64,000 nt of DNA. It comes from Nannocystales bacterium (GTDB lineage: Bacteria; Myxococcota_A; Polyangia; Nannocystales; Nannocystaceae). Positions 1-64,000 of the stretch are shown here, piece by piece. Numbering within the stretch: the first letter of the stretch is position 1; each line of letters opens with the position of its first letter. Location: positions 104,717-168,716 of the forward strand of contig JBOEGF010000017.1 in the NCBI GenBank assembly GCA_050633305.1. Direction: 5' to 3'. Position numbers and translations under genes: made by a program. Under the pieces are notes generated by a model. That model saw nothing but the letters and a program-made list of their open reading frames with translations. It was not told the DNA's origin and searched no databases.

Positions 1-2
1 CT

Positions 3-359
3 GCCTCGGTTGTATCGGGCACGCTTCTGGACGACGAGGACCTCGACGCCTTCGTGTACTTCGGGGAGTGGGACTGCGGCAGTACAAACAACCCGAATCA
101 CCGGGTCGAGGTCGACGGCCCCGTGACCGCGTGCGTCTTCCCGCTGTGCCCTTTGGGGAACCCCACGGATACGATTTGCCTGTCCGGGACGGCGGCGACG
201 GTCAACGGTGTGGCCGGTTGCTGTTCCGATGACGTCGCGGTCGCTGACGTGAACTGCCAAAACACCCCCGACGAGTCCTCGCTCGGATTCCTCCTCGTCG
301 AGTCCGCCGACGCCGCCTGCACCGACTACACGCTGACGTACGCCTTTGACGACGCCTAG
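3..359 (+). CDS. Cys/Asp-rich exported protein, C-terminal part (runs off window start)
   Basis: Frame open from position 3 to TAG at 357-359; many Cys and acidic residues, typical of myxobacterial secreted proteins. Confidence 0.6.
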   Translation, partial: ASVVSGTLLDDEDLDAFVYFGEWDCGSTNNPNHRVEVDGPVTACVFPLCPLGNPTDTICLSGTAATVNGVAGCCSDDVAVADVNCQNTPDESSLGFLLVESADAACTDYTLTYAFDDA

Positions 360-386
360 GCAGCCCCAGGGAAAACGGGAAACGGC

Positions 387-1688
387 CTAACCGCCTGCAG
401 CTGCGTGAGCCTCGACCGCAGACCAGACTCGCAGGACGTTGCCCGATGCGATCTTTTCGAGGTCCTCCTCGGACACGCCCCGGCGCAGCAACTCTGCGAA
501 GAGGTTGGGATAGTCGGCCACGCTTCGCAGGCCCTTGGGCAGCGAGTCTCCGACCCCGTCGAAGTCGCTGCCCAGACCCACGTGCTCCACACCGACCAGC
601 TCGATCACGTGCATGACGTGGTCCGCGACCTTCGCGACGGTGGCCCGCGGTGACTGGTGATCGATGTCGTAGGCTCCCGCAGCCTCCTTTCCCTCCTTCG
701 ACTCCGGATCGAGGTGCTCTTCCTCGAGATACGCCTTCAGCTCGGCATCGTGCTTCTTCCGCCCAGCCCGAACGCCACCATCGAGGAAATCAGAACCGAA
801 GTTGATCTGAATGACCCCGCCCGCCTTCGCGAGCGCACGGATCATGTCATCCGACATGTTGCGGTCGAAGCCCGGCGTGAAGTGCCGACAGGAGCTGTGC
901 GATGCGATGACGGGGACCTTGGACAGCTCGATGACCTGCCAGAACGCGTCATCAGAGATGTGCGAGACATCGACCATCACGCCGACGCGGTTCATCTCTG
1001 CGACCACCGACTTCCCGAACCGCGACAACCCCTTGTGGGTGTGACGCTTGTCGTAGGACGAGTCGCTGATGTGGTTGTCTTTGCTGTGGGCGAGCGTGAT
1101 GTAGCGAATGCCTCGCTTGTGAAAGCGGGCCACATTCTCCAGCTTGCCCATCAGGGGCGCACCGTTCTCCATGCCCATCGGTAAAGAGACTTTGCCGGCC
1201 GCGAAATTGTCCCGCACGCTCTGCACCGTGGGTGCCAGCCCGAAGTCGTTGGGGTGGGCAGTCACGATGCCCTCGACCATGGAGATCAGACCCTCGGCGA
1301 CCTCATCCGCGCCCTTCATTTCGAAGTCTGGCGAGACGTAGATCGACATGAACGGCGCGTCCAAGCCGCCCGCGCGTGCCCTGGGCAAGTCGAAGTCCCC
1401 CGACTCCGTTGCGGCCCCGACGTCCTCGCCGAGCACGCCGTCCTTCGAGGATTTCTCGAGGCGCCACGGGACGTCGATATGCCCGTCGAGGATGATGAAC
1501 TTCTTCGCCAGAACCACCGCCCGCTCTTCGACGGACATCTCGGGCTCCGCTGCCGCGTTGGGGGCCGGCTTCGCGGTCGGCTCCGTGGCGACCTCCGCCG
1601 CGGCGGGCGCAGGCGCCGGTGTGCTCGACCCCGAGTCGCAGGACGCCACCAGTCCCAAACACACCAGCAAGCCCAACTGCGCACGCAT
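387..1688 (-). CDS. membrane dipeptidase (peptidase M19), lipoprotein
   Basis: Lipobox LVASC; DGHIDVP, GMENG, YITLAH, EMNRVGVMVDVSH, IASHS, VGLGSDFDG motifs. Confidence 0.93.
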   Translation of the reverse strand: MRAQLGLLVCLGLVASCDSGSSTPAPAPAAAEVATEPTAKPAPNAAAEPEMSVEERAVVLAKKFIILDGHIDVPWRLEKSSKDGVLGEDVGAATESGDFDLPRARAGGLDAPFMSIYVSPDFEMKGADEVAEGLISMVEGIVTAHPNDFGLAPTVQSVRDNFAAGKVSLPMGMENGAPLMGKLENVARFHKRGIRYITLAHSKDNHISDSSYDKRHTHKGLSRFGKSVVAEMNRVGVMVDVSHISDDAFWQVIELSKVPVIASHSSCRHFTPGFDRNMSDDMIRALAKAGGVIQINFGSDFLDGGVRAGRKKHDAELKAYLEEEHLDPESKEGKEAAGAYDIDHQSPRATVAKVADHVMHVIELVGVEHVGLGSDFDGVGDSLPKGLRSVADYPNLFAELLRRGVSEEDLEKIASGNVLRVWSAVEAHAAAGG

Positions 1689-1735
1689 GCGATGCGTGTA
1701 CCAGCCCTGGCCGGTCGGCGTCGAGGGCCGGGTGG

Positions 1736-3274
1736 TCAGCTGCTGAGCGAGAAGAAGTCTTTGATCCGGTGCAGCAGCTCATTGCGCGACGCCGTCGAGG
1801 CCTGCGACACCCGAGGCGCGCTCTGCTTCGACGACGCGCTGTCGAGCTGCTCCCTGCGGGACACGAGGACGTCGCTGATCTGCTCGGCCAGCTCGGGAGA
1901 GCCATCCAGAACCCGGGCGAACGGCGTCTTGGAGACCACCAAAACCAGGGTCTCGGTCAGGGTCCGAATGGTCGCCATGCGAGGCTGTCCGGTCATCAAC
2001 GACATCTCGCCGAAAAACGCGCCCTTTCCAAGGCGGGCGACCTCGACCGAGTGCCCGTCCGTCTCGAGGAGCACCTCGACCTCTCCGCGCTGCACGATGA
2101 ACAGCTCGTCGCCTTCGTCGCCCTGCTGCAGGATGGTTTCCCCGGGCGCATACGGGCGCTCCCGGCAGCTCGCGACCAGCTCATCGACCTGCTCGTCGGA
2201 GAGGTCCCGAAGGAAGTCGACGTTGCGAAGAGCAGCTCGACGCCGCGCCATCGCTTCACTGCGGGCCGCGCTGCGGTACGACTCGTCATCTTGGTGGAGC
2301 TCCAAATCGGCAACCGGCACCGCCATCTGGATATTGGCACGGCGCAGCGAGTACCAGATCCGGTCTCGAGCCAAGCTGTCGGTCACCTCGCGACGCTCGA
2401 AGTCGTCGGTGTGAAAACGGACCCAGTACCGGACGCCGCGCTCGACGAAGTCGGAGGTGACCACCGAGGGGGCCGGACGGCGGAGCACACCTGGGGTGTG
2501 CTGAAGACCCTCGAGGATGACGTCCTGGACCCGGTGCGGCGGCTCCGAGAAGGGAACGACGACAAACAAGCTGCGCCGACTCATCTTGGTCGGCTTGGTG
2601 AAGTTGCGAATCGGGGCTCGGGCCAGCGGCCCGTTGGGGATCACAATCTCCACGTCGTCGAGGGTGAGCACCTTGGTCGCGCGCCAGTTGATCTCGATAA
2701 CCTTGCCGATGTCGTTCTCGTCCGAGTCGTACTGGATCCAGTCCCCAACCTCGAACGGGTTCTGCGCCTGAATGGACAGGCCCGCGAACAAGTTGCCCAA
2801 CGTGTCTTGGAGCGACAGACCGATGACGGCCGTCAACAGCGCCGAGGTGGTGAGCAGCGCATCGAGCTGAGCACCCGCGGAGCGCAGGGTGAGGAGAACC
2901 GCGGCCGAGTAGACCAACCCCTCGCAGATGTCGCGGAAGATCTTGGGGATCGGGCGCGCGAGCCGGCGGGTCAGGATGTTGTCCACGACGAGCAAGAAGC
3001 CCGTCCGTGCGCCCGCCAGCAGCAGGAACAACACGGCCAGAGTCTTGAGCACCGAGGCCGTGGTCGATGCGGGGTCGACGATGGCGCCCATCACCACCAA
3101 GGCGAGGTGCACCACCAGCGCACCGGTCGGGGTGCGCAGCTTGTCTCGGTCTCCCCGCAGCAGCGTGAACCGCAGCGCGAGGATCAGCAGCCCCACGGTC
3201 AACACGCCCAACCCCGAGAAGGAGAAGGCGCTCCCGTCGGCGAGCGCGGAGGCTAGGCGGCTGAACCAGGACAT
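1736..3274 (-). CDS. MscS-family mechanosensitive channel with C-terminal cNMP-binding domain
   Basis: GLSLQDTLGNLFAG..PFEVGDWI..INWRATK..IPN MscS motifs; FGEMSLMTGQPRMAT cNMP signature. Confidence 0.92.
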   Translation of the reverse strand: MSWFSRLASALADGSAFSFSGLGVLTVGLLILALRFTLLRGDRDKLRTPTGALVVHLALVVMGAIVDPASTTASVLKTLAVLFLLLAGARTGFLLVVDNILTRRLARPIPKIFRDICEGLVYSAAVLLTLRSAGAQLDALLTTSALLTAVIGLSLQDTLGNLFAGLSIQAQNPFEVGDWIQYDSDENDIGKVIEINWRATKVLTLDDVEIVIPNGPLARAPIRNFTKPTKMSRRSLFVVVPFSEPPHRVQDVILEGLQHTPGVLRRPAPSVVTSDFVERGVRYWVRFHTDDFERREVTDSLARDRIWYSLRRANIQMAVPVADLELHQDDESYRSAARSEAMARRRAALRNVDFLRDLSDEQVDELVASCRERPYAPGETILQQGDEGDELFIVQRGEVEVLLETDGHSVEVARLGKGAFFGEMSLMTGQPRMATIRTLTETLVLVVSKTPFARVLDGSPELAEQISDVLVSRREQLDSASSKQSAPRVSQASTASRNELLHRIKDFFSLSS

Positions 3275-3292
3275 GGGGGACTCGAAGAGAGA

Positions 3293-3661
3293 TTAGAACG
3301 GCTTGTAGACCGCGAGCCAAGCTCCGATGCCACCGATCACGGGCAGCACCAGATACCAGGCCGTGCCCATCGGACGCTTGAGCAAGGCCGCCGCGCCGCC
3401 GAGCAGGAGCCACACCGCGAGCTTGCCGAAGATCCACTTCGGCCAACCGCTCTGCATCATGCCCAGCTTGGCCATCAGGCCGAAACCCGCCACGAAGATC
3501 ACGAGCAGCGCGACGCCGTGCAGGATGATCAACGGCTTGCGCGCTGCCTTCAGCTCCGCATCGGTGCCACCGCGCAGCGTGACCATGGCCAGGCCACCCA
3601 TCGCGGTGAACAGCACGAGGATCGCCAGAAGGTGGAGGACTTTGTAGAACTCGTAGGGCAT
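3293..3661 (-). CDS. small 4-TM membrane protein (SirB/YchQ-like)
   Basis: YKVLHL, ILHGVALL, WIFGKL, YKPF C-terminus; start set at ATG 3661. Confidence 0.75.
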   Translation of the reverse strand: MPYEFYKVLHLLAILVLFTAMGGLAMVTLRGGTDAELKAARKPLIILHGVALLVIFVAGFGLMAKLGMMQSGWPKWIFGKLAVWLLLGGAAALLKRPMGTAWYLVLPVIGGIGAWLAVYKPF

Positions 3662-3675
3662 GGCGGGTCGGCGGA

Positions 3676-4179
3676 CTATCGCGCGCCACCGTAGCGCGCG
3701 CCAAGCATCTCGCACAGATCGGTGAGCGCGACCTCATCCACGTCCGCAAAGGCAGCCCGATGGTCTGAATCCACGTCGAGGACCGCGAACGTCTCGCCGC
3801 TGGCGCCAATCACGGGCACCACGATCTCCGAGCGTGTCGAGCTCGAGCAGGCGATGTGGCCGTCAAAGGCCTCCACATCGGCGACCCGCTGGACCGTCCG
3901 GGTCCGCGCGGCAGCCCCACAGACCCCTCGTCCAAATGGGATTCGCAGGCAACCGTGACCGCCTTGGTAGGGGCCCACCGCGAGAAGCGCGGGCGCGACG
4001 GTCCGATAGAACCCGGTCCAGTGGAAATAGTCGAACGCGTGGTGCAGCTCGCATGCCACGGTCGCCATGGCGCTGACCCAGTCGTCCTCGTCGGCCAGGA
4101 GACTGTCCATCACCGCTCGGAGCTCCGCGTACCGGGTCGTGCGTTCCGCCGCAGGTGCGTTCAGCGGGAGCGGTTCCAT
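3676..4179 (-). CDS. GAF-domain protein, free methionine-R-sulfoxide reductase-like
   Basis: WTGFY, VGPYQG.HGC.RIPFGRGVCG, GHIACSS.TRSEIVVP, VLDVDS. Confidence 0.88.
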   Translation of the reverse strand: MEPLPLNAPAAERTTRYAELRAVMDSLLADEDDWVSAMATVACELHHAFDYFHWTGFYRTVAPALLAVGPYQGGHGCLRIPFGRGVCGAAARTRTVQRVADVEAFDGHIACSSSTRSEIVVPVIGASGETFAVLDVDSDHRAAFADVDEVALTDLCEMLGARYGGAR

Positions 4180-4203
4180 CGGCGCAGGATACTGCGGAAG
4201 CGG

Positions 4204-4641
4204 CTAGCGGGGGGAAGTGACCGCGGGACTGCGTACCCACGCCTCGGCATCCCGCTCTTCCAAGAACGCCATGATCTGGATTCGGCCGGTCCACGACATG
4301 GAGATGCCGTTCCACGCGCGCGTTGCACGGTCCATGGAGCGCTTTCGACTCGCGTCGTCCTCCTGAATGAGCGCGACCCGAGCGAGTGCCGGGTTTGTGC
4401 CCAACCACGACCACATCATCGCCCGGACCCAAGGCGGTGGAGCCTCGGTCTGCCGGTTGTCGAAGACGACCGCCGACACCCCCGAGGCTGACATCGCACA
4501 CTCGATCTCCGCCTGCATGGTCCGGACCTTCGCTTCGGAGGCCGGATACCCCGACTGCGACACGAAGATGTACCCGTGACGGGATTCGACCGTAAACGCG
4601 AACGTACAGGCCCGCCCCTTGCTCTGCGCTGGAGTTCCCAC
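4204..4641 (-). CDS. hypothetical protein (SpoIIAA/STAS-like)
   Basis: VVFDNR, RVALI, AF..ERDAEAW pattern; start uncertain. Confidence 0.5.
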   Translation of the reverse strand: MGTPAQSKGRACTFAFTVESRHGYIFVSQSGYPASEAKVRTMQAEIECAMSASGVSAVVFDNRQTEAPPPWVRAMMWSWLGTNPALARVALIQEDDASRKRSMDRATRAWNGISMSWTGRIQIMAFLEERDAEAWVRSPAVTSPR

Positions 4642-4806
4642 CCTCGTGTGAACCCTATAGCGAGCGAGGGAGCCTCGCGCCTCCCCTTGCGCAGGACCAC
4701 TGTGGGCCCGTCCACCTCAGCTTCTTCCGGCCGACCATAGATTCCCCGCCTGCGGGATCGTATCGTCCCGGGCTCGCCCACCTCGTGCGGCGCAGGAGAT
4801 CCCCAA

Positions 4807-5625
4807 GTGTCCCAAGACGCCCGCAAGGCAGCTGCCCTCATCGAAGAACGCGCCCCCGGGCGCTCCCCCAAGATCGGCCTCGTGCTGGGCTCAGGCCTCG
4901 GTGGCTTGGGCGACCAAGTCGAAAACGCGACGTCCTTCTCGTTCGCCGAACTCCCCGGTTTTCCTGAGCCGACCGTCGAGGGCCATGCGGGCCGCTTGAT
5001 CCTCGGGACCCTGGCCGGAGTCGAAGTTGCCTGTCTCCAAGGCCGGGTCCACTTGTACGAGGGGCACCACGCCAACACCGTGCAGCCGCTCATTCGCACC
5101 CTCAAGCTGCTGGGCTGCGACAAACTCGTCCTCACCAACGCGGCCGGCGCCCTCGACCTGGACGCGAAGCCGGGACAGCTGATGCTGATCACCGATCACA
5201 TCAACGGTCAGGGCACCAGTCCACTGCTGGGCAAGAACGACGACAGCTTCGGCCCGCGCTTCCCCGCCATGACGGGCGCGTACTCCAAAGCGCTTCAGGA
5301 GCGCATCAAGGACGTCGCCAACAGGCAGGGGGTCACGCTTCGCGAAGGGACGTACATCGCGCTGCTCGGTCCCACCTTCGAGACTCCTGCGGAGATTCGG
5401 ATGTGCCAGGCCATGGGCGCCAACGCAGTGGGAATGTCCACCGTGCCCGAGGTCATCGTCGCGCGTCATTGCGGGATGGAATGCGCCGCGGTCTCCGTCC
5501 TCACCAACATGGGCGCAGGACTCTCCGACGAAGAACTCAGCCACGACCAGACCCTCGAGTTCGCGAACAAGGCCTCGGCCACGCTCCAAGAGCTGATCAA
5601 GGGCTTCATCGGAACGTTCGCCTGA
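4807..5625 (+). CDS. punA: purine nucleoside phosphorylase (trimeric PNP/XapA type)
   Basis: GLVLGSGLG, VEGHAG, QGRVHLYEG, TNAAG, GPTFETPAE, VGMSTVPE; GGAG RBS upstream. Confidence 0.95.
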   Translation: MSQDARKAAALIEERAPGRSPKIGLVLGSGLGGLGDQVENATSFSFAELPGFPEPTVEGHAGRLILGTLAGVEVACLQGRVHLYEGHHANTVQPLIRTLKLLGCDKLVLTNAAGALDLDAKPGQLMLITDHINGQGTSPLLGKNDDSFGPRFPAMTGAYSKALQERIKDVANRQGVTLREGTYIALLGPTFETPAEIRMCQAMGANAVGMSTVPEVIVARHCGMECAAVSVLTNMGAGLSDEELSHDQTLEFANKASATLQELIKGFIGTFA

Positions 5626-5717
5626 CGGCCTGCGGACCAAGGGCGGATGACAGGCGGACTGCGAGCCAATCGCAGCCGGACCCCACGCGGGTCGAAACGC
5701 TGGAAGGAACACACGAT

Positions 5718-6734
5718 ATGGGCAAGAAGAAAGACAAAGACGCCAAGGCGCTTCGGGCGGTGGAAGCACCCAAGGAACGCCACACGTTCGAGCGCAACCC
5801 GGGCACTGCCCTCGAGCTCGACTGGGTGAAGGATCTTCGTGTGAACCGCAGCGCCGTCGAGCGTCGCGCGGGCACCATTCCGGGCCGGCGTAGCGTCAAG
5901 AAGGAGTGGCAAGCCGCGTGGCTCGTCCGTGCGATCCAGTGCATGGACCTCACCACCCTCTCCGGCGACGACACGCCCGGCCGTGTGCAGCGGCTCTGCG
6001 CGAAAGCCCGAGCACCGCTGTCTCCGTTCCTCATCGAAGGCCTCGGCCTGGGCCACGTCGGCCTCACCACCGGAGCGGTGTGCGTCTATCACGAGATGGT
6101 CCCCACCGCCGTGGCTGCACTCGAGGGGACCAACATCCCGGTCGCCGCCGTCTCGACCGGTTTCCCGCACGGGCTCTCCCCGCTCAAGCAGCGCATCAAG
6201 GAGATCGAAGCCTCGGTCGCCGCAGGTGCCAAGGAGATCGACATCGTCATCACCCGCGCTCACTTGTTCACGGGCAACTGGCAGGCGATGTACGACGAGG
6301 TGAAGGCCTACCGCGAAGCGTGCGGCGAAGCGCACCTCAAAGCGATCTTGGCGACCGGTGACCTCAACACCTTGCGCAACGTCGCGAAGGCGAGCTTGGT
6401 GTGCATGATGGCGGGTGCCGACTTCATCAAGACCTCCACGGGCAAAGAGTCGGTCAACGCGACGCTCCCGGTCAGCCTCGTCATGGTGCGGATGATCCGG
6501 GCATTCCGGGAACGCACCGGACACATCATCGGCTTCAAGCCCGCTGGAGGAATCTCCAGTGCCAAGCTCTCGCTCACCTACCTCGCCCTGATGAAGGACG
6601 AGCTCGGGGACCGCTGGCTGCAGCCCGACCTGTTCCGCTTTGGCGCCAGCAGCTTGCTCGGCGATATCGAGCGGCAGCTCGAACACTTCCTCACGGGCCG
6701 CTACGCCGCCGGCTACCGCCACCCCATGGCCTAA
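5718..6734 (+). CDS. deoC: deoxyribose-phosphate aldolase (long type)
   Basis: DLTTLSGDDT, VSTGFP, EIDIVI, DFIKTSTGKE, GFKPAGG, RFGASSLL; start at ATG 5718 after GGAAGGAA. Confidence 0.95.
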   Translation: MGKKKDKDAKALRAVEAPKERHTFERNPGTALELDWVKDLRVNRSAVERRAGTIPGRRSVKKEWQAAWLVRAIQCMDLTTLSGDDTPGRVQRLCAKARAPLSPFLIEGLGLGHVGLTTGAVCVYHEMVPTAVAALEGTNIPVAAVSTGFPHGLSPLKQRIKEIEASVAAGAKEIDIVITRAHLFTGNWQAMYDEVKAYREACGEAHLKAILATGDLNTLRNVAKASLVCMMAGADFIKTSTGKESVNATLPVSLVMVRMIRAFRERTGHIIGFKPAGGISSAKLSLTYLALMKDELGDRWLQPDLFRFGASSLLGDIERQLEHFLTGRYAAGYRHPMA

Positions 6735-6783
6735 ACGGGCCCCAATCGGCCCCCACCGCGAACAACGCGAAGGACGACTTCCC

Positions 6784-9189
6784 ATGACCAACGTCGCCGA
6801 CATTCTCGAGACCATGGAGTACGGACCCGCCCCCGAGGGTGATGGACCGGCTCGCGCATGGCTGGACGCCCACAGCAGCCGCTTCGGACTATTCATCGGG
6901 GGCACGTGGACCGAGCCCGACACGGGCAAGTGGTTCGCCGCCGAAAACCCCGCGACGGGCGAGAGCATCGCCCAGCTTGCGCAGGCTGGCTCGCGCAGCG
7001 TCGACGAAGCGGTCGCGGCCGCCCGCGCCGCACAGCCGGCGTGGGCGGGACTCGGCGGCCCCGGACGAGCTCGATACCTCTACGCGCTCGCACGCCTGGT
7101 GCAGCGCCACAGCCGTCTGCTGTCGGTCGTCGAGACCCTCGACAACGGCAAGCCGATCCGCGAGACCCGAGACATCGACATCCCACTGGTCGCCCGGCAC
7201 TTCTATCACCACGCAGGGTGGGCCCAACTGTTCGAACAGGAGCTGCCCGACATGGCTCCGGTGGGTGTCGTCGGCCAGGTGATCCCGTGGAACTTCCCGC
7301 TGCTGATGGCCGCGTGGAAAATCGCCCCGGCGATTGCGGCCGGCAACACCGTCGTTCTCAAGCCGGCCGAGTTCACCAGCCTTTCTGCGCTGCTGTTCGC
7401 TGAGCTGTGCCAGAAGGCCGGCCTTCCCCCAGGCGTCGTCAACATCATCACGGGCGACGGAAGCACGGGCGCCGCCCTCGTCGAACACGAAGACGTCAAC
7501 AAGGTCGCCTTCACTGGATCGACCGAGGTCGGCAAGATCATCCGCAACGCCACAGCGGGCAGCGGCAAGCACCTCACGCTCGAGTTGGGGGGTAAGAGCC
7601 CGTTCATCGTCTTCGCGGACGCCGACCTCGACTCCGCGGTCGAAGGTGTGGTCGATGCGATCTGGTTCAACCAAGGTCAGGTGTGCTGCGCCGGCTCCCG
7701 TCTGTTGATCCAAGAAGAGATCGCGGACGCCATGATCGCCAAGCTCAAAGCACGCATGGAGACGCTGCGGGTCGGCAACCCGCTCGACAAGTGCGTCGAC
7801 GTGGGCGCCATCGTGGCGCCGGTTCAAGTCGAGATGATCGACAAGATGGTGCAGCAAGGCGTCCGCGAAGGCGCCACGCTCCACCAGCCCAGCGGCGGCT
7901 GTCCCAAAGAGGGTAGTTTCTATCCCCCCACCCTGCTCACCGGGGTCCAGCCCGCGTCCACCGTTGCCCAGGAGGAGATCTTCGGGCCCGTCCTCGTCGC
8001 CATGACGTTCCGGACACCCGACGAGGCGGTGGCCCTCGCCAACAACACCAAGTACGGCCTCGCCGCCAGCGTGTGGAGCGAGAGCATCAACCAAGCGCTC
8101 GACGTCGCCCCACGGATTCATGCCGGCGTGATCTGGGTGAACAGCACCAACATGTTCGACGCCGCGTGTGGCTTTGGTGGCTACCGAGAGTCCGGCTTCG
8201 GGCGCGAAGGCGGCATCGAAGGCATGCACGCGTACGTCGAACCAGCGTTCCTGCACGAGCTTCCGAAGTACGAAGACCAGGCATCCGAGACCGCGACCTA
8301 CCCCGGCGCAGTGCCCGACGGCGGCCTCCCCACGGGGCCCGGCGGTCTGGACCGCACCGCCAAGCTCTACGTCGGCGGCAAGCAATCCCGCCCCGACGGC
8401 GGCTACAGCCGGAGCATCCTGTCTCCTGAAGGCACGATGGTCGGCGAGGTTGGAGAGGGCAACCGCAAGGATATTCGCAACGCGGTCGAAGCGGCTCGGA
8501 AGCAGACCGCCTGGCCCAAGGCCACGAGCCACAACAAAGCGCAGGTCCTGTACTACATCGCGGAGAACCTTGAGGCGCGCGCCTCCGAATTCGCGGGCCG
8601 CATCCAGTCGATGACCGGCGTTGGGGCGGACGAAGCCGCCGCCGAGGTGGCGACCACCGTCCGCCGACTGTTCAGCTACGGCGCTTGGGCCGACAAGTAC
8701 GAGGGGCGTGTGCACTCGCCTCCGCTGCGCAACGTCACCCTCGCGATGAACGAACCGGTCGGCATCCTGGGCATCGTGTGCCCCGACGACCGCCCGTTGC
8801 TGTCGTTCATCTCTCTCGTCGCCCCGGCCATCGCCATGGGCAACCGCGTGGTGGCCGTGCCCTCCGAGCGCCATCCGCTGGCGGCGACCGACCTGTACCA
8901 GGTGCTCGACACGTCCGACCTCCCTGGCGGCGTGCTCAACATCGTCACGGGCCAAAGCGCTGGACTCAGCAAGGTGTTGGCCGGACACGATGAGGTCGAT
9001 GCGATCTGGTACGTCGGGCCAGAAGCCGGCAGCAAGCAGATCGAGGCGCTGTCGGTCGGCAACATGAAGCGCACGTGGGTCAACGATGGCCGGCAGCGTG
9101 ACTGGATGGATCCCCGCCAGGGCGAGGGTCGCGAGTTCCTGCGCGAAGCGGTGCAGGTCAAGAACATCTGGGTCCCATACGGAGAGTGA
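6784..9189 (+). CDS. aldehyde dehydrogenase with second degenerate ALDH domain (ALDH16-like)
   Basis: PWNFP, FTGSTEVG, LELGGKSP, catalytic GQVCCAG, EEIFGP, then a second ALDH-like domain ending KNIWVPYGE. Confidence 0.92.
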   Translation: MTNVADILETMEYGPAPEGDGPARAWLDAHSSRFGLFIGGTWTEPDTGKWFAAENPATGESIAQLAQAGSRSVDEAVAAARAAQPAWAGLGGPGRARYLYALARLVQRHSRLLSVVETLDNGKPIRETRDIDIPLVARHFYHHAGWAQLFEQELPDMAPVGVVGQVIPWNFPLLMAAWKIAPAIAAGNTVVLKPAEFTSLSALLFAELCQKAGLPPGVVNIITGDGSTGAALVEHEDVNKVAFTGSTEVGKIIRNATAGSGKHLTLELGGKSPFIVFADADLDSAVEGVVDAIWFNQGQVCCAGSRLLIQEEIADAMIAKLKARMETLRVGNPLDKCVDVGAIVAPVQVEMIDKMVQQGVREGATLHQPSGGCPKEGSFYPPTLLTGVQPASTVAQEEIFGPVLVAMTFRTPDEAVALANNTKYGLAASVWSESINQALDVAPRIHAGVIWVNSTNMFDAACGFGGYRESGFGREGGIEGMHAYVEPAFLHELPKYEDQASETATYPGAVPDGGLPTGPGGLDRTAKLYVGGKQSRPDGGYSRSILSPEGTMVGEVGEGNRKDIRNAVEAARKQTAWPKATSHNKAQVLYYIAENLEARASEFAGRIQSMTGVGADEAAAEVATTVRRLFSYGAWADKYEGRVHSPPLRNVTLAMNEPVGILGIVCPDDRPLLSFISLVAPAIAMGNRVVAVPSERHPLAATDLYQVLDTSDLPGGVLNIVTGQSAGLSKVLAGHDEVDAIWYVGPEAGSKQIEALSVGNMKRTWVNDGRQRDWMDPRQGEGREFLREAVQVKNIWVPYGE

Positions 9190-10538
9190 ACCGCATGTCG
9201 TTGCTTCCTCAGGAGATCATCCGTCACAAGCGTGACGGCAAGGCCCTTTCCACCGAAGAGGTCCAGGCGTTCGCCGACGGCCTCACCCATGGCGGGTTCA
9301 CGGAGGGGCAAGTCGCAGCTTTTGCCATGGCCGTGTTCTTCCAGGGCATGAGCATGGACGAGCGCATCACGCTGACCCAGGCGATGACGCGCTCTGGCGA
9401 GGTCCTCGACTGGTCCAAGCACGACTTCGGCAAACCCATCGTCGACAAGCACAGCACCGGGGGCGTCGGCGACAAAGTCAGCTTGATGCTCGCCCCCATG
9501 CTGGCGGCGTGCGGGACCGTGGTGCCGATGATCTCCGGGCGGGGTCTGGGGCACACCGGAGGGACACTCGACAAACTCGAGGCGATCGAAGGCTACGTGG
9601 CAAAACCCAGTCCCGAACTGTGGGGCAAAGCCCTGCACGAGGCGGGGTGCGCGATCATTGGACAAACCGGCGACATTGCCCCGGCCGACCGACGCTTCTA
9701 TTCGATCCGCGACGTCACCGCGACCGTCGAGTCCATCCCGCTCATCACGGCCTCCATCCTCTCCAAGAAACTGGCGGCCGGGCTGCAGCGGTTGGTCATC
9801 GACGTGAAGTTCGGGTCTGGCGCCTTCGCCAGCTCCTACGAGATGGCCCAAGAGCTCGCCCACAGCCTCGTCGAGGTGGCGACGGGTGCGGGGCTCCCCA
9901 CCACCGCGCTGCTCACCGACATGAACGAGGTGCTCGGTCGCACCGCGGGCAATGCCGTGGAGACACGGGAATCGATCGACTACCTCACCGGAGCCGCGCG
10001 CGATCCTCGTCTGCATGAGGTCACGCTCGCGTTGTGTTCCGAGCTGCTCGTCGGCGCGGGCCTCCACGCCGACGACGCGTCGGCCCGGGCCGCACTGCAG
10101 ACCTGCCTGGACGACGGGAGCGCCGCGGAGCGATTCGCCACCATGGTCCGCTCGCTCGGCGGCCCTTCAGACCTGGTCGAAAATCCCGGCGCGTACCTGC
10201 CGCTCCCGGAGGTCACCCTGGACGTTTCACCCGAGCATGAAGGTGTCGTCGAGGGTATTGACACCCGGGCGGTGGGCATCGCGGTCGTGGACCTCGGCGG
10301 CGGACGTCGTCGTCCCGAGGACGATGTCGACCCGCTGGTTGGTCTCACCGACGTCGCGGGCCTTGGCGAGACCGTCAATGCCGACACGCCGTTGTGTCGG
10401 GTGCACGCGCGGACACAGGCCCAGGCCGAAGCCGCGGCCGCTCAGATTCGAACGGCGTTCTCACTTCGCAACGCCGCCGTGACCCCGACCCCGATCGTGG
10501 TTGAGCGAATCGCAGCTGGTTCGACCCCTCATCGGTAG
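9186..10538 (+). CDS. deoA: thymidine/pyrimidine-nucleoside phosphorylase
   Basis: DKHSTGGVGDK, MISGRGLGHTGGTLDKLE, SILSKK, DVKFGSGAF; GTGA overlap with ALDH (alternative ATG 9195). Confidence 0.95.
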   Translation: MNRMSLLPQEIIRHKRDGKALSTEEVQAFADGLTHGGFTEGQVAAFAMAVFFQGMSMDERITLTQAMTRSGEVLDWSKHDFGKPIVDKHSTGGVGDKVSLMLAPMLAACGTVVPMISGRGLGHTGGTLDKLEAIEGYVAKPSPELWGKALHEAGCAIIGQTGDIAPADRRFYSIRDVTATVESIPLITASILSKKLAAGLQRLVIDVKFGSGAFASSYEMAQELAHSLVEVATGAGLPTTALLTDMNEVLGRTAGNAVETRESIDYLTGAARDPRLHEVTLALCSELLVGAGLHADDASARAALQTCLDDGSAAERFATMVRSLGGPSDLVENPGAYLPLPEVTLDVSPEHEGVVEGIDTRAVGIAVVDLGGGRRRPEDDVDPLVGLTDVAGLGETVNADTPLCRVHARTQAQAEAAAAQIRTAFSLRNAAVTPTPIVVERIAAGSTPHR

Positions 10539-10622
10539 CCAACATGGCGTCTCCAAGGACGCGGCCACGTCGTCGCAGACAGAAGCCGCGTCCTGCGACC
10601 TCGTGTCCGATGCGGGCCGAAA

Positions 10623-10669
10623 CCACAACATCTAGTTGACACGGCGCCAGTCGACACAATATACAGACC
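10623..10669 (+). promoter_or_regulatory. tandem NrdR boxes overlapping a sigma70-like promoter
   Basis: CCACAACATCTAGTTG (10623-10638) and ACACAATATACAGACC (10654-10669) fit acaCwAtATaTwGtgt, starts 31 bp apart; TTGACA at 10636-10641; upstream of nrdA. Confidence 0.8.
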
Positions 10670-10872
10670 TTGCGATGGTGCTTCCGACGTCCGCGTCGGA
10701 GGCCGAAAGAGGGAACCCGGTGTGAATCCGGGGCTGCCCCGCAGCGGTCAACGAGAACGAACCCCACGACAAGCACTGGTCGGCATTTCGGCTGGGAAGC
10801 GGTGGGTACTAGGCGTCTGCATCCGGATCATTTCCGGGTCGGCACGCTCGTGAGCCCGAATACCTGCCCTCG
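10670..10872 (+). ncRNA. cobalamin (B12) riboswitch
   Basis: AAGAGGGAACCCGGTGTGAATCCGGGGCTGCCCCGCAGCGGT...CACTGG...GGGAAG...GAGCCCGAATACCTGCC (B12 box); boundaries approximate. Confidence 0.93.
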
Positions 10873-11126
10873 CCTGGCGCCCACCAACATCGGTGCCTGC
10901 TCGACCTGGAGGCCTCGCGGGAGGCATCGGTCCGAACCAACCCTGGGGTGCGCCTGCACGCTGTGGTCTCGGCACCGTCCTTTCTTCCGCGCGACCTCCG
11001 TCGCCCGCGGGGGCGAGGGTTGGTCCAAGGGCACCGTGGCTCTGGGCGTCTGCATGCGCAGCTGCCCGCGACCGATCCGTTTTCTCCTCCGCGGTCCTTC
11101 TTGCCCGAGGAACGAGAGGAGAACTC

Positions 11127-13484
11127 ATGTCCACCCTACCCCCCCCAGTCCCCGCCCCATCCGCAGTGCATTCGTCGATGCGCGTACGCAAGCGATGCGG
11201 TGAAACCCAACGCGTCGACCTGGTCCGTATCGTCAACGCCATCAACCGCCACTGCGACGGTCTCATGGGCGTCGATGCCCACCGCATCGCGACCGCCACC
11301 ATCGGAGGCCTCGTCGACGGCTCCACCACACGCGAGCTCGACGACCTTTCGATCCGCGCCGCGGCTGCACTCACCTACGAAGAGCCCGCCTACTCGAAGC
11401 TCGCCGCTCGTCTGCTGTGTGCGTCGGTCGAGGACGACGTCGCTGCACAGGGCGTCACAGACATCACGACATACGTCGAACGCGGCCGTTCGCTCAACCT
11501 GCTCAACGAGCGGTTGTGTCGATTCTTGCTCGAGCATGCCGGCCCCCTACAAGCCGCACTCGACCCGTCGCGAAACCGAGCCTTCGAATACTTCGGTCTG
11601 CGGACGCTGCACGACCGGTACCTGCTGCGTCATCCCCACACACGCGTGGTCCTCGAGACGCCGCAGCTGTTCTTCCTGCGCGTCGCCGCGGCCCTGTCGG
11701 ACTCCCCGAGCTCCACCATCGAGTTGTACGACCTGCTCTCATCCTTGGACTACCTCCCCAGCTCGCCCACGCTCTTCAACGCCGGGACCACGCACGAGCA
11801 GCTCTCCAGCTGTTTCCTCCTCGACTCGCCCCAGGACCACCTGGAAGACATCTACGGTCGCTACACCGACGTTGCGATGCTCTCGAAGTTCTCCGGAGGC
11901 ATCGGGCTCGCCTTTCATCGGGTGCGCTCGCGTGGTTCGCTGATCGAGAGCACCAACGGACGCAGCAGCGGCATCGTGCCGTGGCTCAAGACCCTGGATG
12001 CGTCCGTCGCAGCGGTCAACCAGGGGGGACGTCGCAAGGGCGCGTGCTGCGTGTACCTCGAACCCTGGCACGCGGACGTCGAGGCATTCTTGGAGCTCCG
12101 GAACAACACCGGGGACGAGGCGCAGCGGACCCACAACCTCAACCTCGCCAACTGGATCCCCGACCTGTTCATGCAACGCGTCGAGGCCGACGGAACCTGG
12201 AGCCTGTTCGACCCCAAGGTTGTTCCAGACCTCCCCGACCTGTGGGGAGACGCCTTCGTCGCCCGGTACGAGGCAGCCGAGCAGGCCGGCCTCGCCACCA
12301 AATCGATCCCCGCCCGAGAACTCTACGCGCGGATGATGCGGACCCTGGCCCAGACCGGCAACGGGTGGATGACCTTCAAGGACGCGTGCAACCGGAGCTG
12401 CAACCAGGCCGCGCAGGAGGACAACGTCGTGCATCTGTCCAACCTGTGCACCGAGATTGTGGAGGTCAGCTCCGACGGCGAGGCTGCGGTCTGCAACCTG
12501 GGGTCTGTGAACCTCGCGCAGCACACGGTGCGCAGCGGCTCGCAGGTGCAGTTCGACTTCGACAAGCTCGCCCGCACCGTCCGAGTCGCGGTCGGACAAC
12601 TCGACGCTGTCATCGACCTCAACCTGTACCCGATCGCGTCCACGAGTCGCTCCAACGCCCGCTGGCGACCCGTCGGTCTGGGCATCATGGGATTGCAGGA
12701 CGTGTTCTTCCAGATGCGGGTGCCCTTCGACAGCCCCGAGGCTCGCGCGCTCTCCCGAAGGATCGCCGAACACATCTACTTCGAAGCCCTGACCAAGTCG
12801 TGCGAACTTGCGGAGGACGCCGGAGCTCACCCCGCGTTCGCGCAGACTCGCGCCGCCCGTGGCGAGCTTCAGTTTGATGCGTGGGACACCGAACCGTCCG
12901 AAGCCCTGGACTGGCCTGGACTCCGCGCACGCATCCAGCGGTCCGGCCTGCGCAACTCGTTGCTCGTCGCGATCGCCCCCACCGCCACCATCGCCTCGAT
13001 CGCTGGCTGCTACGAGTGCATCGAGCCGCAGGTCTCGAACTTGTTCAAACGCGAGACCCTCTCCGGCGACTTTCTCCAGGTCAACCGCTACCTCGTCGAA
13101 ACGCTCCGCGAGCAGGGTTTGTGGACGCCAGAGGTCCGGGATGCGATCAAGGAAGCCGAGGGCTCGGTGCAAGCCTTGTCCGGACTTTCCGAGGACGACA
13201 AGGCTCTGTTCCGGACCGCGTGGGAGCTGCCCATGCGATCGCTGATCGACATGGCCGCGGACCGAGGCGCCTTCATCGACCAGAGCCAATCCTTCAACCT
13301 GTTCGTGGAGAGTCCTGAGATCGGCCGTCTGTCGTCGATGTACTTCTACGCCTGGAAACGCGGGCTCAAGACGACCTACTACCTGCGCTCGAGGCCCGCG
13401 ACACGGATCGCGAAAGCCACGGTCCGCGACACGAAGATCGCGTGCTCCCTCGAGAACCCCGAAAGCTGCGAGGCGTGCCAATGA
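11127..13484 (+). CDS. nrdA: class Ia ribonucleotide reductase alpha subunit with N-terminal ATP cone
   Basis: VRKR ATP-cone start, SSPTLFNAG, LSSCF, SNLCTEI, VCNLGS, APTATIA, KTTYYLR, C-terminal CEACQ; GAGGAG RBS before ATG 11127. Confidence 0.96.
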   Translation: MSTLPPPVPAPSAVHSSMRVRKRCGETQRVDLVRIVNAINRHCDGLMGVDAHRIATATIGGLVDGSTTRELDDLSIRAAAALTYEEPAYSKLAARLLCASVEDDVAAQGVTDITTYVERGRSLNLLNERLCRFLLEHAGPLQAALDPSRNRAFEYFGLRTLHDRYLLRHPHTRVVLETPQLFFLRVAAALSDSPSSTIELYDLLSSLDYLPSSPTLFNAGTTHEQLSSCFLLDSPQDHLEDIYGRYTDVAMLSKFSGGIGLAFHRVRSRGSLIESTNGRSSGIVPWLKTLDASVAAVNQGGRRKGACCVYLEPWHADVEAFLELRNNTGDEAQRTHNLNLANWIPDLFMQRVEADGTWSLFDPKVVPDLPDLWGDAFVARYEAAEQAGLATKSIPARELYARMMRTLAQTGNGWMTFKDACNRSCNQAAQEDNVVHLSNLCTEIVEVSSDGEAAVCNLGSVNLAQHTVRSGSQVQFDFDKLARTVRVAVGQLDAVIDLNLYPIASTSRSNARWRPVGLGIMGLQDVFFQMRVPFDSPEARALSRRIAEHIYFEALTKSCELAEDAGAHPAFAQTRAARGELQFDAWDTEPSEALDWPGLRARIQRSGLRNSLLVAIAPTATIASIAGCYECIEPQVSNLFKRETLSGDFLQVNRYLVETLREQGLWTPEVRDAIKEAEGSVQALSGLSEDDKALFRTAWELPMRSLIDMAADRGAFIDQSQSFNLFVESPEIGRLSSMYFYAWKRGLKTTYYLRSRPATRIAKATVRDTKIACSLENPESCEACQ

Positions 13485-14503
13485 GCGCCGTCCTTCGCCC
13501 CGCATCCCTGCTCGACCCGGGGTTGTGTTTGACCCTTCGCCCGATGGTCTACCCCCAGTACTTCGACATGTACCGGGACGCGATCAAGAACACCTGGACG
13601 GTCGACGAAGTGGAGTTCTCGAGGGATGTCTCTGACCTCCACGGTGGCATGAGCCCCGCAGAGCGGCATCTCATCGAGCGCCTCGTCGCCTTCTTTGCGA
13701 CGGGCGACTCGATCGTCGCCAACAACGTGGTGCTCGCGCTGTATCGCCACATCAATGCCCCGGAGGCCCGGATGTACCTGTCTCGTCAGCTGTACGAGGA
13801 AGCGTTGCATGTGCAGTTCTACCTCACGCTATTGGACACCTACGTGCCTGACCCCGACGCACGGCACCAGGCGTTCGCTGCGATCGAGACCATCCCGTCC
13901 ATCCAGCGCAAGGCCGACTTCTGCCTCAAATGGCTCGACTCGATGGCGTCTCGCGAGCGTCTCGAATCCAGGGACGACCGTCGCCAGTTCCTGCTCAACC
14001 TCATCTGCTTTGCGGCCTGCGTGGAGGGGCTGTTCTTCTTCGGCGCGTTCGCCTACGTGTACTTCCTACGCTCCCGCGGATTGCTGCAAGGGTTGGCCAC
14101 CGGGACGAGTTGGGTGTTTCGCGACGAGAGCGGCCACATGCGGTTCGCCTTCGATGTCGTTGACACAATCCGCCGCGAGCACCCGGACCTCTTCGATGCA
14201 TCGCTCGAGCGAGATGTGCGCGCCATGATCGTCGAGGCGGTGGACTGCGAGGCGATGTTTGCCGACGACCTGCTTGGCCAAGGGGTCGCGGGGCTGAGTC
14301 CGGCCGACGTCCGGCAGTACATCGAACACTGTGCCGATCAACGCTTGGCCAGACTTGGGATGCGCCCGCTGTACGGGAGCACAAACCCCCTGGCGTTCAT
14401 GGAGTTGCAGGACGTGCAAGAGGTGACCAACTTCTTCGAGCGACGTCCCTCCGCCTACCAAGTGGCGGTGGAAGGGAAGGTGGAGCTCGATGTCGCCTTC
14501 TGA
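13481..14503 (+). CDS. nrdB: class Ia ribonucleotide reductase beta subunit
   Basis: FFATGD, EEALHVQFY (radical Tyr present), VEGLFFFGAF, RDESGH, NFFE; ATGA overlap with nrdA. Confidence 0.96.
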   Translation: MSAVLRPASLLDPGLCLTLRPMVYPQYFDMYRDAIKNTWTVDEVEFSRDVSDLHGGMSPAERHLIERLVAFFATGDSIVANNVVLALYRHINAPEARMYLSRQLYEEALHVQFYLTLLDTYVPDPDARHQAFAAIETIPSIQRKADFCLKWLDSMASRERLESRDDRRQFLLNLICFAACVEGLFFFGAFAYVYFLRSRGLLQGLATGTSWVFRDESGHMRFAFDVVDTIRREHPDLFDASLERDVRAMIVEAVDCEAMFADDLLGQGVAGLSPADVRQYIEHCADQRLARLGMRPLYGSTNPLAFMELQDVQEVTNFFERRPSAYQVAVEGKVELDVAF

Positions 14504-14891
14504 ACCCATCCGCCTCATCGAGATGGTCTTCCCCGAACAAACCAACCACTACGGCACTCTGTTCGGGGGCCAAGCCCTGGCGTTGATGGACAAGGCGGCC
14601 TTTATCGCCGCCTCGCGATACTGCCGCCGTACGGTTGTCACCGCGAGCAGCGAGCGCTGTGACTTCATCAGCGCTGTGCGACAGGGGCAGATCGCCGAGC
14701 TGGAGGCGCGCGTCGTCTCGACCGGACGAACATCGATGACCGTTGAGGTAGACCTCGTCGGCGAGGATCTCCTCAGCGGGACTCGCAACCTCGCCACGCG
14801 TGGCCGCTTCACCATGGTCGCCCTCGACGATGCAGGCCGCCCCACGCCCGTCGTTCCAGCTCCGTCCTCGTGTCGTGGAACAGAACGCTAG
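14490..14891 (+). CDS. acyl-CoA thioesterase (hotdog fold, YciA-like)
   Basis: VFPEQTNHYGTLFGG.AL.LMD, VVTAS, TGRTSM, FTMVALD. Confidence 0.92.
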   Translation: MSPSEPIRLIEMVFPEQTNHYGTLFGGQALALMDKAAFIAASRYCRRTVVTASSERCDFISAVRQGQIAELEARVVSTGRTSMTVEVDLVGEDLLSGTRNLATRGRFTMVALDDAGRPTPVVPAPSSCRGTER

Positions 14892-15496
14892 CGGTCCATC
14901 AGATCGCGGAGGCTCTGCGCCCACTCGTCGAACCGCCCGACCATGTCCTCGACACGTTCGGCGCGGGGGTCGAGAGAACGCAGCCGCGCCGCGACAGCCT
15001 CTCGGGCGCGGCGCAAGCGACTCTTGACCGTGCCTTGCGGGATCTCCAGCACCTCGGAGATCTCCAGCGTCGACAGGGCCTCCCAGTAGTGCAGCTCGAG
15101 CACGACCTGGAGCTCCAACGGCACCTCGCGCAGGGCCTGCAGCAGGAACACGTGCTCCTGCTTTCGGGCGCGGATCGAGCTGGGCGACTCGGCCATCTCC
15201 GCGATGCTCAGCTGGTCGATGTCGACGCCCGGCGCCTGTCCGCGCTGTCGATAAAACGCGATCAGCCGTCGGCGAGCGACAGCCAACGCGTAGGTGCGGA
15301 ACGAGGACCGTCCCTCGAAGTTCTGCAGGTTCCGCACACAGTCGAGCACAACCTGCTGGGTCAGCTCGTCGACCTCCGTCGCCACCTTGTTGCGGAAAAA
15401 GCGGCGAATCGCGGGGACGATGGGAGCGAGCAGCGTGTCCCCTGCAGCCCGATCTCCGCCTTTCCACGCCTTCAGCAGCGCGACCTCGTCCTTCAC
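14888..15496 (-). CDS. ECF sigma-70 factor
   Basis: GDRAAG..L, DELTQQV, FEGRSSFRTY, LHYWE.LS..EI.EVL.IP.GTVKSRLRRAR; GTG start inferred. Confidence 0.9.
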   Translation of the reverse strand: MKDEVALLKAWKGGDRAAGDTLLAPIVPAIRRFFRNKVATEVDELTQQVVLDCVRNLQNFEGRSSFRTYALAVARRRLIAFYRQRGQAPGVDIDQLSIAEMAESPSSIRARKQEHVFLLQALREVPLELQVVLELHYWEALSTLEISEVLEIPQGTVKSRLRRAREAVAARLRSLDPRAERVEDMVGRFDEWAQSLRDLMDR

Positions 15497-15536
15497 GCAG
15501 CGGACCGTAGCATGGGTCGCTATCCTCGTCTGGCCC

Positions 15537-17555
15537 GTGTCTGCCCCCACCCAGTCGCCCGATGACGATCGGACACCGACGCTCCCGGCGTGGGTCACCG
15601 CATCGCCCAAGCGCGTGGTGCCCGATCGTGTTGGCCCGTTCAAGGTGCTGGAGAAGATCGGGGCCGGTGGCGCGGGAGAGGTCTGGGCCGCGTACGACGA
15701 GGCACTCGACCGTCGGGTTGCGCTCAAGCTGGTGCGCCGAAGGGGTGTGGCGGACCAACATGAGACCCGCTTGCTGCGTGAGGCGCACGCGCTCGCGAAG
15801 CTCTCGCATCCCAACGTGGTCACGGTGCACGATGCGGACAAAACGCAGGACTACGTCTACATCGCGATGGAGCTCGTCGAAGGCGGCACACTCAAGTCCG
15901 CCTTCGCAAACGCCGCGCACGGACCCCTGACCAGGTTGGGATGGCTGCTGCAAGCCGCCCGAGGGCTCCAGGCCGCGCACGACCTCGGCTTGGTTCACCG
16001 CGACTTCAAGCCAGCCAATGCGTTGTTGGGGGACGACGGCCGGGTGCGTGTCGCGGACTTCGGCTTGGCGCGACGTGCCGAGCCCCACAGCCAAGCCGCC
16101 TCGACCCAGGAGTCGACCGACAACCCATCACTCGACACCGCGGCCGACTCCGCCTTCTCGGACCTGACGATCACCGGAGCGATCCTCGGGACGCCTGCCT
16201 ACATGAGCCCGGAGCAACGCATGGCTCAGCGCGTCACGCCTGCGTCGGACCAGTTCAGCTTCTGCGTCGTCGCATGGCAAGCGCTGTACGGGGAGAACCC
16301 GCTCGCCGAACTCAACCTCGCCCAGTGGGTTGCAGGCGACGCTTCGCTCCCGCACGCCCCGTCCCTCCCTGGAGTTCCAAGCTCGCTCGCCGCAGTGCTA
16401 CGACGGGGACTGGAGCCCTCCCCCAACGCTCGCTACCCCTCGATGACACCGATCCTGCGAGCGTTGGAGTCGGCGACTCGGCCGCGGCGCGGGTGGAAGT
16501 CGATCGCCGTGACTGGGGCGGCGGGAGTTCTCGCTGCGAGCGTCGCTGCAGCCGTACTGTGGCCCGCACCGCAGGAGTGTGCCGTGCCGAGGCTCGGGTG
16601 GACGACGCCTCGTCATGCGGCCACGGCATCGGCCCTCGACGATGGCACCCACGCCGGACAAACCGCGGCGGCTCTCGCACAGCGGGGGCTTCGAGATTTC
16701 GAGGAGGCCTGGGCGGCTCGGGCCCAACTCCACTGCGAACGAAGCCCCAGCGACCCCTCGCCGTGTCTCGAGCGCGACAAAGCGACATACGAGCGCGTCG
16801 TCGCCGTGCTGCATCGAGACGCCGGTCGAAGCCACGTGCCCGAGCTGCTCGCGACCTTGAACCGTGCGTGTCAGCTCACCGACAACGCCGCCGACCCGTC
16901 GTGGATCCGGCTCGCCCAACTGTGGCCCGAACTGGCCGCGGGTAACGCCCAGGAGGCACTGGCGGACAGCACCCGACTCGCCGCAATCCTGGCCACCCGC
17001 CGACAGCCCGAGGACCCCCACCTGCAGTCGGAGCTCGCCCGCCTACGCGGGGCGGCCAAGGCCCAACTCGGCGATACGCATGAAGCCGTCGAGACTCTTC
17101 GGGTCGCCTACAACATCGCCGAGCGCACCGGTGCGGATGCGGTCGCTGCAGCGGTCGCTGCGGATCTCGCGAGGCTCGCGGCGATCGACCTGGGCCAGCC
17201 CGCTCGTGGGCGGGTCTGGCTCGAGTCGGCGGAAGCCCTTGGCGTCCTCCCGCAGGAGGTCCATGCGAAGGTCGCCTTTGTTCGCGGGCTGCTGGCTGCG
17301 AAGGAGAACGACTGGCGGGTTGCGGCGACGGCGTTCGAGCGATCCGCAGCACTGCAGGAAAACGTCCCTGCATACACCGACGGACCCGCCGAGGCATGGT
17401 TGGGTCAGGCCGAGGCTCTCTCCCGGGTGGGGGAGATGGAGCACGCACGACGGTGCGCAAGTCGGGCCGCCGAGCGCCGCGACAGACTCTACGGACCGAC
17501 GCATCCCAAGGCTCGGGCTGCCCGAACCCTCGAACTCTCGCTGCAGTCGCTATAG
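15537..17555 (+). CDS. Hanks-type Ser/Thr kinase with TM helix and TPR-like C-terminus
   Basis: GAGGAG.V, VALK, HRDFKPAN, DFGLA, GTPAYMSPEQ, DQFSFCV; hydrophobic segment then helical repeats; start uncertain. Confidence 0.92.
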   Translation: MSAPTQSPDDDRTPTLPAWVTASPKRVVPDRVGPFKVLEKIGAGGAGEVWAAYDEALDRRVALKLVRRRGVADQHETRLLREAHALAKLSHPNVVTVHDADKTQDYVYIAMELVEGGTLKSAFANAAHGPLTRLGWLLQAARGLQAAHDLGLVHRDFKPANALLGDDGRVRVADFGLARRAEPHSQAASTQESTDNPSLDTAADSAFSDLTITGAILGTPAYMSPEQRMAQRVTPASDQFSFCVVAWQALYGENPLAELNLAQWVAGDASLPHAPSLPGVPSSLAAVLRRGLEPSPNARYPSMTPILRALESATRPRRGWKSIAVTGAAGVLAASVAAAVLWPAPQECAVPRLGWTTPRHAATASALDDGTHAGQTAAALAQRGLRDFEEAWAARAQLHCERSPSDPSPCLERDKATYERVVAVLHRDAGRSHVPELLATLNRACQLTDNAADPSWIRLAQLWPELAAGNAQEALADSTRLAAILATRRQPEDPHLQSELARLRGAAKAQLGDTHEAVETLRVAYNIAERTGADAVAAAVAADLARLAAIDLGQPARGRVWLESAEALGVLPQEVHAKVAFVRGLLAAKENDWRVAATAFERSAALQENVPAYTDGPAEAWLGQAEALSRVGEMEHARRCASRAAERRDRLYGPTHPKARAARTLELSLQSL

Positions 17556-17562
17556 TCGCCGC

Positions 17563-18576
17563 ATGTCCTGGGCCGGCCCCTTTCCCGACCGCCTCGACCT
17601 CGCACGCCTCGAGACGCCGATCGTTCCACTGCCGCGGCTGCGCAAACATCTCGGAGGACCCGCGCTGTGGGTCAAGCGCGACGACCAGACCGGCGCGACC
17701 GAGAGCGGAAACAAGATTCGCAAGCTGCAGTTTGCGGTCGCCGAAGCGATGCGGGCTGGGGCCGACACCCTCATCACCTGCGGTGGGCTGCAGTCCAACC
17801 ACGCCCGGACCACGGTTGTGGTCGCCCGCAGGATGGGGCTGAACGTCGAGTTGGTGTTGCGCGGCGAAGCGCCCGAGCGCCTTGAGGGCAACCTGCTCCT
17901 CGACGGTCTACTGGGCGCGACGGTCCACCTGTATGACCCAGAGGCGTATGCGGACAAGGACGCGATCATGCAAGCTCGCGCGAACACCCTCAGGGCCGAA
18001 GGCAAGCACCCCTTCGTGGTCGCCGAAGGCTGCTCGATGGCCAGTGGGTCGTGGGGCTACATCGACGCAATGCGCGAGATCGTCGCGTGGGAAGCCTCCA
18101 GTGGCGTCCGTCTGGATGCGATCGTCAGCGGTGTCGGGAGCGGAGGCACCGCGGCGGGCATCGAGCTCGGCGCACGCCTGCTCGGGTTTCGCGGGGAGGT
18201 TATCGGGGTGCCGGTCTGTGACGACGAGGCCTTCTTTCGGAAGAAGATCGCCGGGCTGTGCGACGACACGACTCGGGCCTACAACTTGCCCGCCGAGGTC
18301 CGGGAGGACGAAGTGGGACTGCTCGGCGGATACGTCGGCGGGGGCTACGGGATCAGCAGCGAGGCGGAACGCGAGAGCTTGGTGATGCTCGCGCGGCACG
18401 AGGGCATCGTCCTCGAACCCGTGTACAGCGGGAAAGCGTTTCACGCCCTGCGCAGCGAACTCGAGGGTCGGTTCGCGAACATGCAGAACGTGTTGTTCAT
18501 CCACACCGGAGGCGTCTTCGGGCTGGCCGCGTACGCCGATGTCCTACCCGCCCTGCAACTGGCGACGCAGCCGTGA
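17563..18576 (+). CDS. D-cysteine desulfhydrase / ACC deaminase family PLP enzyme
   Basis: VKRDD.TG...GNKIRKL, GGLQSNHAR, GSGGTAAG, EPVYSGKA, FIHTGG. Confidence 0.92.
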   Translation: MSWAGPFPDRLDLARLETPIVPLPRLRKHLGGPALWVKRDDQTGATESGNKIRKLQFAVAEAMRAGADTLITCGGLQSNHARTTVVVARRMGLNVELVLRGEAPERLEGNLLLDGLLGATVHLYDPEAYADKDAIMQARANTLRAEGKHPFVVAEGCSMASGSWGYIDAMREIVAWEASSGVRLDAIVSGVGSGGTAAGIELGARLLGFRGEVIGVPVCDDEAFFRKKIAGLCDDTTRAYNLPAEVREDEVGLLGGYVGGGYGISSEAERESLVMLARHEGIVLEPVYSGKAFHALRSELEGRFANMQNVLFIHTGGVFGLAAYADVLPALQLATQP

Positions 18577-19542
18577 ACGCTCGGACCACGCCAGCGCCAC
18601 GATGAATCCATCGAGCAGCACGTGGCCCAACGCCAATGCTGCCACACCGCCCCACGGTACGACGACCGCCACCGCCACGCCGTAGGCCAGGCCCTTGGCG
18701 AGACAACCCCGCCAAGAGAAGTTTGGATGGTGCAGCAGCCCGAACAGTACTCCGGCACCGATTGCGACCGCCCCTGATCCGACGCCGAGGACCGAGGCCA
18801 GGGCCAACATCGGGACGAGCACCAGCCCGTCCTCCCCCGCGACGCCCAGCGTCTTCCACGGCCGGGAGACCAGGTCCTGCACAGCCTCGGTCCCGGCCGA
18901 CATGTCCGCGGTCGTGGAGGCAGGCAGCGCTCGCTCCATGAGCCACCGGACCAGCAGCTGTCCCCCGAGCGCAACGACCAGGTACGCTACGACGGCGCCC
19001 GCAGCGAAACGCCACGGGGCGAGCAGCAGGTGCACAGCCAACAAGCCCAACCCCGCCCACTCCAGCCCCCGGCCCCGGTACAACAACAACCGGGAGACCG
19101 AGCTCTCCGTCGCCGTCAGCCAAAACGCGGCCTCGACCGAGCCCCCTCGCGCCGCCCGGCGGTACCAGCGACGCGCGCGACGCATCGAGCGACGTGCCCC
19201 ACGACCGTCTCGGTAGCAGTGGCCCAAGAGCACGGCTCCCCGGGGTTGGCCAGCATGGGCGGCGTCCACCGACCACAGGTAGGCGGAGCGATCATTCTCG
19301 AGCGCGCCGTGCCGAACGGCCCGGGCATCCAAGCCCGTCCGGAGCCACGAAGACGCGAAGCGAAGGCGAAGCGACGAACGCCCGTCGGCCAGCGTCCGAA
19401 GGGCGTTCATGTGGGATAGCCAGCACCCGAAATCCCCTTCGTCGCGGTGCGCCGCAGCCTCCAGGGCTTCGAATCGAGCACAGACGGGGTCGGTCTCGGA
19501 GGTTGCGCCCTCACCAGAATCCACGGGTGCGGTACCTCGCAC
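18544..19542 (-). CDS. Sel1-like repeat region fused to CPBP/Abi-like intramembrane domain
   Basis: LGHCYRDGRG...A.RWYRRAARGG Sel1 repeat; TM region with GED, LFGLLH, HVLLD. Confidence 0.65.
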   Translation of the reverse strand: MRGTAPVDSGEGATSETDPVCARFEALEAAAHRDEGDFGCWLSHMNALRTLADGRSSLRLRFASSWLRTGLDARAVRHGALENDRSAYLWSVDAAHAGQPRGAVLLGHCYRDGRGARRSMRRARRWYRRAARGGSVEAAFWLTATESSVSRLLLYRGRGLEWAGLGLLAVHLLLAPWRFAAGAVVAYLVVALGGQLLVRWLMERALPASTTADMSAGTEAVQDLVSRPWKTLGVAGEDGLVLVPMLALASVLGVGSGAVAIGAGVLFGLLHHPNFSWRGCLAKGLAYGVAVAVVVPWGGVAALALGHVLLDGFIVALAWSERSRLRRQLQGG

Positions 19543-19551
19543 CGCGGGAGG

Positions 19552-20040
19552 CTATTCCAGCAGGTCTTGCGCAATTGCTGCGAAGAACGCGTCCGACTGG
19601 ATGTACGCCGCCCAGTCGGTCTCCACCTCGGCGGCGCCGCGGCGCTGCTGAAACAGGACGGGGTCGTCATACTCGCCCTGGTACCAGCCCCAGAGGAACC
19701 GGACCCGCATGGGGTCGATGTTGCGCTGGCGAAGCACGGCCAACATCTGGAGGACCTCCATGTCGTCGAAGGCTTCGATGTAGCCCTCGGCCTCATCGAT
19801 ATGCAGGCCGAGACGGTCGATGCCCGTGGAGGTCAGTCGGTACTCGCCAAGCTTGCGATCGATCGCGACCAGCCCTTGCACCGCGAGCCCCTCCAGGGTC
19901 GGCTCGAACGCCGCCAGAGCCGACGGTAGCAGCACCGGCATGGCGACTCCGCCGTCCTCCGGGGAGAGGTCGAGCAGCTTCAGGACGAACAGCTCAACGT
20001 AGGTTCGCCGTTGGTCTTCGGAGAGTTCATGCATCGACAA
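19552..20040 (-). CDS. hypothetical protein (possible winged helix)
   Basis: Coding-like composition; LEGLAVQGLVAID...YRLTSTG; packed operon. Confidence 0.7.
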   Translation of the reverse strand: MSMHELSEDQRRTYVELFVLKLLDLSPEDGGVAMPVLLPSALAAFEPTLEGLAVQGLVAIDRKLGEYRLTSTGIDRLGLHIDEAEGYIEAFDDMEVLQMLAVLRQRNIDPMRVRFLWGWYQGEYDDPVLFQQRRGAAEVETDWAAYIQSDAFFAAIAQDLLE

Positions 20041-20518
20041 TCGTCCAGCGGTCTGCGGTCAGTCGAATCCGGGGCTCGGGGCCCCGGGGGTTGTCGAGCC
20101 ATGCGGTCACGTCCCCCTGCGCCACATGCAGGGAGCGTTCGCCCAGCCCGGTGGGTGCGGGGATGTCTTTGTTCTGCGGGTTGCACAGCGCCAGCACGAC
20201 GTCGGTCTCGGGACCGAGCACCGGCACGACCTTCTCCGAAGCGAATCGTGCCCAGGGCACCCGCGCTGCGACCTCCTCACCGCGAACCTCGAACCAAAAC
20301 TCGAGATGCAGGGGGCCCGGCTCCGGTTCGTCCGGGGTGTGGATTGCGATGAGCAAGGGGGCCTCGATCCGGCGCAGGACTCCATCGTCGAGCCACACCT
20401 CGGACGGACGGCACCATCCATGCTCGTAGAAGTCGTCGCCCTGCGGCGAGTCCGGCTCGAGCCCCAGCAACCTGCGAGTTCCGCCCCGTTCGAACGGAAT
20501 GTCCGCGACGCCGAGCAT
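20027..20518 (-). CDS. hypothetical protein
   Basis: Overlaps both neighbours (TGATG coupling at 20518); normal composition. Confidence 0.7.
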   Translation of the reverse strand: MLGVADIPFERGGTRRLLGLEPDSPQGDDFYEHGWCRPSEVWLDDGVLRRIEAPLLIAIHTPDEPEPGPLHLEFWFEVRGEEVAARVPWARFASEKVVPVLGPETDVVLALCNPQNKDIPAPTGLGERSLHVAQGDVTAWLDNPRGPEPRIRLTADRWTIVDA

Positions 20519-21333
20519 CAGGCGATGCTGACCACGCGCCGGTTCTTCTGCGCGCGCAGTCCGAACCGACCCCCTCGACGCGGCGTGCTTCGCGGACGAG
20601 GCGTGGTGGAGGTCTTGCTCTTGTTGAAGTTGCCGCCGCCGCGGTTGTACTTGCGACCCGACTGGGACTTGGTACCGGTCTTGTTCGACGAGCTGAACTT
20701 GGACGGGTTCGCCTTGCGGTACGAGTTCCGCTGCGTGGTGAGGCTGCCGTGCCGAGCGGCGGGGGTGTGATACGGCTGCCGATACATCGGACGATAGCCG
20801 GGCATGAACGCACGCGAGATCATCGAGCCGACCACCATGCCCGCCGCGATGTCCCAGAATGGAGAGCGGTAGGACGAGTAGCGGTTGTGGCCCTGGATTT
20901 GGTACCGGCCTGAGCCCTCGCCGGTGAGGTCGCGGCGGAGCGTGAAGATCTTCTCGCCCTCGTCGATCGCTCCGTTGGTGTTCTTGTCGAAGAAGCCCGT
21001 AACCTCTTGAGTCGTGTCATCGAGGTCGTGCACGCCCACACTGACCAGCTCTTCGCCTGTGTAGATTTCGTTGACGCGGCGCTCGAAGTCCTCGGGACCC
21101 TCCGCTTGCTTGTAGGCTTTGGAGACGGCATCCCAGTCGATGTCGACCGATGCGTCCTGCGTCGTGACCCAGCGGTCGTTGCCGCGCGAGCCCGCGTCGC
21201 CGCAGCCCGCAGCCGGAAACGCCAGAGCCGCGCTAAGCGCGAACATGCCGGCGGAGGTTCGAAGACGATTCACGAAAGCCAACCTAAGCCTCCATCGCGC
21301 CAGGTCAACCGAGAGCTCGCCCGCGAACACCAC
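20518..21333 (-). CDS. lipoprotein with Gly/Arg/Ser-rich C-terminal tail
   Basis: Lipobox AAGC; acidic core, GMVVGSMISRAF helix, low-complexity basic tail; true start may be downstream (about 21246). Confidence 0.75.
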   Translation of the reverse strand: MVFAGELSVDLARWRLRLAFVNRLRTSAGMFALSAALAFPAAGCGDAGSRGNDRWVTTQDASVDIDWDAVSKAYKQAEGPEDFERRVNEIYTGEELVSVGVHDLDDTTQEVTGFFDKNTNGAIDEGEKIFTLRRDLTGEGSGRYQIQGHNRYSSYRSPFWDIAAGMVVGSMISRAFMPGYRPMYRQPYHTPAARHGSLTTQRNSYRKANPSKFSSSNKTGTKSQSGRKYNRGGGNFNKSKTSTTPRPRSTPRRGGRFGLRAQKNRRVVSIA

Positions 21334-21412
21334 TTCGCGCCTTCGCCAGATGCGTGCGCCGCTCCGTCGACCTCCACGACCCCAGTCGCCGCGCCCCCAC
21401 GCGGCCCCCCCG

Positions 21413-24172
21413 TCAGTCTTTGACTTGGCCCGGGAACAGGGGCGGCGCGGCTTTGGCGAACGCCTGCCGGAGGTTCTTCTTGGTGAAGATCCCAGTCCTC
21501 AGGAGTGACTCCCCCGGGCTCTCCTGCGGCTTCACCTTGCCGCCGGAGCCCACCTTGAACGCCGCCTTGGGGGAGCGGTCCCCCGGGGTGCTTGCGACCA
21601 CCACCCAGTCGAATCCTCCCTTGCCGTCGCTGTCGTAAAACGTCCAGCGAACGTCGGCGACTTTGAGCATGGCGAACTCCGCGTCGAACTTCCCTGCCCG
21701 GACCTGCTTGGCCAGGTCCTGGTGGTTGACGCCTTCGGCCGCGCTGTCGCCGTCGAGATCGATGAGCACCAGGTCACGGCCGTACTCGGTCACCATGGCC
21801 ACAGCGTTGCGCAGCCCGCCCGAGTCGCGAATCGCCACGCTCGCACGCGGCCCGAAGCTGAGCGCAGGAAAGCTGTCAATACCCACGCCCGACTGCGCGG
21901 TCGTCCCCGGCATCGCCTTGGAGACCGCAGTCGCAAAGCGAGTCCGCGCGTCTTCGGCAGACAAGAGGTCCTGGCGCAACAACGCACGCCCCAGCTGCTC
22001 AGTCGCCGGGGCTCCAGAGACCCAAGCCTCGCTGGTCCCGGTGAATCCCAGCACGTTGGTGTGCAGGATCGTCTCCAACGTGCCGTCGTCGTCTGCGTCG
22101 TACCAAGCCCAGCGCGACGCGCCCTGCTCGAGGACGACCACCTCGATGTCCGCACTGCCAACCTTGCGCGCCATCTCAAAGCCACTGGAGACCCCCGCGT
22201 TTTGGTCGAGGTCGAACAGGTACCGGCGGTGGAAGTACGTCGACTCGATGAACGTATCGAGGGTGCCATCCCCGTCGTGGTCCGAAGCGAGCAACGACTC
22301 TGCCGATGCCTTGGGATCGGGAATGATGACCTCGCCATCGCCAGACTCGGCAGCGCCGGGAAACACGACGGACGCCACGCGGCCATAGCGTTCCTTGAGC
22401 TTGGCATCGACGAACAGTTCACCGTCGAGTCCATCGCGAACGAGCTTGTCCGGGCTCGCAGTGGCACCGCCGTCCTTGGGCACGGTGTACGCAGTCGTGA
22501 TGTTGCCGATCGTGCCCAGCATGAACACGTCGTGGTGACCGTCGTTGTCGGTGTCGTACCAAACGTTGCGGTTTCCACCTTGGTCCAGCACCACCAGCTC
22601 AGCATCGAACGGGCGGTCATCCTTGGCGCTGAGGTCGTCCCAGCTGGGCAGTGGCTTGGCCTTCCCCAGCGAGTTCTGGTCGAGGTCGAAGTAGTACGCC
22701 GTGCTGCTTCCTACACCCGGACCCGCCGCCACCACCGTCTCGATTCGGCCATCGAGGTCGACGTCTCCACCATGCACATTGACCGCCGCGACGTCCCACG
22801 GGTCGGGGATGAAATCCAGCGGGTGCTCGGGGACCTCCTCGAGCAGCACCTTCACCTCGGCCAAGTGCACGTGGAAGCTCAGCCACTGGTTGGTGGTCAT
22901 GTCCCGCCGGACAAACGCGTTGACGGCCACAATCTCTCCGGCCGTGTTCACCAGCGGCCCGCCGCTGTCGCCGGGGAGAATCTTGGCGGTCGATTGGACC
23001 ACCCGCCCCTGCTTGTCCATCTGCGCCTTCCGCTTGGCGAGCTGTTCCTTCTGATAGCCGGAGGCACCGTCGAGCGCGAGGTCGGTATGCCCGGCGAGCT
23101 TGCCCGTGCTCGACACCTCTCCTCCCTTGAGCGCCCACAGCAGCCCTGCGCCCGCGTGCCCAACCGCAGCGACCCGTTGGCCAGGATACGGCGCCTTCTC
23201 GCTGATCTCCAACGACGGCAGGTCGGCAGGCGGGTCGATGAGTTGCAGCAACGCGAGGTCGTGGTCGATGTCGACCTCCAACACGTAGGCGTGCTGGGTC
23301 TTTTCTTGCGGCTCGAACGCCTGCAACTCCTCCGAGTAGGTCCCAAGGGTCACGTCCGCCTTGATACGCAGCCCTTCCCGCTCCCCACCTTCGATGACGT
23401 GGTGGTTGGTGAGGATGATGCCCTTGGGGTCGATGATCGAGCCGGACCCCACGCTTCCAGGGACGCGAATGACCACGGTCGCGGCTCCGACCTGCCGATA
23501 CAGCTCGCCCATGTCCTTCTCGACCACCGGCTCGTCCTCATCGGGATCCTTCTCGTCCGGGACCGGTGGCGGGATGTCGAGTTTGGGTGCATCGACGACC
23601 TCGGGCGTCTTGTCCCCGCCATCGTCCGACTCGCCTTCGTCCTCGTTGTTGGCGACCACGGTCTCCGTCTCGTCGGTGCCGCCCAACAGGAAGTACGCGC
23701 CCGCGGCCCCACCACCGAGGACCAGCACGCCCGCGACCGCAGCGATGGCAACGCCGGCCCCCGACTTCTTCCGCTCCGCTGGCGCGGCCTCCATCGCAGC
23801 CTTCTGCCGTTGGAAGTCCGCCATGAGTGCCGCGCCGTCACCCATCACCGTGCCACCGGCGGCCTGATGCATCGCGCCGACGATCTGAACGACTTTGATC
23901 ACCGTCTTCCCGCACGTGAACGCCTCACCGGCACTCATCGCGAACTGCGGGAGGTTGCGGCCTTCTTTCCAGGTGCCGTTGCTGCTGCCTAGATCTCGCA
24001 CCACCAGCTGGCCGTTTTGGAACTCCAGCTCGGCGTGAGTGGCCGACGCCTCCGTGTCGGCGAGCACGATCTCGCCGGCATCACGACCCACGACGACACG
24101 TGCGGCTGAGAAGGACAGCGTGGCCGCAGGGCGGCCGACATAGTTGATCTCGAGGATGTAGTGGGGCTCCAC
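21413..24172 (-). CDS. FHA domain - TM - trypsin-like serine protease with Asp-rich repeats
   Basis: FHA GR..S..HA..DLGSSNGT; triad TNHHV, DLALL, GDSGGP; repeated DxDxDG motifs; GTG start inferred. Confidence 0.88.
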   Translation of the reverse strand: MEPHYILEINYVGRPAATLSFSAARVVVGRDAGEIVLADTEASATHAELEFQNGQLVVRDLGSSNGTWKEGRNLPQFAMSAGEAFTCGKTVIKVVQIVGAMHQAAGGTVMGDGAALMADFQRQKAAMEAAPAERKKSGAGVAIAAVAGVLVLGGGAAGAYFLLGGTDETETVVANNEDEGESDDGGDKTPEVVDAPKLDIPPPVPDEKDPDEDEPVVEKDMGELYRQVGAATVVIRVPGSVGSGSIIDPKGIILTNHHVIEGGEREGLRIKADVTLGTYSEELQAFEPQEKTQHAYVLEVDIDHDLALLQLIDPPADLPSLEISEKAPYPGQRVAAVGHAGAGLLWALKGGEVSSTGKLAGHTDLALDGASGYQKEQLAKRKAQMDKQGRVVQSTAKILPGDSGGPLVNTAGEIVAVNAFVRRDMTTNQWLSFHVHLAEVKVLLEEVPEHPLDFIPDPWDVAAVNVHGGDVDLDGRIETVVAAGPGVGSSTAYYFDLDQNSLGKAKPLPSWDDLSAKDDRPFDAELVVLDQGGNRNVWYDTDNDGHHDVFMLGTIGNITTAYTVPKDGGATASPDKLVRDGLDGELFVDAKLKERYGRVASVVFPGAAESGDGEVIIPDPKASAESLLASDHDGDGTLDTFIESTYFHRRYLFDLDQNAGVSSGFEMARKVGSADIEVVVLEQGASRWAWYDADDDGTLETILHTNVLGFTGTSEAWVSGAPATEQLGRALLRQDLLSAEDARTRFATAVSKAMPGTTAQSGVGIDSFPALSFGPRASVAIRDSGGLRNAVAMVTEYGRDLVLIDLDGDSAAEGVNHQDLAKQVRAGKFDAEFAMLKVADVRWTFYDSDGKGGFDWVVVASTPGDRSPKAAFKVGSGGKVKPQESPGESLLRTGIFTKKNLRQAFAKAAPPLFPGQVKD

Positions 24173-24337
24173 GGCTCGGCTCCAGCGCGGGGTGCGGACC
24201 GCGCGCCCCACCACGGTACCAGCATCAGTGACGCATCGAGCGTTCCCAATCTGAACCGGGGATCTCCTGCCCACTGCGACCCCGCGGACCACCCGCGGCA
24301 GGATCAACGCCCTCCCCCGAATCAGCGCTCACTACAA

Positions 24338-24394
24338 AATGTCATCCTGATTGACATTCGAACATCTCGCCTCACACTGTCAATAGAGATGACA
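24338..24394. promoter_or_regulatory. two TGTCA-N7-TGACA palindromic operators (putative MarR sites)
   Basis: AATGTCA-TCCTGAT-TGACATT (24338-24358, contains TTGACA) and TGTCA-ATAGAGA-TGACA (24378-24394, covers start codon). Confidence 0.7.
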
Positions 24395-25270
24395 AACATA
24401 GTGAAGGAAGAGCGGGTCGTCGTCGTCGGTGCGACCGGATACCTGGGACGGCACGTGGTCGCAGAGTTCGCGCGACGCGGGCATCACGTGTCGGCGGTCG
24501 TCCGCAAGGGGAAGACCGTTCCAGGGGCCCACCGAATTATCGAAGCCGATGTGACGCAGCCTGCAACCCTGGCCGGAGCGTTGGACGGCGCCGCGCTCGT
24601 CTTCTCGGCCTTGGGGATCACACGACAGACCGACAAGGTGACCTACGAGGACATCGAGTACACGGCCAACCACAACGTGTTGCACGAGGCGGCGCGAGCC
24701 GGGGTGAAACGCTTCGGTGTCATCTCCGCGGTCAACCCCGATGTTCTCGAGGGGCTGGCGATCATGGAGTCCCGAGAGCGGTTCATCGCAGAGCTTAGCG
24801 AGGCTACGGTTCCATCGACCGTCGTTCGGGCCACCGGGTTCTTCAGCGACCTCCAAGACGTCTTCGACATGGCCGCATCCGGGCGGTCCTACGTGATTGG
24901 AGACGGAACGACACGAGTCAACCCCGTGCACGGCGAAGACCTCGCCGCCGCCTCGGCCGACGCCATGCTCGCTCAACAGGACGAGATCGACGTCGGCGGC
25001 CCCGAGGTCTTCACCTGGAACGAGGTCGCCCAGACCGCATTCGCGGCCCTCGGTACGCCGGCGAAGATCACCCACGTGCCTGCCTGGGTCGTGAAACTCG
25101 GGCTCCCGCTGATCCGCCCGTTTAACCGGCGGGTCTACGATGTGGGAAGCTTCATCGTACGCGGGGCCACCCACGACATGGTCGCGCCTTGCCACGGCCA
25201 ACGTCGCCTCGCTCCATTCTTCGAAACGCTCGCTCGTGCCCATTCCACCCGACCTCGCCTGGCAGCTTAG
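24389..25270 (+). CDS. NAD(P)H-binding atypical SDR oxidoreductase
   Basis: VVGATGYLG, FSALGITRQ, RATGFFSD, NPVHGEDLA. Confidence 0.9.
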   Translation: MTNIVKEERVVVVGATGYLGRHVVAEFARRGHHVSAVVRKGKTVPGAHRIIEADVTQPATLAGALDGAALVFSALGITRQTDKVTYEDIEYTANHNVLHEAARAGVKRFGVISAVNPDVLEGLAIMESRERFIAELSEATVPSTVVRATGFFSDLQDVFDMAASGRSYVIGDGTTRVNPVHGEDLAAASADAMLAQQDEIDVGGPEVFTWNEVAQTAFAALGTPAKITHVPAWVVKLGLPLIRPFNRRVYDVGSFIVRGATHDMVAPCHGQRRLAPFFETLARAHSTRPRLAA

Positions 25271-25658
25271 TGACCAGCTCGGCCACGCGTACTCGGTCGT
25301 GCTGGGCGTCGCCCGCCGCGAGCTCGCCGGAGAGCCACTCTCTCCGGCCGAAGTGGTTGCCCTCGTGATTCTCACAGGCTTTCCCGAGGGTCTGACCCAG
25401 ACCGCTTGGGGCGAGTACCAAGGTGTCTCCCGCCAGCGGGCCCACACCATCGGAAACAAGCTCACCAGCGCCGGCCTCACCGAGGTCACGCGCGCCGGAC
25501 GGGCGAGCACCGTCACCCTCACGCGGGCCGGCCAAGCGCTCGTCGCTCGGGTTCAACCACGCACCTCCGAAGCGCTTGCCGAAACGCTGGACGGGCTGAG
25601 TACGGCCGAGGCGCGGGAGCTATCCAGGCTGCTTGCGAAGCTCACCGACGGAGCATGA
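25236..25658 (+). CDS. MarR-family transcriptional regulator
   Basis: GLTQ...VSRQ...L...GL...GR...VTLT.AG winged helix; start uncertain. Confidence 0.82.
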   Translation: MPIPPDLAWQLSDQLGHAYSVVLGVARRELAGEPLSPAEVVALVILTGFPEGLTQTAWGEYQGVSRQRAHTIGNKLTSAGLTEVTRAGRASTVTLTRAGQALVARVQPRTSEALAETLDGLSTAEARELSRLLAKLTDGA

Positions 25659-25690
25659 TTCGTGCGCCCTGCCGGCTCTCCGAAGCCGGA

Positions 25691-26494
25691 TCAGTCCCCC
25701 GCGGCCTGCACACCGCTGTTCGGAGCACGAAACGCGGGGTTCGACCGCAGCAACGCATGCCCGTCGCACAGCGCCTCAATCGTGTCGACCACCTGCTGGG
25801 CGTCGGCCGCCGAAGCCACAGCCGTGGGATGGGTCGCAAACAGAAGTGCCTTGGGGTCGATGCGCCCTTGTTCTACAGCTGGTGCGATGCGGCCGACACA
25901 GCGGCAACTCGCGGATGCTGACACCAACCCGCAGTGGCTCGCAGTGAACCGCTGGACCCGGTCTCGGGCGCGAGAGAGCCGCTTGCGAAACGTGGGCGCC
26001 GAGACGTCCATGATCTGTGACGCTTCGTCGCCGGGGACCTCGAGGATCTCCCCCAGCAAGTAGGCCATACGATGGTCGCGGTCGAGACACTGCAACATCG
26101 CCTGAGTGCACGCGATTTTGACCTCCGCGCGGAGCACAGCCCTCTCTGCGTCGGTGTAGCCCTCGGGCGCTTCGGCCGTGAGGCCATCGAGAAGGTCGGC
26201 GCCGAAGTCTTCGAAGGACAGAGTCTGCTCGGCCCGGCCGCGCTTCATGTTGAGGAGCGCTCGCACTGCGACACGGTACGTCCAGGTCCGAAAACTCGAG
26301 CGCCCTTGGAAGCTGGGCAACCCCGTGACGATGCGCAACAGGATCTCCTGGGTGGCATCCGCGGCGTCCTCGGGGTGCCAAAGCATCCGAATCGCGAGCC
26401 CGTAGACGTTGTCGCGAACGGCCTCGACCACCGACTCCAACGCGTCGGCGTCGCCCGCGACCGCTCGCTGCACCCGCTGCTCGACGGACTCCAT
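25691..26494 (-). CDS. ECF sigma factor with Cys-containing C-terminal extension
   Basis: DAADATQEIL, FQGRSSFRTWTYR, FRKRLSRAR, then HCGLVSASASCRC. Confidence 0.9.
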   Translation of the reverse strand: MESVEQRVQRAVAGDADALESVVEAVRDNVYGLAIRMLWHPEDAADATQEILLRIVTGLPSFQGRSSFRTWTYRVAVRALLNMKRGRAEQTLSFEDFGADLLDGLTAEAPEGYTDAERAVLRAEVKIACTQAMLQCLDRDHRMAYLLGEILEVPGDEASQIMDVSAPTFRKRLSRARDRVQRFTASHCGLVSASASCRCVGRIAPAVEQGRIDPKALLFATHPTAVASAADAQQVVDTIEALCDGHALLRSNPAFRAPNSGVQAAGD

Positions 26495-26584
26495 CCTTTG
26501 CTTCTGCCACGCCCACGTCGTCGTTTGGAAGAAAAACCATCCTGCCCGGTCACGCGCGCGCCGGCCCTCGTGTCCAAAGGCGTG

Positions 26585-27079
26585 ATGAACCGTTTGAGTG
26601 TCATCGTCCTTCCGCTCCTCGCCGTGGCGTGTGGCGGAAGCGTGTCTTCTCCAACCCAGCCCCAAGCCAAAACAAGCATGAGCACATCCAAAACCGAACA
26701 AGCCGTCTTGACCGCCGTCGAAGTCATGACCGCCGCCTTCCACGCCAAGGATATCGAGGGCGTGATGGCCAGCTACGCTCCGGGAGCGACGATCGTGTTT
26801 GAACCCGGCGTAGCCGTCGACGACCCGGCCGCGCAGCGAGAAGCGTTCGAGGGGTTCTTCGCCATCTCCCCACAGTTCACATACTCGGGACACGATGTCC
26901 TCGTGTCGGGGAACCGAGCCGTCCACTTCGCGCCATGGACCATGCGGGGAACCCAACCCGATGGCCAGGCCGTGGAGATGACGGGGCTGTCCGTCGCCGT
27001 CCTCGAACGCCAACCCGACGGCCAGTGGCTCATGGTGATCGACAACCCCTACGGCGGGCACTTGCTCGCCGCCGGCTAG
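26585..27079 (+). CDS. SnoaL/NTF2-like (DUF4440/YybH) lipoprotein
   Basis: Lipobox AVAC; AF...DIEGVM..Y, GLSVAVL.RQPDG.W.MVIDNPYG. Confidence 0.85.
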   Translation: MNRLSVIVLPLLAVACGGSVSSPTQPQAKTSMSTSKTEQAVLTAVEVMTAAFHAKDIEGVMASYAPGATIVFEPGVAVDDPAAQREAFEGFFAISPQFTYSGHDVLVSGNRAVHFAPWTMRGTQPDGQAVEMTGLSVAVLERQPDGQWLMVIDNPYGGHLLAAG

Positions 27080-27108
27080 GGGCCGTCAGCTGGGGCGCGA
27101 GCAGCCCG

Positions 27109-28188
27109 CTAGATCGAGCCTCGGTCGATCGCCTTCGTCGCCATCCGTCCCAGCGCCGCAACCACAAGATCCAGCTTCGCAAAGCGCGGGTCCTTGGTGT
27201 GGCCCTTGGCAAAACGGAAGAAGATCTGCTGCACGATGACACCGATCTTCAGCAACCCGAACGCGTAGTAGAACAAGACGTCGGACACGTCGCGGCCGGT
27301 CTTCTCCGCGTACCGCTGTGCGATCTGGGCTCGGGTCAACCCACCCGGAGACGCCGTCGGGGACAGGCCCAGAGCCTGCCAAGCGGGGTCGTCCCCGGGC
27401 TCCGTCCAGTAGCCCAGCGTGGTCCCCAGGTCCATGAGCGGGTCGCCCACCGTGCACATCTCCCAGTCGAGGACCGCCACGATGCGCGTGGGGTCGGCGG
27501 GATCGAGCATGACGTTGTCGAACTTGTAGTCGTTGTGGATGAGCGTGTGCGCGACGTCTTCACGCATGTGCCCGCCCAGCCAATGCCCGACCGTGTCGAA
27601 GTCGGGGAGCGGCGACGTCTTGGCGCGCTCGAGGCGGCGGATCCACCCCTCGACCTGACGCTTCACGTACTCGGGGCCACGGTCGAGCTGGTCCAGCCCG
27701 GTCTCGGCCAGGTCGACCGCGTGTAGGTCCGCAAGACCATCCACCACCGTGCTGCACATTTTTCCGAACAACGCGGGGTCACCTCGTAGGGACTTGGGGA
27801 GCGCGTTGCGGACGATCAGCCCACGGCGACGCTCCATCACGTAGAAATCACATCCGAGCACCTCATGATCGGTGCACAGCGCCAGAGGCTTGGGCGCGTG
27901 GGGATAGGGTCCCGCCAGCGCCGACAACACGGTGTGCTCGCGCTGCATGTCGTGTCCGGACTTCACCTGCGCACCAAAGGGTGGGCGCCGCAGGACGAAC
28001 TCCTGGCCCCCCTTGCTCAAGAGGTAGGTCAGGTTGGAGAAGCCCGAGGGGAACTGCTCGACCCCGAGCGTTCCGGTGAACTCGGGGAGTGCGGTGCTGA
28101 GGTACCCGTCGAGGGCGTCCAAGTCGAGGGTCTCGCCCGACCGAACCGCCACCGCTGCGTCGAGGAGCTGCTCTGTGGAGTCGTTCAT
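27109..28188 (-). CDS. phosphotransferase family protein (ACAD10/11 kinase, LvaA-like)
   Basis: QFPSGFSNLTY, VLRRPP, HDM.RE, HNDYKFDN, VLDWEM.T.GDPL.DLG. Confidence 0.92.
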   Translation of the reverse strand: MNDSTEQLLDAAVAVRSGETLDLDALDGYLSTALPEFTGTLGVEQFPSGFSNLTYLLSKGGQEFVLRRPPFGAQVKSGHDMQREHTVLSALAGPYPHAPKPLALCTDHEVLGCDFYVMERRRGLIVRNALPKSLRGDPALFGKMCSTVVDGLADLHAVDLAETGLDQLDRGPEYVKRQVEGWIRRLERAKTSPLPDFDTVGHWLGGHMREDVAHTLIHNDYKFDNVMLDPADPTRIVAVLDWEMCTVGDPLMDLGTTLGYWTEPGDDPAWQALGLSPTASPGGLTRAQIAQRYAEKTGRDVSDVLFYYAFGLLKIGVIVQQIFFRFAKGHTKDPRFAKLDLVVAALGRMATKAIDRGSI

Positions 28189-29378
28189 GCTTGCCTCGCT
28201 TCTTTGAGAATCCGACGCGCCACGACGGACTTGTGGACCTCGTCAGGGCCGTCGTAGATCCGCGAGCCGCGTTCGTGACGGTAGAACCACGACAACACCG
28301 TGTCGTCGGTGATGCCCAGTGCACCGTGGACTTGAATCGCGCGGTCGATGACCCGCATCAACACGTCGCTGGCGAAGAACTTGATCATCGAGATCTTCTG
28401 TCGGGCCGCCTTGGCACCAACATCGTCGATGCTCCAGGCGGCATCGAGGACCAGCAAGCGTGCGGCCTCGATCTCCGCCGAGCACTCCGCGATCCAGTGC
28501 GCCACGGCTTGCTTCTCGCCCAGGGATTCGTGCGGGGTCAGCATCCGGGACGCGGCCCGGCTCGCCATCATCCCCAATGCCCGTCGACAGATGCCGATCC
28601 AGCGCATGCAGTGGTGAATCCGGCCGGGGCCAAGACGGGCCTGCGCGATCGAGAACCCGGCTCCGCGCGTCCCGAGCAGGTTCGCCTGGGGGACCCGTAC
28701 GCCGTCGAAGGCGACCTCGGAGTGACTCATCCAGCCGTCGCCCTCCTCGCCCATGATCGGAATGTTGCGGGTCCGCGTATACCCCTGCGCGTCGGTCGGC
28801 ACCACGACCATGCTGGCGCGCTGATGCGGCGGAGCATCGGGGTCGGTGACCGCCATCACGATGCAGAAGGCCGCGCCGTCCGCCGCGGTGGTGAACCATT
28901 TGCGACCGTCGAGGACCCACTCCTCCCCTTCGAGGCGTGCCGTCGTCTCCAGCCACACCGGGTTGGACCCGGCACGCCCAGGCTCGGTCATTCCGAAACA
29001 GCTGCGGGTCTCGCCGGCCAGCAGCGGCTCCAAGAACCGCGTCTTGTGGTCGTCGGTTCCGTACTCGAGCAGCACCTCCATGTTGCCCGCGTCCGGGGCT
29101 TGGCAGTTCGCGACGTAGTGACCCAGCGGCGAGGCACCCAGGACCTCGGTCAACAGACCGTGCTCGAGCACGCTGAGACCCTGGCCGCCCGCGGCGGTGG
29201 GAATCTGCGGGAGCCACAGGCTGGAACCCTTGAGTTCTTGCCGAATCGCATCAAGCTGCGGCTGCACCGCGTAGAAGCCCTCGGCGATCGCCTTGTGCTC
29301 CAGGGGCTCGAGGCGGGTGAGCAACGCGGCGGCAGCATCGAGTCGGGGGCGGAGATGGTCAGGAGTGGCGAAGTCCAT
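28185..29378 (-). CDS. acyl-CoA dehydrogenase (ACAD10/11, LvaC-like)
   Basis: NCQAPDAGNMEVL, MTEP, GRKWF, AQARLGPGRIHHCMR, IQVHGALG, RIYDGPDEVH; start ATG 29378. Confidence 0.93.
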   Translation of the reverse strand: MDFATPDHLRPRLDAAAALLTRLEPLEHKAIAEGFYAVQPQLDAIRQELKGSSLWLPQIPTAAGGQGLSVLEHGLLTEVLGASPLGHYVANCQAPDAGNMEVLLEYGTDDHKTRFLEPLLAGETRSCFGMTEPGRAGSNPVWLETTARLEGEEWVLDGRKWFTTAADGAAFCIVMAVTDPDAPPHQRASMVVVPTDAQGYTRTRNIPIMGEEGDGWMSHSEVAFDGVRVPQANLLGTRGAGFSIAQARLGPGRIHHCMRWIGICRRALGMMASRAASRMLTPHESLGEKQAVAHWIAECSAEIEAARLLVLDAAWSIDDVGAKAARQKISMIKFFASDVLMRVIDRAIQVHGALGITDDTVLSWFYRHERGSRIYDGPDEVHKSVVARRILKEARQA

Positions 29379-29394
29379 GTTGGTTTCTATCGGT

Positions 29395-30618
29395 TCACAG
29401 CAGCGCCCCGGCGACACACGCAGAGGAGAAGTTGGCGAGGGTCGCCGCGAGCAGGGCTCGAACACCGAGCCGGGCGATGTCGTGTTTGCGTTCGGGGACC
29501 AAGCCTCCGAGGCCACCGATCAGAATCCCGATGCTGGAGACGTTGGCAAACCCGGTGATCGCGAAGGTGGCGATGGACTGGCTCCGCGTGGACAGCGAAC
29601 CCGAGACCTCGCGAAGCACGTCGAAGGCCACCAGTTCGTTGACCACCGTACGGGTTCCGAGAACCTTGCCGACCTCGAACGCCTCTTCGTACGGAACGCC
29701 CATCAGGAACGCGAGCGGCATGAACAGCCACCCAAACACACGCTCCAAGGTCAACGGAGCCCCACCGACGCTGAAGACCTCGAGGAAGGCGTTGCACAGC
29801 GCCACCAAGGCGATGAAGGCGATCAACATCGCGCCGACGTTGAGCGCAAGCTTCATGCCCTCGCTCGCGCCGCTGGACGCAGCGTCGAGGAGGTTGGCGT
29901 CGGTCTGCGGGATGTCGACGTCGACCTTGCCCGCGGTCAGGGGCGTCTGCGACTCGGGGACGACCAGCTTGGCCATCACCACCGAGATCGGTGCGGTCAT
30001 CGCAACCGCCGTCAGCAGGTTCTCGATGGGGATCTTCCCAATCGAAACGTAGGCACCAAGAATCGCACCAGACACCGATGCCATCCCGGCGACCATGACC
30101 AAGAAGAGCTCGCTCTCGGTGAGCTTCGCAAGGAACGGGCGGATCGTGAGCGGGGCCTCGGTCTGCCCCATGAAGATCGACGCGCCCACCGCCAGAGACT
30201 CGGCGCCGCTGGTCCCCATCGTCCGCACCATCACCCACGCGAGCCCGCGCACGATGATCTGCATGACCCCGAGGTAGTAGAGGATGGAGAACAGCGAGGC
30301 GACGAACACGATGGTGGGCAGGATCTGAAACGCGAAGATCACTCCGAGGTTGGTCTCCCCTCCCCCTTGAGCCCCGAGCCCGCCAAAGACAAAGGCCGAG
30401 CCTTCGTAGGACTTTTGCAGGACTGTCGTCACGCCCTCCGACGCGGTCTCGAGGACCGCTCGTCCTGCCGCGACGCGTAACAGCAGCAGTCCGATGAGCC
30501 ACTGCGCTGCGACGCCCCACAACACCGCACGCTTCGAGATGGCCTTTCGGTCGCGGCAGGCGGCAAAGGCCAGCCCGAGCATGACCATCGCGCCGCCGAC
30601 CGAAACCAGTCGCTCCAT
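29395..30618 (-). CDS. nupC: concentrative nucleoside transporter (NupC/CNT family)
   Basis: FAFQILPTIVF, SGAES, IFMGQTEAPL, MASVSG, MLIAFIAL, VNELVAF, GFANVSSIGI. Confidence 0.95.
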   Translation of the reverse strand: MERLVSVGGAMVMLGLAFAACRDRKAISKRAVLWGVAAQWLIGLLLLRVAAGRAVLETASEGVTTVLQKSYEGSAFVFGGLGAQGGGETNLGVIFAFQILPTIVFVASLFSILYYLGVMQIIVRGLAWVMVRTMGTSGAESLAVGASIFMGQTEAPLTIRPFLAKLTESELFLVMVAGMASVSGAILGAYVSIGKIPIENLLTAVAMTAPISVVMAKLVVPESQTPLTAGKVDVDIPQTDANLLDAASSGASEGMKLALNVGAMLIAFIALVALCNAFLEVFSVGGAPLTLERVFGWLFMPLAFLMGVPYEEAFEVGKVLGTRTVVNELVAFDVLREVSGSLSTRSQSIATFAITGFANVSSIGILIGGLGGLVPERKHDIARLGVRALLAATLANFSSACVAGALL

Positions 30619-31670
30619 CAGGTGGCCTCGACTTCGTCAGAGAACCCGGACAGCTCGTCACCAATCGTCTCGAGAAATCGCCGTTTCTCGTGGAAAGGGA
30701 GGAAGGCCGACTTGAACCCGTTCATGATGACCTGCTTGATGTCGTCCAACGAGAAGTCCATCTGCGCGTAGAGCAAGTGGAGTTCCTTGGACACCGTCGT
30801 GTCGGTGACCAAGCGGTTGTCGGTGTTGACCGTCACCCGGGCCCCGAGGTTGTAGTAGAGCTTCATCGGATGCGTGGGCAGGTCTTCGACCGCCCCCGTC
30901 TGCACGTTGGAAGACGGGCAGCACTCCAGCGGAATGCGGTGGTCGACCACGTAGTGCAGCAGGTCCCCGTCTTCGCGAAGCCGGCACCCGTGCCCCACCC
31001 GATGCGCGCCGCAGTCGTGGATGGCTTGGGCGATCGACGCGGGTCCGTAGGCTTCGCCCGCGTGAATCGTCACGTTGATGTTGTTCTTGCGCACCAGCTT
31101 GAACGCCTCGCTGTGCGCGACCGCCGGGTGGTCATGTTCGGCGCCCGCGAGATCGAAGCCCACCACGCCTCGGTTCTTGTAGGCGACCACAAGCTCCGCC
31201 ATTTGCAGCGAGCTCTCCGGAGAAATGTTTCGGATGCCACAGAGGATGACGCGCGTGACCACCCCGTGTTCCAGCTCTGCGTCATGCGCGGCCGAAAGGA
31301 CAGCCTCGACGATCTGGGTGAGGCGTAGGCCCTGACGCGTGTGCAGCATCGGGGCGTAGCGGACCTCCATGTAGCGGACGTTTTCCGCGGCCGCATCCGC
31401 GCACAGCTCGAACATGGCGCGGTAGATCGCGTCACGGGTTTGCAACACCCTCAGCGTGACGTCGAACGCCTTGAGATACTCCACCAAACTACCGGTGTTC
31501 TGTCCCAGCTTCATCGCGGCGCGCAGCCCGGCTTCGTCCTTGGCCGGCAATTCGACGTTTTGCTCCTGCGCGAGCTCGAGGAGCGTGGACAGGCGCATGG
31601 AGCCGTCCAGGTGGACGTGCAGGTCCGTCTTGGGGAGCTTCTCGAACAGTTCTTCGGGCAGGGTCGCCAT
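30618..31670 (-). CDS. add: adenosine deaminase
   Basis: PKTDLHVHLDGS, GFDLAGAE, TIHAGEA, RVGHG, ECCPSSN, NTDN; TGATG coupling to nupC. Confidence 0.95.
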   Translation of the reverse strand: MATLPEELFEKLPKTDLHVHLDGSMRLSTLLELAQEQNVELPAKDEAGLRAAMKLGQNTGSLVEYLKAFDVTLRVLQTRDAIYRAMFELCADAAAENVRYMEVRYAPMLHTRQGLRLTQIVEAVLSAAHDAELEHGVVTRVILCGIRNISPESSLQMAELVVAYKNRGVVGFDLAGAEHDHPAVAHSEAFKLVRKNNINVTIHAGEAYGPASIAQAIHDCGAHRVGHGCRLREDGDLLHYVVDHRIPLECCPSSNVQTGAVEDLPTHPMKLYYNLGARVTVNTDNRLVTDTTVSKELHLLYAQMDFSLDDIKQVIMNGFKSAFLPFHEKRRFLETIGDELSGFSDEVEAT

Positions 31671-31736
31671 GGTTGGCGGCCCACAGTAGCCGATCCGGCA
31701 CCCATTGCCATAGACTCACAGGCCGTGAGCCGGGCA

Positions 31737-32444
31737 ATGCGGACCGTGTGTGCTGGACTGGTGGTCATCGCCAGCGCCGGCTGTAGTCGTCCGCCGCTGG
31801 GGCAGTTCTGTCCCGACGTCGCGGAGGGCGAGCTGGTCATCACCGAGATTCGCGGCCCGCAGACCGGCGGGGACAACCGCGGCCAGTGGTTCGAGGTCTA
31901 CAACGCCTCGGATCGGGCCGTGGATCTGCGAGGGCTTCGCATCGAGCTGTACAACCTGCAAGGGGCTCTGGCTCCGCCGGCGCGGCCGATTCTCGTCCGG
32001 GGAGAGGACGTCGTCGTGCAGCCGGACGAATACGTGACGTTCGGACATCACGATCCGGCCGCCCTACCCGAGTTCGTCAACTACTCCTTCATCACGGACT
32101 ACTTCACGAGCCCCAGCCTCAACGAAGACGAGGTGCTCGAGCTCTTGGACCTCGGCTTAGAGCCCGAGGATTTTGGCGGCCGCCAGCCCAAAGACCTCGA
32201 GCGTTCCGGACGGATCGACCTCGTGGCATGCGATGCCCTCATCGACCGCGTTCGCTACGAGGACCTGCCCAGGGAGGGAACGTTGAGCTTCGACGGCGCC
32301 CTGCGACCTGATGCTGTCGACAACGACGAACTCGAGAATTTCTGCACCAATGAGGCAGAGGAGGAGCTTGCCCCGGGCGAGCCCCGAAACTTCATCGGCC
32401 TGCCCGGAAGTCCACAGGAGGAGAACCCCGCATGCGAAGACTGA
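31737..32444 (+). CDS. lamin-tail-domain (LTD) lipoprotein
   Basis: Lipobox SAGC; LVITEI...QWFEVYN.S...VDL.G; ends GSP.EENP.C. Confidence 0.82.
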   Translation: MRTVCAGLVVIASAGCSRPPLGQFCPDVAEGELVITEIRGPQTGGDNRGQWFEVYNASDRAVDLRGLRIELYNLQGALAPPARPILVRGEDVVVQPDEYVTFGHHDPAALPEFVNYSFITDYFTSPSLNEDEVLELLDLGLEPEDFGGRQPKDLERSGRIDLVACDALIDRVRYEDLPREGTLSFDGALRPDAVDNDELENFCTNEAEEELAPGEPRNFIGLPGSPQEENPACED

Positions 32445-33727
32445 TCTCGACGGGGGTCCTGGGGCTCCTTCTGGGGCTCACGGCCAGCTGCGGCCGCACA
32501 ACGGTCCATTACAGCCGCCAAGCCCTCGCCGATTCTCTCGGGACCCCGGATGCACAGGCTGAGGCGGGGCTGTCCCTCGGCGAATTCGCCCTCGCTCCAG
32601 GCGCCGTCGTCGATGGCGACACCCTCAAGGTCGTCGGGCTCGACGCCAGCTTGCGGCTTCTGGGCCTCGACACCGAGGAGACGTTCAAGTCCGAGAAGGA
32701 CCGTCGCTTGTACGAATCGCTCGGGTTCGAGGCCTACATGGCCAAGAAGGGCGAGGGATCCGACCGCCCAGCCAAATGCGCCACGCCGCTGGGCGACGAC
32801 GCCAAGAAGTTCGCCCAGGCGTTCTTCGTTGGCGATATCAGCGTCAAGCTCGAACGCGACCATGCGAAGGACATGCGGGGCCGATTCGGACGCCTGCTCA
32901 CCTACGTCTTCGTCAAGCGCGGCGACGAGTGGATCAACTACAACGTCGAGGCCGTACGCGCCGGCATGAGCCCCTACTTCACCAAGTACGGGTACTCGCG
33001 GCGCTTCCACGACGAGTTCGTCCAAGCTCAAAAAGAGGCTCGCGAGGCAGAGCGGGGGATCTGGGATCCCAGCCTCGAGCACTACCGAGACTACGACCGC
33101 CGGTTGGAGTGGTGGGACGCGCGTGGAGACTTCATCGCCCGGTTCGAGGAAGACGCACAGGGACGCGAGGACATGATCATGCTCGGCCACTGGGACGCGC
33201 TCGAGCGGATCGCCGCGATGGAGGGCAAGGAGATCGAAGTGCTTGCCGGAGTCGGAGAGATCTACCCTGGAGAGGGCGCTCGTCCGACCCGCGTGATGCT
33301 CAGCAGGCGAATGTTCTCGGACTTCCCGCTGATTTTCTTCGATGAAGACGTGGTGTTGAGTTCCCGTATCGAGGAGGCGAAGGGCGAGTTCGCCAGAGTC
33401 CGCGGCACGGTCAGCGCCTACACGTACAAGTCGCGTCGGCGCCGTGACGACGAGGACCGCACCCAGCTTCAGATCGAGGTGAAGCTGTCACAGCAAGTGA
33501 TCATCTCTGACACCGCGCCCGGGTCCCCGAGCCGTACCCTGCTCGAGCCAGCGCCCCAGCCCGAGGACGCGCCCGACCCCTACGAGGCCGCAGCGACGGC
33601 TCCTCCAGCGGCTCCGCCGGCTCCCGATGTCTCGGACACGCCTCCCGAGGAGCCAGCCTCAGACTCCCCCATCGAAGACCCCCCGCCGGCCCCGGAAGCC
33701 GGCCCCACAGGAGACCGACAGCCATGA
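32432..33727 (+). CDS. staphylococcal-nuclease (thermonuclease) lipoprotein with extra OB-like domain and Pro-rich tail
   Basis: Lipobox TASC; VVDGDTL, RLLGLDTEE, FGRLLTYV, EAREAERGIW catalytic motifs. Confidence 0.9.
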   Translation: MRRLISTGVLGLLLGLTASCGRTTVHYSRQALADSLGTPDAQAEAGLSLGEFALAPGAVVDGDTLKVVGLDASLRLLGLDTEETFKSEKDRRLYESLGFEAYMAKKGEGSDRPAKCATPLGDDAKKFAQAFFVGDISVKLERDHAKDMRGRFGRLLTYVFVKRGDEWINYNVEAVRAGMSPYFTKYGYSRRFHDEFVQAQKEAREAERGIWDPSLEHYRDYDRRLEWWDARGDFIARFEEDAQGREDMIMLGHWDALERIAAMEGKEIEVLAGVGEIYPGEGARPTRVMLSRRMFSDFPLIFFDEDVVLSSRIEEAKGEFARVRGTVSAYTYKSRRRRDDEDRTQLQIEVKLSQQVIISDTAPGSPSRTLLEPAPQPEDAPDPYEAAATAPPAAPPAPDVSDTPPEEPASDSPIEDPPPAPEAGPTGDRQP

Positions 33728-35979
33728 TCCGCCCTTGGACCGCCCAATCTCGCCGCCTCGCGGCTCTGTGTCTCCTCGCATCCGCGTCCGCCTGCGGGGA
33801 CAGCTCCGGCCGTGGCGACGGACCCGGCGAATGCACCGCGAGTCTTCTCCCGGGCGACTTGGTGATCACCGAGGTGATGGCCAACCCCGACGGCGCAGAC
33901 AAGGGCCTCGAATGGTTCGAGGTCTACAACGCGACGGACTCCGAGATCGACCTCTCGGGAGTGCTGTTGCGTTTTCGGAAGGTGGACGGAAGCGGGGAGA
34001 AGATCCATCAAGTCCAGGACACGGTGATCGGGCCGGGCGAATACCTCGTCTTCGGAGACGCCGATCCCGAGGCTCCGCCGGACCACGTTGACTACGGTTA
34101 CGGGGATGAACTCGGCGCGAGCGGCCTCACCAACAGCGGAGGGGAGCTCTCCGTCGGATGCGGCAGCGCCATCATCGATATCGCCCTCTACGAAGAGAGC
34201 GATGACGCGATTGCCCGGGCCTTTGACGGCACACGGGAGCCCGACGCTGTCGGCAACGACGACCTCGGCGCCTGGTGTGACGCCACCACGGAATACGCGG
34301 AAGGGGCCCTCGGGACCCCCGGCGCCGGAAACGATCCGTGTTTCTCGGAGCAACCGACGACGTGCAACCAGGACGGTGTCCCACGGGACATCCTGCCCCC
34401 AACCCCGGGCGACGTCGTCATCACCGAGTTCATGCCCAACCCCGATGCAGTCGGCGACGATGAGGGAGAGTGGTTCGAACTCTACATCGTCAACGATTTC
34501 GACCTCAACGGCCTGGCCCTCACAAAGCTCGGCGACGAGGAACCCACGGACATCATCGGATCGGTCGACTGCATGCCCGCGGGCGCCGGCACCTACTTGC
34601 TCTTTGCCCACTCTGCGGATGCGACGGTCAATGGCGGCCTCCCACCGGTCGACCACCTCTTCACCATGTCGATGTCCAACACCTCGGAGAACGGAACCGG
34701 CATCTCCGTAGGTTGGGGCGGTCAGTTCCTGGACTCCGTCACCTGGACCAATAGCGGCACCGGGGCCAGTAGTCAGCTCAACCCCATGCTGCTCGACCCC
34801 ACCCGCAACGACGAAGAGGATGCATTCTGCCTCTCCGAGGAACCGTACGGGGACGGCGACCTCGGATCTCCAGGCGCCGCCAACCCACCGTGCCCAGTCG
34901 AAGCCCCGGAGGGCTCGTGTGCGGACGAAGACGGGGCTCTTCGCGACATCGTCGCGCCGTCGGTCGGAGACCTCTGGATCACCGAGTTCATGCCCGATCC
35001 GTCCGCAGTGGGCGACCCCGACGGCGAGTGGTTCGAGGTCCACGCGAACGCTGCCTTTGACCTCAACGCGCTCGAGTTTGGCCGCGAGGACGACGTGGAA
35101 GAGACGATCGACCTCGACTCCTGCGCCCCAGTCGCGGCTGGAGACCGGATTCTGTTCGCAAAGAACGCTGAAGCCGCGACCAACGGCGGCCTGCCGGCGG
35201 TCGACTACGAGCTTGGGTTGTCTCTGCTCAACAGCAACGGCCGGCTCTTCATCGCGGCCGACGGCGAGGTGCTCGATGTCGTGACGTGGAGCGGGACGAC
35301 CGCTGGGGCTTCGCGCTCACTCGACCCGTCCGTCTCGGGTCCTGAAGCCAACGACGACGAGGCCAACTGGTGCGACGCCGAAGCGCCCTACGGAGACGGC
35401 GACTTCGGAACCCCCGCCGCCGAAAACCTCGCATGTGGTGGGACTCCGGCCGGCACGTGCGACGACGGCGGCAACATCCGCGACGTAGTCTCCCCCAGCG
35501 CCGGAGACCTGGTCATCACCGAGTGGATGCCCAACCCGGACGCTGTCGGCGATACCGACGGGGAGTGGTTCGAGGTTCTCGTCACCGCGAACGTCGACCT
35601 CAACGGCCTGCAGCTCGGCGACGACCCCGAGAGCCCCGACACCACAATCTCCCCCACCGGGGACTGCATCGCCGTGTCCTCGGGTACCCGCGTCGTCTTC
35701 GCTCGCAATGCCGACGCACTCACCAACGGAGGGGTCGAGTCGGCGATCGAGGCAGGCTTCACGCTGGGCAACGGCGGCGGCGCCCTGTTCGTCGGCATCG
35801 GGGGGGAAGTCCTCGACCAGATCTCGTACTCGGACTCGGCCGCGGGCAGCTCCACCAGCGTTGCGCCCGGCTCCGAGGACACCGTCGCCAACGACGATGA
35901 ACTCAACCACTGCGAGTCGAACACCCCGTACGGCGATGGCGACAACGGCACGCCCGGGGCGGAGAACGCATGCGGGTAG
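33724..35979 (+). CDS. lipoprotein of four tandem lamin-tail domains, very acidic
   Basis: Four GD(L/V)xITExMx(N/D)P...EWFE repeats, each ending G(T/S)PxAxNxxC-like; N-terminal signal ending SASAC. Confidence 0.88.
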   Translation: MIRPWTAQSRRLAALCLLASASACGDSSGRGDGPGECTASLLPGDLVITEVMANPDGADKGLEWFEVYNATDSEIDLSGVLLRFRKVDGSGEKIHQVQDTVIGPGEYLVFGDADPEAPPDHVDYGYGDELGASGLTNSGGELSVGCGSAIIDIALYEESDDAIARAFDGTREPDAVGNDDLGAWCDATTEYAEGALGTPGAGNDPCFSEQPTTCNQDGVPRDILPPTPGDVVITEFMPNPDAVGDDEGEWFELYIVNDFDLNGLALTKLGDEEPTDIIGSVDCMPAGAGTYLLFAHSADATVNGGLPPVDHLFTMSMSNTSENGTGISVGWGGQFLDSVTWTNSGTGASSQLNPMLLDPTRNDEEDAFCLSEEPYGDGDLGSPGAANPPCPVEAPEGSCADEDGALRDIVAPSVGDLWITEFMPDPSAVGDPDGEWFEVHANAAFDLNALEFGREDDVEETIDLDSCAPVAAGDRILFAKNAEAATNGGLPAVDYELGLSLLNSNGRLFIAADGEVLDVVTWSGTTAGASRSLDPSVSGPEANDDEANWCDAEAPYGDGDFGTPAAENLACGGTPAGTCDDGGNIRDVVSPSAGDLVITEWMPNPDAVGDTDGEWFEVLVTANVDLNGLQLGDDPESPDTTISPTGDCIAVSSGTRVVFARNADALTNGGVESAIEAGFTLGNGGGALFVGIGGEVLDQISYSDSAAGSSTSVAPGSEDTVANDDELNHCESNTPYGDGDNGTPGAENACG

Positions 35980-36449
35980 CCTTCGCAGGCCTACTCCTTC
36001 TGACCATCGCCGGGTGCGACACCTCCGAGGGTTCCAGCTGTGGACCCACGCAGGCGGTCGTCGCACGGGTGATCGATGGGGACACGGTCGAGTTGGACGA
36101 CGGCTCGCGCGTTCGCTACCTGATGATCGACACCCCGGAGAGCACACAGGGCAAAGACGACTGTTTCGGGACCGAGTCGACCGAGCTCAACCGGATGTTG
36201 GTCGAAGGCAAGACCGTGACCCTTCGCTACGACGCGGAATGCACCGACCGCTACGATCGGCTCCTGGCGTACATCGAGGTCGATGGGCGCGAGATCAACA
36301 GCTTGATGGTCGAGCGGGGTGCGGCCTGCGTGCTGCACATCCCGCCCAACGGTGAGGACCGCGTCGACGAGTTCGAAGCCCTCGAGGACGAGGCCCGCGA
36401 TGCGATGGTCGGAGTCTGGGGCGCGTGTGAGGACGTAACTTGTGACTAA
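35970..36449 (+). CDS. small thermonuclease (SNase) lipoprotein
   Basis: Lipobox IAGC; VIDGDT, RYLMIDTPE, DRYDRLLAYI, GVWG. Confidence 0.92.
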   Translation: MRVAFAGLLLLTIAGCDTSEGSSCGPTQAVVARVIDGDTVELDDGSRVRYLMIDTPESTQGKDDCFGTESTELNRMLVEGKTVTLRYDAECTDRYDRLLAYIEVDGREINSLMVERGAACVLHIPPNGEDRVDEFEALEDEARDAMVGVWGACEDVTCD

Positions 36450-38652
36450 GCGCCTTTTACCAGTCTTGGCGCTCGGCGCTGCCCTGCTGGGCTCTTCTGC
36501 GGCAGACGCCGCCCAGTACGAGGTGTTCGTCGACGTCGACGACGAAGAAGACCTCTATGACCTGCAGGTCGCAGGTGAGATCAGCAGTGGGACGTTCGAG
36601 ATTCTCGTCGACCAAATCCGGCGCGGGGTCGACCTCAACACCGCAACTCGCGAGCAGTTGTACGCGCTGCCGAACCTGACGTACGAGGAAGTCGACGCGA
36701 TCCTGGCCTATCGTGAGGAAGCCGGCCGAATCGGCGACCCTGCGGCCCTCGTTCTTGCCGGAGCGCTCCCTCGGCGAAAGCTAGCTTCAATCGCTGCGTT
36801 TCTCCTGGTCCCCGCGCCCGAGGGAAGCAAAACCGGAGTTCGCGGACAGGTCCGCTACAGGACCGTATGGACCTCGGAAGACGACCGCGTCCCACCGATG
36901 CTCCTGCAGACGCGGGTCTCAATGCTCCGGCACCTGACGGTCGGCGCAGCCGCCGTGCTCGACCGCAACCGCCTCGAGAATGCGGTCTGGGACCCCAACC
37001 GTGACGCCCTGACAACCAACGGACCCCGCACAACGGCCCGGGTCCCGAAATACTTCGCGCAATGGGACACCCCGAAATGGGGAATCATCGGCGGTACCTA
37101 CAACATCGGGTTTGGTCAGAAGCTCGTCTTCGATACCACCGGTCGCTATACGCCGAACGGGTTCACCTACGACGACACGATGTACCGGCAGACCGACCTC
37201 ACGACCGAATGCCGGTTGTCGACGGGCGAGCTCTCCGAAACACCGTGCCCCCGGGACCAACCTCAGACCTACGTCACCCCGGACTACCGCGAACGGGTCC
37301 GGCAACGCGGTGTTGCGGTGGGCGCCAAGCATATCGACATGCCGGTCGGGTGGATGCAGGCCTATGGTTTTTTCTCGCATCAGACCAAGCCCATCTACTG
37401 GACGGGCGTCTACAACTCCGACACATGCGACGACCCGCGGCTCGCCTCCGACTTGTTCGACGTCTGTGCCGCTCCCCCGGTGTACTTGGGCACCGCCTCC
37501 GACTCGCTCACCCCAGCCCCAAGCCTTCGGTACGCTTCGCTGCCGAACATGTACAACGAGGTTCTGGGCGGGACGAACATCAGCTACTTCGTCGACCGCC
37601 GCACGCATGTGGGTGTGACGGGCTACGGCAGTGGCGTGACATGGCTGACCGAGGGCGCGAACCTCGACTTCCAAGAATGGCAGCGCACGCCCTACGGTGG
37701 CCCGTTCGGAGCAGCCGGTGCCGACATGAGCTGGGGTCGCAACTGGGCGGATGTTTTTGCGGAGGTCGCCTACTCCTTCGACTCCATCCCGCAAGACGGA
37801 GGCGGAGGCCCAGCAGCGATCGTTCGGCATACGGCAAGCTGGGATACCCACGAGATTGAAGTCGCGGGTCGCTACTACGACGAGCGATACCGCAACCCCT
37901 ACGCTCGCTCGATTGCAGCTGCAGACCAGAGCGACGGTCTCCGCGCATCTGATGAGGCTGGCGGCCGGATCCGCTACACAGGAATGATCGCGGAGCGCGT
38001 CCAGCTGCGAACGCTGCTCGACGTGTGGCACGAGCTGAGCACAGACCTCACGCGGCTACGGACGTACGCACGCGGCGACATCCAGGCGCTCCCTTGGCTC
38101 AGACCCGGGATTTGGGTCGACTACCAGACCCGTGACGTCACTGGACGCGGACGCGACCGTTGTTTTTCCGGAGACGGCGACGACACCCGGACAACCGTCG
38201 ACATCATCGAGTTCACATCCTACGAAGACTTCATCCGGCAAGCAGACCGGGGATGCACTGGAACCCGGTACCGGATCCGCCCGCGGGTGCGCGTCGACCC
38301 CCACAAGCGCGTCAATGCCCAGGTCCAGGTCCAGTACTCCTGGGTTGACGACGATCGTTTCCCGGGACGTTTCGCCAACGACATCCGCGTCGTTGGTGTT
38401 GTCGGTGCCAACCCGATCGATCCTCTCCGGCTTCGGTTCCGCATCGCCTGGGACAAAGATGCGATCTCCGACAACGCGTACCTCGAGGAGACCCTGTGGG
38501 GGTACTTCCAGGCGAGCTACCGCTTCCAGACCTGGCTGCAGCCGAGCCTGCGCTACGACATCCGGGCTTGGCTCGACGACCGCGACAGCACCCGTTCTCG
38601 CCGGCCCAACCCCGAGCACTGGGTGCTCTTGCAGATCCTCAGCCGGTTCTAG
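36442..38652 (+). CDS. ComEA-type helix-hairpin-helix domain fused to predicted outer-membrane beta-barrel
   Basis: Sec signal ending AADA; VDLNTATREQLYALPNL...AILAYREEAG HhH; long Tyr/Trp/Gly-rich amphipathic strands; terminal Phe (WVLLQILSRF). Confidence 0.82.
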   Translation: MTKRLLPVLALGAALLGSSAADAAQYEVFVDVDDEEDLYDLQVAGEISSGTFEILVDQIRRGVDLNTATREQLYALPNLTYEEVDAILAYREEAGRIGDPAALVLAGALPRRKLASIAAFLLVPAPEGSKTGVRGQVRYRTVWTSEDDRVPPMLLQTRVSMLRHLTVGAAAVLDRNRLENAVWDPNRDALTTNGPRTTARVPKYFAQWDTPKWGIIGGTYNIGFGQKLVFDTTGRYTPNGFTYDDTMYRQTDLTTECRLSTGELSETPCPRDQPQTYVTPDYRERVRQRGVAVGAKHIDMPVGWMQAYGFFSHQTKPIYWTGVYNSDTCDDPRLASDLFDVCAAPPVYLGTASDSLTPAPSLRYASLPNMYNEVLGGTNISYFVDRRTHVGVTGYGSGVTWLTEGANLDFQEWQRTPYGGPFGAAGADMSWGRNWADVFAEVAYSFDSIPQDGGGGPAAIVRHTASWDTHEIEVAGRYYDERYRNPYARSIAAADQSDGLRASDEAGGRIRYTGMIAERVQLRTLLDVWHELSTDLTRLRTYARGDIQALPWLRPGIWVDYQTRDVTGRGRDRCFSGDGDDTRTTVDIIEFTSYEDFIRQADRGCTGTRYRIRPRVRVDPHKRVNAQVQVQYSWVDDDRFPGRFANDIRVVGVVGANPIDPLRLRFRIAWDKDAISDNAYLEETLWGYFQASYRFQTWLQPSLRYDIRAWLDDRDSTRSRRPNPEHWVLLQILSRF

Positions 38653-39791
38653 CGAATCGTCTCGAGCTCGATCTGCCCCCCGATGAGCACCCGCACCCGC
38701 GCGGCCTCGGGCGAGGCGACGTACGCCTCCCCGACGGTCTCCTCGATCAGCTCGCCCTCCTCGTCGTAGGCGTACCAGCGACGCAGCGGCTCGCCCTCGT
38801 CGAAGCCTTCGGCCGGAGCGGTGTACGTGTCGGCCTCCTCTTCGTCGAGCGTCGCGGCGAAGTGCGGCAGCTCGAACTTGCCAGGCGCACCCGCGGCACC
38901 GAAGAACTCGGTCGACGCATCGTCGAACCGGAAGTCGCAGTGCACGTGGGTGTTGTACTCGACGAGCATGCCGCCGCGGTTGGTGCAGGCGGCCTCCAGG
39001 GTGCTCAGGCCGACCGCGCTCGGATCGAGGTCGAAGCCGTCACCGTACATGTGGCGAGAGTGCGTGGCCCCGCCCACACCTGCGTTGTACTCGGGGGGGC
39101 GGTACCCGGAGTTCACCGTGATCGCGCCAACGTCGTCACGCAGCAGCTGCACGGACTCGACCGCGTGCGGCTGCACGATGCCGTAGCGTCCCTTGTAGGC
39201 CTCGGCGAACTCGCTCAACCGGAAGTTCGGAGACAGCATCGTGGCCGGATCGATCGCCTCGAGGTCGATATATGCGATCGGCTGACGGTAGTTGGGGTCA
39301 CCGCCGAGTGCGGGTGGGTAGTCGTAGCCGTCGGGTTGGAGGTAGTGAAGCTCGAAGCAGGTGGTCCCGCTCTTGTCCGCGCCGGGGTAACAGACTTCGG
39401 TCGGCGCCACGTCGTCGCCGGTTCCATCTCCTCCGGTGCCATCGCCGGTGCCATCCGTCGCCCCGGTGTCCTCGCATTCGCACTCGCTCCACCCGTCGCC
39501 GGCCGCGTTGCAGAGCTGGGAGCCCAGGTGCAAGCCGTCCTCGCACAGGCACTGACGCCCCATCCCGGGGTTGCAGGTCCCGGTGGCATCCGTGGGGTCC
39601 TCCGCTCCCTCCTCATCGCCTTCGGGCTCCCCCCCGGTCGACTCGTCCCCGCCGGTCTCGCCCGTCGAGTCGCCACCGTCTGTCTGCGCGCTCTCGCCGG
39701 CGGTGAAATCGGGGTCCCACCCCTGCCCCGTCGGGTCCTCCTCAGCCACACAGCCAAAGCATGACAACGCGGCGACCACGCCCGCCCACAC
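38649..39791 (-). CDS. peptidase M15A (Zn D-Ala-D-Ala carboxypeptidase-like), probable lipoprotein
   Basis: LSPNFRLSEF, VNSGYR..YN..VGGA..SRH.YG...D, HVHCD; start uncertain. Confidence 0.85.
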   Translation of the reverse strand: MWAGVVAALSCFGCVAEEDPTGQGWDPDFTAGESAQTDGGDSTGETGGDESTGGEPEGDEEGAEDPTDATGTCNPGMGRQCLCEDGLHLGSQLCNAAGDGWSECECEDTGATDGTGDGTGGDGTGDDVAPTEVCYPGADKSGTTCFELHYLQPDGYDYPPALGGDPNYRQPIAYIDLEAIDPATMLSPNFRLSEFAEAYKGRYGIVQPHAVESVQLLRDDVGAITVNSGYRPPEYNAGVGGATHSRHMYGDGFDLDPSAVGLSTLEAACTNRGGMLVEYNTHVHCDFRFDDASTEFFGAAGAPGKFELPHFAATLDEEEADTYTAPAEGFDEGEPLRRWYAYDEEGELIEETVGEAYVASPEAARVRVLIGGQIELETIR

Positions 39792-39915
39792 ATACCCCCT
39801 CCGATTGAACTCCCCCACGAGGCCTACATGTGCACCGCGGGGGTCCAAAGGTTCCCGCGGTCCATCCTCCCCCCGAGTTTCGCGCATCCGGAGGCGTGAC
39901 GTACAGTCCGGGCCG

Positions 39916-41028
39916 ATGGCGCCATCGACCGGAGGCACCGTGCTGCTCGTCGGAGGTGGCACAGGAGGACACATTTACCCGAACGTGGGCGTTGTCGAGC
40001 GGCTCGAAGCTCGAAACCGCAAGGTCGTGCACTTCCTGGTTTCGGACCGCCCCTCGGACGCCAAGATCCTCGACGCGCTGGGGTACCCCTACACGTCGTC
40101 TCCGGCTCGCCCGTTGCCCTCGGCGCGCAAGCCCTGGAAGGCCCTCGACTTCCTCGCCGGGTGGCGACGCTCAACCCGACAGCTGATGGCGCTGCTGGAG
40201 CGAGAGGGCGTCTCCTGCGTGGTCGCTACCGGCGGGTTCGTCTCAGGACCCGCCGTCGTGGCAGCGGCGCGCCGCAAGATTCCTCGCGTCCTCGTGAACC
40301 TCGATGCTGTCCCCGGGCAGGCCAACCGACGTCTGGCTGGGCTGTGTACCAAGGTGTTCTCGAGCTACCCCAGCGACCTGCTGCCCGGCGCCGAACGCAT
40401 CGGACTGCCCCTTCGTGCGGTCTCGGTCGGCGACATGTCCCCACAGGACGCACGGTCGGCACTCGGCCTCGACCCCGAGCTCGCGACGCTCTTCATCACC
40501 GGAGCCACCCACGGGGCAGAGTCTTTGATCAAGGCGATGATGGCGTTCGTGGGGAACGCGGAGCGAGCCGCCGCCTTTGACGGTTGGCAGGTGTTTCACC
40601 AGTGCGGGACGTTCGATGTGGCGACTCTGCAGAAGGCCTATGACGACGCAGGTGTGACAGCCAAGGCGGTCGACTACTGCAGCTCGATGGGCGCCGCATA
40701 CAAGGCCGCCGACCTCGTGGTGAGTCGTGCGGGTGCAGGTAGCGTGGCCGAAGCGTGGGCCAACCACGCACCATCGATCTTTCTTCCCAACCCGTATCAC
40801 AAGGACCAACACCAGCGTTTCAACGCAGAACCGATGGTCCAGGCGGGGGGCGCAGTGATGGTGACCGACCACGTCGACGCTGACGCGACGGCGGCCGATC
40901 TTCAGGGCCCCCTGCTTCAACTGCTTCGTGAGTCCGCCGCCAGGGACGCAATGACCCAGGCATGTGCGGAAAGCTGTCCGCCCGACGGCGCGGAGCAAGT
41001 CGCCACCTGGATCGACACAAACACGTAA
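39916..41028 (+). CDS. murG: MurG-like GT28 glycosyltransferase
   Basis: GGGTGGHIYP, TGGFVS.P, PG.ANR, HQCG, ADLVVSRAGAGSVAE, P.P...HQ..NA. Confidence 0.82.
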   Translation: MAPSTGGTVLLVGGGTGGHIYPNVGVVERLEARNRKVVHFLVSDRPSDAKILDALGYPYTSSPARPLPSARKPWKALDFLAGWRRSTRQLMALLEREGVSCVVATGGFVSGPAVVAAARRKIPRVLVNLDAVPGQANRRLAGLCTKVFSSYPSDLLPGAERIGLPLRAVSVGDMSPQDARSALGLDPELATLFITGATHGAESLIKAMMAFVGNAERAAAFDGWQVFHQCGTFDVATLQKAYDDAGVTAKAVDYCSSMGAAYKAADLVVSRAGAGSVAEAWANHAPSIFLPNPYHKDQHQRFNAEPMVQAGGAVMVTDHVDADATAADLQGPLLQLLRESAARDAMTQACAESCPPDGAEQVATWIDTNT

Positions 41029-41481
41029 GCCCGGGTGCCCCGGAGCGTTGAGGTTTCGATGGACGGGCGAGAGCGCGGATCGGGACTGAAGATGGGGGAA
41101 ACCAAGACGCAGCGGCGCGGGTCGAATCTTCGCTGCCCCCCCACAGCCGGTCCTCGCCGCCTTCGACTGCTCGAGACCCCACGCCCCGTTCAACTCCACG
41201 ACCGGGCGCAGGGTCACCGACCCGTCCCGCGGCGCGCCGACCGAGGAAAGCCCGATCTGGTGACCACGCCCACACCCCGAGACACCGGCCGCCCCCACAG
41301 CCTGGCCCTACCCGCCTCTCACGAAACCTGGCTCATGCTCCAGCGCTTCAACAAGGTCGCGCTGGCCAAACGATTCCCGGGTTGGGATGCCGCGCCGCTC
41401 GAACCGACCGGTCACGAGTAGTCGCCGCCACCGGGCCCCGGACGCGCAGGACGAAACCCGCGAGCACCTTTCCTCGCCCGG

Positions 41482-42807
41482 CTAGAGCGCCCGGTCGACC
41501 AGCGCGCGAACCTCTTCGCCAGCGCGAGCCATCATCTCGGACTCGTCGACGGTGACCAGCTCGCCATCGGTCAGCAGCGGTGTTCCAGCCACCGCGACAT
41601 GGCGCACGGCATCTCGACCGGCCCCATAAACGATGCGGTCGTACACGCTCGAGCAAGGTCCGAAGGACGCCGGCCGCTCGAGGTCGAGCACCACCACGTC
41701 GCCCTGCTTGCCAACCTCGAGGCTGCCCAGGCTGTCGGCTTTGTCGATCGCCGCGGCGCCGTCACACGTTGCGAGAGCCAGTGCCGCCTCGGCCGAGAAC
41801 GCGCCTGGCTTCTGCCGGACCCCCTGAAGCAACGCCGCCAGGCGAATCTCTTCGAGGATGTCCATGTCGTTGTTGCATGGGGCTCCGTCGGTCCCGATCC
41901 CCACCTGCACGCCTTTCGCATCCCCGAGGAAACCGAGATGCGCGATGCCGGAGCCAAGCTTGAGGTTGGCGGACGGGCAATGGCACACCCGCAGGGACCG
42001 CCCCGCGAGAATCTCGAGATGCTCATCGTTGAGTTGCACCCCGTGGGCGATCCGCAGGTCGGTATCGAGGACGCCAAGTCGGTCGAGGTAGCCCATCTGG
42101 CTCTCGCCGAGGACCTCGCGAACCTCGTCTTCTTCGCGCGGGTGCTCGAGCAAGTGCGTGTGCACCGGGAGGTCGAACTCCTGGGCAAGTGCAACCGTCC
42201 GTTCCCACAGCGCCGTGCTGCACGAGAGGATGAAGCGCGGACACAGCGAGGACTCGATGCGACCGTCGTGACCGTGCCAGCGCGCGTGTTGCTCTCGAAA
42301 CAACGCCTCCGCTGCGTCCGGAGGCTCGATGAGCGCATCGGACACGCCCAGCCCGGTGTCCATCAGACACTTGCCTGCGATCGCCCGCAGACCACTGTCG
42401 CGAATCCCCTCGAACAACGCATCCATGTGCGTCACGAGCCCGATTTCCTGGACCGTGGTGGTTCCCGAGCGGATGCAGTCGGCGGCGCCCAGCATCGCCG
42501 ACCAGTACGCGCTGTCGTGAGAGTGCCCCGCTTCGAGCGGCCAGATCCGCTCGCGGAGCCAGTCCATCAACTCGCGCCCCTCGCTGAGCCCGCGCAGCAA
42601 CGCCTGACCGAGGTGAACGTGGCCTTGGATGAAGCCTGGTAAGACGACGTGGCCCGAGACGTCCACCGAGCGGACGCCTGGAGGTGCGGGGGCATCGCCC
42701 AGCGCCGAGATGACCCCGTCTTCAATGAGCAGGTCGCCGGTCACCACGCGACGCTGCGCGTCCATCGTTACCAGCGTGCCGCCCCGCAGGTGCAGCGAGC
42801 CGGCCAT
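41482..42807 (-). CDS. amidohydrolase, 5'-deoxyadenosine/MTA-SAH deaminase family
   Basis: PGFIQGHVHLGQ, IWPLE, HTHLLE, AHGV, HCPSANLKLGSG, GTDGAPCNN. Confidence 0.88.
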   Translation of the reverse strand: MAGSLHLRGGTLVTMDAQRRVVTGDLLIEDGVISALGDAPAPPGVRSVDVSGHVVLPGFIQGHVHLGQALLRGLSEGRELMDWLRERIWPLEAGHSHDSAYWSAMLGAADCIRSGTTTVQEIGLVTHMDALFEGIRDSGLRAIAGKCLMDTGLGVSDALIEPPDAAEALFREQHARWHGHDGRIESSLCPRFILSCSTALWERTVALAQEFDLPVHTHLLEHPREEDEVREVLGESQMGYLDRLGVLDTDLRIAHGVQLNDEHLEILAGRSLRVCHCPSANLKLGSGIAHLGFLGDAKGVQVGIGTDGAPCNNDMDILEEIRLAALLQGVRQKPGAFSAEAALALATCDGAAAIDKADSLGSLEVGKQGDVVVLDLERPASFGPCSSVYDRIVYGAGRDAVRHVAVAGTPLLTDGELVTVDESEMMARAGEEVRALVDRAL

Positions 42808-43361
42808 CAGCTCGAGTAGACCTCGGGCTTGAGGACGCCGATGTACGGCAGGTTTCGGTAGTGCCCGTCGTAGTCGAGTCCGTAGCCGACGACGAACTTG
42901 TTGGGGCACACGAAGCCGCGGTACCGAACCTGAACGTTCTCCGAGCGTGCCTCGTGCTTGTCCAACAACGTGCAGATCTCGATCGACGCGGGCTGCCGGG
43001 TCTGAAGGTTCTCGACCAGGTACTTGAGCGTGAGGCCGGTGTCGATGATGTCCTCGACGATCAGAACGTGCCGGTTCTCGATCGAGGTGTTGAGGTCCTT
43101 GAGGATCCGGACGACGCCCGAACTCTTCGTGGTTCCCTCGTACGAGCTGCACGCCATGAAGTCGACCTCGAGCTGGATGTCGAGCGCTCGGGTCAGGTCC
43201 GCGATGAACGGGTAGCAACCGCTGAGGATGCCGATGACCAAGGGGTTCTTCTCCCGATAGTCGTCCTCGATCGTTGTCGCGAGTTCAGCGATCTTCGCGT
43301 CGATCTGCTCGCGGCTGAAGAGGGTCTCGGCGATGGCGTCGGCCAGGCTCGGCTTGGACAT
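42807..43361 (-). CDS. hpt: hypoxanthine phosphoribosyltransferase
   Basis: SSY...SSG.V, VLIVEDIIDTGLTL, LLDK, FVVGYGLDY...RNLPYI. Confidence 0.96.
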   Translation of the reverse strand: MSKPSLADAIAETLFSREQIDAKIAELATTIEDDYREKNPLVIGILSGCYPFIADLTRALDIQLEVDFMACSSYEGTTKSSGVVRILKDLNTSIENRHVLIVEDIIDTGLTLKYLVENLQTRQPASIEICTLLDKHEARSENVQVRYRGFVCPNKFVVGYGLDYDGHYRNLPYIGVLKPEVYSS

Positions 43362-43396
43362 GCGGCCGACACTGTCGCGCTCGCGTGGCACCCGGG

Positions 43397-44470
43397 TCAA
43401 GCGCCTCGCCGGCGGATCAGACCCAACACCCCCAGAAACACCAGCATCGCCGCACTTTTCGGGCGTTCCCCTGTGGAGCACCCCCCCTCTCCGGATGCGG
43501 CCGCCGAATCCGTGTCGGTCCCCGTGCCCCCGTCCGCGGTCGTTGTAGGGGTCCCGGCCGTCGCCGAATCCCCGGAGTTCGACGTGGACCCTCCCGGGCC
43601 GTCACTCGACGAGCTCGGGGTTCCGCCAGTTGTCGAATCCGAGTCGCCGGAGTCCGACGCATCGCTCGTCTCCCCCGTCGTCCACCCGCCGCCGCTGGAG
43701 CCCCCGCCCGTGCTCTCTCCCGATGCATCCGGCAAGGTGTCGAACTCCACGTCCTCCAGCGAGTCGCCTTCCAGCGCGTGGTCGAGAATGATCGTCGGAA
43801 CATCCTCAAATTCGATCGCCCCACGCAGCAGACCGACCTGAACGAAGTGTGGATTGTTGTCCGCCAGCGTCTGCGCGCTCGCGTCGGCCACCACCTGCTC
43901 ACCATCGAACCACAGGCTCACCCGCCCCTGGTCCACGCTGGTCGACCAGGTGACCGACATCGCGATCCGATGCCACTCTCCCACCGTCAACACGTCGGCC
44001 TCCCACGGGGTCACGTTCTGCGGCCGCCGCGTGTGGAAACGAAGCGTGCTGCCCACGGCCTCGAATGCCATGACTTGTTGATAGCTCCCGGCGGACTCCC
44101 AATAGCCGATCTGCTGACTCGGGTCCGCGGGGAGCCCATACGGGACATACAGACTCCACGCGAAGAAGGTCGTCGAGCCCTCAGCCGTCCGCGCATCCTC
44201 GGGCCGGTGTTGCAGCTCCACCCGCTTGAGCCCGTTGCCCCACTGTGCATCGTTGTGAAGCTCGACCCGGGCGGCGTACGAGCCCTGTGCGACCTGGCCC
44301 TCCTCGAGGGTGATGTAGTCCACACGGTTGATCGTCGGGTTGAGTAGGAACCCGAACTGCGAGAGGTCGGCGGACTCGAAGTCTCCCGACCAGACCGGCG
44401 CAGCCTCCACCACCGACGGGGCAAGCAACAGTCCGGAGGTCAGGGCGAGGGCGAGGCCGCGGGTTCGCAT
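43397..44470 (-). CDS. polysaccharide-lyase-like protein with Ser/Thr/Gly linker and MYXO-CTERM anchor
   Basis: Signal peptide; W.GDFE, RVEL, G.WH, W.DG; C-terminus GGCSTG...LVFLGVLGLIRRR. Confidence 0.8.
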   Translation of the reverse strand: MRTRGLALALTSGLLLAPSVVEAAPVWSGDFESADLSQFGFLLNPTINRVDYITLEEGQVAQGSYAARVELHNDAQWGNGLKRVELQHRPEDARTAEGSTTFFAWSLYVPYGLPADPSQQIGYWESAGSYQQVMAFEAVGSTLRFHTRRPQNVTPWEADVLTVGEWHRIAMSVTWSTSVDQGRVSLWFDGEQVVADASAQTLADNNPHFVQVGLLRGAIEFEDVPTIILDHALEGDSLEDVEFDTLPDASGESTGGGSSGGGWTTGETSDASDSGDSDSTTGGTPSSSSDGPGGSTSNSGDSATAGTPTTTADGGTGTDTDSAAASGEGGCSTGERPKSAAMLVFLGVLGLIRRRGA

Positions 44471-44565
44471 GACCCGATGGAGCCCCAGCCAGGCCAGCGC
44501 GTCAACGGCAACCGTGTGGCGTGCGGACCAGGTATGACCGCATACGGTTCGGCCTCCGCGCGGCC

Positions 44566-45219
44566 TCAGTCGGCCAGGCCATACACCCGAACCGCGCGCT
44601 CCGACTCGCGGACACCGAGCGCCTGCGCGATGACGCGAGCGATCTTCTCGCCGCCGCGGACACCGGGTTCGATCTCGTTCGCATAGTCCGCCGGCTCCGT
44701 ACAGACGCTCCGAAGGTCGATGACGTCGGCGCCCCGAGCGAGCGCAGCACGGATGATGACATCGTTGAACAGCGCCAACGCGGTCACAGCCCGCGCTCCT
44801 TGTTCGCCGGGGATGTTCGCATCGTAGACCGTACAGACGCTGACGGGACGCCCCAGCTCGCACACAGCATCGAGCGCCCAGCCGTACGACTGCGCGAACT
44901 CGGACACGCGTTCGCCGAGGAGGTCGATTGCGCCGCCGGCGTCTCCGACCGGAATACCGCCCAGCAAGTCGGCGTTCTCCAGGGCGTCGTTCCCTCCCAG
45001 TGACAGCACGATGTGCGTGACATGGTCGGGTACGCGGGCCAGCTGCGCGCCGACATCTTGGGTCGTGGTCCCATCGACGGCACACAGCGTGACCCGCCAC
45101 CGGTCCGGGTCGTCGGGTCCGCCCATCACGGCACGGAGCTGGGCCGCGACGTCCGGGCCCGCGCCGACATAGGCTTTGTTGTCGAGGATCGAGTCTCCAA
45201 GTAGTGCAATCGATGTCAT
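44566..45219 (-). CDS. SGNH/GDSL hydrolase
   Basis: LLGDSILDN, AVDG, SLGGNDAL, NEIEP (block V has Glu instead of His). Confidence 0.85.
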   Translation of the reverse strand: MTSIALLGDSILDNKAYVGAGPDVAAQLRAVMGGPDDPDRWRVTLCAVDGTTTQDVGAQLARVPDHVTHIVLSLGGNDALENADLLGGIPVGDAGGAIDLLGERVSEFAQSYGWALDAVCELGRPVSVCTVYDANIPGEQGARAVTALALFNDVIIRAALARGADVIDLRSVCTEPADYANEIEPGVRGGEKIARVIAQALGVRESERAVRVYGLAD

Positions 45220-45360
45220 CGGACTCCTGTCCGACCGTACGGTAGCGGATCCCTCGACCAACCGCACGCCGCGAGGGTGTATTCCGAGGCCGAAGACCGG
45301 CCCGCGCCCCCTGTCCTTGTGGGTCATTTACCGCTTGCCGACGACCGTGGCCCAGCTACG

Positions 45361-45873
45361 ATGGGCGTGATGCACGCTCGACGAGGACTCCAAGCCGCCC
45401 TGCTCTCCCTGGTCTGCGGCGGGGGGCTCCTCGGCGGTGGGGGCTGCGGCTGGATCATGGGCGAAGTCGCCGAGCAGAAGGTGCGGCAAGAGGCGCTCGA
45501 GAAGGTCCGCTACGACGACCTCGACGAGCTGTGGAAAGAAGCGGTCTCGCTGTGGGACGAATACGACTGCGAGCTCACCAGCAAACCGACGCCCGATGAG
45601 ACGTTCACGTGCGAGGACGAGCGTCGGTGGCTCCGCGTGAAGTCCCACTCCGGAGAGTTCTCGATCGAACTCGAGCACGAAGTCACGCATACCGAGACCA
45701 ACAGCGAGGGAGAGTCCAAAGAGAAGAAAGTCCGCCAGCGCGACTGGGACCTCGAGTTCAAGCTTCTCGAGCGCGCCCAGCCCAAGAAGGCCGAGGAGAT
45801 CGACGCAGCCGCGGAGGCCAAAGGCCAGAAGGCCAAAGACGCCACCCGCGACCTGATCGACGCGTTCGAGTAG
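45361..45873 (+). CDS. hypothetical lipoprotein
   Basis: Hydrophobic N-terminus ending GGGC; charged helical body with coding-like codon use. Confidence 0.7.
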   Translation: MGVMHARRGLQAALLSLVCGGGLLGGGGCGWIMGEVAEQKVRQEALEKVRYDDLDELWKEAVSLWDEYDCELTSKPTPDETFTCEDERRWLRVKSHSGEFSIELEHEVTHTETNSEGESKEKKVRQRDWDLEFKLLERAQPKKAEEIDAAAEAKGQKAKDATRDLIDAFE

Positions 45874-46009
45874 CGTCGCGTCCCCACGTTCGCAGCGGGC
45901 CGACGGAGGCGGGACAGAGATGCTTGGCGTTGCTGGTGTCTCGTGACCGGGGATGTCGCTGATCCGGGCGCGGCTGGAATAGACGAGCGGGGCTGGCGCG
46001 TGCACGCGA

Positions 46010-46336
46010 GTGCCCGAAGACCGTCTTCCCCGGTCGAAACCGAGTCTCGTCCTGTTCTTCCTGTCCATTCTCGGGCTGCAGTGCGTGTGGTTCTTGGTCG
46101 CCCGGTACGCCCAGACCGCAGCGAACAGCCACCTGGGATTCGGGCACCCACGGGGCCTCGGACTCGGGCTCGTACTCCTGCTTGATCTGGCCGTGGTCGT
46201 GTTCCTGCTCGCGCGAGCGCTCGGCACGAAGTCTCGGCCCTCGCGGCTTGCATGCGCCGCTGGAGCGCTGACGACCGCAGGCTGGTGCATGCACCTCCTC
46301 ACGATCGGTTGCGAGAGCTGTCGGGCCGGTGGCTGA
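46010..46336 (+). CDS. small 3-TM hypothetical protein
   Basis: Three hydrophobic segments, C-terminal CxxC. Confidence 0.55.
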   Translation: MPEDRLPRSKPSLVLFFLSILGLQCVWFLVARYAQTAANSHLGFGHPRGLGLGLVLLLDLAVVVFLLARALGTKSRPSRLACAAGALTTAGWCMHLLTIGCESCRAGG

Positions 46337-46359
46337 CCACCCGACCTCGGAGTTCGACG

Positions 46360-49300
46360 CTACGGTTCGGCACCGTGTCGAGCCACCAGGGCGAGACCGC
46401 GAGCCAGCGCTTCCACGCCGAGCGTGACCAGCGGGAGCCCGAGCAAGGTCAACACAGCCGAGGAGATCAGACCGCCCATCACGGTTTGGGCCAGTGGAAA
46501 GTAGAACATCCCGCCCACCGCCGAGCCCCCGATCGCCAGCGGCATCAGGCCGAGCACCGTGGTTGATGCGGTCATGAGAATCGGTCGGAGTCGGTCCCGG
46601 CCAGCCTCGATGAAGGCGGCGTCTCGCTCGACCCCCGCGTTCCGAAGTTGCCCGACACGGTCCAGCATCACGGCACCGTTGTTGACGACGATGCCCATCA
46701 AGATGAGCAAGCCGATCTGCGCCATGAGGTTCAGCGGCGTGCCGGCGATCGCCAGCAGCCACCCGGCCCCAGGCAACGCAAAGATGATCGAGACCAGGAT
46801 CGCGAGCGGCTGGGTGAGAGATTCGAACAAGGCAGCGAGGACCAGGTAGACCAGGGCGAGCGCGAGCAGGAAGTTGATGCCCATCTGCTCGTCCTGGTCG
46901 TCCTGCTCGAGGATGCGGTCATCCCAGGACCACGCGTACCCCAGCGGAAGATCGAGAGCGTTCATCTTGGTCTCGATGCGTTCTCGGGCCGCATCCCACT
47001 GCGTGCCCTCGTACGTCGCCCCGACTCGGGCGTTGCCTTCGCGATTGCGGCGCACGATCGTCTGAGGCGTCGGCACCGACTCGAAGGTCGCGATGTCGCC
47101 GAGACGTACGGGGTTCTCCCCAGCAACGGGGAACGTGATCGCCTTGAGGTCAGCGAGGCCGGCCCGATCCTCGATGCGCAGCGCGAGCCAGGTGTCGACC
47201 TCGCGCTCGCCGTCTCGGTAGCGCGGCAGCGACATTCCGCCCAAGGTGAAGCCAAAGGCCTCGGCCGCGTCTTGAGGGGTGATGCCCCGACGCTGCGCTC
47301 GCTCTCGATCGATGCGAACTTGAATCTCGTTGCGGGTGTGTTCCAACGAGCCACCGACATCGACCACGTCGGTTTCCTCGCGCAGCATCGCCTCCACCTG
47401 GGCTGACACGTCACGAAGGACGCGGCCATCGCGACCGTACAGCTGCAGCGAGAACCGGGTCTGGTCGCCTCCCTGGTCGTCGCCCCAAAACCCCAACCGC
47501 ACGCCTGCGACCTCGGGCAACGTCTCGCGGATCTCCGCCCGCAGAGCCTTGATGCCCTCGTCGTCGAGGTCCGCGCGCGCCAGCGTGATGACCGTGGCCG
47601 CGTCGTTCTCTGCAAAGTAGCTGTAGACCTCCTCGATCTCGAACTGCTCTTGATGCTCGTAGAGTACGGCCTCCACCTGGTTCACCACGCGCTCGGCCTG
47701 CGACTTGTAGTGAAAGTCGTCGAAGTCGTACCGCACGGTGATGCGCTCGTTGACGGTGCCCGAGAACTGCTCACTGGCGACCATGCCCGTACTCATCGGC
47801 ACCGCGCCGAGGGCCAACGTGGCCAACAGCAGCGCCGTTGCCCACCCCTTGCGCCGAAGCGTCCAGCGCAAGATGGCCACATATCCGCGCTCCAGCCACG
47901 ACACGCGCGCCGGCTTCGTCGGACCTTTGACCTGCTCAGGACCCGTCCGCAGCAGCCGCGAGGCCACCAACGGGATGAGCGTGAGAGAGCAGACCAGCGA
48001 GCAAACCAGCGCCACCGAGATGGTGACACCGACTTCGCTGAGCCAGGTGGTCAACTCACTCTTGCTGCCCAGGACCAGCGGCAGGAACACGATCAGCGAC
48101 GTCGCCGTGGCCGCGATCACCGCCACGGTGACCGACCCTGCCCCGGACAGCGTCGCGGCACGAGCATCCGGTTCCTCCAGTTGCTTGCGATCGATCGCTT
48201 CCAACACGACGATCGCGTTGTCGACCAACATGCCGACGCCGAGCATCAGGCCCATCATCGACAGGAGGTTGAGCGTCATGCCCATGAAGTAGAGCACCCC
48301 GCAGGTGGCAAGGACCGAGAACGGGATGCACATCGCGACGATCAGCGTCGACTTCAAACGTCGCAGGAACGCGTACAGACACAGGATCGCCATGGCGGCG
48401 CCCATGAGGCCGGCCCGCTGCAAGCCATCCACACCGGCCCGAATCTCGTCCGCCTGGTTTTCCCAAACGAACAGCTCCATGCCCTCGAGTGTGGGGTCCG
48501 CCGCGATGTCCTCTTCGATGGTGCGCATCACCGCGTCCACGACTTCCACGGTGTTGGCGGTAGATTCCTTGAAGACCGAGAGCCCGATCGCCTGCTCGCG
48601 GCCGAGGTGTCGCCCGTACCCGATCGGCGGCTCCTCGTAGCTGAGCTCTGCCAGGTCCCGCAGTCGCAAGTCTGCAACGCCGACCGAGACCGAACCCAGC
48701 GCCTCCAGCGAGTCGAATGATCCGAGCCCTCGGACTGCGTACCGTGTTTGTCCGCGCTCGACCTGCCCCAGCACCATCTCCACGGAGGCGCTCTGCAGCC
48801 GCTCCACCAGGTCGCTGACTTCGATGCCGTGCTCGGCGATGCGGTCGTGGACGAGGTCGACGTACACCTGCCGCGGCGCCACGCCGTCGAGGTCCACCCG
48901 CGCGACACCGGGGATACGTCGAATCGGGTCGAGAACCCGCGCCTCCAACAGCGGGTAGCTGGCCGAGAGGTCCTCACTCTGCGCCGAGAGTCGCGCCTGC
49001 ACCACCGGGATGTCGGCGGTGTTGAACGACGAAATGCTGACTCGCTGGGCGTCGAGAGGCAGCGTGGGCCGAACCTGCTCGACCGTCTCGCTCACCTGCA
49101 TCCGGACGATGTCGAGTTCCTGGCCCCAGTCGAACTCCAGGAAGAACACGGCTGCGTCGGCGGTGGACTCCGAGCGCAACGTGTTGATGCCCGAGAGCGT
49201 CGCCAAGGCCTCCTCGACCGGCTCGGTCACCTCCTCCTGGATCTGTAAGGGGCTGGAGTTGGGCCGCGGGATCGACACCACGATGAACGGGACATCGACC

Positions 49301-49416
49301 TTGGGCAGGTAGGCCAGCGGGAGGCGAACGAGGCCCATCACGCCCACGGCCAAGATGCTGACCAGGAGCATCAGGGTCGTGACCGGGCGGTCGAGTGCGA
49401 GGCGGACCAGGTTCAC
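46360..49416 (-). CDS. RND efflux permease (AcrB family)
   Basis: RPVTT, VGMLVDNAIVV.E, GIVVNN, RLRPILMT. Confidence 0.95.
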   Translation of the reverse strand: MNLVRLALDRPVTTLMLLVSILAVGVMGLVRLPLAYLPKVDVPFIVVSIPRPNSSPLQIQEEVTEPVEEALATLSGINTLRSESTADAAVFFLEFDWGQELDIVRMQVSETVEQVRPTLPLDAQRVSISSFNTADIPVVQARLSAQSEDLSASYPLLEARVLDPIRRIPGVARVDLDGVAPRQVYVDLVHDRIAEHGIEVSDLVERLQSASVEMVLGQVERGQTRYAVRGLGSFDSLEALGSVSVGVADLRLRDLAELSYEEPPIGYGRHLGREQAIGLSVFKESTANTVEVVDAVMRTIEEDIAADPTLEGMELFVWENQADEIRAGVDGLQRAGLMGAAMAILCLYAFLRRLKSTLIVAMCIPFSVLATCGVLYFMGMTLNLLSMMGLMLGVGMLVDNAIVVLEAIDRKQLEEPDARAATLSGAGSVTVAVIAATATSLIVFLPLVLGSKSELTTWLSEVGVTISVALVCSLVCSLTLIPLVASRLLRTGPEQVKGPTKPARVSWLERGYVAILRWTLRRKGWATALLLATLALGAVPMSTGMVASEQFSGTVNERITVRYDFDDFHYKSQAERVVNQVEAVLYEHQEQFEIEEVYSYFAENDAATVITLARADLDDEGIKALRAEIRETLPEVAGVRLGFWGDDQGGDQTRFSLQLYGRDGRVLRDVSAQVEAMLREETDVVDVGGSLEHTRNEIQVRIDRERAQRRGITPQDAAEAFGFTLGGMSLPRYRDGEREVDTWLALRIEDRAGLADLKAITFPVAGENPVRLGDIATFESVPTPQTIVRRNREGNARVGATYEGTQWDAARERIETKMNALDLPLGYAWSWDDRILEQDDQDEQMGINFLLALALVYLVLAALFESLTQPLAILVSIIFALPGAGWLLAIAGTPLNLMAQIGLLILMGIVVNNGAVMLDRVGQLRNAGVERDAAFIEAGRDRLRPILMTASTTVLGLMPLAIGGSAVGGMFYFPLAQTVMGGLISSAVLTLLGLPLVTLGVEALARGLALVARHGAEP

Positions 49417-52400
49417 GCGCCGGGCTCCGTGTAGCGCTTGCGGTCGATGATCCGATAGACCGCCGGGATCACCACCAGCGTCAACCCCGTGGCGACGACG
49501 AGGCCACCGATCACCGCGATGGCCAGCGCACGCCGCAGCTCGGCTCCAGGACCTTGCGCCAAGGCGAGTGGCAGCAGACCCAAGATGGTGGTCGCGGAGG
49601 TCATCAGAATCGGGCGCAGGCGGTCTCGGCCGGCGGCGACGATGGCGGCCTGTTGCGTCATACCGCTGGCCCTGCGCCCGTTGATCGCGTCGACCAGCAC
49701 GATGGCGTTGTTGACGACGATGCCGGCGAGCATCACCACGCCGACCATGGAAATGACGCTCATCGAGCTGCCCGTGAGCAGCAACGAGCCCACCACGCCG
49801 ATGGCACCCAGCGGAAGCGTGAAGATGACAATGAACGGGTGCAGCAGGGACTCGAACTGCGAGGCCATCACTACGTAGACCAAGAAACCGGCCAGCGCGG
49901 TCGCCAGAAGAAGCGAGCGCAGGGATTGGAACATCTCTTGTTCCTGGCCTGCGAGCTCGACCCGCGCACCCGCGGCGCGTGCCGCCTCGGCCGCTCGGGT
50001 GACGTCCGCCGCGACCGCCCCCATGTCTCGGCCCGAGACGTCTGCCGACACCACGGCGGCCCGCGACTGGTCCAGCCTGCGGATCTCGCTCGGCCCGGTG
50101 CCGAGTTCGACCGACGCGACGGATTCGAGCAGGATCGGTGCACCATCGCGCGTGGCGACGATCAGTCGGCGCAAGTCCGCGGGCGTCGCGTGTTGGCGAG
50201 GCAGGGCGCGGACCCGGATGTCCACATCGCGGTGTCCCTGCCGAAAACGCGTGGTGACATCGCCCTGCAGCTGGGTCCGAACCGAGGTCGCGACGTCGGA
50301 GACCCGGAGGTCGAGCTGTGCGATCGCCTCGTGGTCGAAGCGGACCTGCACCTCAGGGTTGCCAAAGTCTGCCGAAGACCGAGCCTCGACCACACCTTCG
50401 ATGGTGGCGATCTCAGCCCGAAGTGCATCGGCTTGGTCGCGCAGACCCGCGAGGTCCTCTTCGAGCACGTGGAGCTCGACCGGGCGCCGCAGACTGAAGA
50501 CCGCCGGGCGGGTCAGGCGGGAGCGTTGCACGCCCGCCTCGGCCAGGGCATCGCGAAGGACCTGGATGACTTGCGCTTCGTCTTCAGCGCTCGCGCCTTC
50601 CGCCATCCGGACCGAAAGCGCAGCGGTGTGCTCGCCTCCGGTGGTCCCGGCTGAGCCGCTGACCGCGGAGGCGCCCGCGACCGACGACACCCGATCGACG
50701 CGGGCGTCGTCGACCAGGACGCGTTGGGCATCGCGAACGACCGCGTCGGTCCGCGACAAGGGGGTACCCGCTGGCAGCTCGAGGGCAAAGCCGAACTCCC
50801 CTTGGGAGAGGCTTGGGATGAGGTCGAGGCCCAGGCGTGGGACCGAGGCGACTGTGGCCGCAAACGCCAGGAGCGCGATGCCCACCACGGTCCACGGGCG
50901 CCGAACACTTCCGCGGCAGACCGAGGGGTACACCGCGGCGAGCCTTTCAAAGGCTGCGCCGAACAGGCCCGCGACGGGGCGCAGCACCCAGGCCACGCCC
51001 GCGACGATCGTCGCGACACCGAGGCGGACCAACACAACCGGCATCAACACGGTGCGCGCCACCCGTCCGAGCTGCGGCGGTGGCGTCCCCTCCCGGCTCA
51101 ACGCGGAGATCATCGGGATGAGCGTCAAGGAGACCGCCAACGACACGACGAGCGAGAAGCACACCGTCACCGCCATGTCGCGAAACAACTGGGCAGCCAT
51201 GCCTTCGAGGAACACCACCGGGAGGAACACCGCGACGGTCGTCAACGTGGATGCGATCACCGCACGCCCGACTTCGCTGGCCCCTTCGCGGGCGGCCTCG
51301 ACCGCTGCCGCCCCCTGTTCCCGGCGGCGATGAATGGCCTCCAACACGACGATCGCGCTGTCGACCAACATTCCGACGCCCAGCGCCAGGCCGCCCAGCG
51401 ACATGACGTTGAGCGTGGTGCCCGTCTGGTACATCAAGAAGAACGTCGCGACGACCGAGACGGGAATGCTGACCGCGATGATCGCCGTGCTCCTGCCGTC
51501 CCGGAGGAACAACAGCAGGACCACGACCGCGAACACGCCGCCCAGGACCGCCCCCTGAAGCACCTCGTCGACCGAGGCCTCGATGAAGGTCGACTGGTCC
51601 GCGGCCACGACCAGCACAACCCCCTCGGGCAGGCGTTGTCGCACCACCTCCAGCCGCGCGTGGACCGACTTGGCGACGGCCGTGGTGTTGGCGTCGCCCT
51701 CCTGGAACAGCGCGAGTTCAACCGCCTCCTCGCCGCCGAGGCGGGTCACGCTCTCACGCTGACGATGGGTGCGTCGCACCGTGGCCACGTCCCCAACCGT
51801 CACCCGGCGTCCGTCTTCGTCGAAGAGGACCGTGTCCTCGATGTCCGCCAGGGAGCCGAAGCGGTTGCGGGCCCGGACGAGGTATCGCGCCTCACTCTCG
51901 TAGAGACTCCCGCCCGCCTGATCGATGTTGGCCTTGCGCAATGCCTCGGCGACAGCGGCCAAGTTCTGACCCGTGAGGGACAACCGGCCCGGGTCGATTT
52001 CGATCTCGATCTCCGGCTGCAGGCCACCGCGCACGTCGATCGCCGCCACGCCCTCGGTGCTCTCCAGGTCCTTCTCGACCCGTTCCTCTGCGATCTGTCG
52101 CAGTGTGAGCAGGTCCAACTCCGCCGTACCGTCGGTGGTGAGATACAGCCGCAGCACCGGGTCGGCGGAAGGGTCGTACCGCCGCAAGATCGGAGGTTCA
52201 CTCCCATCGGGGAGCCGCAGCAGTTCCAGCTTCTCGCGCACGTCGATCGCCGCAAAGTCCATCTCCCGCCCCCAGCCGAACTCGATGGTCACCTGTGAGA
52301 GCCCCGGTGTGGAGATGGAGGAGATCCTCTGTACCCCCGAGACGACCCCAACGCGCTCCTCGATCGGCCGGGTGAGCAGCTGCTCCACCTCGGCGGGCGC

Positions 52401-52562
52401 AGCCCCCGGCATCGACGTCTCGATCGTCAGGCTTGGATAGGACAGATCGGGCAGCAGGCTGACCTTCAGGCGGCTGAACGCCACCAGCCCGAAGAGCACC
52501 ATGGCCACCGCGCACATCGCCACCGTCACCCGACGGCGCAGGGAGAAGTCGACGAGCTGCAT
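49413..52562 (-). CDS. RND efflux permease (AcrB family)
   Basis: VGMLVDSAIVV.E, ASTLTT..VF.P, QFES..HP, GIVVNNAIVL, RLRPILMT. Confidence 0.95.
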   Translation of the reverse strand: MQLVDFSLRRRVTVAMCAVAMVLFGLVAFSRLKVSLLPDLSYPSLTIETSMPGAAPAEVEQLLTRPIEERVGVVSGVQRISSISTPGLSQVTIEFGWGREMDFAAIDVREKLELLRLPDGSEPPILRRYDPSADPVLRLYLTTDGTAELDLLTLRQIAEERVEKDLESTEGVAAIDVRGGLQPEIEIEIDPGRLSLTGQNLAAVAEALRKANIDQAGGSLYESEARYLVRARNRFGSLADIEDTVLFDEDGRRVTVGDVATVRRTHRQRESVTRLGGEEAVELALFQEGDANTTAVAKSVHARLEVVRQRLPEGVVLVVAADQSTFIEASVDEVLQGAVLGGVFAVVVLLLFLRDGRSTAIIAVSIPVSVVATFFLMYQTGTTLNVMSLGGLALGVGMLVDSAIVVLEAIHRRREQGAAAVEAAREGASEVGRAVIASTLTTVAVFLPVVFLEGMAAQLFRDMAVTVCFSLVVSLAVSLTLIPMISALSREGTPPPQLGRVARTVLMPVVLVRLGVATIVAGVAWVLRPVAGLFGAAFERLAAVYPSVCRGSVRRPWTVVGIALLAFAATVASVPRLGLDLIPSLSQGEFGFALELPAGTPLSRTDAVVRDAQRVLVDDARVDRVSSVAGASAVSGSAGTTGGEHTAALSVRMAEGASAEDEAQVIQVLRDALAEAGVQRSRLTRPAVFSLRRPVELHVLEEDLAGLRDQADALRAEIATIEGVVEARSSADFGNPEVQVRFDHEAIAQLDLRVSDVATSVRTQLQGDVTTRFRQGHRDVDIRVRALPRQHATPADLRRLIVATRDGAPILLESVASVELGTGPSEIRRLDQSRAAVVSADVSGRDMGAVAADVTRAAEAARAAGARVELAGQEQEMFQSLRSLLLATALAGFLVYVVMASQFESLLHPFIVIFTLPLGAIGVVGSLLLTGSSMSVISMVGVVMLAGIVVNNAIVLVDAINGRRASGMTQQAAIVAAGRDRLRPILMTSATTILGLLPLALAQGPGAELRRALAIAVIGGLVVATGLTLVVIPAVYRIIDRKRYTEPGA

Positions 52563-53653
52563 CAGCCGGCCTCTTGCGGAACGACCTCGACCTCGGCGCC
52601 ATCCTGCAGCGCCCCGTGTCCCGCGATGACCACCGATTCACCGGCGTCCAGTCCTTCGAGGATCTGTGAACGTCCGGACTCCGTGGCCCCAACCGTAACG
52701 GTTCGCCGCCGGGCCACGTCGTCCTTCACCACGTACACGTGCTCGCCCTGGTGGTCCACGATCACGGACTCCCGCGGCACCAAGCAGGCGTCGTCGTGCT
52801 GCTCGCGGAGCAGACGAATGCCGACGAAGCTACCGGATCGCACCTGCGCCGGAGGACCCGGAACCTCGATCGTGACCTCGACCGTGCCGCTCTTCACATC
52901 GACCACCGACGCGATGCGCTTCACACGGCCGGTGAACTTCAGGTCGGGGTTCGCCTGCAAGACGAGCTTCGCCTCGCGGCCTGGCTCGAGTTGCATCGCG
53001 TCACGCTCGGGAATGTGGATGCGCGCCACGAGCGTACTGAAGTCCGTGACCTCGAACAGAGGATCCCCCACCTTCACGTACTGACCGCGTTCCACACTCC
53101 GCTTGGTGATCTTCCCCGCGAGTGGAGCCCGGACCCGAGCCCGGCGCAGCGCCGCATCCGCGTTCTCGAGTTCTTGTCTTGCCAGGTCGCGGTCCGTCAC
53201 CGCCGTGTCGAGTTCTTCGGATGCAACCAACCGCTGACCGGCGAGTTTTGCCGTACGAGCTTGGGCGACCTCGGAGGAACGCAACTTGATCCGTGCGGTC
53301 TTCCGGGCCCGGGCAGCTTCGGCTGAATCCAGCGCCACCAGCAGGGCACCGCGCTCGACGCTCTCGCCCTCTTCGGCACCCAGCTTGGTGATCCGCCCCG
53401 GCGCCTCGGCGACGACGGAGATCGACCGCTGCGCGACGAGGTTGGCCGTGGCCTCGATGTGCGAGGCGATGCTCCCCCGCTCGGCCAGCTCCAGCTCGAC
53501 CCGGCGAACGCGCTGCGGCTCCCCAGCCGAAGCCTGCGCCTCCCCAGCGTCCCCCACGGGCCCCGGACCCAGGACGCCACCGAACCAGGCTGCAGCGCCC
53601 ACTGCCGCGACTACGATCGCAACCCCCACACTTCGCTGAACGGCTCTCGTCAT
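52562..53653 (-). CDS. RND periplasmic adaptor (membrane fusion protein)
   Basis: N-terminal TM, lipoyl-like G.I...EG..V..G, RAP..G.I...V..GQYV, GL..GE.VV. Confidence 0.93.
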   Translation of the reverse strand: MTRAVQRSVGVAIVVAAVGAAAWFGGVLGPGPVGDAGEAQASAGEPQRVRRVELELAERGSIASHIEATANLVAQRSISVVAEAPGRITKLGAEEGESVERGALLVALDSAEAARARKTARIKLRSSEVAQARTAKLAGQRLVASEELDTAVTDRDLARQELENADAALRRARVRAPLAGKITKRSVERGQYVKVGDPLFEVTDFSTLVARIHIPERDAMQLEPGREAKLVLQANPDLKFTGRVKRIASVVDVKSGTVEVTIEVPGPPAQVRSGSFVGIRLLREQHDDACLVPRESVIVDHQGEHVYVVKDDVARRRTVTVGATESGRSQILEGLDAGESVVIAGHGALQDGAEVEVVPQEAG

Positions 53654-53881
53654 GGTCTCCCCCTCTCGACGCAGAGAACGCCGCCCGTGTTTCGCCCTGG
53701 GGCAAGTTCCTGGAATTGAGTCGTGCGCAGGGTCATCGTCGGCTGCCCGCAGCCGGGTATCCGGACGGCCCGCCGATGGGTTGCTCTTTTTCGCAGCTCA
53801 GCGCGCGGGGGACGAAGACCCGGGAATAAGCGGAGCGCAGCCCGGTTCCGACTCCGCGCTGAGTCCCTCTCCCCGAGCGAC

Positions 53882-54649
53882 TCAGGCCGAGGGGTTCACG
53901 AATCGGGACACGAATGCCTCGTACGCATCCTTCATCGGCAACTGCATGACCGCGACCAGCCGCCGACGCTGCGCACAGGTTTTCTCGCCACTGGTCGGGT
54001 TCAGCCCTTCCTTCTCGTACGCCTCCCACACCACCCCCACGCCGCGACGCTGCCACAGCGGAAGCTGGTTGAAGTTGACCCCGCGCGAGAAGAGCAACTC
54101 ATTCTTCTGAGCGGCCGAGCACCCCTCCAACCGAGCGGTCGCGTCCCCGGGCGTGGCTCCGTCCTCTCGGAGGATCCAGTAGCAGTGCGCGCTCAGCGAG
54201 TTCCTGTGCGCGTCCGCGCTGCGCCACCGAAAGTAGTCGAGCACCAACGTCCGACTCGGAAGCTGCGAGAGTCGGCAGTCGAACGCGGCCACGCTGCCAA
54301 GCAAGCTGGTGAACTTGGCGCTCGCCTCTCCCGCCAGCACCGATCCGAGCTTGCGCAACTTCCGACCGAAACTCTGGTCGTGTGGCGAGAACAGCAGCGA
54401 GATTTCATCACTCTGCGTGAACCCGTACGCGAAACTCATCCCGGTCTCCCCCATGAGGTACCGCGTGGTCTCGACCATCATGTCGCGAAACCGCGGATCG
54501 AACGGCGCGGCGAAGTTGTGCACGTCCTTGGTGAGGCGGGTGAATGACCGTCCATCCAACCGCGCCACGGCATAGACACCGGGCAGCACGCGCTGCTCGT
54601 TGACGGTCTCGAAGACACGCATCCGCGCGTCGAGTTCGTTGAACTTCAT
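53882..54649 (-). CDS. Thg1-like protein (3'-5' nucleotidyltransferase)
   Basis: ARLDGRSF, TQSDEISLL, FDCR, YFRWR..DA.RN, KNELLF..G.NFN.LP.W.RRG. Confidence 0.93.
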   Translation of the reverse strand: MKFNELDARMRVFETVNEQRVLPGVYAVARLDGRSFTRLTKDVHNFAAPFDPRFRDMMVETTRYLMGETGMSFAYGFTQSDEISLLFSPHDQSFGRKLRKLGSVLAGEASAKFTSLLGSVAAFDCRLSQLPSRTLVLDYFRWRSADAHRNSLSAHCYWILREDGATPGDATARLEGCSAAQKNELLFSRGVNFNQLPLWQRRGVGVVWEAYEKEGLNPTSGEKTCAQRRRLVAVMQLPMKDAYEAFVSRFVNPSA

Positions 54650-55086
54650 GATGGTCTCCAGGGCTCGACGACGAAGCCCCGCTCGATCCGGACGTAGTGA
54701 AGGGCGTCGAAGCCCTCCGCGGGTTGGGGTGTTTCGAGTCTCCCGGCCGCCCCGAGCAGCCCCCGCGGGGGAACCCGTGCGCGGCCCTGTCGAGCTTCGT
54801 TTCGAGCCATCGACTCGGCGAGCACCGATTGAAAGTAGTACCCCACCACGCCAAACCCCGCCGCACGGGCCGGCACGATGTAGCGCGCGCGGTCACTGCG
54901 GGACACGTTCGTGTTGTCCACGGCCACCGACTGTTTGGCGGTGAGGCATGCCTCGAACAACAGCCGTTCACGATGCCGTGTGCGAAGCATGTCGAGATTG
55001 ATCCGAACATGCGTGTCGAAGAACCGCTCCCGGAAGAACGTGCTCTTCCCCACGGCTTGAATCCCCGTGAAGACCACGAGTTCCAT
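54646..55086 (-). CDS. P-loop kinase (AAA_33, polynucleotide-kinase-like)
   Basis: GIQAVGKST, INLD, VDNTN, RN..R, EGFD; ATGA overlap with Thg1-like gene. Confidence 0.9.
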   Translation of the reverse strand: MELVVFTGIQAVGKSTFFRERFFDTHVRINLDMLRTRHRERLLFEACLTAKQSVAVDNTNVSRSDRARYIVPARAAGFGVVGYYFQSVLAESMARNEARQGRARVPPRGLLGAAGRLETPQPAEGFDALHYVRIERGFVVEPWRPS

Positions 55087-55440
55087 CTCAAGGACCTCCG
55101 GACACCGCGAGTTGGCGCCACACAATGCGTTTCGTTGTTCGAATCATCTCTTCCATCTCCTGGTACGCAAGAAGCTCGCGCAACAGGGGGAACTCGACTC
55201 GGCATCCTGCCGAACGGGCCGCCGTGACTGTCGGGAAATAGAGGAACCCCAGTGCGCATATCGTCGCGCCATCTGGGTGGTCCAGACAGCGCTAGCGGTG
55301 TGGAGTTCCGGCGGCCATCACCCTTCTTTCGTACGGCCGAACCCCAACCCCGTCAAGGCGCGTTCTTCAGAGAATCCGTCCCCGGTCGGTAGGCCTGCTG
55401 ACAGACAGCCGCGCGCCTCGGGCTTAGACTTGTCGAGGTC

Positions 55441-55977
55441 TTGCTTCTGACCGTCGACGATGCCCTCGCCCTGCTCGCACGGTTGGGTGCGCCCGCACAC
55501 CTTCGCCATCACCACGCACTCGTCGCTGAAGCGGCGGAGGAACTCATCGCGGGGCTCTCGGACTTCACCGCCTGTTTCGATCCACAGGACGTCTTGCTCG
55601 GGGCAGCGCTCCATGACGTGGGAAAACTCCTGCACCCGGACGAGGTGCACGCCCGGGGCACTCGCCACGAAGAGGCCGGCCGAGCGCTTCTCGAGGCGCA
55701 CGGACCCCCCCGCATCGCCCGGTTCTGTGTCTCGCACGGCCAGTGGAACTGCGATGCCCTCGCCCTTGAAGACCTGCTCGTCGCGCTCGCCGACAAGCTG
55801 TGGAAGGGCAAGAGGGTCGGAAAACTCGAACAGCGGGTTGTTGCGACACTTGCACGGAGCACCCGCGCGCCCGCGTGGCAGGTTTTCTCCCGACTCGACC
55901 TGGTCTTCGAGTCCGTCGCGGCGCGGGGCGACGAACGCCTGCTTCGCTCACAAAGCGAGGTTCATCCCAAGCGATGA
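55441..55977 (+). CDS. HD-domain phosphohydrolase
   Basis: HH.LV, LHDVGK, HEEAG, SH, LADKLWKG; TTG start. Confidence 0.85.
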   Translation: MLLTVDDALALLARLGAPAHLRHHHALVAEAAEELIAGLSDFTACFDPQDVLLGAALHDVGKLLHPDEVHARGTRHEEAGRALLEAHGPPRIARFCVSHGQWNCDALALEDLLVALADKLWKGKRVGKLEQRVVATLARSTRAPAWQVFSRLDLVFESVAARGDERLLRSQSEVHPKR

Positions 55978-57122
55978 GCGGCCGCGACAAGCAGCTCGGC
56001 GGATCCCGTGCCCTCATACTCCCGCAACGCCGCCTCAACGAGCTTGATGGTGTGGTCGTCGTCGGAGCGTGCAGCTGCAGTTGCCAGCGCGACCGGATCC
56101 GCGCCGGACCCGGACAACGGTTCCGTAGCCGAGGAGTCCGCCTGAGCGTGCGTTGCATGAACGGCGGCCAGCGCTTGCACGAGGTACCCGACCGCAACCC
56201 GCTGATCTCGTGCAGACAGAACCGGCAACAGGAGGCGGAGCGCAGCAGACCCCGTCACCCCATGCAGGTAGACGAATGACGCTCCACGGGCTCCGGTGGT
56301 GACGAACAGTCGTGCCGCCGCGAGGACCAGAGCATCGAGCACGACGTCGGGAGCTTGCGCCTCGGGGTCGTAGGACTCGACGACGGACACAAACCCAGGG
56401 TCCCCGATAAGCACGTCGAACCGCTCGAAGATCAACCCCGCGTGGCGTCGCTCCAGCGGAACGATTGGAACACGGCGCAGAACACCCGAGCCATCGCGAC
56501 CTGAAATCGGCGCCACGCCTGGCGAGCCTGGCAACGGCTGGTAGCGTGCTGCCCAGTACCCCAACCCCTGGGCCAGCTCGTTCGCGCGTGGAGCAGACGA
56601 GCTCCGGTTCCACCCGCGATACGCGTGAGCCGTGCGCAGTAACCCATGGAATGCTCCGCCAACCATTCCTGGAAGGAGCAGGGGTAGCGCGGCCTGCAAG
56701 AGGGCTTCAGGTCCGATGCGCCGCAGTTCGGCCTCCATCGATGCGATCAGGCCCGCGCGGGCCTCGGGTTGTCCCCGCGCTTCCGACCAGTCGTCCAGCA
56801 ATGGAGTTGCCGGCATCGGCTCGAGACGAGATCGGTACCGGCGAAAAAACGGACCGATACGCTCGGTTGCTCCCAACGCTTCGAGCGCCTCACATGCCAT
56901 GGGGCCGTGGTTGGACAGTCCCCCCGAGAACTCCGGATCGGTGCGGTGCAGCTCCAACAACGCCTGGTCGAGCGGCGCGGTATCGGGGCCGGGTGGCCGC
57001 GCTGCACCGAGGTTTCGTTGCGGTTCAGACTCGGGGGGGACGACCGGCTGTTCCTCCGGCCGGGAACACCCCGCGAAGAGCCCGGCTCCAGCCATGCGAA
57101 CGACGTTGCGTCGGGTGAACAT
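55962..57122 (-). CDS. questin-oxidase-like (DUF4243) protein with Tat-lipoprotein signal
   Basis: TRRNVV..FAGC; LSNHGPM..EAL, AFHGLLRTAHA, ELAQGLGYWA, LHGVTG, DDHTIKL. Confidence 0.85.
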   Translation of the reverse strand: MFTRRNVVRMAGAGLFAGCSRPEEQPVVPPESEPQRNLGAARPPGPDTAPLDQALLELHRTDPEFSGGLSNHGPMACEALEALGATERIGPFFRRYRSRLEPMPATPLLDDWSEARGQPEARAGLIASMEAELRRIGPEALLQAALPLLLPGMVGGAFHGLLRTAHAYRGWNRSSSAPRANELAQGLGYWAARYQPLPGSPGVAPISGRDGSGVLRRVPIVPLERRHAGLIFERFDVLIGDPGFVSVVESYDPEAQAPDVVLDALVLAAARLFVTTGARGASFVYLHGVTGSAALRLLLPVLSARDQRVAVGYLVQALAAVHATHAQADSSATEPLSGSGADPVALATAAARSDDDHTIKLVEAALREYEGTGSAELLVAAAHRLG

Positions 57123-57135
57123 CACCCCTGAGATG

Positions 57136-57455
57136 TCACGGACAGCGCGAAACCTTGCGACCGCGGGTGGGGCGAAACGCCTCCTCGATCCAGTAGAACT
57201 GCTTGTGCCCACGGGACTCGTACAGCTCGGCGATACCAATCGCCTCGCACCTCGACGATACCCGCGCCAGCTCAAACTCGTTGCCGTTGTCGTCGGTCCG
57301 CATGATCCGCCAGCGGTCCGGCGCGTCTGGGCTTCCGGTGCCCAGCCCCTCGTGGGACTCGGCGCCCACAAATCCGAGATGGAAGGCCACGTGTCGCCGG
57401 TCGGGGGCGTTCGCACGCACCGGAACGAACGTCGGTCGATCCGTCGGCGGCCCTT
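57136..57455 (-). pseudogene. C-terminal remnant carrying a small 'DDNGN...RGHKQ.YW' domain
   Basis: WRIMRTDDNGNEFELAR...ESRGHKQFYWIE reads as a real domain but has no clear own start before the junction. Confidence 0.5.
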
Positions 57456-57459
57456 GAGC

Positions 57460-57981
57460 ACCGTCGTCGAGGCGTTCGAAGAGGCCAAAGGCGTGTTGAT
57501 CTCGCTGCGGGACGAACGACAGGCTGCGTTTGCAGCGACGCAGCTGCCCGACGGAGCCAAGCAACTTGAGGCGTTGCGGGTGGCATACCTGACCCCGCGA
57601 TTCTTGGGGGTACTGCTGCCGCGGCTGGATGAAGCCCTGAAAAAGCGTGGGCTGCAGTGCGAGGGTTGTCCCGCGGCCGAGCGCCCGGCGCCGCACGAGG
57701 TGATATGGGCTCAATATCAGCCGTTCCTGCTGGCGCACGTGTGGCCCGACCCCGTGGTCACGCCTCGCGATGACGCCGGCAAGGCCGTCGGCGAGGCGCG
57801 GGTGTCCGTGCACATCTGCGGGGGCATCAACGGCGTGGCCGAGATGAGCACGCCCGACGCCCGGCTGGTGCAGGCGGGATATCTCGGGGCCTTTCATACC
57901 GCGCCGATTCGCGACCGCGTGACCGAGTTCATGGAGGCGCTCGAGGCCGACGAAGCCTACGGCGCGCTGGAGACCGACGAG
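57460..57981 (+). pseudogene. internal fragment of a paralogue of the 58379-59332 lipoprotein
   Basis: VLISLR.ER.AAF, C.GCP, LAHVWPDPVVTP, VHICGG.NGV shared; similarity begins and ends abruptly. Confidence 0.8.
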
Positions 57982-58092
57982 CTTCAGCGTCGACCAGTCG
58001 ATCGCCGCGACATGCCCGGCCGGCAGTACGTGCTGCAGCTCGGCCGCGGCGTTCTCCGGCTGCTGGAACACCGACTTGAACAGCGCGTCGTC
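57976..58092 (-). pseudogene. N-terminal fragment of Rpn/YhgA-like recombination-promoting nuclease
   Basis: DALFKSVFQQPENAAAELQHVLP.....IDWSTLKLV matches the recalled family N-terminus. Confidence 0.75.
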
Positions 58093-58378
58093 GCGCAACC
58101 TCACCGAGCCCCCAGCACCTCCCGCCAAACATCGGCAGGACGGAGGCCACCGCACGACGCAGCTCTTTTTGAGCGCATCGCGCGGAATATTCATCGCGCG
58201 CCGAGACGGCGACGGAGCCCGAGATAACCGAACCTCACCCACGATCCACCTAAACGTGACCTAAGCCGGTCGACCGGGAAGGCGCCAGCGAGTGGGCCGC
58301 ACCTCGCTGACGCGAACACCTCCAGCGACGGAACACAGATCCTCCGCGGGAGCGTAGTCTCCTGGGGTGGCACTATCG

Positions 58379-59332
58379 ATGCGCGCTCCGAGCCTGCTGC
58401 CGCTGATCATCGTCGGCTTCGCGTGTTCATCCGCAACACCGCGAGCGCCGCCCCCCCCGGACAAGGCCTCCGCCCAAGACATCGCGCTCACACCGGAGTC
58501 GCACGCTGACGACGCCACGGTCACCTGGCCGCAGCTCCAGGCCGAAATCGAGGCCGTGATATGCACACAGACCCTTGAGCCCCCCGGCCGTGATCCGATC
58601 CGGGTGCCGAGGTACGGACGCCGCGACTACTGCGGCCTGGAACCCGCCGCGACTCCGATCGAGCGATCGGTGGTCGCTGGCTTTGCTTCTGCGAACGAGG
58701 TCTTGATCTCTTTGCGAGCCGAACGTGACGCGGCGTTCGAAGCGGTCGCCGAGCCCGAGCCGGGCACCCGCCTGGCCGCGGTCCGTCGTGCCTACCTCAG
58801 CGACGCGTTCCTCGGGGTGCTGCTGGTGCGGATGGACGCGGCGTTGGCAGAGGAGGGATTGCACTGCCAGGGGTGCCCAACGCCGGTGCGGCCGCCGCGA
58901 CGGGAAGTGACTTGGGAGGAGTTCGAACCGTATCTCCTCGCCCACGTTTGGCCTGACCCGGTCGTGACCCCGACCGACGACAATGGACGACCTACCGGCG
59001 ACCTCAAGCTGCACGTGCACATCTGCGGCGGCCTCAACGGTGTGTCCGAACTCGCCGAGCCTGACTCCAAGCTCATCCAGGCGGGCTATCTTGCGGCGAT
59101 CCACACATCCGCCGTGCACACGCGTGTAGGAGTGTTCCTGGGCGAGTTCAAGAAGGACGAAGGGCTCGAGGCGCTCACAACCGATGAGGCACGGACCAAC
59201 CACATGCGACAAGCGATCGCGCCATACCTGCTCGCCGACCCCGCGGTGCGAACCGGGGTCTGCGCCACCCTGGCTCGCCTCCAGCCGGACACGGGGGTAG
59301 CCGTCACCGCGTGCGACCACCCGCAACCCTGA
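58379..59332 (+). CDS. hypothetical Cys-containing lipoprotein
   Basis: Signal ending GFAC; intact 317-codon ORF; paralogous fragment upstream. Confidence 0.8.
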   Translation: MRAPSLLPLIIVGFACSSATPRAPPPPDKASAQDIALTPESHADDATVTWPQLQAEIEAVICTQTLEPPGRDPIRVPRYGRRDYCGLEPAATPIERSVVAGFASANEVLISLRAERDAAFEAVAEPEPGTRLAAVRRAYLSDAFLGVLLVRMDAALAEEGLHCQGCPTPVRPPRREVTWEEFEPYLLAHVWPDPVVTPTDDNGRPTGDLKLHVHICGGLNGVSELAEPDSKLIQAGYLAAIHTSAVHTRVGVFLGEFKKDEGLEALTTDEARTNHMRQAIAPYLLADPAVRTGVCATLARLQPDTGVAVTACDHPQP

Positions 59333-59511
59333 CCGCCGGGTCACGCCTCAGTCCAGCATCTCGAAGAGGGCTCTGCCGCGGACGAACCCGGGCCCTCGAG
59401 GTGACCGCAAACGGGTCCGTGGCCCCAAGCCCAACCCAGCTCACCCTCGAAAAGAGGTCGGCGCAAGGGCCACCAACGTACTTTTCCGTACGGCTCTCGG
59501 CGCCACTCTGT

Positions 59512-59583
59512 ATCGGCGGTCGGCCCTCGAAGCTCAACCCCAGCCAGCGCAAGGAAGCGGTGAAAATGGCTCGCTCTGGAAAG
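59512..59583 (+). pseudogene. serine recombinase (Hin-type) HTH remnant
   Basis: IGGRPSKLNPSQRKEAVKMARSGK resembles the GRP.KL...Q arm and helix of resolvases; very short. Confidence 0.45.
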
Positions 59584-59835
59584 AATGGGTGCCAGGCGGA
59601 TTCGCCGTGGTGCCACCGACGGGGACGCCCCCAAGACCCTTTCATCGCCCGTAACCGGCGGCTCATCGACAGGGCCGAACGGGCGCTGGGGGCCTGAACT
59701 AGTCGACACTCATGCCACCGTCCTCACCGCCGCAAATCGAGGACGCCAACACCGGCCGCCTGAACACCCGCCGTTTCAAAAATTCGACTTTCGGGCCTAT
59801 CTGCCGCCCCGAGGCCCCCTACGCGCCCGTAGCAA

Positions 59836-60179
59836 TGTCAACGCAAAGTAGAGATGTCGGCCTGTCTGCAAAGTACAGATGTCGTGTTCATGGTCGAATC
59901 CGGGTCTGAGCAGGCGACTTCTTCCGGATCCATATCTTTTCTCTGAGCGACACCTTCTTGTCCTTCAGCCTGGCTTCGTCCCGCTTCTCTTGGCGTCCCT
60001 CGACCCACTTCATGGCCGCCCCCAGTCGCTTGTTCTCGACCACCTCGCCTTGGTCGACGTACGGGTTCTTGTCGAAGAGGGTGAAGGGAAGGGCGCGGCC
60101 ATCGCAGACGACCTCAAGGTGGCCGTCGTCCCACTCATAGATCCGCACCCGACGTCGAACCAGCCCCGTCGTCTCGGGC
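59836..60179 (-). mobile_element. end of ISNCY/IS1202-like element with transposase C-terminal fragment
   Basis: Terminal TGT at 59836; direct repeats GCAAAGTAGAGATGTCG (59843-59859) and GCAAAGTACAGATGTCG (59868-59884); ORF 59888-60148 with DG.LEV...G..LPF..F....VVENKRL. Confidence 0.75.
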
Positions 60180-60315
60180 TGGAGTTGCCCCCGAAAAACC
60201 GGACACGACTACAACGAACACCAGCCCCACAAGGGCCTCAAGATGCTCTCACCGCGGCAGTTTCGCCGCCTTCAAACGAACTGAATACGTGTCCGGTTTT
60301 TCGGGGGCAACTCCA
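60180..60315 (+). mobile_element. 136-bp IS3-family (IS2-like) mini-element
   Basis: Perfect 28-bp TIR TGGAGTTGCCCCCGAAAAACCGGACACG (60180-60207 and 60288-60315); interior encodes DYNEHQPHKGLKMLSPRQFRR*, an IS3 OrfB C-terminus. Confidence 0.88.
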
Positions 60316-60598
60316 CTCGGCCTGACCATCCACAGCGGGCAAACCATGGCTGAGCCCCGCCGTCTTCAGCCGAGTCTGAAGGGGAGCGTCTCTGGGAGCG
60401 GGTCAAGGTCGGCCGCCCACATGCCTCGAAAGCCCTACAGACACCCGATACGGCGCTTTCTGGGCAGATGCTGTTGGCTGCGACAGAGGCCGCCCCGCAT
60501 GTAGGGGACCCGGCACCTCTTAGCGCCGTCTACCGTTCCGATGCTCCCCATGCCCCGATCCCAAACGCGACTTGTCCACTCGGCGTGGTCCGTCTCGT

Positions 60599-61468
60599 TC
60601 AGTTCGCGAGCCGGAGTAAGGCTTCGCGCGCGACGTCCGCTTGCGCTCCGTCCGGGGCGAGCACTAAGTACTCCCGATACGCCTCAATCGCGGCCTGGGG
60701 GTCATCGAGGAGCTCTAGCGCGAGCGCCCTCAGGAGCCAGCACGGCGCCAGTTCGGGCGACAACTCGGTACAGCGGGTGGCCGATGCAAGCCCCTCCTCG
60801 ATCGCCCGGGCACTCAGCAACTGGATCTCCGCGAGAGACCCCCACGCCTGTCCGTCATCAGGCGCCACGTTGAGACGCTGTCGAAGCCAAGCCTCGGCCT
60901 TCGCGACCTGCACAGCGTTGTCTCGTTGCTGACGCGACTTCTCGAGTTCCTCGACGGGCCCGAGGCGCTCGAGGACGTCGCACAACACCTGAGTGATCCA
61001 GATCTGGCGCGGGCCTCCCTCGATTGGACTGGGGGGTCCAAGCACGACACCGACTCCCCCATGGGTCATTCGGTCCGACAGAATCGGACCGCGGGTGACC
61101 GCGGCCTGCATGAACACGGCGTGGGCGTCGAGAGGACCGTATGCAGCACCGACGTTCCGATAGAACGCCATGCAATCCACCCCCGCGCTTGTCGGTTGAG
61201 CACCGCGGGCGTTCACGGAACCATTCTTCGCCATCGCCACGCTGTCCTCGCGCGCCGCTTCGGCCAGGGCTTGACTCCAACGAAGCGGTGCGAGGCCTCG
61301 GTGAGCGCGCGCGTTTTTGATCTGTTCGAAGTTGACCTCGGCCAGTTGTTCGCCCTGCAGGGCGGCACCGACAACTTCCACGAACGATTCGACGCTGGAG
61401 GGTGCGCTCTGACCGCAATGCAGCTGGAACGTGGCGACGATTTCCTCGACGGAAGACACCTCGGTCAC
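60599..61468 (-). CDS. CAP (SCP) domain + TPR protein, possibly N-terminally truncated
   Basis: N.AR..RGL.PL.WS..LA..AR..S..MA, NV, TH.GVGVV; TPRs AW..LA, CW..RA..LE...A..AYR.YL.LAP. Confidence 0.75.
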   Translation of the reverse strand: MTEVSSVEEIVATFQLHCGQSAPSSVESFVEVVGAALQGEQLAEVNFEQIKNARAHRGLAPLRWSQALAEAAREDSVAMAKNGSVNARGAQPTSAGVDCMAFYRNVGAAYGPLDAHAVFMQAAVTRGPILSDRMTHGGVGVVLGPPSPIEGGPRQIWITQVLCDVLERLGPVEELEKSRQQRDNAVQVAKAEAWLRQRLNVAPDDGQAWGSLAEIQLLSARAIEEGLASATRCTELSPELAPCWLLRALALELLDDPQAAIEAYREYLVLAPDGAQADVAREALLRLAN

Positions 61469-61864
61469 GACGTCGACGTAGCTTACCCCGGCGACGGCTC
61501 CAACCTCAGAAATTGTGGTCCGTATGCGCGCAGCCAGCCCGGCCCTACGATTGCGAGGCGATATGCGCAGGCCTTGAGCAGGAGCCGTACGTCTGTCCCT
61601 GACCTCGGGCCTCGGGCCTCGGGCCTTCTAAGGGAGGAACCACATCCGTGCGGAAACCGATCACAACCTTGCCAACGCTGCGCAGCCCGCTCAAAGCGTA
61701 GGCCTGCGCCGAAACCCGCGGTTTTTGGAATACCTCTTCGGAGGACCCGATTTCAAGGGGCTGGACCCTCCTTCAGAGCCACCCGTTCGGAACACTCCGG
61801 ATCCGACTTTGCCGGCTCCGCTGTGATCGGATTTCGCACCGATATGGTTCCTCCCCTTGGTTCG

Positions 61865-63016
61865 CTATGGGGCTAGGACTCCGCACGCAGTCACGACGAA
61901 GCTTGCTGTCGCACCTGCGGGGTTCGCGATGTACAACTTCTTCTCGTTGACGCCGTACGTCGGATTCGACGTGGTCGTCTTGTTGCCCAGGACCTCACCA
62001 TCGAACAGGTCGGGGTCCTTGGCGCCAGACCGATCCACTTTCACCTTGAAGGTAATGCTGTCGGCGTTCGGGTTCTGCGTGATCAACCAGGTCATTCCGG
62101 TAACGGGTGGTTCCGGTGTTTCGGTGCTGAAGTTGGCACTGGACCGTTCCTTCTGGCCTTTCTGGGGCGCGGGACCCGACGTCACCGTGCCCAGTACCGA
62201 GTAAGGGTTCGGATATCCGGGCAGCGCTAGGACACTACATTCGTTGTCCGAACATCCGGTCAGGAACGCATCAGTCTTCGGACCTCGGGTCGCACCTGCG
62301 GCCAAGAGCTGGCGCCCGACAGCACACAGATTGGGTGCCGGAGGCCGAGCCGCGACCTCTGAGAGGAACGCATCCAAGCGACTCTTTTGTGGCGGCGCGT
62401 GTTGGAGAAGCAGCCGGGCGATCCCGGCCCGATCGGCACTGATGTCCCCCGGCGGCGCATCGGTACCAAGGATCCGATCGAACGGGAGTCGATTTGCCTC
62501 TGGGCCGCCCGCCAAAGTCGGATCGGCGCCCATCATGATGAGCGCTTTGACCACAGCGAGGCGTCCGCTGGCGACGGCCTCGCTGATCACGGAATGGCCA
62601 GCCTCATTCTGGAGGTTCGGATTCGCGCCGGCGTAGAGGAGTGCGCCCACGACCGGCAGATTTCCGGAGGAGGCGGCGACGTGAAGCGCCGTGTTCCCGT
62701 CGCTCCGCGTCTGGTCGAGATCGGCACCCGCACCGATGAGCGTCTGCGCAAAACTCGGGTGTTCACTCGCGAGGTGTACGAGGGGCGGACCGCCGCCCAG
62801 ATCAGGCGAATGGGTGTCGACATTGGCACCGGCGAAGAGCGCAGCCCGAAGTTGGTCCAGGTCCTGCTCGACCGTCGCCCTGATCAGGTCGGCCTGCGCA
62901 TCATTCGGTTTCTGTTCCGCGCCGCAGGCACACAGCGTCACCGCGAGGAGTGCAGACCAGCCGCACCGCGACCAGGCGCGTGCGGATGGGTAACTGAGGA
63001 TGTCGCTCTTCTTCAT
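61865..63016 (-). CDS. ankyrin-repeat lipoprotein with unrecognised C-terminal beta domain
   Basis: Lipobox-like LCAC; GANVD, GNTALHVAA.SG...V..LL.AGANPN, GADP. Confidence 0.85.
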   Translation of the reverse strand: MKKSDILSYPSARAWSRCGWSALLAVTLCACGAEQKPNDAQADLIRATVEQDLDQLRAALFAGANVDTHSPDLGGGPPLVHLASEHPSFAQTLIGAGADLDQTRSDGNTALHVAASSGNLPVVGALLYAGANPNLQNEAGHSVISEAVASGRLAVVKALIMMGADPTLAGGPEANRLPFDRILGTDAPPGDISADRAGIARLLLQHAPPQKSRLDAFLSEVAARPPAPNLCAVGRQLLAAGATRGPKTDAFLTGCSDNECSVLALPGYPNPYSVLGTVTSGPAPQKGQKERSSANFSTETPEPPVTGMTWLITQNPNADSITFKVKVDRSGAKDPDLFDGEVLGNKTTTSNPTYGVNEKKLYIANPAGATASFVVTACGVLAP

Positions 63017-63047
63017 GGGTGCTGTCTAGGGTGCCAGGAAGATTGCT

Positions 63048-63351
63048 GCTGGGGGTCGAAGCACATCGGCGAAAAATGTTGCGCTAAGGACTTATGCGCA
63101 AAGTGGCGGTCAGACGCCCCTTCCAAAATCCCGAATCCGGGCGCGGAGCACCCCTCCACCCGGGAGTCGCCCTCTCGGGGCCGATTTGTATTGTGCGGAA
63201 AGTGATCCCCCTCGTTAGCCCTCGCCCAGATGGCGCATAACACCCGCTACGGGGCCTCTACTTGGCGTACAAGACCAATTGTGCGACGAGTGTTACTCGT
63301 CGCACAATTCCTTAGCGCAACATTTTTCCCCGATGTGCTCCGACTCCCAGC
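63048..63351. repeat. long imperfect inverted repeat enclosing a perfect hairpin
   Basis: 63048-63090 pairs with 63309-63351 (43 bp, 3 mismatches); AATTGTGCGACGAGT-gtt-ACTCGTCGCACAATT at 63277-63309. Confidence 0.85.
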
Positions 63352-63555
63352 CTTGGCGAAGGCTGTCGGATCGGACATCCCCGCACGCACAGAGGCCGCC
63401 CAAGACTCAAGGTCGGCGTCCGTGCTCTCAAGCAACTTCGGAGAGGAATATTATCGGGCACCGTTCTCGGCGCTCTCGCGCGAACACCGGCCTTGGGATC
63501 TAGGGGGTGAGTCGGACTACCGCTCCGACCCATGCCGGCGTTGCACTCGGCCGCC

Positions 63556-63636
63556 ATGCTCACCCTCACCCGCAAAGTCGGACAGCGCACCTTCATAGGG
63601 AGCATCGAGGTCGAGGTCGTCGAACGACGGGCCTAG
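63556..63636 (+). pseudogene. CsrA/RsmA-like 26-aa truncated ORF
   Basis: MLTLTRKVGQRTFIGSIEVEVVERRA* resembles the CsrA N-terminus MLILTRRVGE...IG..V.V.V. Confidence 0.6.
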
Positions 63637-63980
63637 CGGCAGTCCGGGCGTCCGCAGAGGTTCTCGAGACGGACCGCCTGCTCCTGCGCCGCGGCGAACA
63701 GGGTCTCGATCCTCTGCTCGGCGGTGCTCTCGCTCGCCCATAGCTCGGCGAATTGAAACGAGCCCGGCGTCGGCTGGGTGAGCCCGTAGGTCGGCGAGCG
63801 CACGACCACCACGACGTGATCGTTGCGGTCGTGCTCCGGACCGACCAGGATCAGCGGGCCCAGAGTGTCGACCTCGGGCAGCTCCGGCAGCGCAAAACCT
63901 TCGCCGTATCCGGGCTGGGTGGTGCCGCTGCTGTCGTCTTCCCCCGCACCTTCCGGAAGGGTGCCGCCACCGCAGCCGTC
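63633..63980 (-). pseudogene. 3' part of a gene cut by an IS end
   Basis: Open frame DGCGGG...LENLCGRPDCR* begins exactly at the IS terminus with no start codon. Confidence 0.6.
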
Positions 63981-64000
63981 TGGAGTTGCCCCCGAAAAAC
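63981..64000. mobile_element. terminal inverted repeat of a second IS3-family copy (continues beyond window)
   Basis: TGGAGTTGCCCCCGAAAAAC identical to 60180-60199. Confidence 0.88.

Follow-up and report, generated by a model that had tools for sequence, protein, structure and literature searches.

The barrel operon

The 64,000-nt stretch of Nannocystales DNA analyzed here (the window) carries on its forward strand an operon of five genes, in the order LTD lipoprotein, thermonuclease, four-LTD lipoprotein, thermonuclease and β-barrel. The first gene (31737..32444) encodes a lipoprotein with a single lamin-tail domain (LTD; Pfam LTD E 2e-7, just under the cut-off) and a lipobox-like Cys. The second (32432..33727) encodes a thermonuclease (SNase) lipoprotein with a Pro-rich tail and perhaps an OB-like second domain, which we regard as a lead only, and the third (33724..35979) an acidic lipoprotein in which a domain search finds four tandem LTD domains. 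A small thermonuclease lipoprotein follows (35970..36449), and its stop overlaps by 8 nt the start of the barrel gene (36442..38652), which closes the operon and is present in single copy in the genome. Together with overlaps of 13, 4 and 10 nt at the preceding junctions, this suggests translational coupling; at the locus no sigma-70 promoter match was found, and terminator matches were fewer than in shuffled sequences.

Both thermonucleases appear to be catalytically intact. The Ca-binding and catalytic Asp, Arg and Glu positions, which we chose and numbered from staphylococcal nuclease and take to be equivalent, are present in both genes, and the six positions are retained in 65-70 of 70 and 66-68 of 68 homologues of the two proteins. 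The 11 Mb genome has only four SNase matches, two of which lie in the barrel operon.

Genes for nucleoside transport and salvage lie nearby. On the reverse strand, a divergent adenosine deaminase gene (30618..31670; TIGR01430 above cut-off) begins 66 bp from the operon start and is coupled to a gene with domain matches to NupC/NupG-type concentrative nucleoside transporters (29395..30618, reverse strand). Hypoxanthine phosphoribosyltransferase and a 5'-deoxyadenosine-deaminase-like amidohydrolase (41482..43361, reverse strand) represent more loosely linked purine salvage, found at 6 and 3 of 80 loci, respectively. In gene order and overlaps, the locus has the layout of a polymer-utilisation locus, with secreted hydrolases, an accessory lipoprotein, an outer-membrane barrel and uptake genes, and co-transcription is predicted.

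Architecture of the barrel protein

The barrel gene has a GTG start and encodes 736 aa, which comprise a probable Sec signal peptide (aa 1-23, 36442..36510; judged by eye), an acidic segment with 11 Asp/Glu vs 1 Lys/Arg (aa 24-60, 36511..36621), a degenerate (HhH)2 domain (aa 61-122, 36622..36807) and a β-barrel (aa 134-736, 36841..38649). These are the parts named in the original prediction, and they hold up well. The HhH motif is present as quoted there (Pfam HHH_3, aa 61-121, E 1.8e-7, 31.6 bits with the cut-off at 27), and the terminal Phe is shared by all 108 close homologues and occurs in 380 of the 416 family rows that have a residue at this position. The AlphaFold2 model (mean pLDDT 86.8, pTM 0.85) contains a confident barrel of 24 long strands spanning aa 134-735, where the strand number is our own count from the DSSP list of the model. 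All six Cys lie in long inter-strand loops of the model, so that this part of the claimed Cys-paired loops stands, with the pairing itself presumed; Cys 257, 269, 329 and 342 are conserved at 96-98%, and Cys 574 and 605 at 65-69%. With its signal peptide (by eye), amphipathic strands, even strand number and C-terminal aromatic residue, the modelled protein is an outer-membrane β-barrel of the kind inserted by BAM.

For the barrel part, neither this family nor the Bacteroidota-type family described below has a sequence homologue in the PDB, where only the HhH domain was matched. Foldseek and VIA return generic barrel matches, which are no proof of a new fold. The closest structural matches of the model are the 24-stranded usher barrels FimD and PapC (Z 15.2, rmsd 4.8 Å, 374 aligned, 8-10% identity).

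The degenerate HhH domain

In the model, the HhH-fold domain precedes strand 1 and hence lies on the periplasmic side, as predicted originally. The acidic segment is predicted to form a strand and two helices that pack on the HhH fold, consistent with three coevolving pairs (D33-A119, F29-S116 and V32-I59). Aligned alone to Geobacillus ComEA (PDB 8dss; E 1.4e-4), the domain has lost both Gly-Ile-Gly hairpins, and the position of the essential lysine is occupied by Glu83. We equate Glu83 with K63 of V. cholerae and K164 of B. subtilis on the basis of the 8dss alignment and two papers. Substitutions at the equivalent position are reported to abolish transformation (V. cholerae ComEA K63E; PMC3879209) and DNA binding (Geobacillus ComEA K166A; PMC9747964).

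These losses extend across the family. Gly-x-Gly is kept in 3 of 412 rows at the first hairpin and in 1 of 351 at the second; position 83 is Lys/Arg in 14 of 412 rows, and Asp/Glu occurs at 82 or 83 in 292. The N-domain is net acidic in every one of 392 rows (charge -21 to -2), and the HhH part taken alone has a median charge of -3 and is positive in 26 rows, compared with +11 for the genome's own ComEA. M. xanthus and Corallococcus have a shortened or deleted second HhH motif (deleted in the latter), and the 46 Bacteroidota-type rows have first-hairpin Gly counts of 0 and 1 and no Lys/Arg at the key position. The ComEA TIGRFAMs are missed by wide margins (TIGR01259, 16.2 bits vs a cut-off of 152.35; TIGR00426, 14.9 vs 53.1). 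We therefore do not assign the protein to ComEA: it shares the HHH_3 fold and lacks the Gly-hydrophobic-Gly hairpins, the key lysine and TIGRFAM scores above cut-off. Canonical ComEA, ComEC, DprA and secretins are encoded at other sites in the host genome.

The idea that the fused HhH domain grips periplasmic DNA and, like ComEA beneath PilQ, ratchets it inward through the pore thus finds no support, and we consider it very improbable. In its favor are the HHH_3 score and the periplasmic location. Position 113, which corresponds to the lysine of the second motif, remains Lys/Arg in 175 of 351 rows, and the studied protein has a basic patch; position 78 is Gly in 110 of 412 rows, and one of 40 distant loci (L086) has a true ComEA gene directly upstream. 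DNA binding bridged by Ca or Mg is also conceivable. Against these weigh the family-wide loss of DNA-contact residues, which is also seen in the Bacteroidota-type rows, the acidity of the N-domain and the absence of the second motif from Corallococcus. In addition, a single tethered domain per pore would not allow the cumulative loading expected of free ComEA.

Lumen and in-folded loops

The lumen is rich in Arg, particularly at the lumen-facing positions of strands 14-24. Lumen-facing K/R outnumber D/E (28.8 vs 20.1 overall; 18.6 vs 10.7 on strands 14-24), although the assignment of lumen-facing positions is not reliable for strands 3-9. Porins commonly have Arg-rich lumens, which counts against the import reading proposed below. 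Two loops are predicted from coevolution and conservation to fold into the lumen, where they would lie side by side. The conserved initial part of the loop that follows strand 5 (aa 224-245, 37111..37176) is the most conserved region tested and holds coevolution ranks 2, 10 and 21, and the conserved loop after strand 13 (aa 480-504, 37879..37953) is aligned at high confidence to the Bacteroidota-type family. Pairs that would indicate in-folding are enriched only modestly (6 vs 2.8 and 5 vs 3.2).

The coevolution data lend no support to the N-domain as a lumenal plug: N-domain-to-strand pairs among the top 100 are fewer than expected by chance (2 vs 5.1 and 3 vs 8.6), and three coevolving N-domain pairs point instead to a periplasmic turn at Ala549. 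The strand 1-strand 24 pair that would mark barrel closure is absent from the top 660 coevolving pairs. Alignments with TonB-dependent receptors start at model residues 22-33, opposite plug residues, in both independent models. We reject a TonB-dependent transporter of the SusC/DdbC type, since both models have 24 rather than 22 strands and there is no Plug or TonB_dep_Rec Pfam match at E 0.01. TonB_C and ExbD occur nearby in one of 40 distant loci (L083), and the N-terminal strand of the barrel protein coevolves with its own domain.

Conservation of the neighborhood

The barrel family is found in 96 of 401 genomes sampled from the host's phylum, roughly one quarter, and its member in M. xanthus DK1622 is MXAN_0568. 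In a plasmid collection, only weak HhH-only matches were seen. We found no paper that describes the family or MXAN_0568, in a search of mostly open-access main texts.

We compared neighborhoods at 80 close loci (the best 80 of 269, which are kin) and at 40 distant loci from 16 families. The close loci have an LTD gene in 76 of 80 cases and at least one SNase in 75, with three of the five SNase-less loci stopping at a contig edge. Among the distant loci, an LTD gene lies within three genes of the barrel in 33 (31 by Pfam, two by a local HMM), and 32 have an adjoining nuclease, which is an SNase (16), a NucT-like PLD protein (10) or a ComEC-like MBL protein (9), with some overlap. These represent three unrelated folds; in a quick tree, the type of nuclease varies by clade and the barrel is constant. 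Counted by family, a nuclease is found in 14 and an LTD gene in 15 of the 16 distant families. One family (f38, five of the 40 loci) has neither nearby, which counts against import. NupC, adenosine deaminase, thymidine kinase, UPRTase or 5'-nucleotidase genes lie within 10 kb at 25 of the 80 close loci, mostly in one family. Downstream of a distant homologue with two HhH motifs (L154) lie genes for a FadL-like barrel, a 5'-nucleotidase and an LTD protein.

The constancy of the LTD partner can also be read in terms of export. The barrel might translocate its LTD-repeat and nuclease partners or anchor them at the surface, by analogy to ushers with Ig-fold subunits or SprA with PorV, and no nucleic acid would pass. 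The LTD protein is indeed the most constant neighbor at the distant loci, the best structural matches are ushers, Bacteroidota-type homologues pair with a PorV-like barrel, and the DNA-contact residues of the HhH domain are gone. However, the likeness to ushers concerns barrel size only (TM 0.34-0.50 at the low identity given above), the most conserved parts of the protein are the loops predicted to narrow its lumen, and the neighboring ComEC, DprA and 5'-nucleotidase genes are left unexplained. The anchors of the presumed cargo differ as well, with an N-terminal lipobox in some and, in 15 of the 32 distant multi-LTD proteins listed, a C-terminal Cys-hydrophobic-Arg tail (by eye), four of these 15 having MYXO-CTERM matches below cut-off. 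We consider export unlikely, but less so than the ratchet.

Bacteroidota-type homologues

Homology links the barrel along its entire length to a family of proteins in Bacteroidota-type contigs (hhalign 99.94%, E 1.7e-36, 615 columns), which carry annotations such as "ComEA family" or "helix-hairpin-helix domain" and on which we found no paper. These share the 24 strands and the degenerate acidic N-domain, and the ESM atlas score is 0.96 with the barrel part alone; they differ in that their consensus lacks the Cys-paired loops and in their partners. They are constantly accompanied by a PorV/PorQ-like barrel (NF033709 in 19 of 24 aligned proteins) instead of LTD and nuclease partners, and no SNase, PLD, MBL or LTD neighbor occurs in the 36 loci scanned, which counts against import. 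ComEC lies directly downstream in five of these and DprA directly upstream in one; the five ComEC-linked cases may be one clade, and three of them group together in a quick tree.

Two annotated proteins bear a superficial resemblance. Riemerella RA0C_RS02645 has its HhH at aa 236-301 and P. gingivalis PGN_0421 its ComEA domain at aa 94-165, compared with approximately aa 56-121 in the barrels, and we do not count them as support because of these different positions. The main text of PMC10629564 mentions neither HhH nor ComEA.

The competence genes at six of the 36 loci raise the question of whether DNA can pass the barrel intact or as single strands and would then meet periplasm-facing nucleases (as food) or free ComEA and ComEC (for transformation), depending on the lineage. 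A 24-stranded barrel is usher-sized, the lipoprotein nucleases may be on either membrane face, and the route of DNA into the P. gingivalis periplasm is stated to be unknown in PMC11532111. Yet the pore would be narrowed by the in-folded loops and the N-domain, the myxobacterial operon has no competence gene, and a Riemerella screen is reported to implicate another barrel, RA0C_RS04915, homologous to the TonB-dependent DdbC (PMC8459023; bioRxiv 2025.03.18.642099). Passage of long DNA is thus improbable in our view, somewhat more so than export.

Proposed function

We favor, with a probability of about 60%, a reading in which the barrel serves to import nucleic-acid fragments produced by nucleases; its channel would have an Arg-rich lumen, hold the two in-folded loops and be gated by the acidic pseudo-HhH domain. 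This reading is built on the gene neighbors and the structural models. Within a nucleic-acid scavenging system with which soil myxobacteria would use DNA as food, the barrel would provide the outer-membrane channel and probably also a platform for docking. Membrane-anchored thermonucleases, probably at the surface, would cut environmental DNA or RNA, with the multi-LTD lipoproteins perhaps helping in capture or nuclease action. Short fragments would then cross the barrel through the constriction of the two loops, and the acidic domain at or in the periplasmic mouth may gate or plug the channel or mimic DNA, and would not be a ratchet. Nucleosides would enter the cell via NupC and be salvaged by adenosine deaminase, HPRT and thymidine kinase, as gene linkage suggests. 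Degradation and consumption would provide the inward pull, in place of ComEA-type binding. A point against import is that small thermonuclease products could pass ordinary porins.

The pilus-independent DNA channel of the original prediction is retained in part: the gene neighborhood points strongly to nucleic acids, but the myxobacterial partners indicate food rather than transformation, because they are nucleases and salvage genes. More tentatively, and with doubt prevailing, the family may represent nucleic-acid channels of a class not yet described, distinct from secretins, TonB-dependent receptors and classical porins, in which a 24-stranded barrel is gated by a ComEA-derived domain turned acidic DNA mimic. 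To feed on prey or environmental DNA, Myxococcota would have recruited three unrelated nucleases to it, and in Bacteroidota-type and other lineages, beside ComEC or nucleotidases, it may be a pilus-independent entry for DNA.

For the passage of nucleic acids across the outer membrane in Gram-negatives without a DNA-uptake pilus, the TonB-dependent ddb system is the one alternative that we found described. The barrel family is a second, structurally unrelated candidate route, also present in Bacteroidota-type contigs. If the import reading is true, it would explain how predatory and soil myxobacteria turn prey DNA into phosphorus, nitrogen and nucleosides, and the conversion of an HhH domain into an acidic gate would call for caution with the annotation "ComEA family DNA-binding". 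MXAN_0568 makes the question directly testable.

Comparison with known systems

The closest functional analogue is ddbABCDEF of Bacteroides thetaiotaomicron, together with Riemerella RA0C_RS04915/04920. As described in bioRxiv 2025.03.18.642099, a single ddb locus likewise encodes an outer-membrane barrel together with nucleases that are secreted and an accessory protein of the cell surface, and it feeds into the deamination of nucleobases; there, DdbC is a TonB-dependent transporter with a DUF5689 partner. The barrel studied here differs from DdbC in its 24 predicted strands, helical HhH-fold N-domain, lack of a TBDT Pfam match, and association with LTD proteins and thermonucleases.

ComEA (V. 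cholerae, B. subtilis, Geobacillus; PDB 8dss, 8dfk) shares the HHH_3 fold and the periplasmic location, whereas the domain studied here is net acidic, fused to a barrel, extended by an acidic subdomain, and devoid of the Gly-Ile-Gly hairpins and the lysine. In structure comparison, the FimD/PapC ushers rank first with both models (Z 15.2 and 13.8) and have the same number of strands, but the barrel has a helical N-domain and no usher Pfam match, and no chaperone or pilin genes occur among the neighbors scanned; we therefore reject a fimbrial usher. Finally, LTD-containing extracellular nucleases, such as Shewanella ExeM and those of the Izemoplasmatales DNA-degradation loci, also tie LTD to nuclease function and DNA foraging, as reported in PMC6085458 and PMC8289736. 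In these the LTD is fused to the nuclease, whereas the locus described here has separate LTD-repeat lipoproteins beside a dedicated barrel.

Architecture of the barrel protein

The last gene of a five-gene run, at 36442-38652 (+), encodes 736 residues that we read, with a probability of roughly 0.6, as the outer-membrane channel of a nucleic-acid scavenging system. A probable signal peptide (judged by eye) is followed by an acidic segment (residues 24-60; 11 Asp/Glu versus 1 Lys/Arg) and a helix-hairpin-helix (HhH) domain, matched by Pfam HHH_3 above its cut-off (residues 61-121, E 1.8e-7). About 600 residues have no match in Pfam or NCBIfam, and a profile search of PDB sequences matched only the HhH part. 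Phenylalanine is the last residue in 108/108 aligned close homologues and in 380/416 rows of the wider alignment; four cysteines are conserved at 96-98% and two at 65-69%. The sequence features listed in the original prediction are thereby confirmed, the signal peptide as probable, and the membrane beta-barrel that it proposed is also what AlphaFold2 predicts (108 sequences; pLDDT 86.8, pTM 0.85), with a helical N-terminal domain and 24 long strands, by hand count, from residue 134 to 735. A model of the Bacteroidota-type homologues, which are found on metagenome contigs, has 24 strands too (pLDDT 88.7). For the protein studied here, the structures that match best are FimD and PapC, both ushers with 24-stranded barrels (Z 15.2, rmsd 4.8 Å, 374 aligned residues, 8% identity), a likeness of barrel size and not of family. 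Membership of the ComEA, usher and TonB-dependent receptor families was rejected by the tests run.

Lumen-facing positions, assigned from hydrophobic alternation that is unreliable on strands 3-9, average 28.8 Lys/Arg versus 20.1 Asp/Glu overall, 18.6 versus 10.7 on strands 14-24, and 3.1 versus 6.7 on strands 8-13. In a mean-field coevolution analysis (424 sequences, effective number 313), the top 100 pairs include 19 between adjacent strands versus 8 between non-adjacent ones. Ranks 2, 5, 10, 19 and 21 tie the loops at residues 224-245 and 480-504, the two most conserved among the regions measured, to opposite strands and to each other, with modest loop-pair enrichment (6 versus 2.8 expected; 5 versus 3.2 expected). 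A pore that conducts long DNA is a quite unlikely alternative for such a barrel. The acidic segment is packed against the HhH fold, and coevolution links the domain to a periplasmic turn at Ala549 through three pairs. For both models, alignments with TonB-dependent receptors, read from their range ends only, begin at model residues 22-33 against plug residues, which hints that the N-terminal domain may sit in the periplasmic mouth of the barrel; a lumenal plug gained no support from coevolution.

Operon and genome setting

The four preceding genes encode a lamin-tail-domain (LTD) lipoprotein (31737-32444), a large thermonuclease (SNase; 32432-33727, +), a four-LTD lipoprotein (33724-35979) and a small thermonuclease (35970-36449, +), and the successive junctions overlap by 13, 4, 10 and 8 nt. 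A divergent adenosine deaminase gene, accompanied by a NupC-type nucleoside transporter, lies 66 bp upstream. The 11 Mb genome holds one copy of the barrel, four SNase matches (two in the operon) and ten LTD matches in eight genes (two in the operon); elsewhere it carries three secretins, ComEC, DprA and two ComEA-like genes in which Gly-x-Gly and the lysine are preserved. That the barrel instead exports or displays the LTD and nuclease lipoproteins encoded beside it we consider unlikely.

The second domain of the large SNase (residues 240-362; window 33149-33517) resembles OB-fold nucleic-acid-binding domains and an S1/P1 nuclease domain, at atlas scores below 0.9 that make this a lead only. 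A Peptidase M15 protein with a lipoprotein-like N-terminus (38649-39974, -) converges on the barrel gene, the stops overlapping by 4 nt, and recurs in 8/80 close loci. At 43397-45100 (-) lies a polysaccharide-lyase-family protein whose Ser/Thr/Gly linker is long and whose C-terminal tail is of the Cys-hydrophobic-Arg type.

The HhH domain compared with ComEA

Aligned to Geobacillus ComEA (8dss), the domain retains neither Gly-Ile-Gly hairpin, and Glu83 stands in place of the lysine that follows the first hairpin in ComEA. In V. cholerae ComEA, transformation is lost in the K63E, G60V and G60E mutants and DNA binding in the K62/63A mutant (accessible text of PMC3879209), and Geobacillus K166A does not bind DNA, this lysine being described as the best-conserved residue tested (accessible text of PMC9747964). 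From the alignment, position 83 would correspond to the lysines of both papers. Family-wide, Gly-x-Gly occurs in 3/412 rows, Lys/Arg at 83 in 14/412, and Asp/Glu at 82 or 83 in 292/412; the N-terminal domain is net negative in 392/392 rows (median -13). For the HhH part by itself, the median charge is -3 and 26 rows are positive, versus +11 for the genome's own ComEA. M. xanthus has a shortened second motif and Corallococcus has lost it altogether, and the Bacteroidota-type rows have lost the same ComEA residues. These losses and the negative charge speak against the original prediction that the fused HhH binds DNA and pulls it through the barrel as ComEA does, and we regard such a ratchet as very improbable, even though position 113, which corresponds to the second-motif lysine, is Lys/Arg in 175/351 rows, which counts against a loss of binding, and metal-bridged DNA binding by the domain is possible.

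Conservation of the nuclease and LTD partners

Among the best 80 of 269 GTDB loci (named members: Nannocystaceae, Kofleriaceae, Sandaracinaceae and other Myxococcota), an LTD gene neighbours the barrel in 76, the small SNase in 70 and the large one in 68. One SNase or more is present beside it in 75; of the five loci that lack one, three stop at a contig edge. The six positions that we take to be catalytic, as in staphylococcal nuclease, are conserved in 65-70 of 70 sequences of one SNase homologue set and 66-68 of 68 of the other. Salvage genes lie within 10 kb in 25/80 loci (NupC 16, adenosine deaminase 12, thymidine kinase 11, UPRTase 3, 5'-nucleotidase 2), although these loci are kin and the linkage falls mostly inside one family. 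Six loci (L020, L027, L036, L038, L040, L043) have an additional thermonuclease gene on the other strand, located within the operon or next to it, in the stretch from the small SNase to the barrel region, and an ERG4/ERG24 sterol-reductase-like gene lies directly 3' of the barrel in L001 (12236-13501) and L002.

At E 1e-10, a 99-row profile matches 196 of the 401 genomes sampled from the phylum; 96 contain the barrel (E 1e-40 or better, hand count), and the remaining matches are HhH-only. Within the class, a single M. xanthus query finds it in 57/70, 40/67 and 17/25 genomes of three families and in 0/33 and 0/71 of two others; two unpublished genomes are counted in the 40/67 and support no other statement made here. 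The M. xanthus homologue is MXAN_0568 (32% identity, E 2e-94).

Forty of the 96, picked to cover 16 families, were scanned for three genes per side. An LTD gene is present in 33/40 (31 detected by Pfam and 2 by a local HMM), one further LTD-like ORF having been missed by the gene caller, and a nuclease in 32/40, with overlapping types: SNase in 16, NucT-like PLD (a small lipoprotein with one HxK-x4-D motif) in 10, and ComEC-like metallo-beta-lactamase in 9 (5 detected by Pfam and 4 by a local HMM). By family, 14/16 have a nuclease and 15/16 an LTD gene. Nuclease type tracks clades in a quick tree, and therefore the barrel has retained a nuclease partner while unrelated folds replaced each other. 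The exceptions are one family, f38 (5 loci), with neither partner, two loci with LTD only, and one locus with a true ComEA directly upstream of the barrel.

Among the f38 loci (L092, L095, L097, L104, L105), three barrels lie just upstream of mreB/mreC, behind an unannotated secreted protein. In a single case (L083:2406-3727), TonB C-terminal and ExbD genes converge on a PLD-barrel-LTD run, and at L082:9297-10306 two YscW-like lipoprotein genes directly precede the LTD gene. Some genomes (G261, G331, G376) have two full-length barrel paralogues, and open frames at L126:3-2570, L197:737-4351 and P0252 exceed the usual barrel length, with unannotated putative N-terminal extensions.

Bacteroidota-type homologues

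Searched alone against the ESM atlas, the barrel part matches, at scores of 0.95-0.96, clusters from Bacteroidota that bear the names "ComEA family DNA-binding" or "helix-hairpin-helix domain". A short motif retrieved 120 metagenome stretches, 80 with flanks, and 52 yielded ORFs of 600-760 aa, labelled Bacteroidota-type from their neighbour genes. The myxobacterial profile matches these ORFs, including a C-terminal barrel segment that contains neither HhH nor search motif (best shuffle E 1.5), and 46 aligned sequences match it over 615 columns (99.94%, E 1.7e-36). Neighbours were scanned in 36 of the 39 loci of at least 7 kb, leaving out three near-duplicates and four ORFs below 100 aa. ComEC is the next gene downstream of the barrel in 5/36 loci, which may belong to one clade, and DprA immediately precedes the barrel in 1/36; SNase, PLD, MBL and LTD neighbours occur in 0/36. 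A PorV/PorQ-like barrel of 270 aa is the partner that stays constant (of 24 aligned proteins, 19 match NF033709, with the first member scoring below its cut-off). Downstream of one two-HhH homologue come genes for a FadL-like barrel, a 5'-nucleotidase and an LTD protein.

Proposed function and comparison with known systems

The scavenging reading draws on the observed gene order, its conservation, the intact nuclease sites and the loss of ComEA residues, together with a predicted barrel fold and predicted in-folded loops. Anchored nucleases, probably at the cell surface, would cut DNA or RNA with the assistance of the LTD-repeat proteins; fragments would pass through the Arg-rich, loop-constricted barrel and past an acidic pseudo-HhH gate, and the products would be consumed by NupC and salvage enzymes. 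LTDs are linked with DNA foraging in published descriptions of ExeM and of Izemoplasmatales loci (accessible text of PMC6085458 and PMC8289736). In the openly accessible main texts searched, we found no description of the barrel family. As far as the accessible text describes it, the ddbABCDEF locus of B. thetaiotaomicron (bioRxiv 2025.03.18.642099) works in a similar way, but its DdbC is described as a TonB-dependent transporter, which the barrel here is not. The operon is a real, conserved and apparently undescribed variant of a nutrient-utilisation locus, built around an unrelated barrel.
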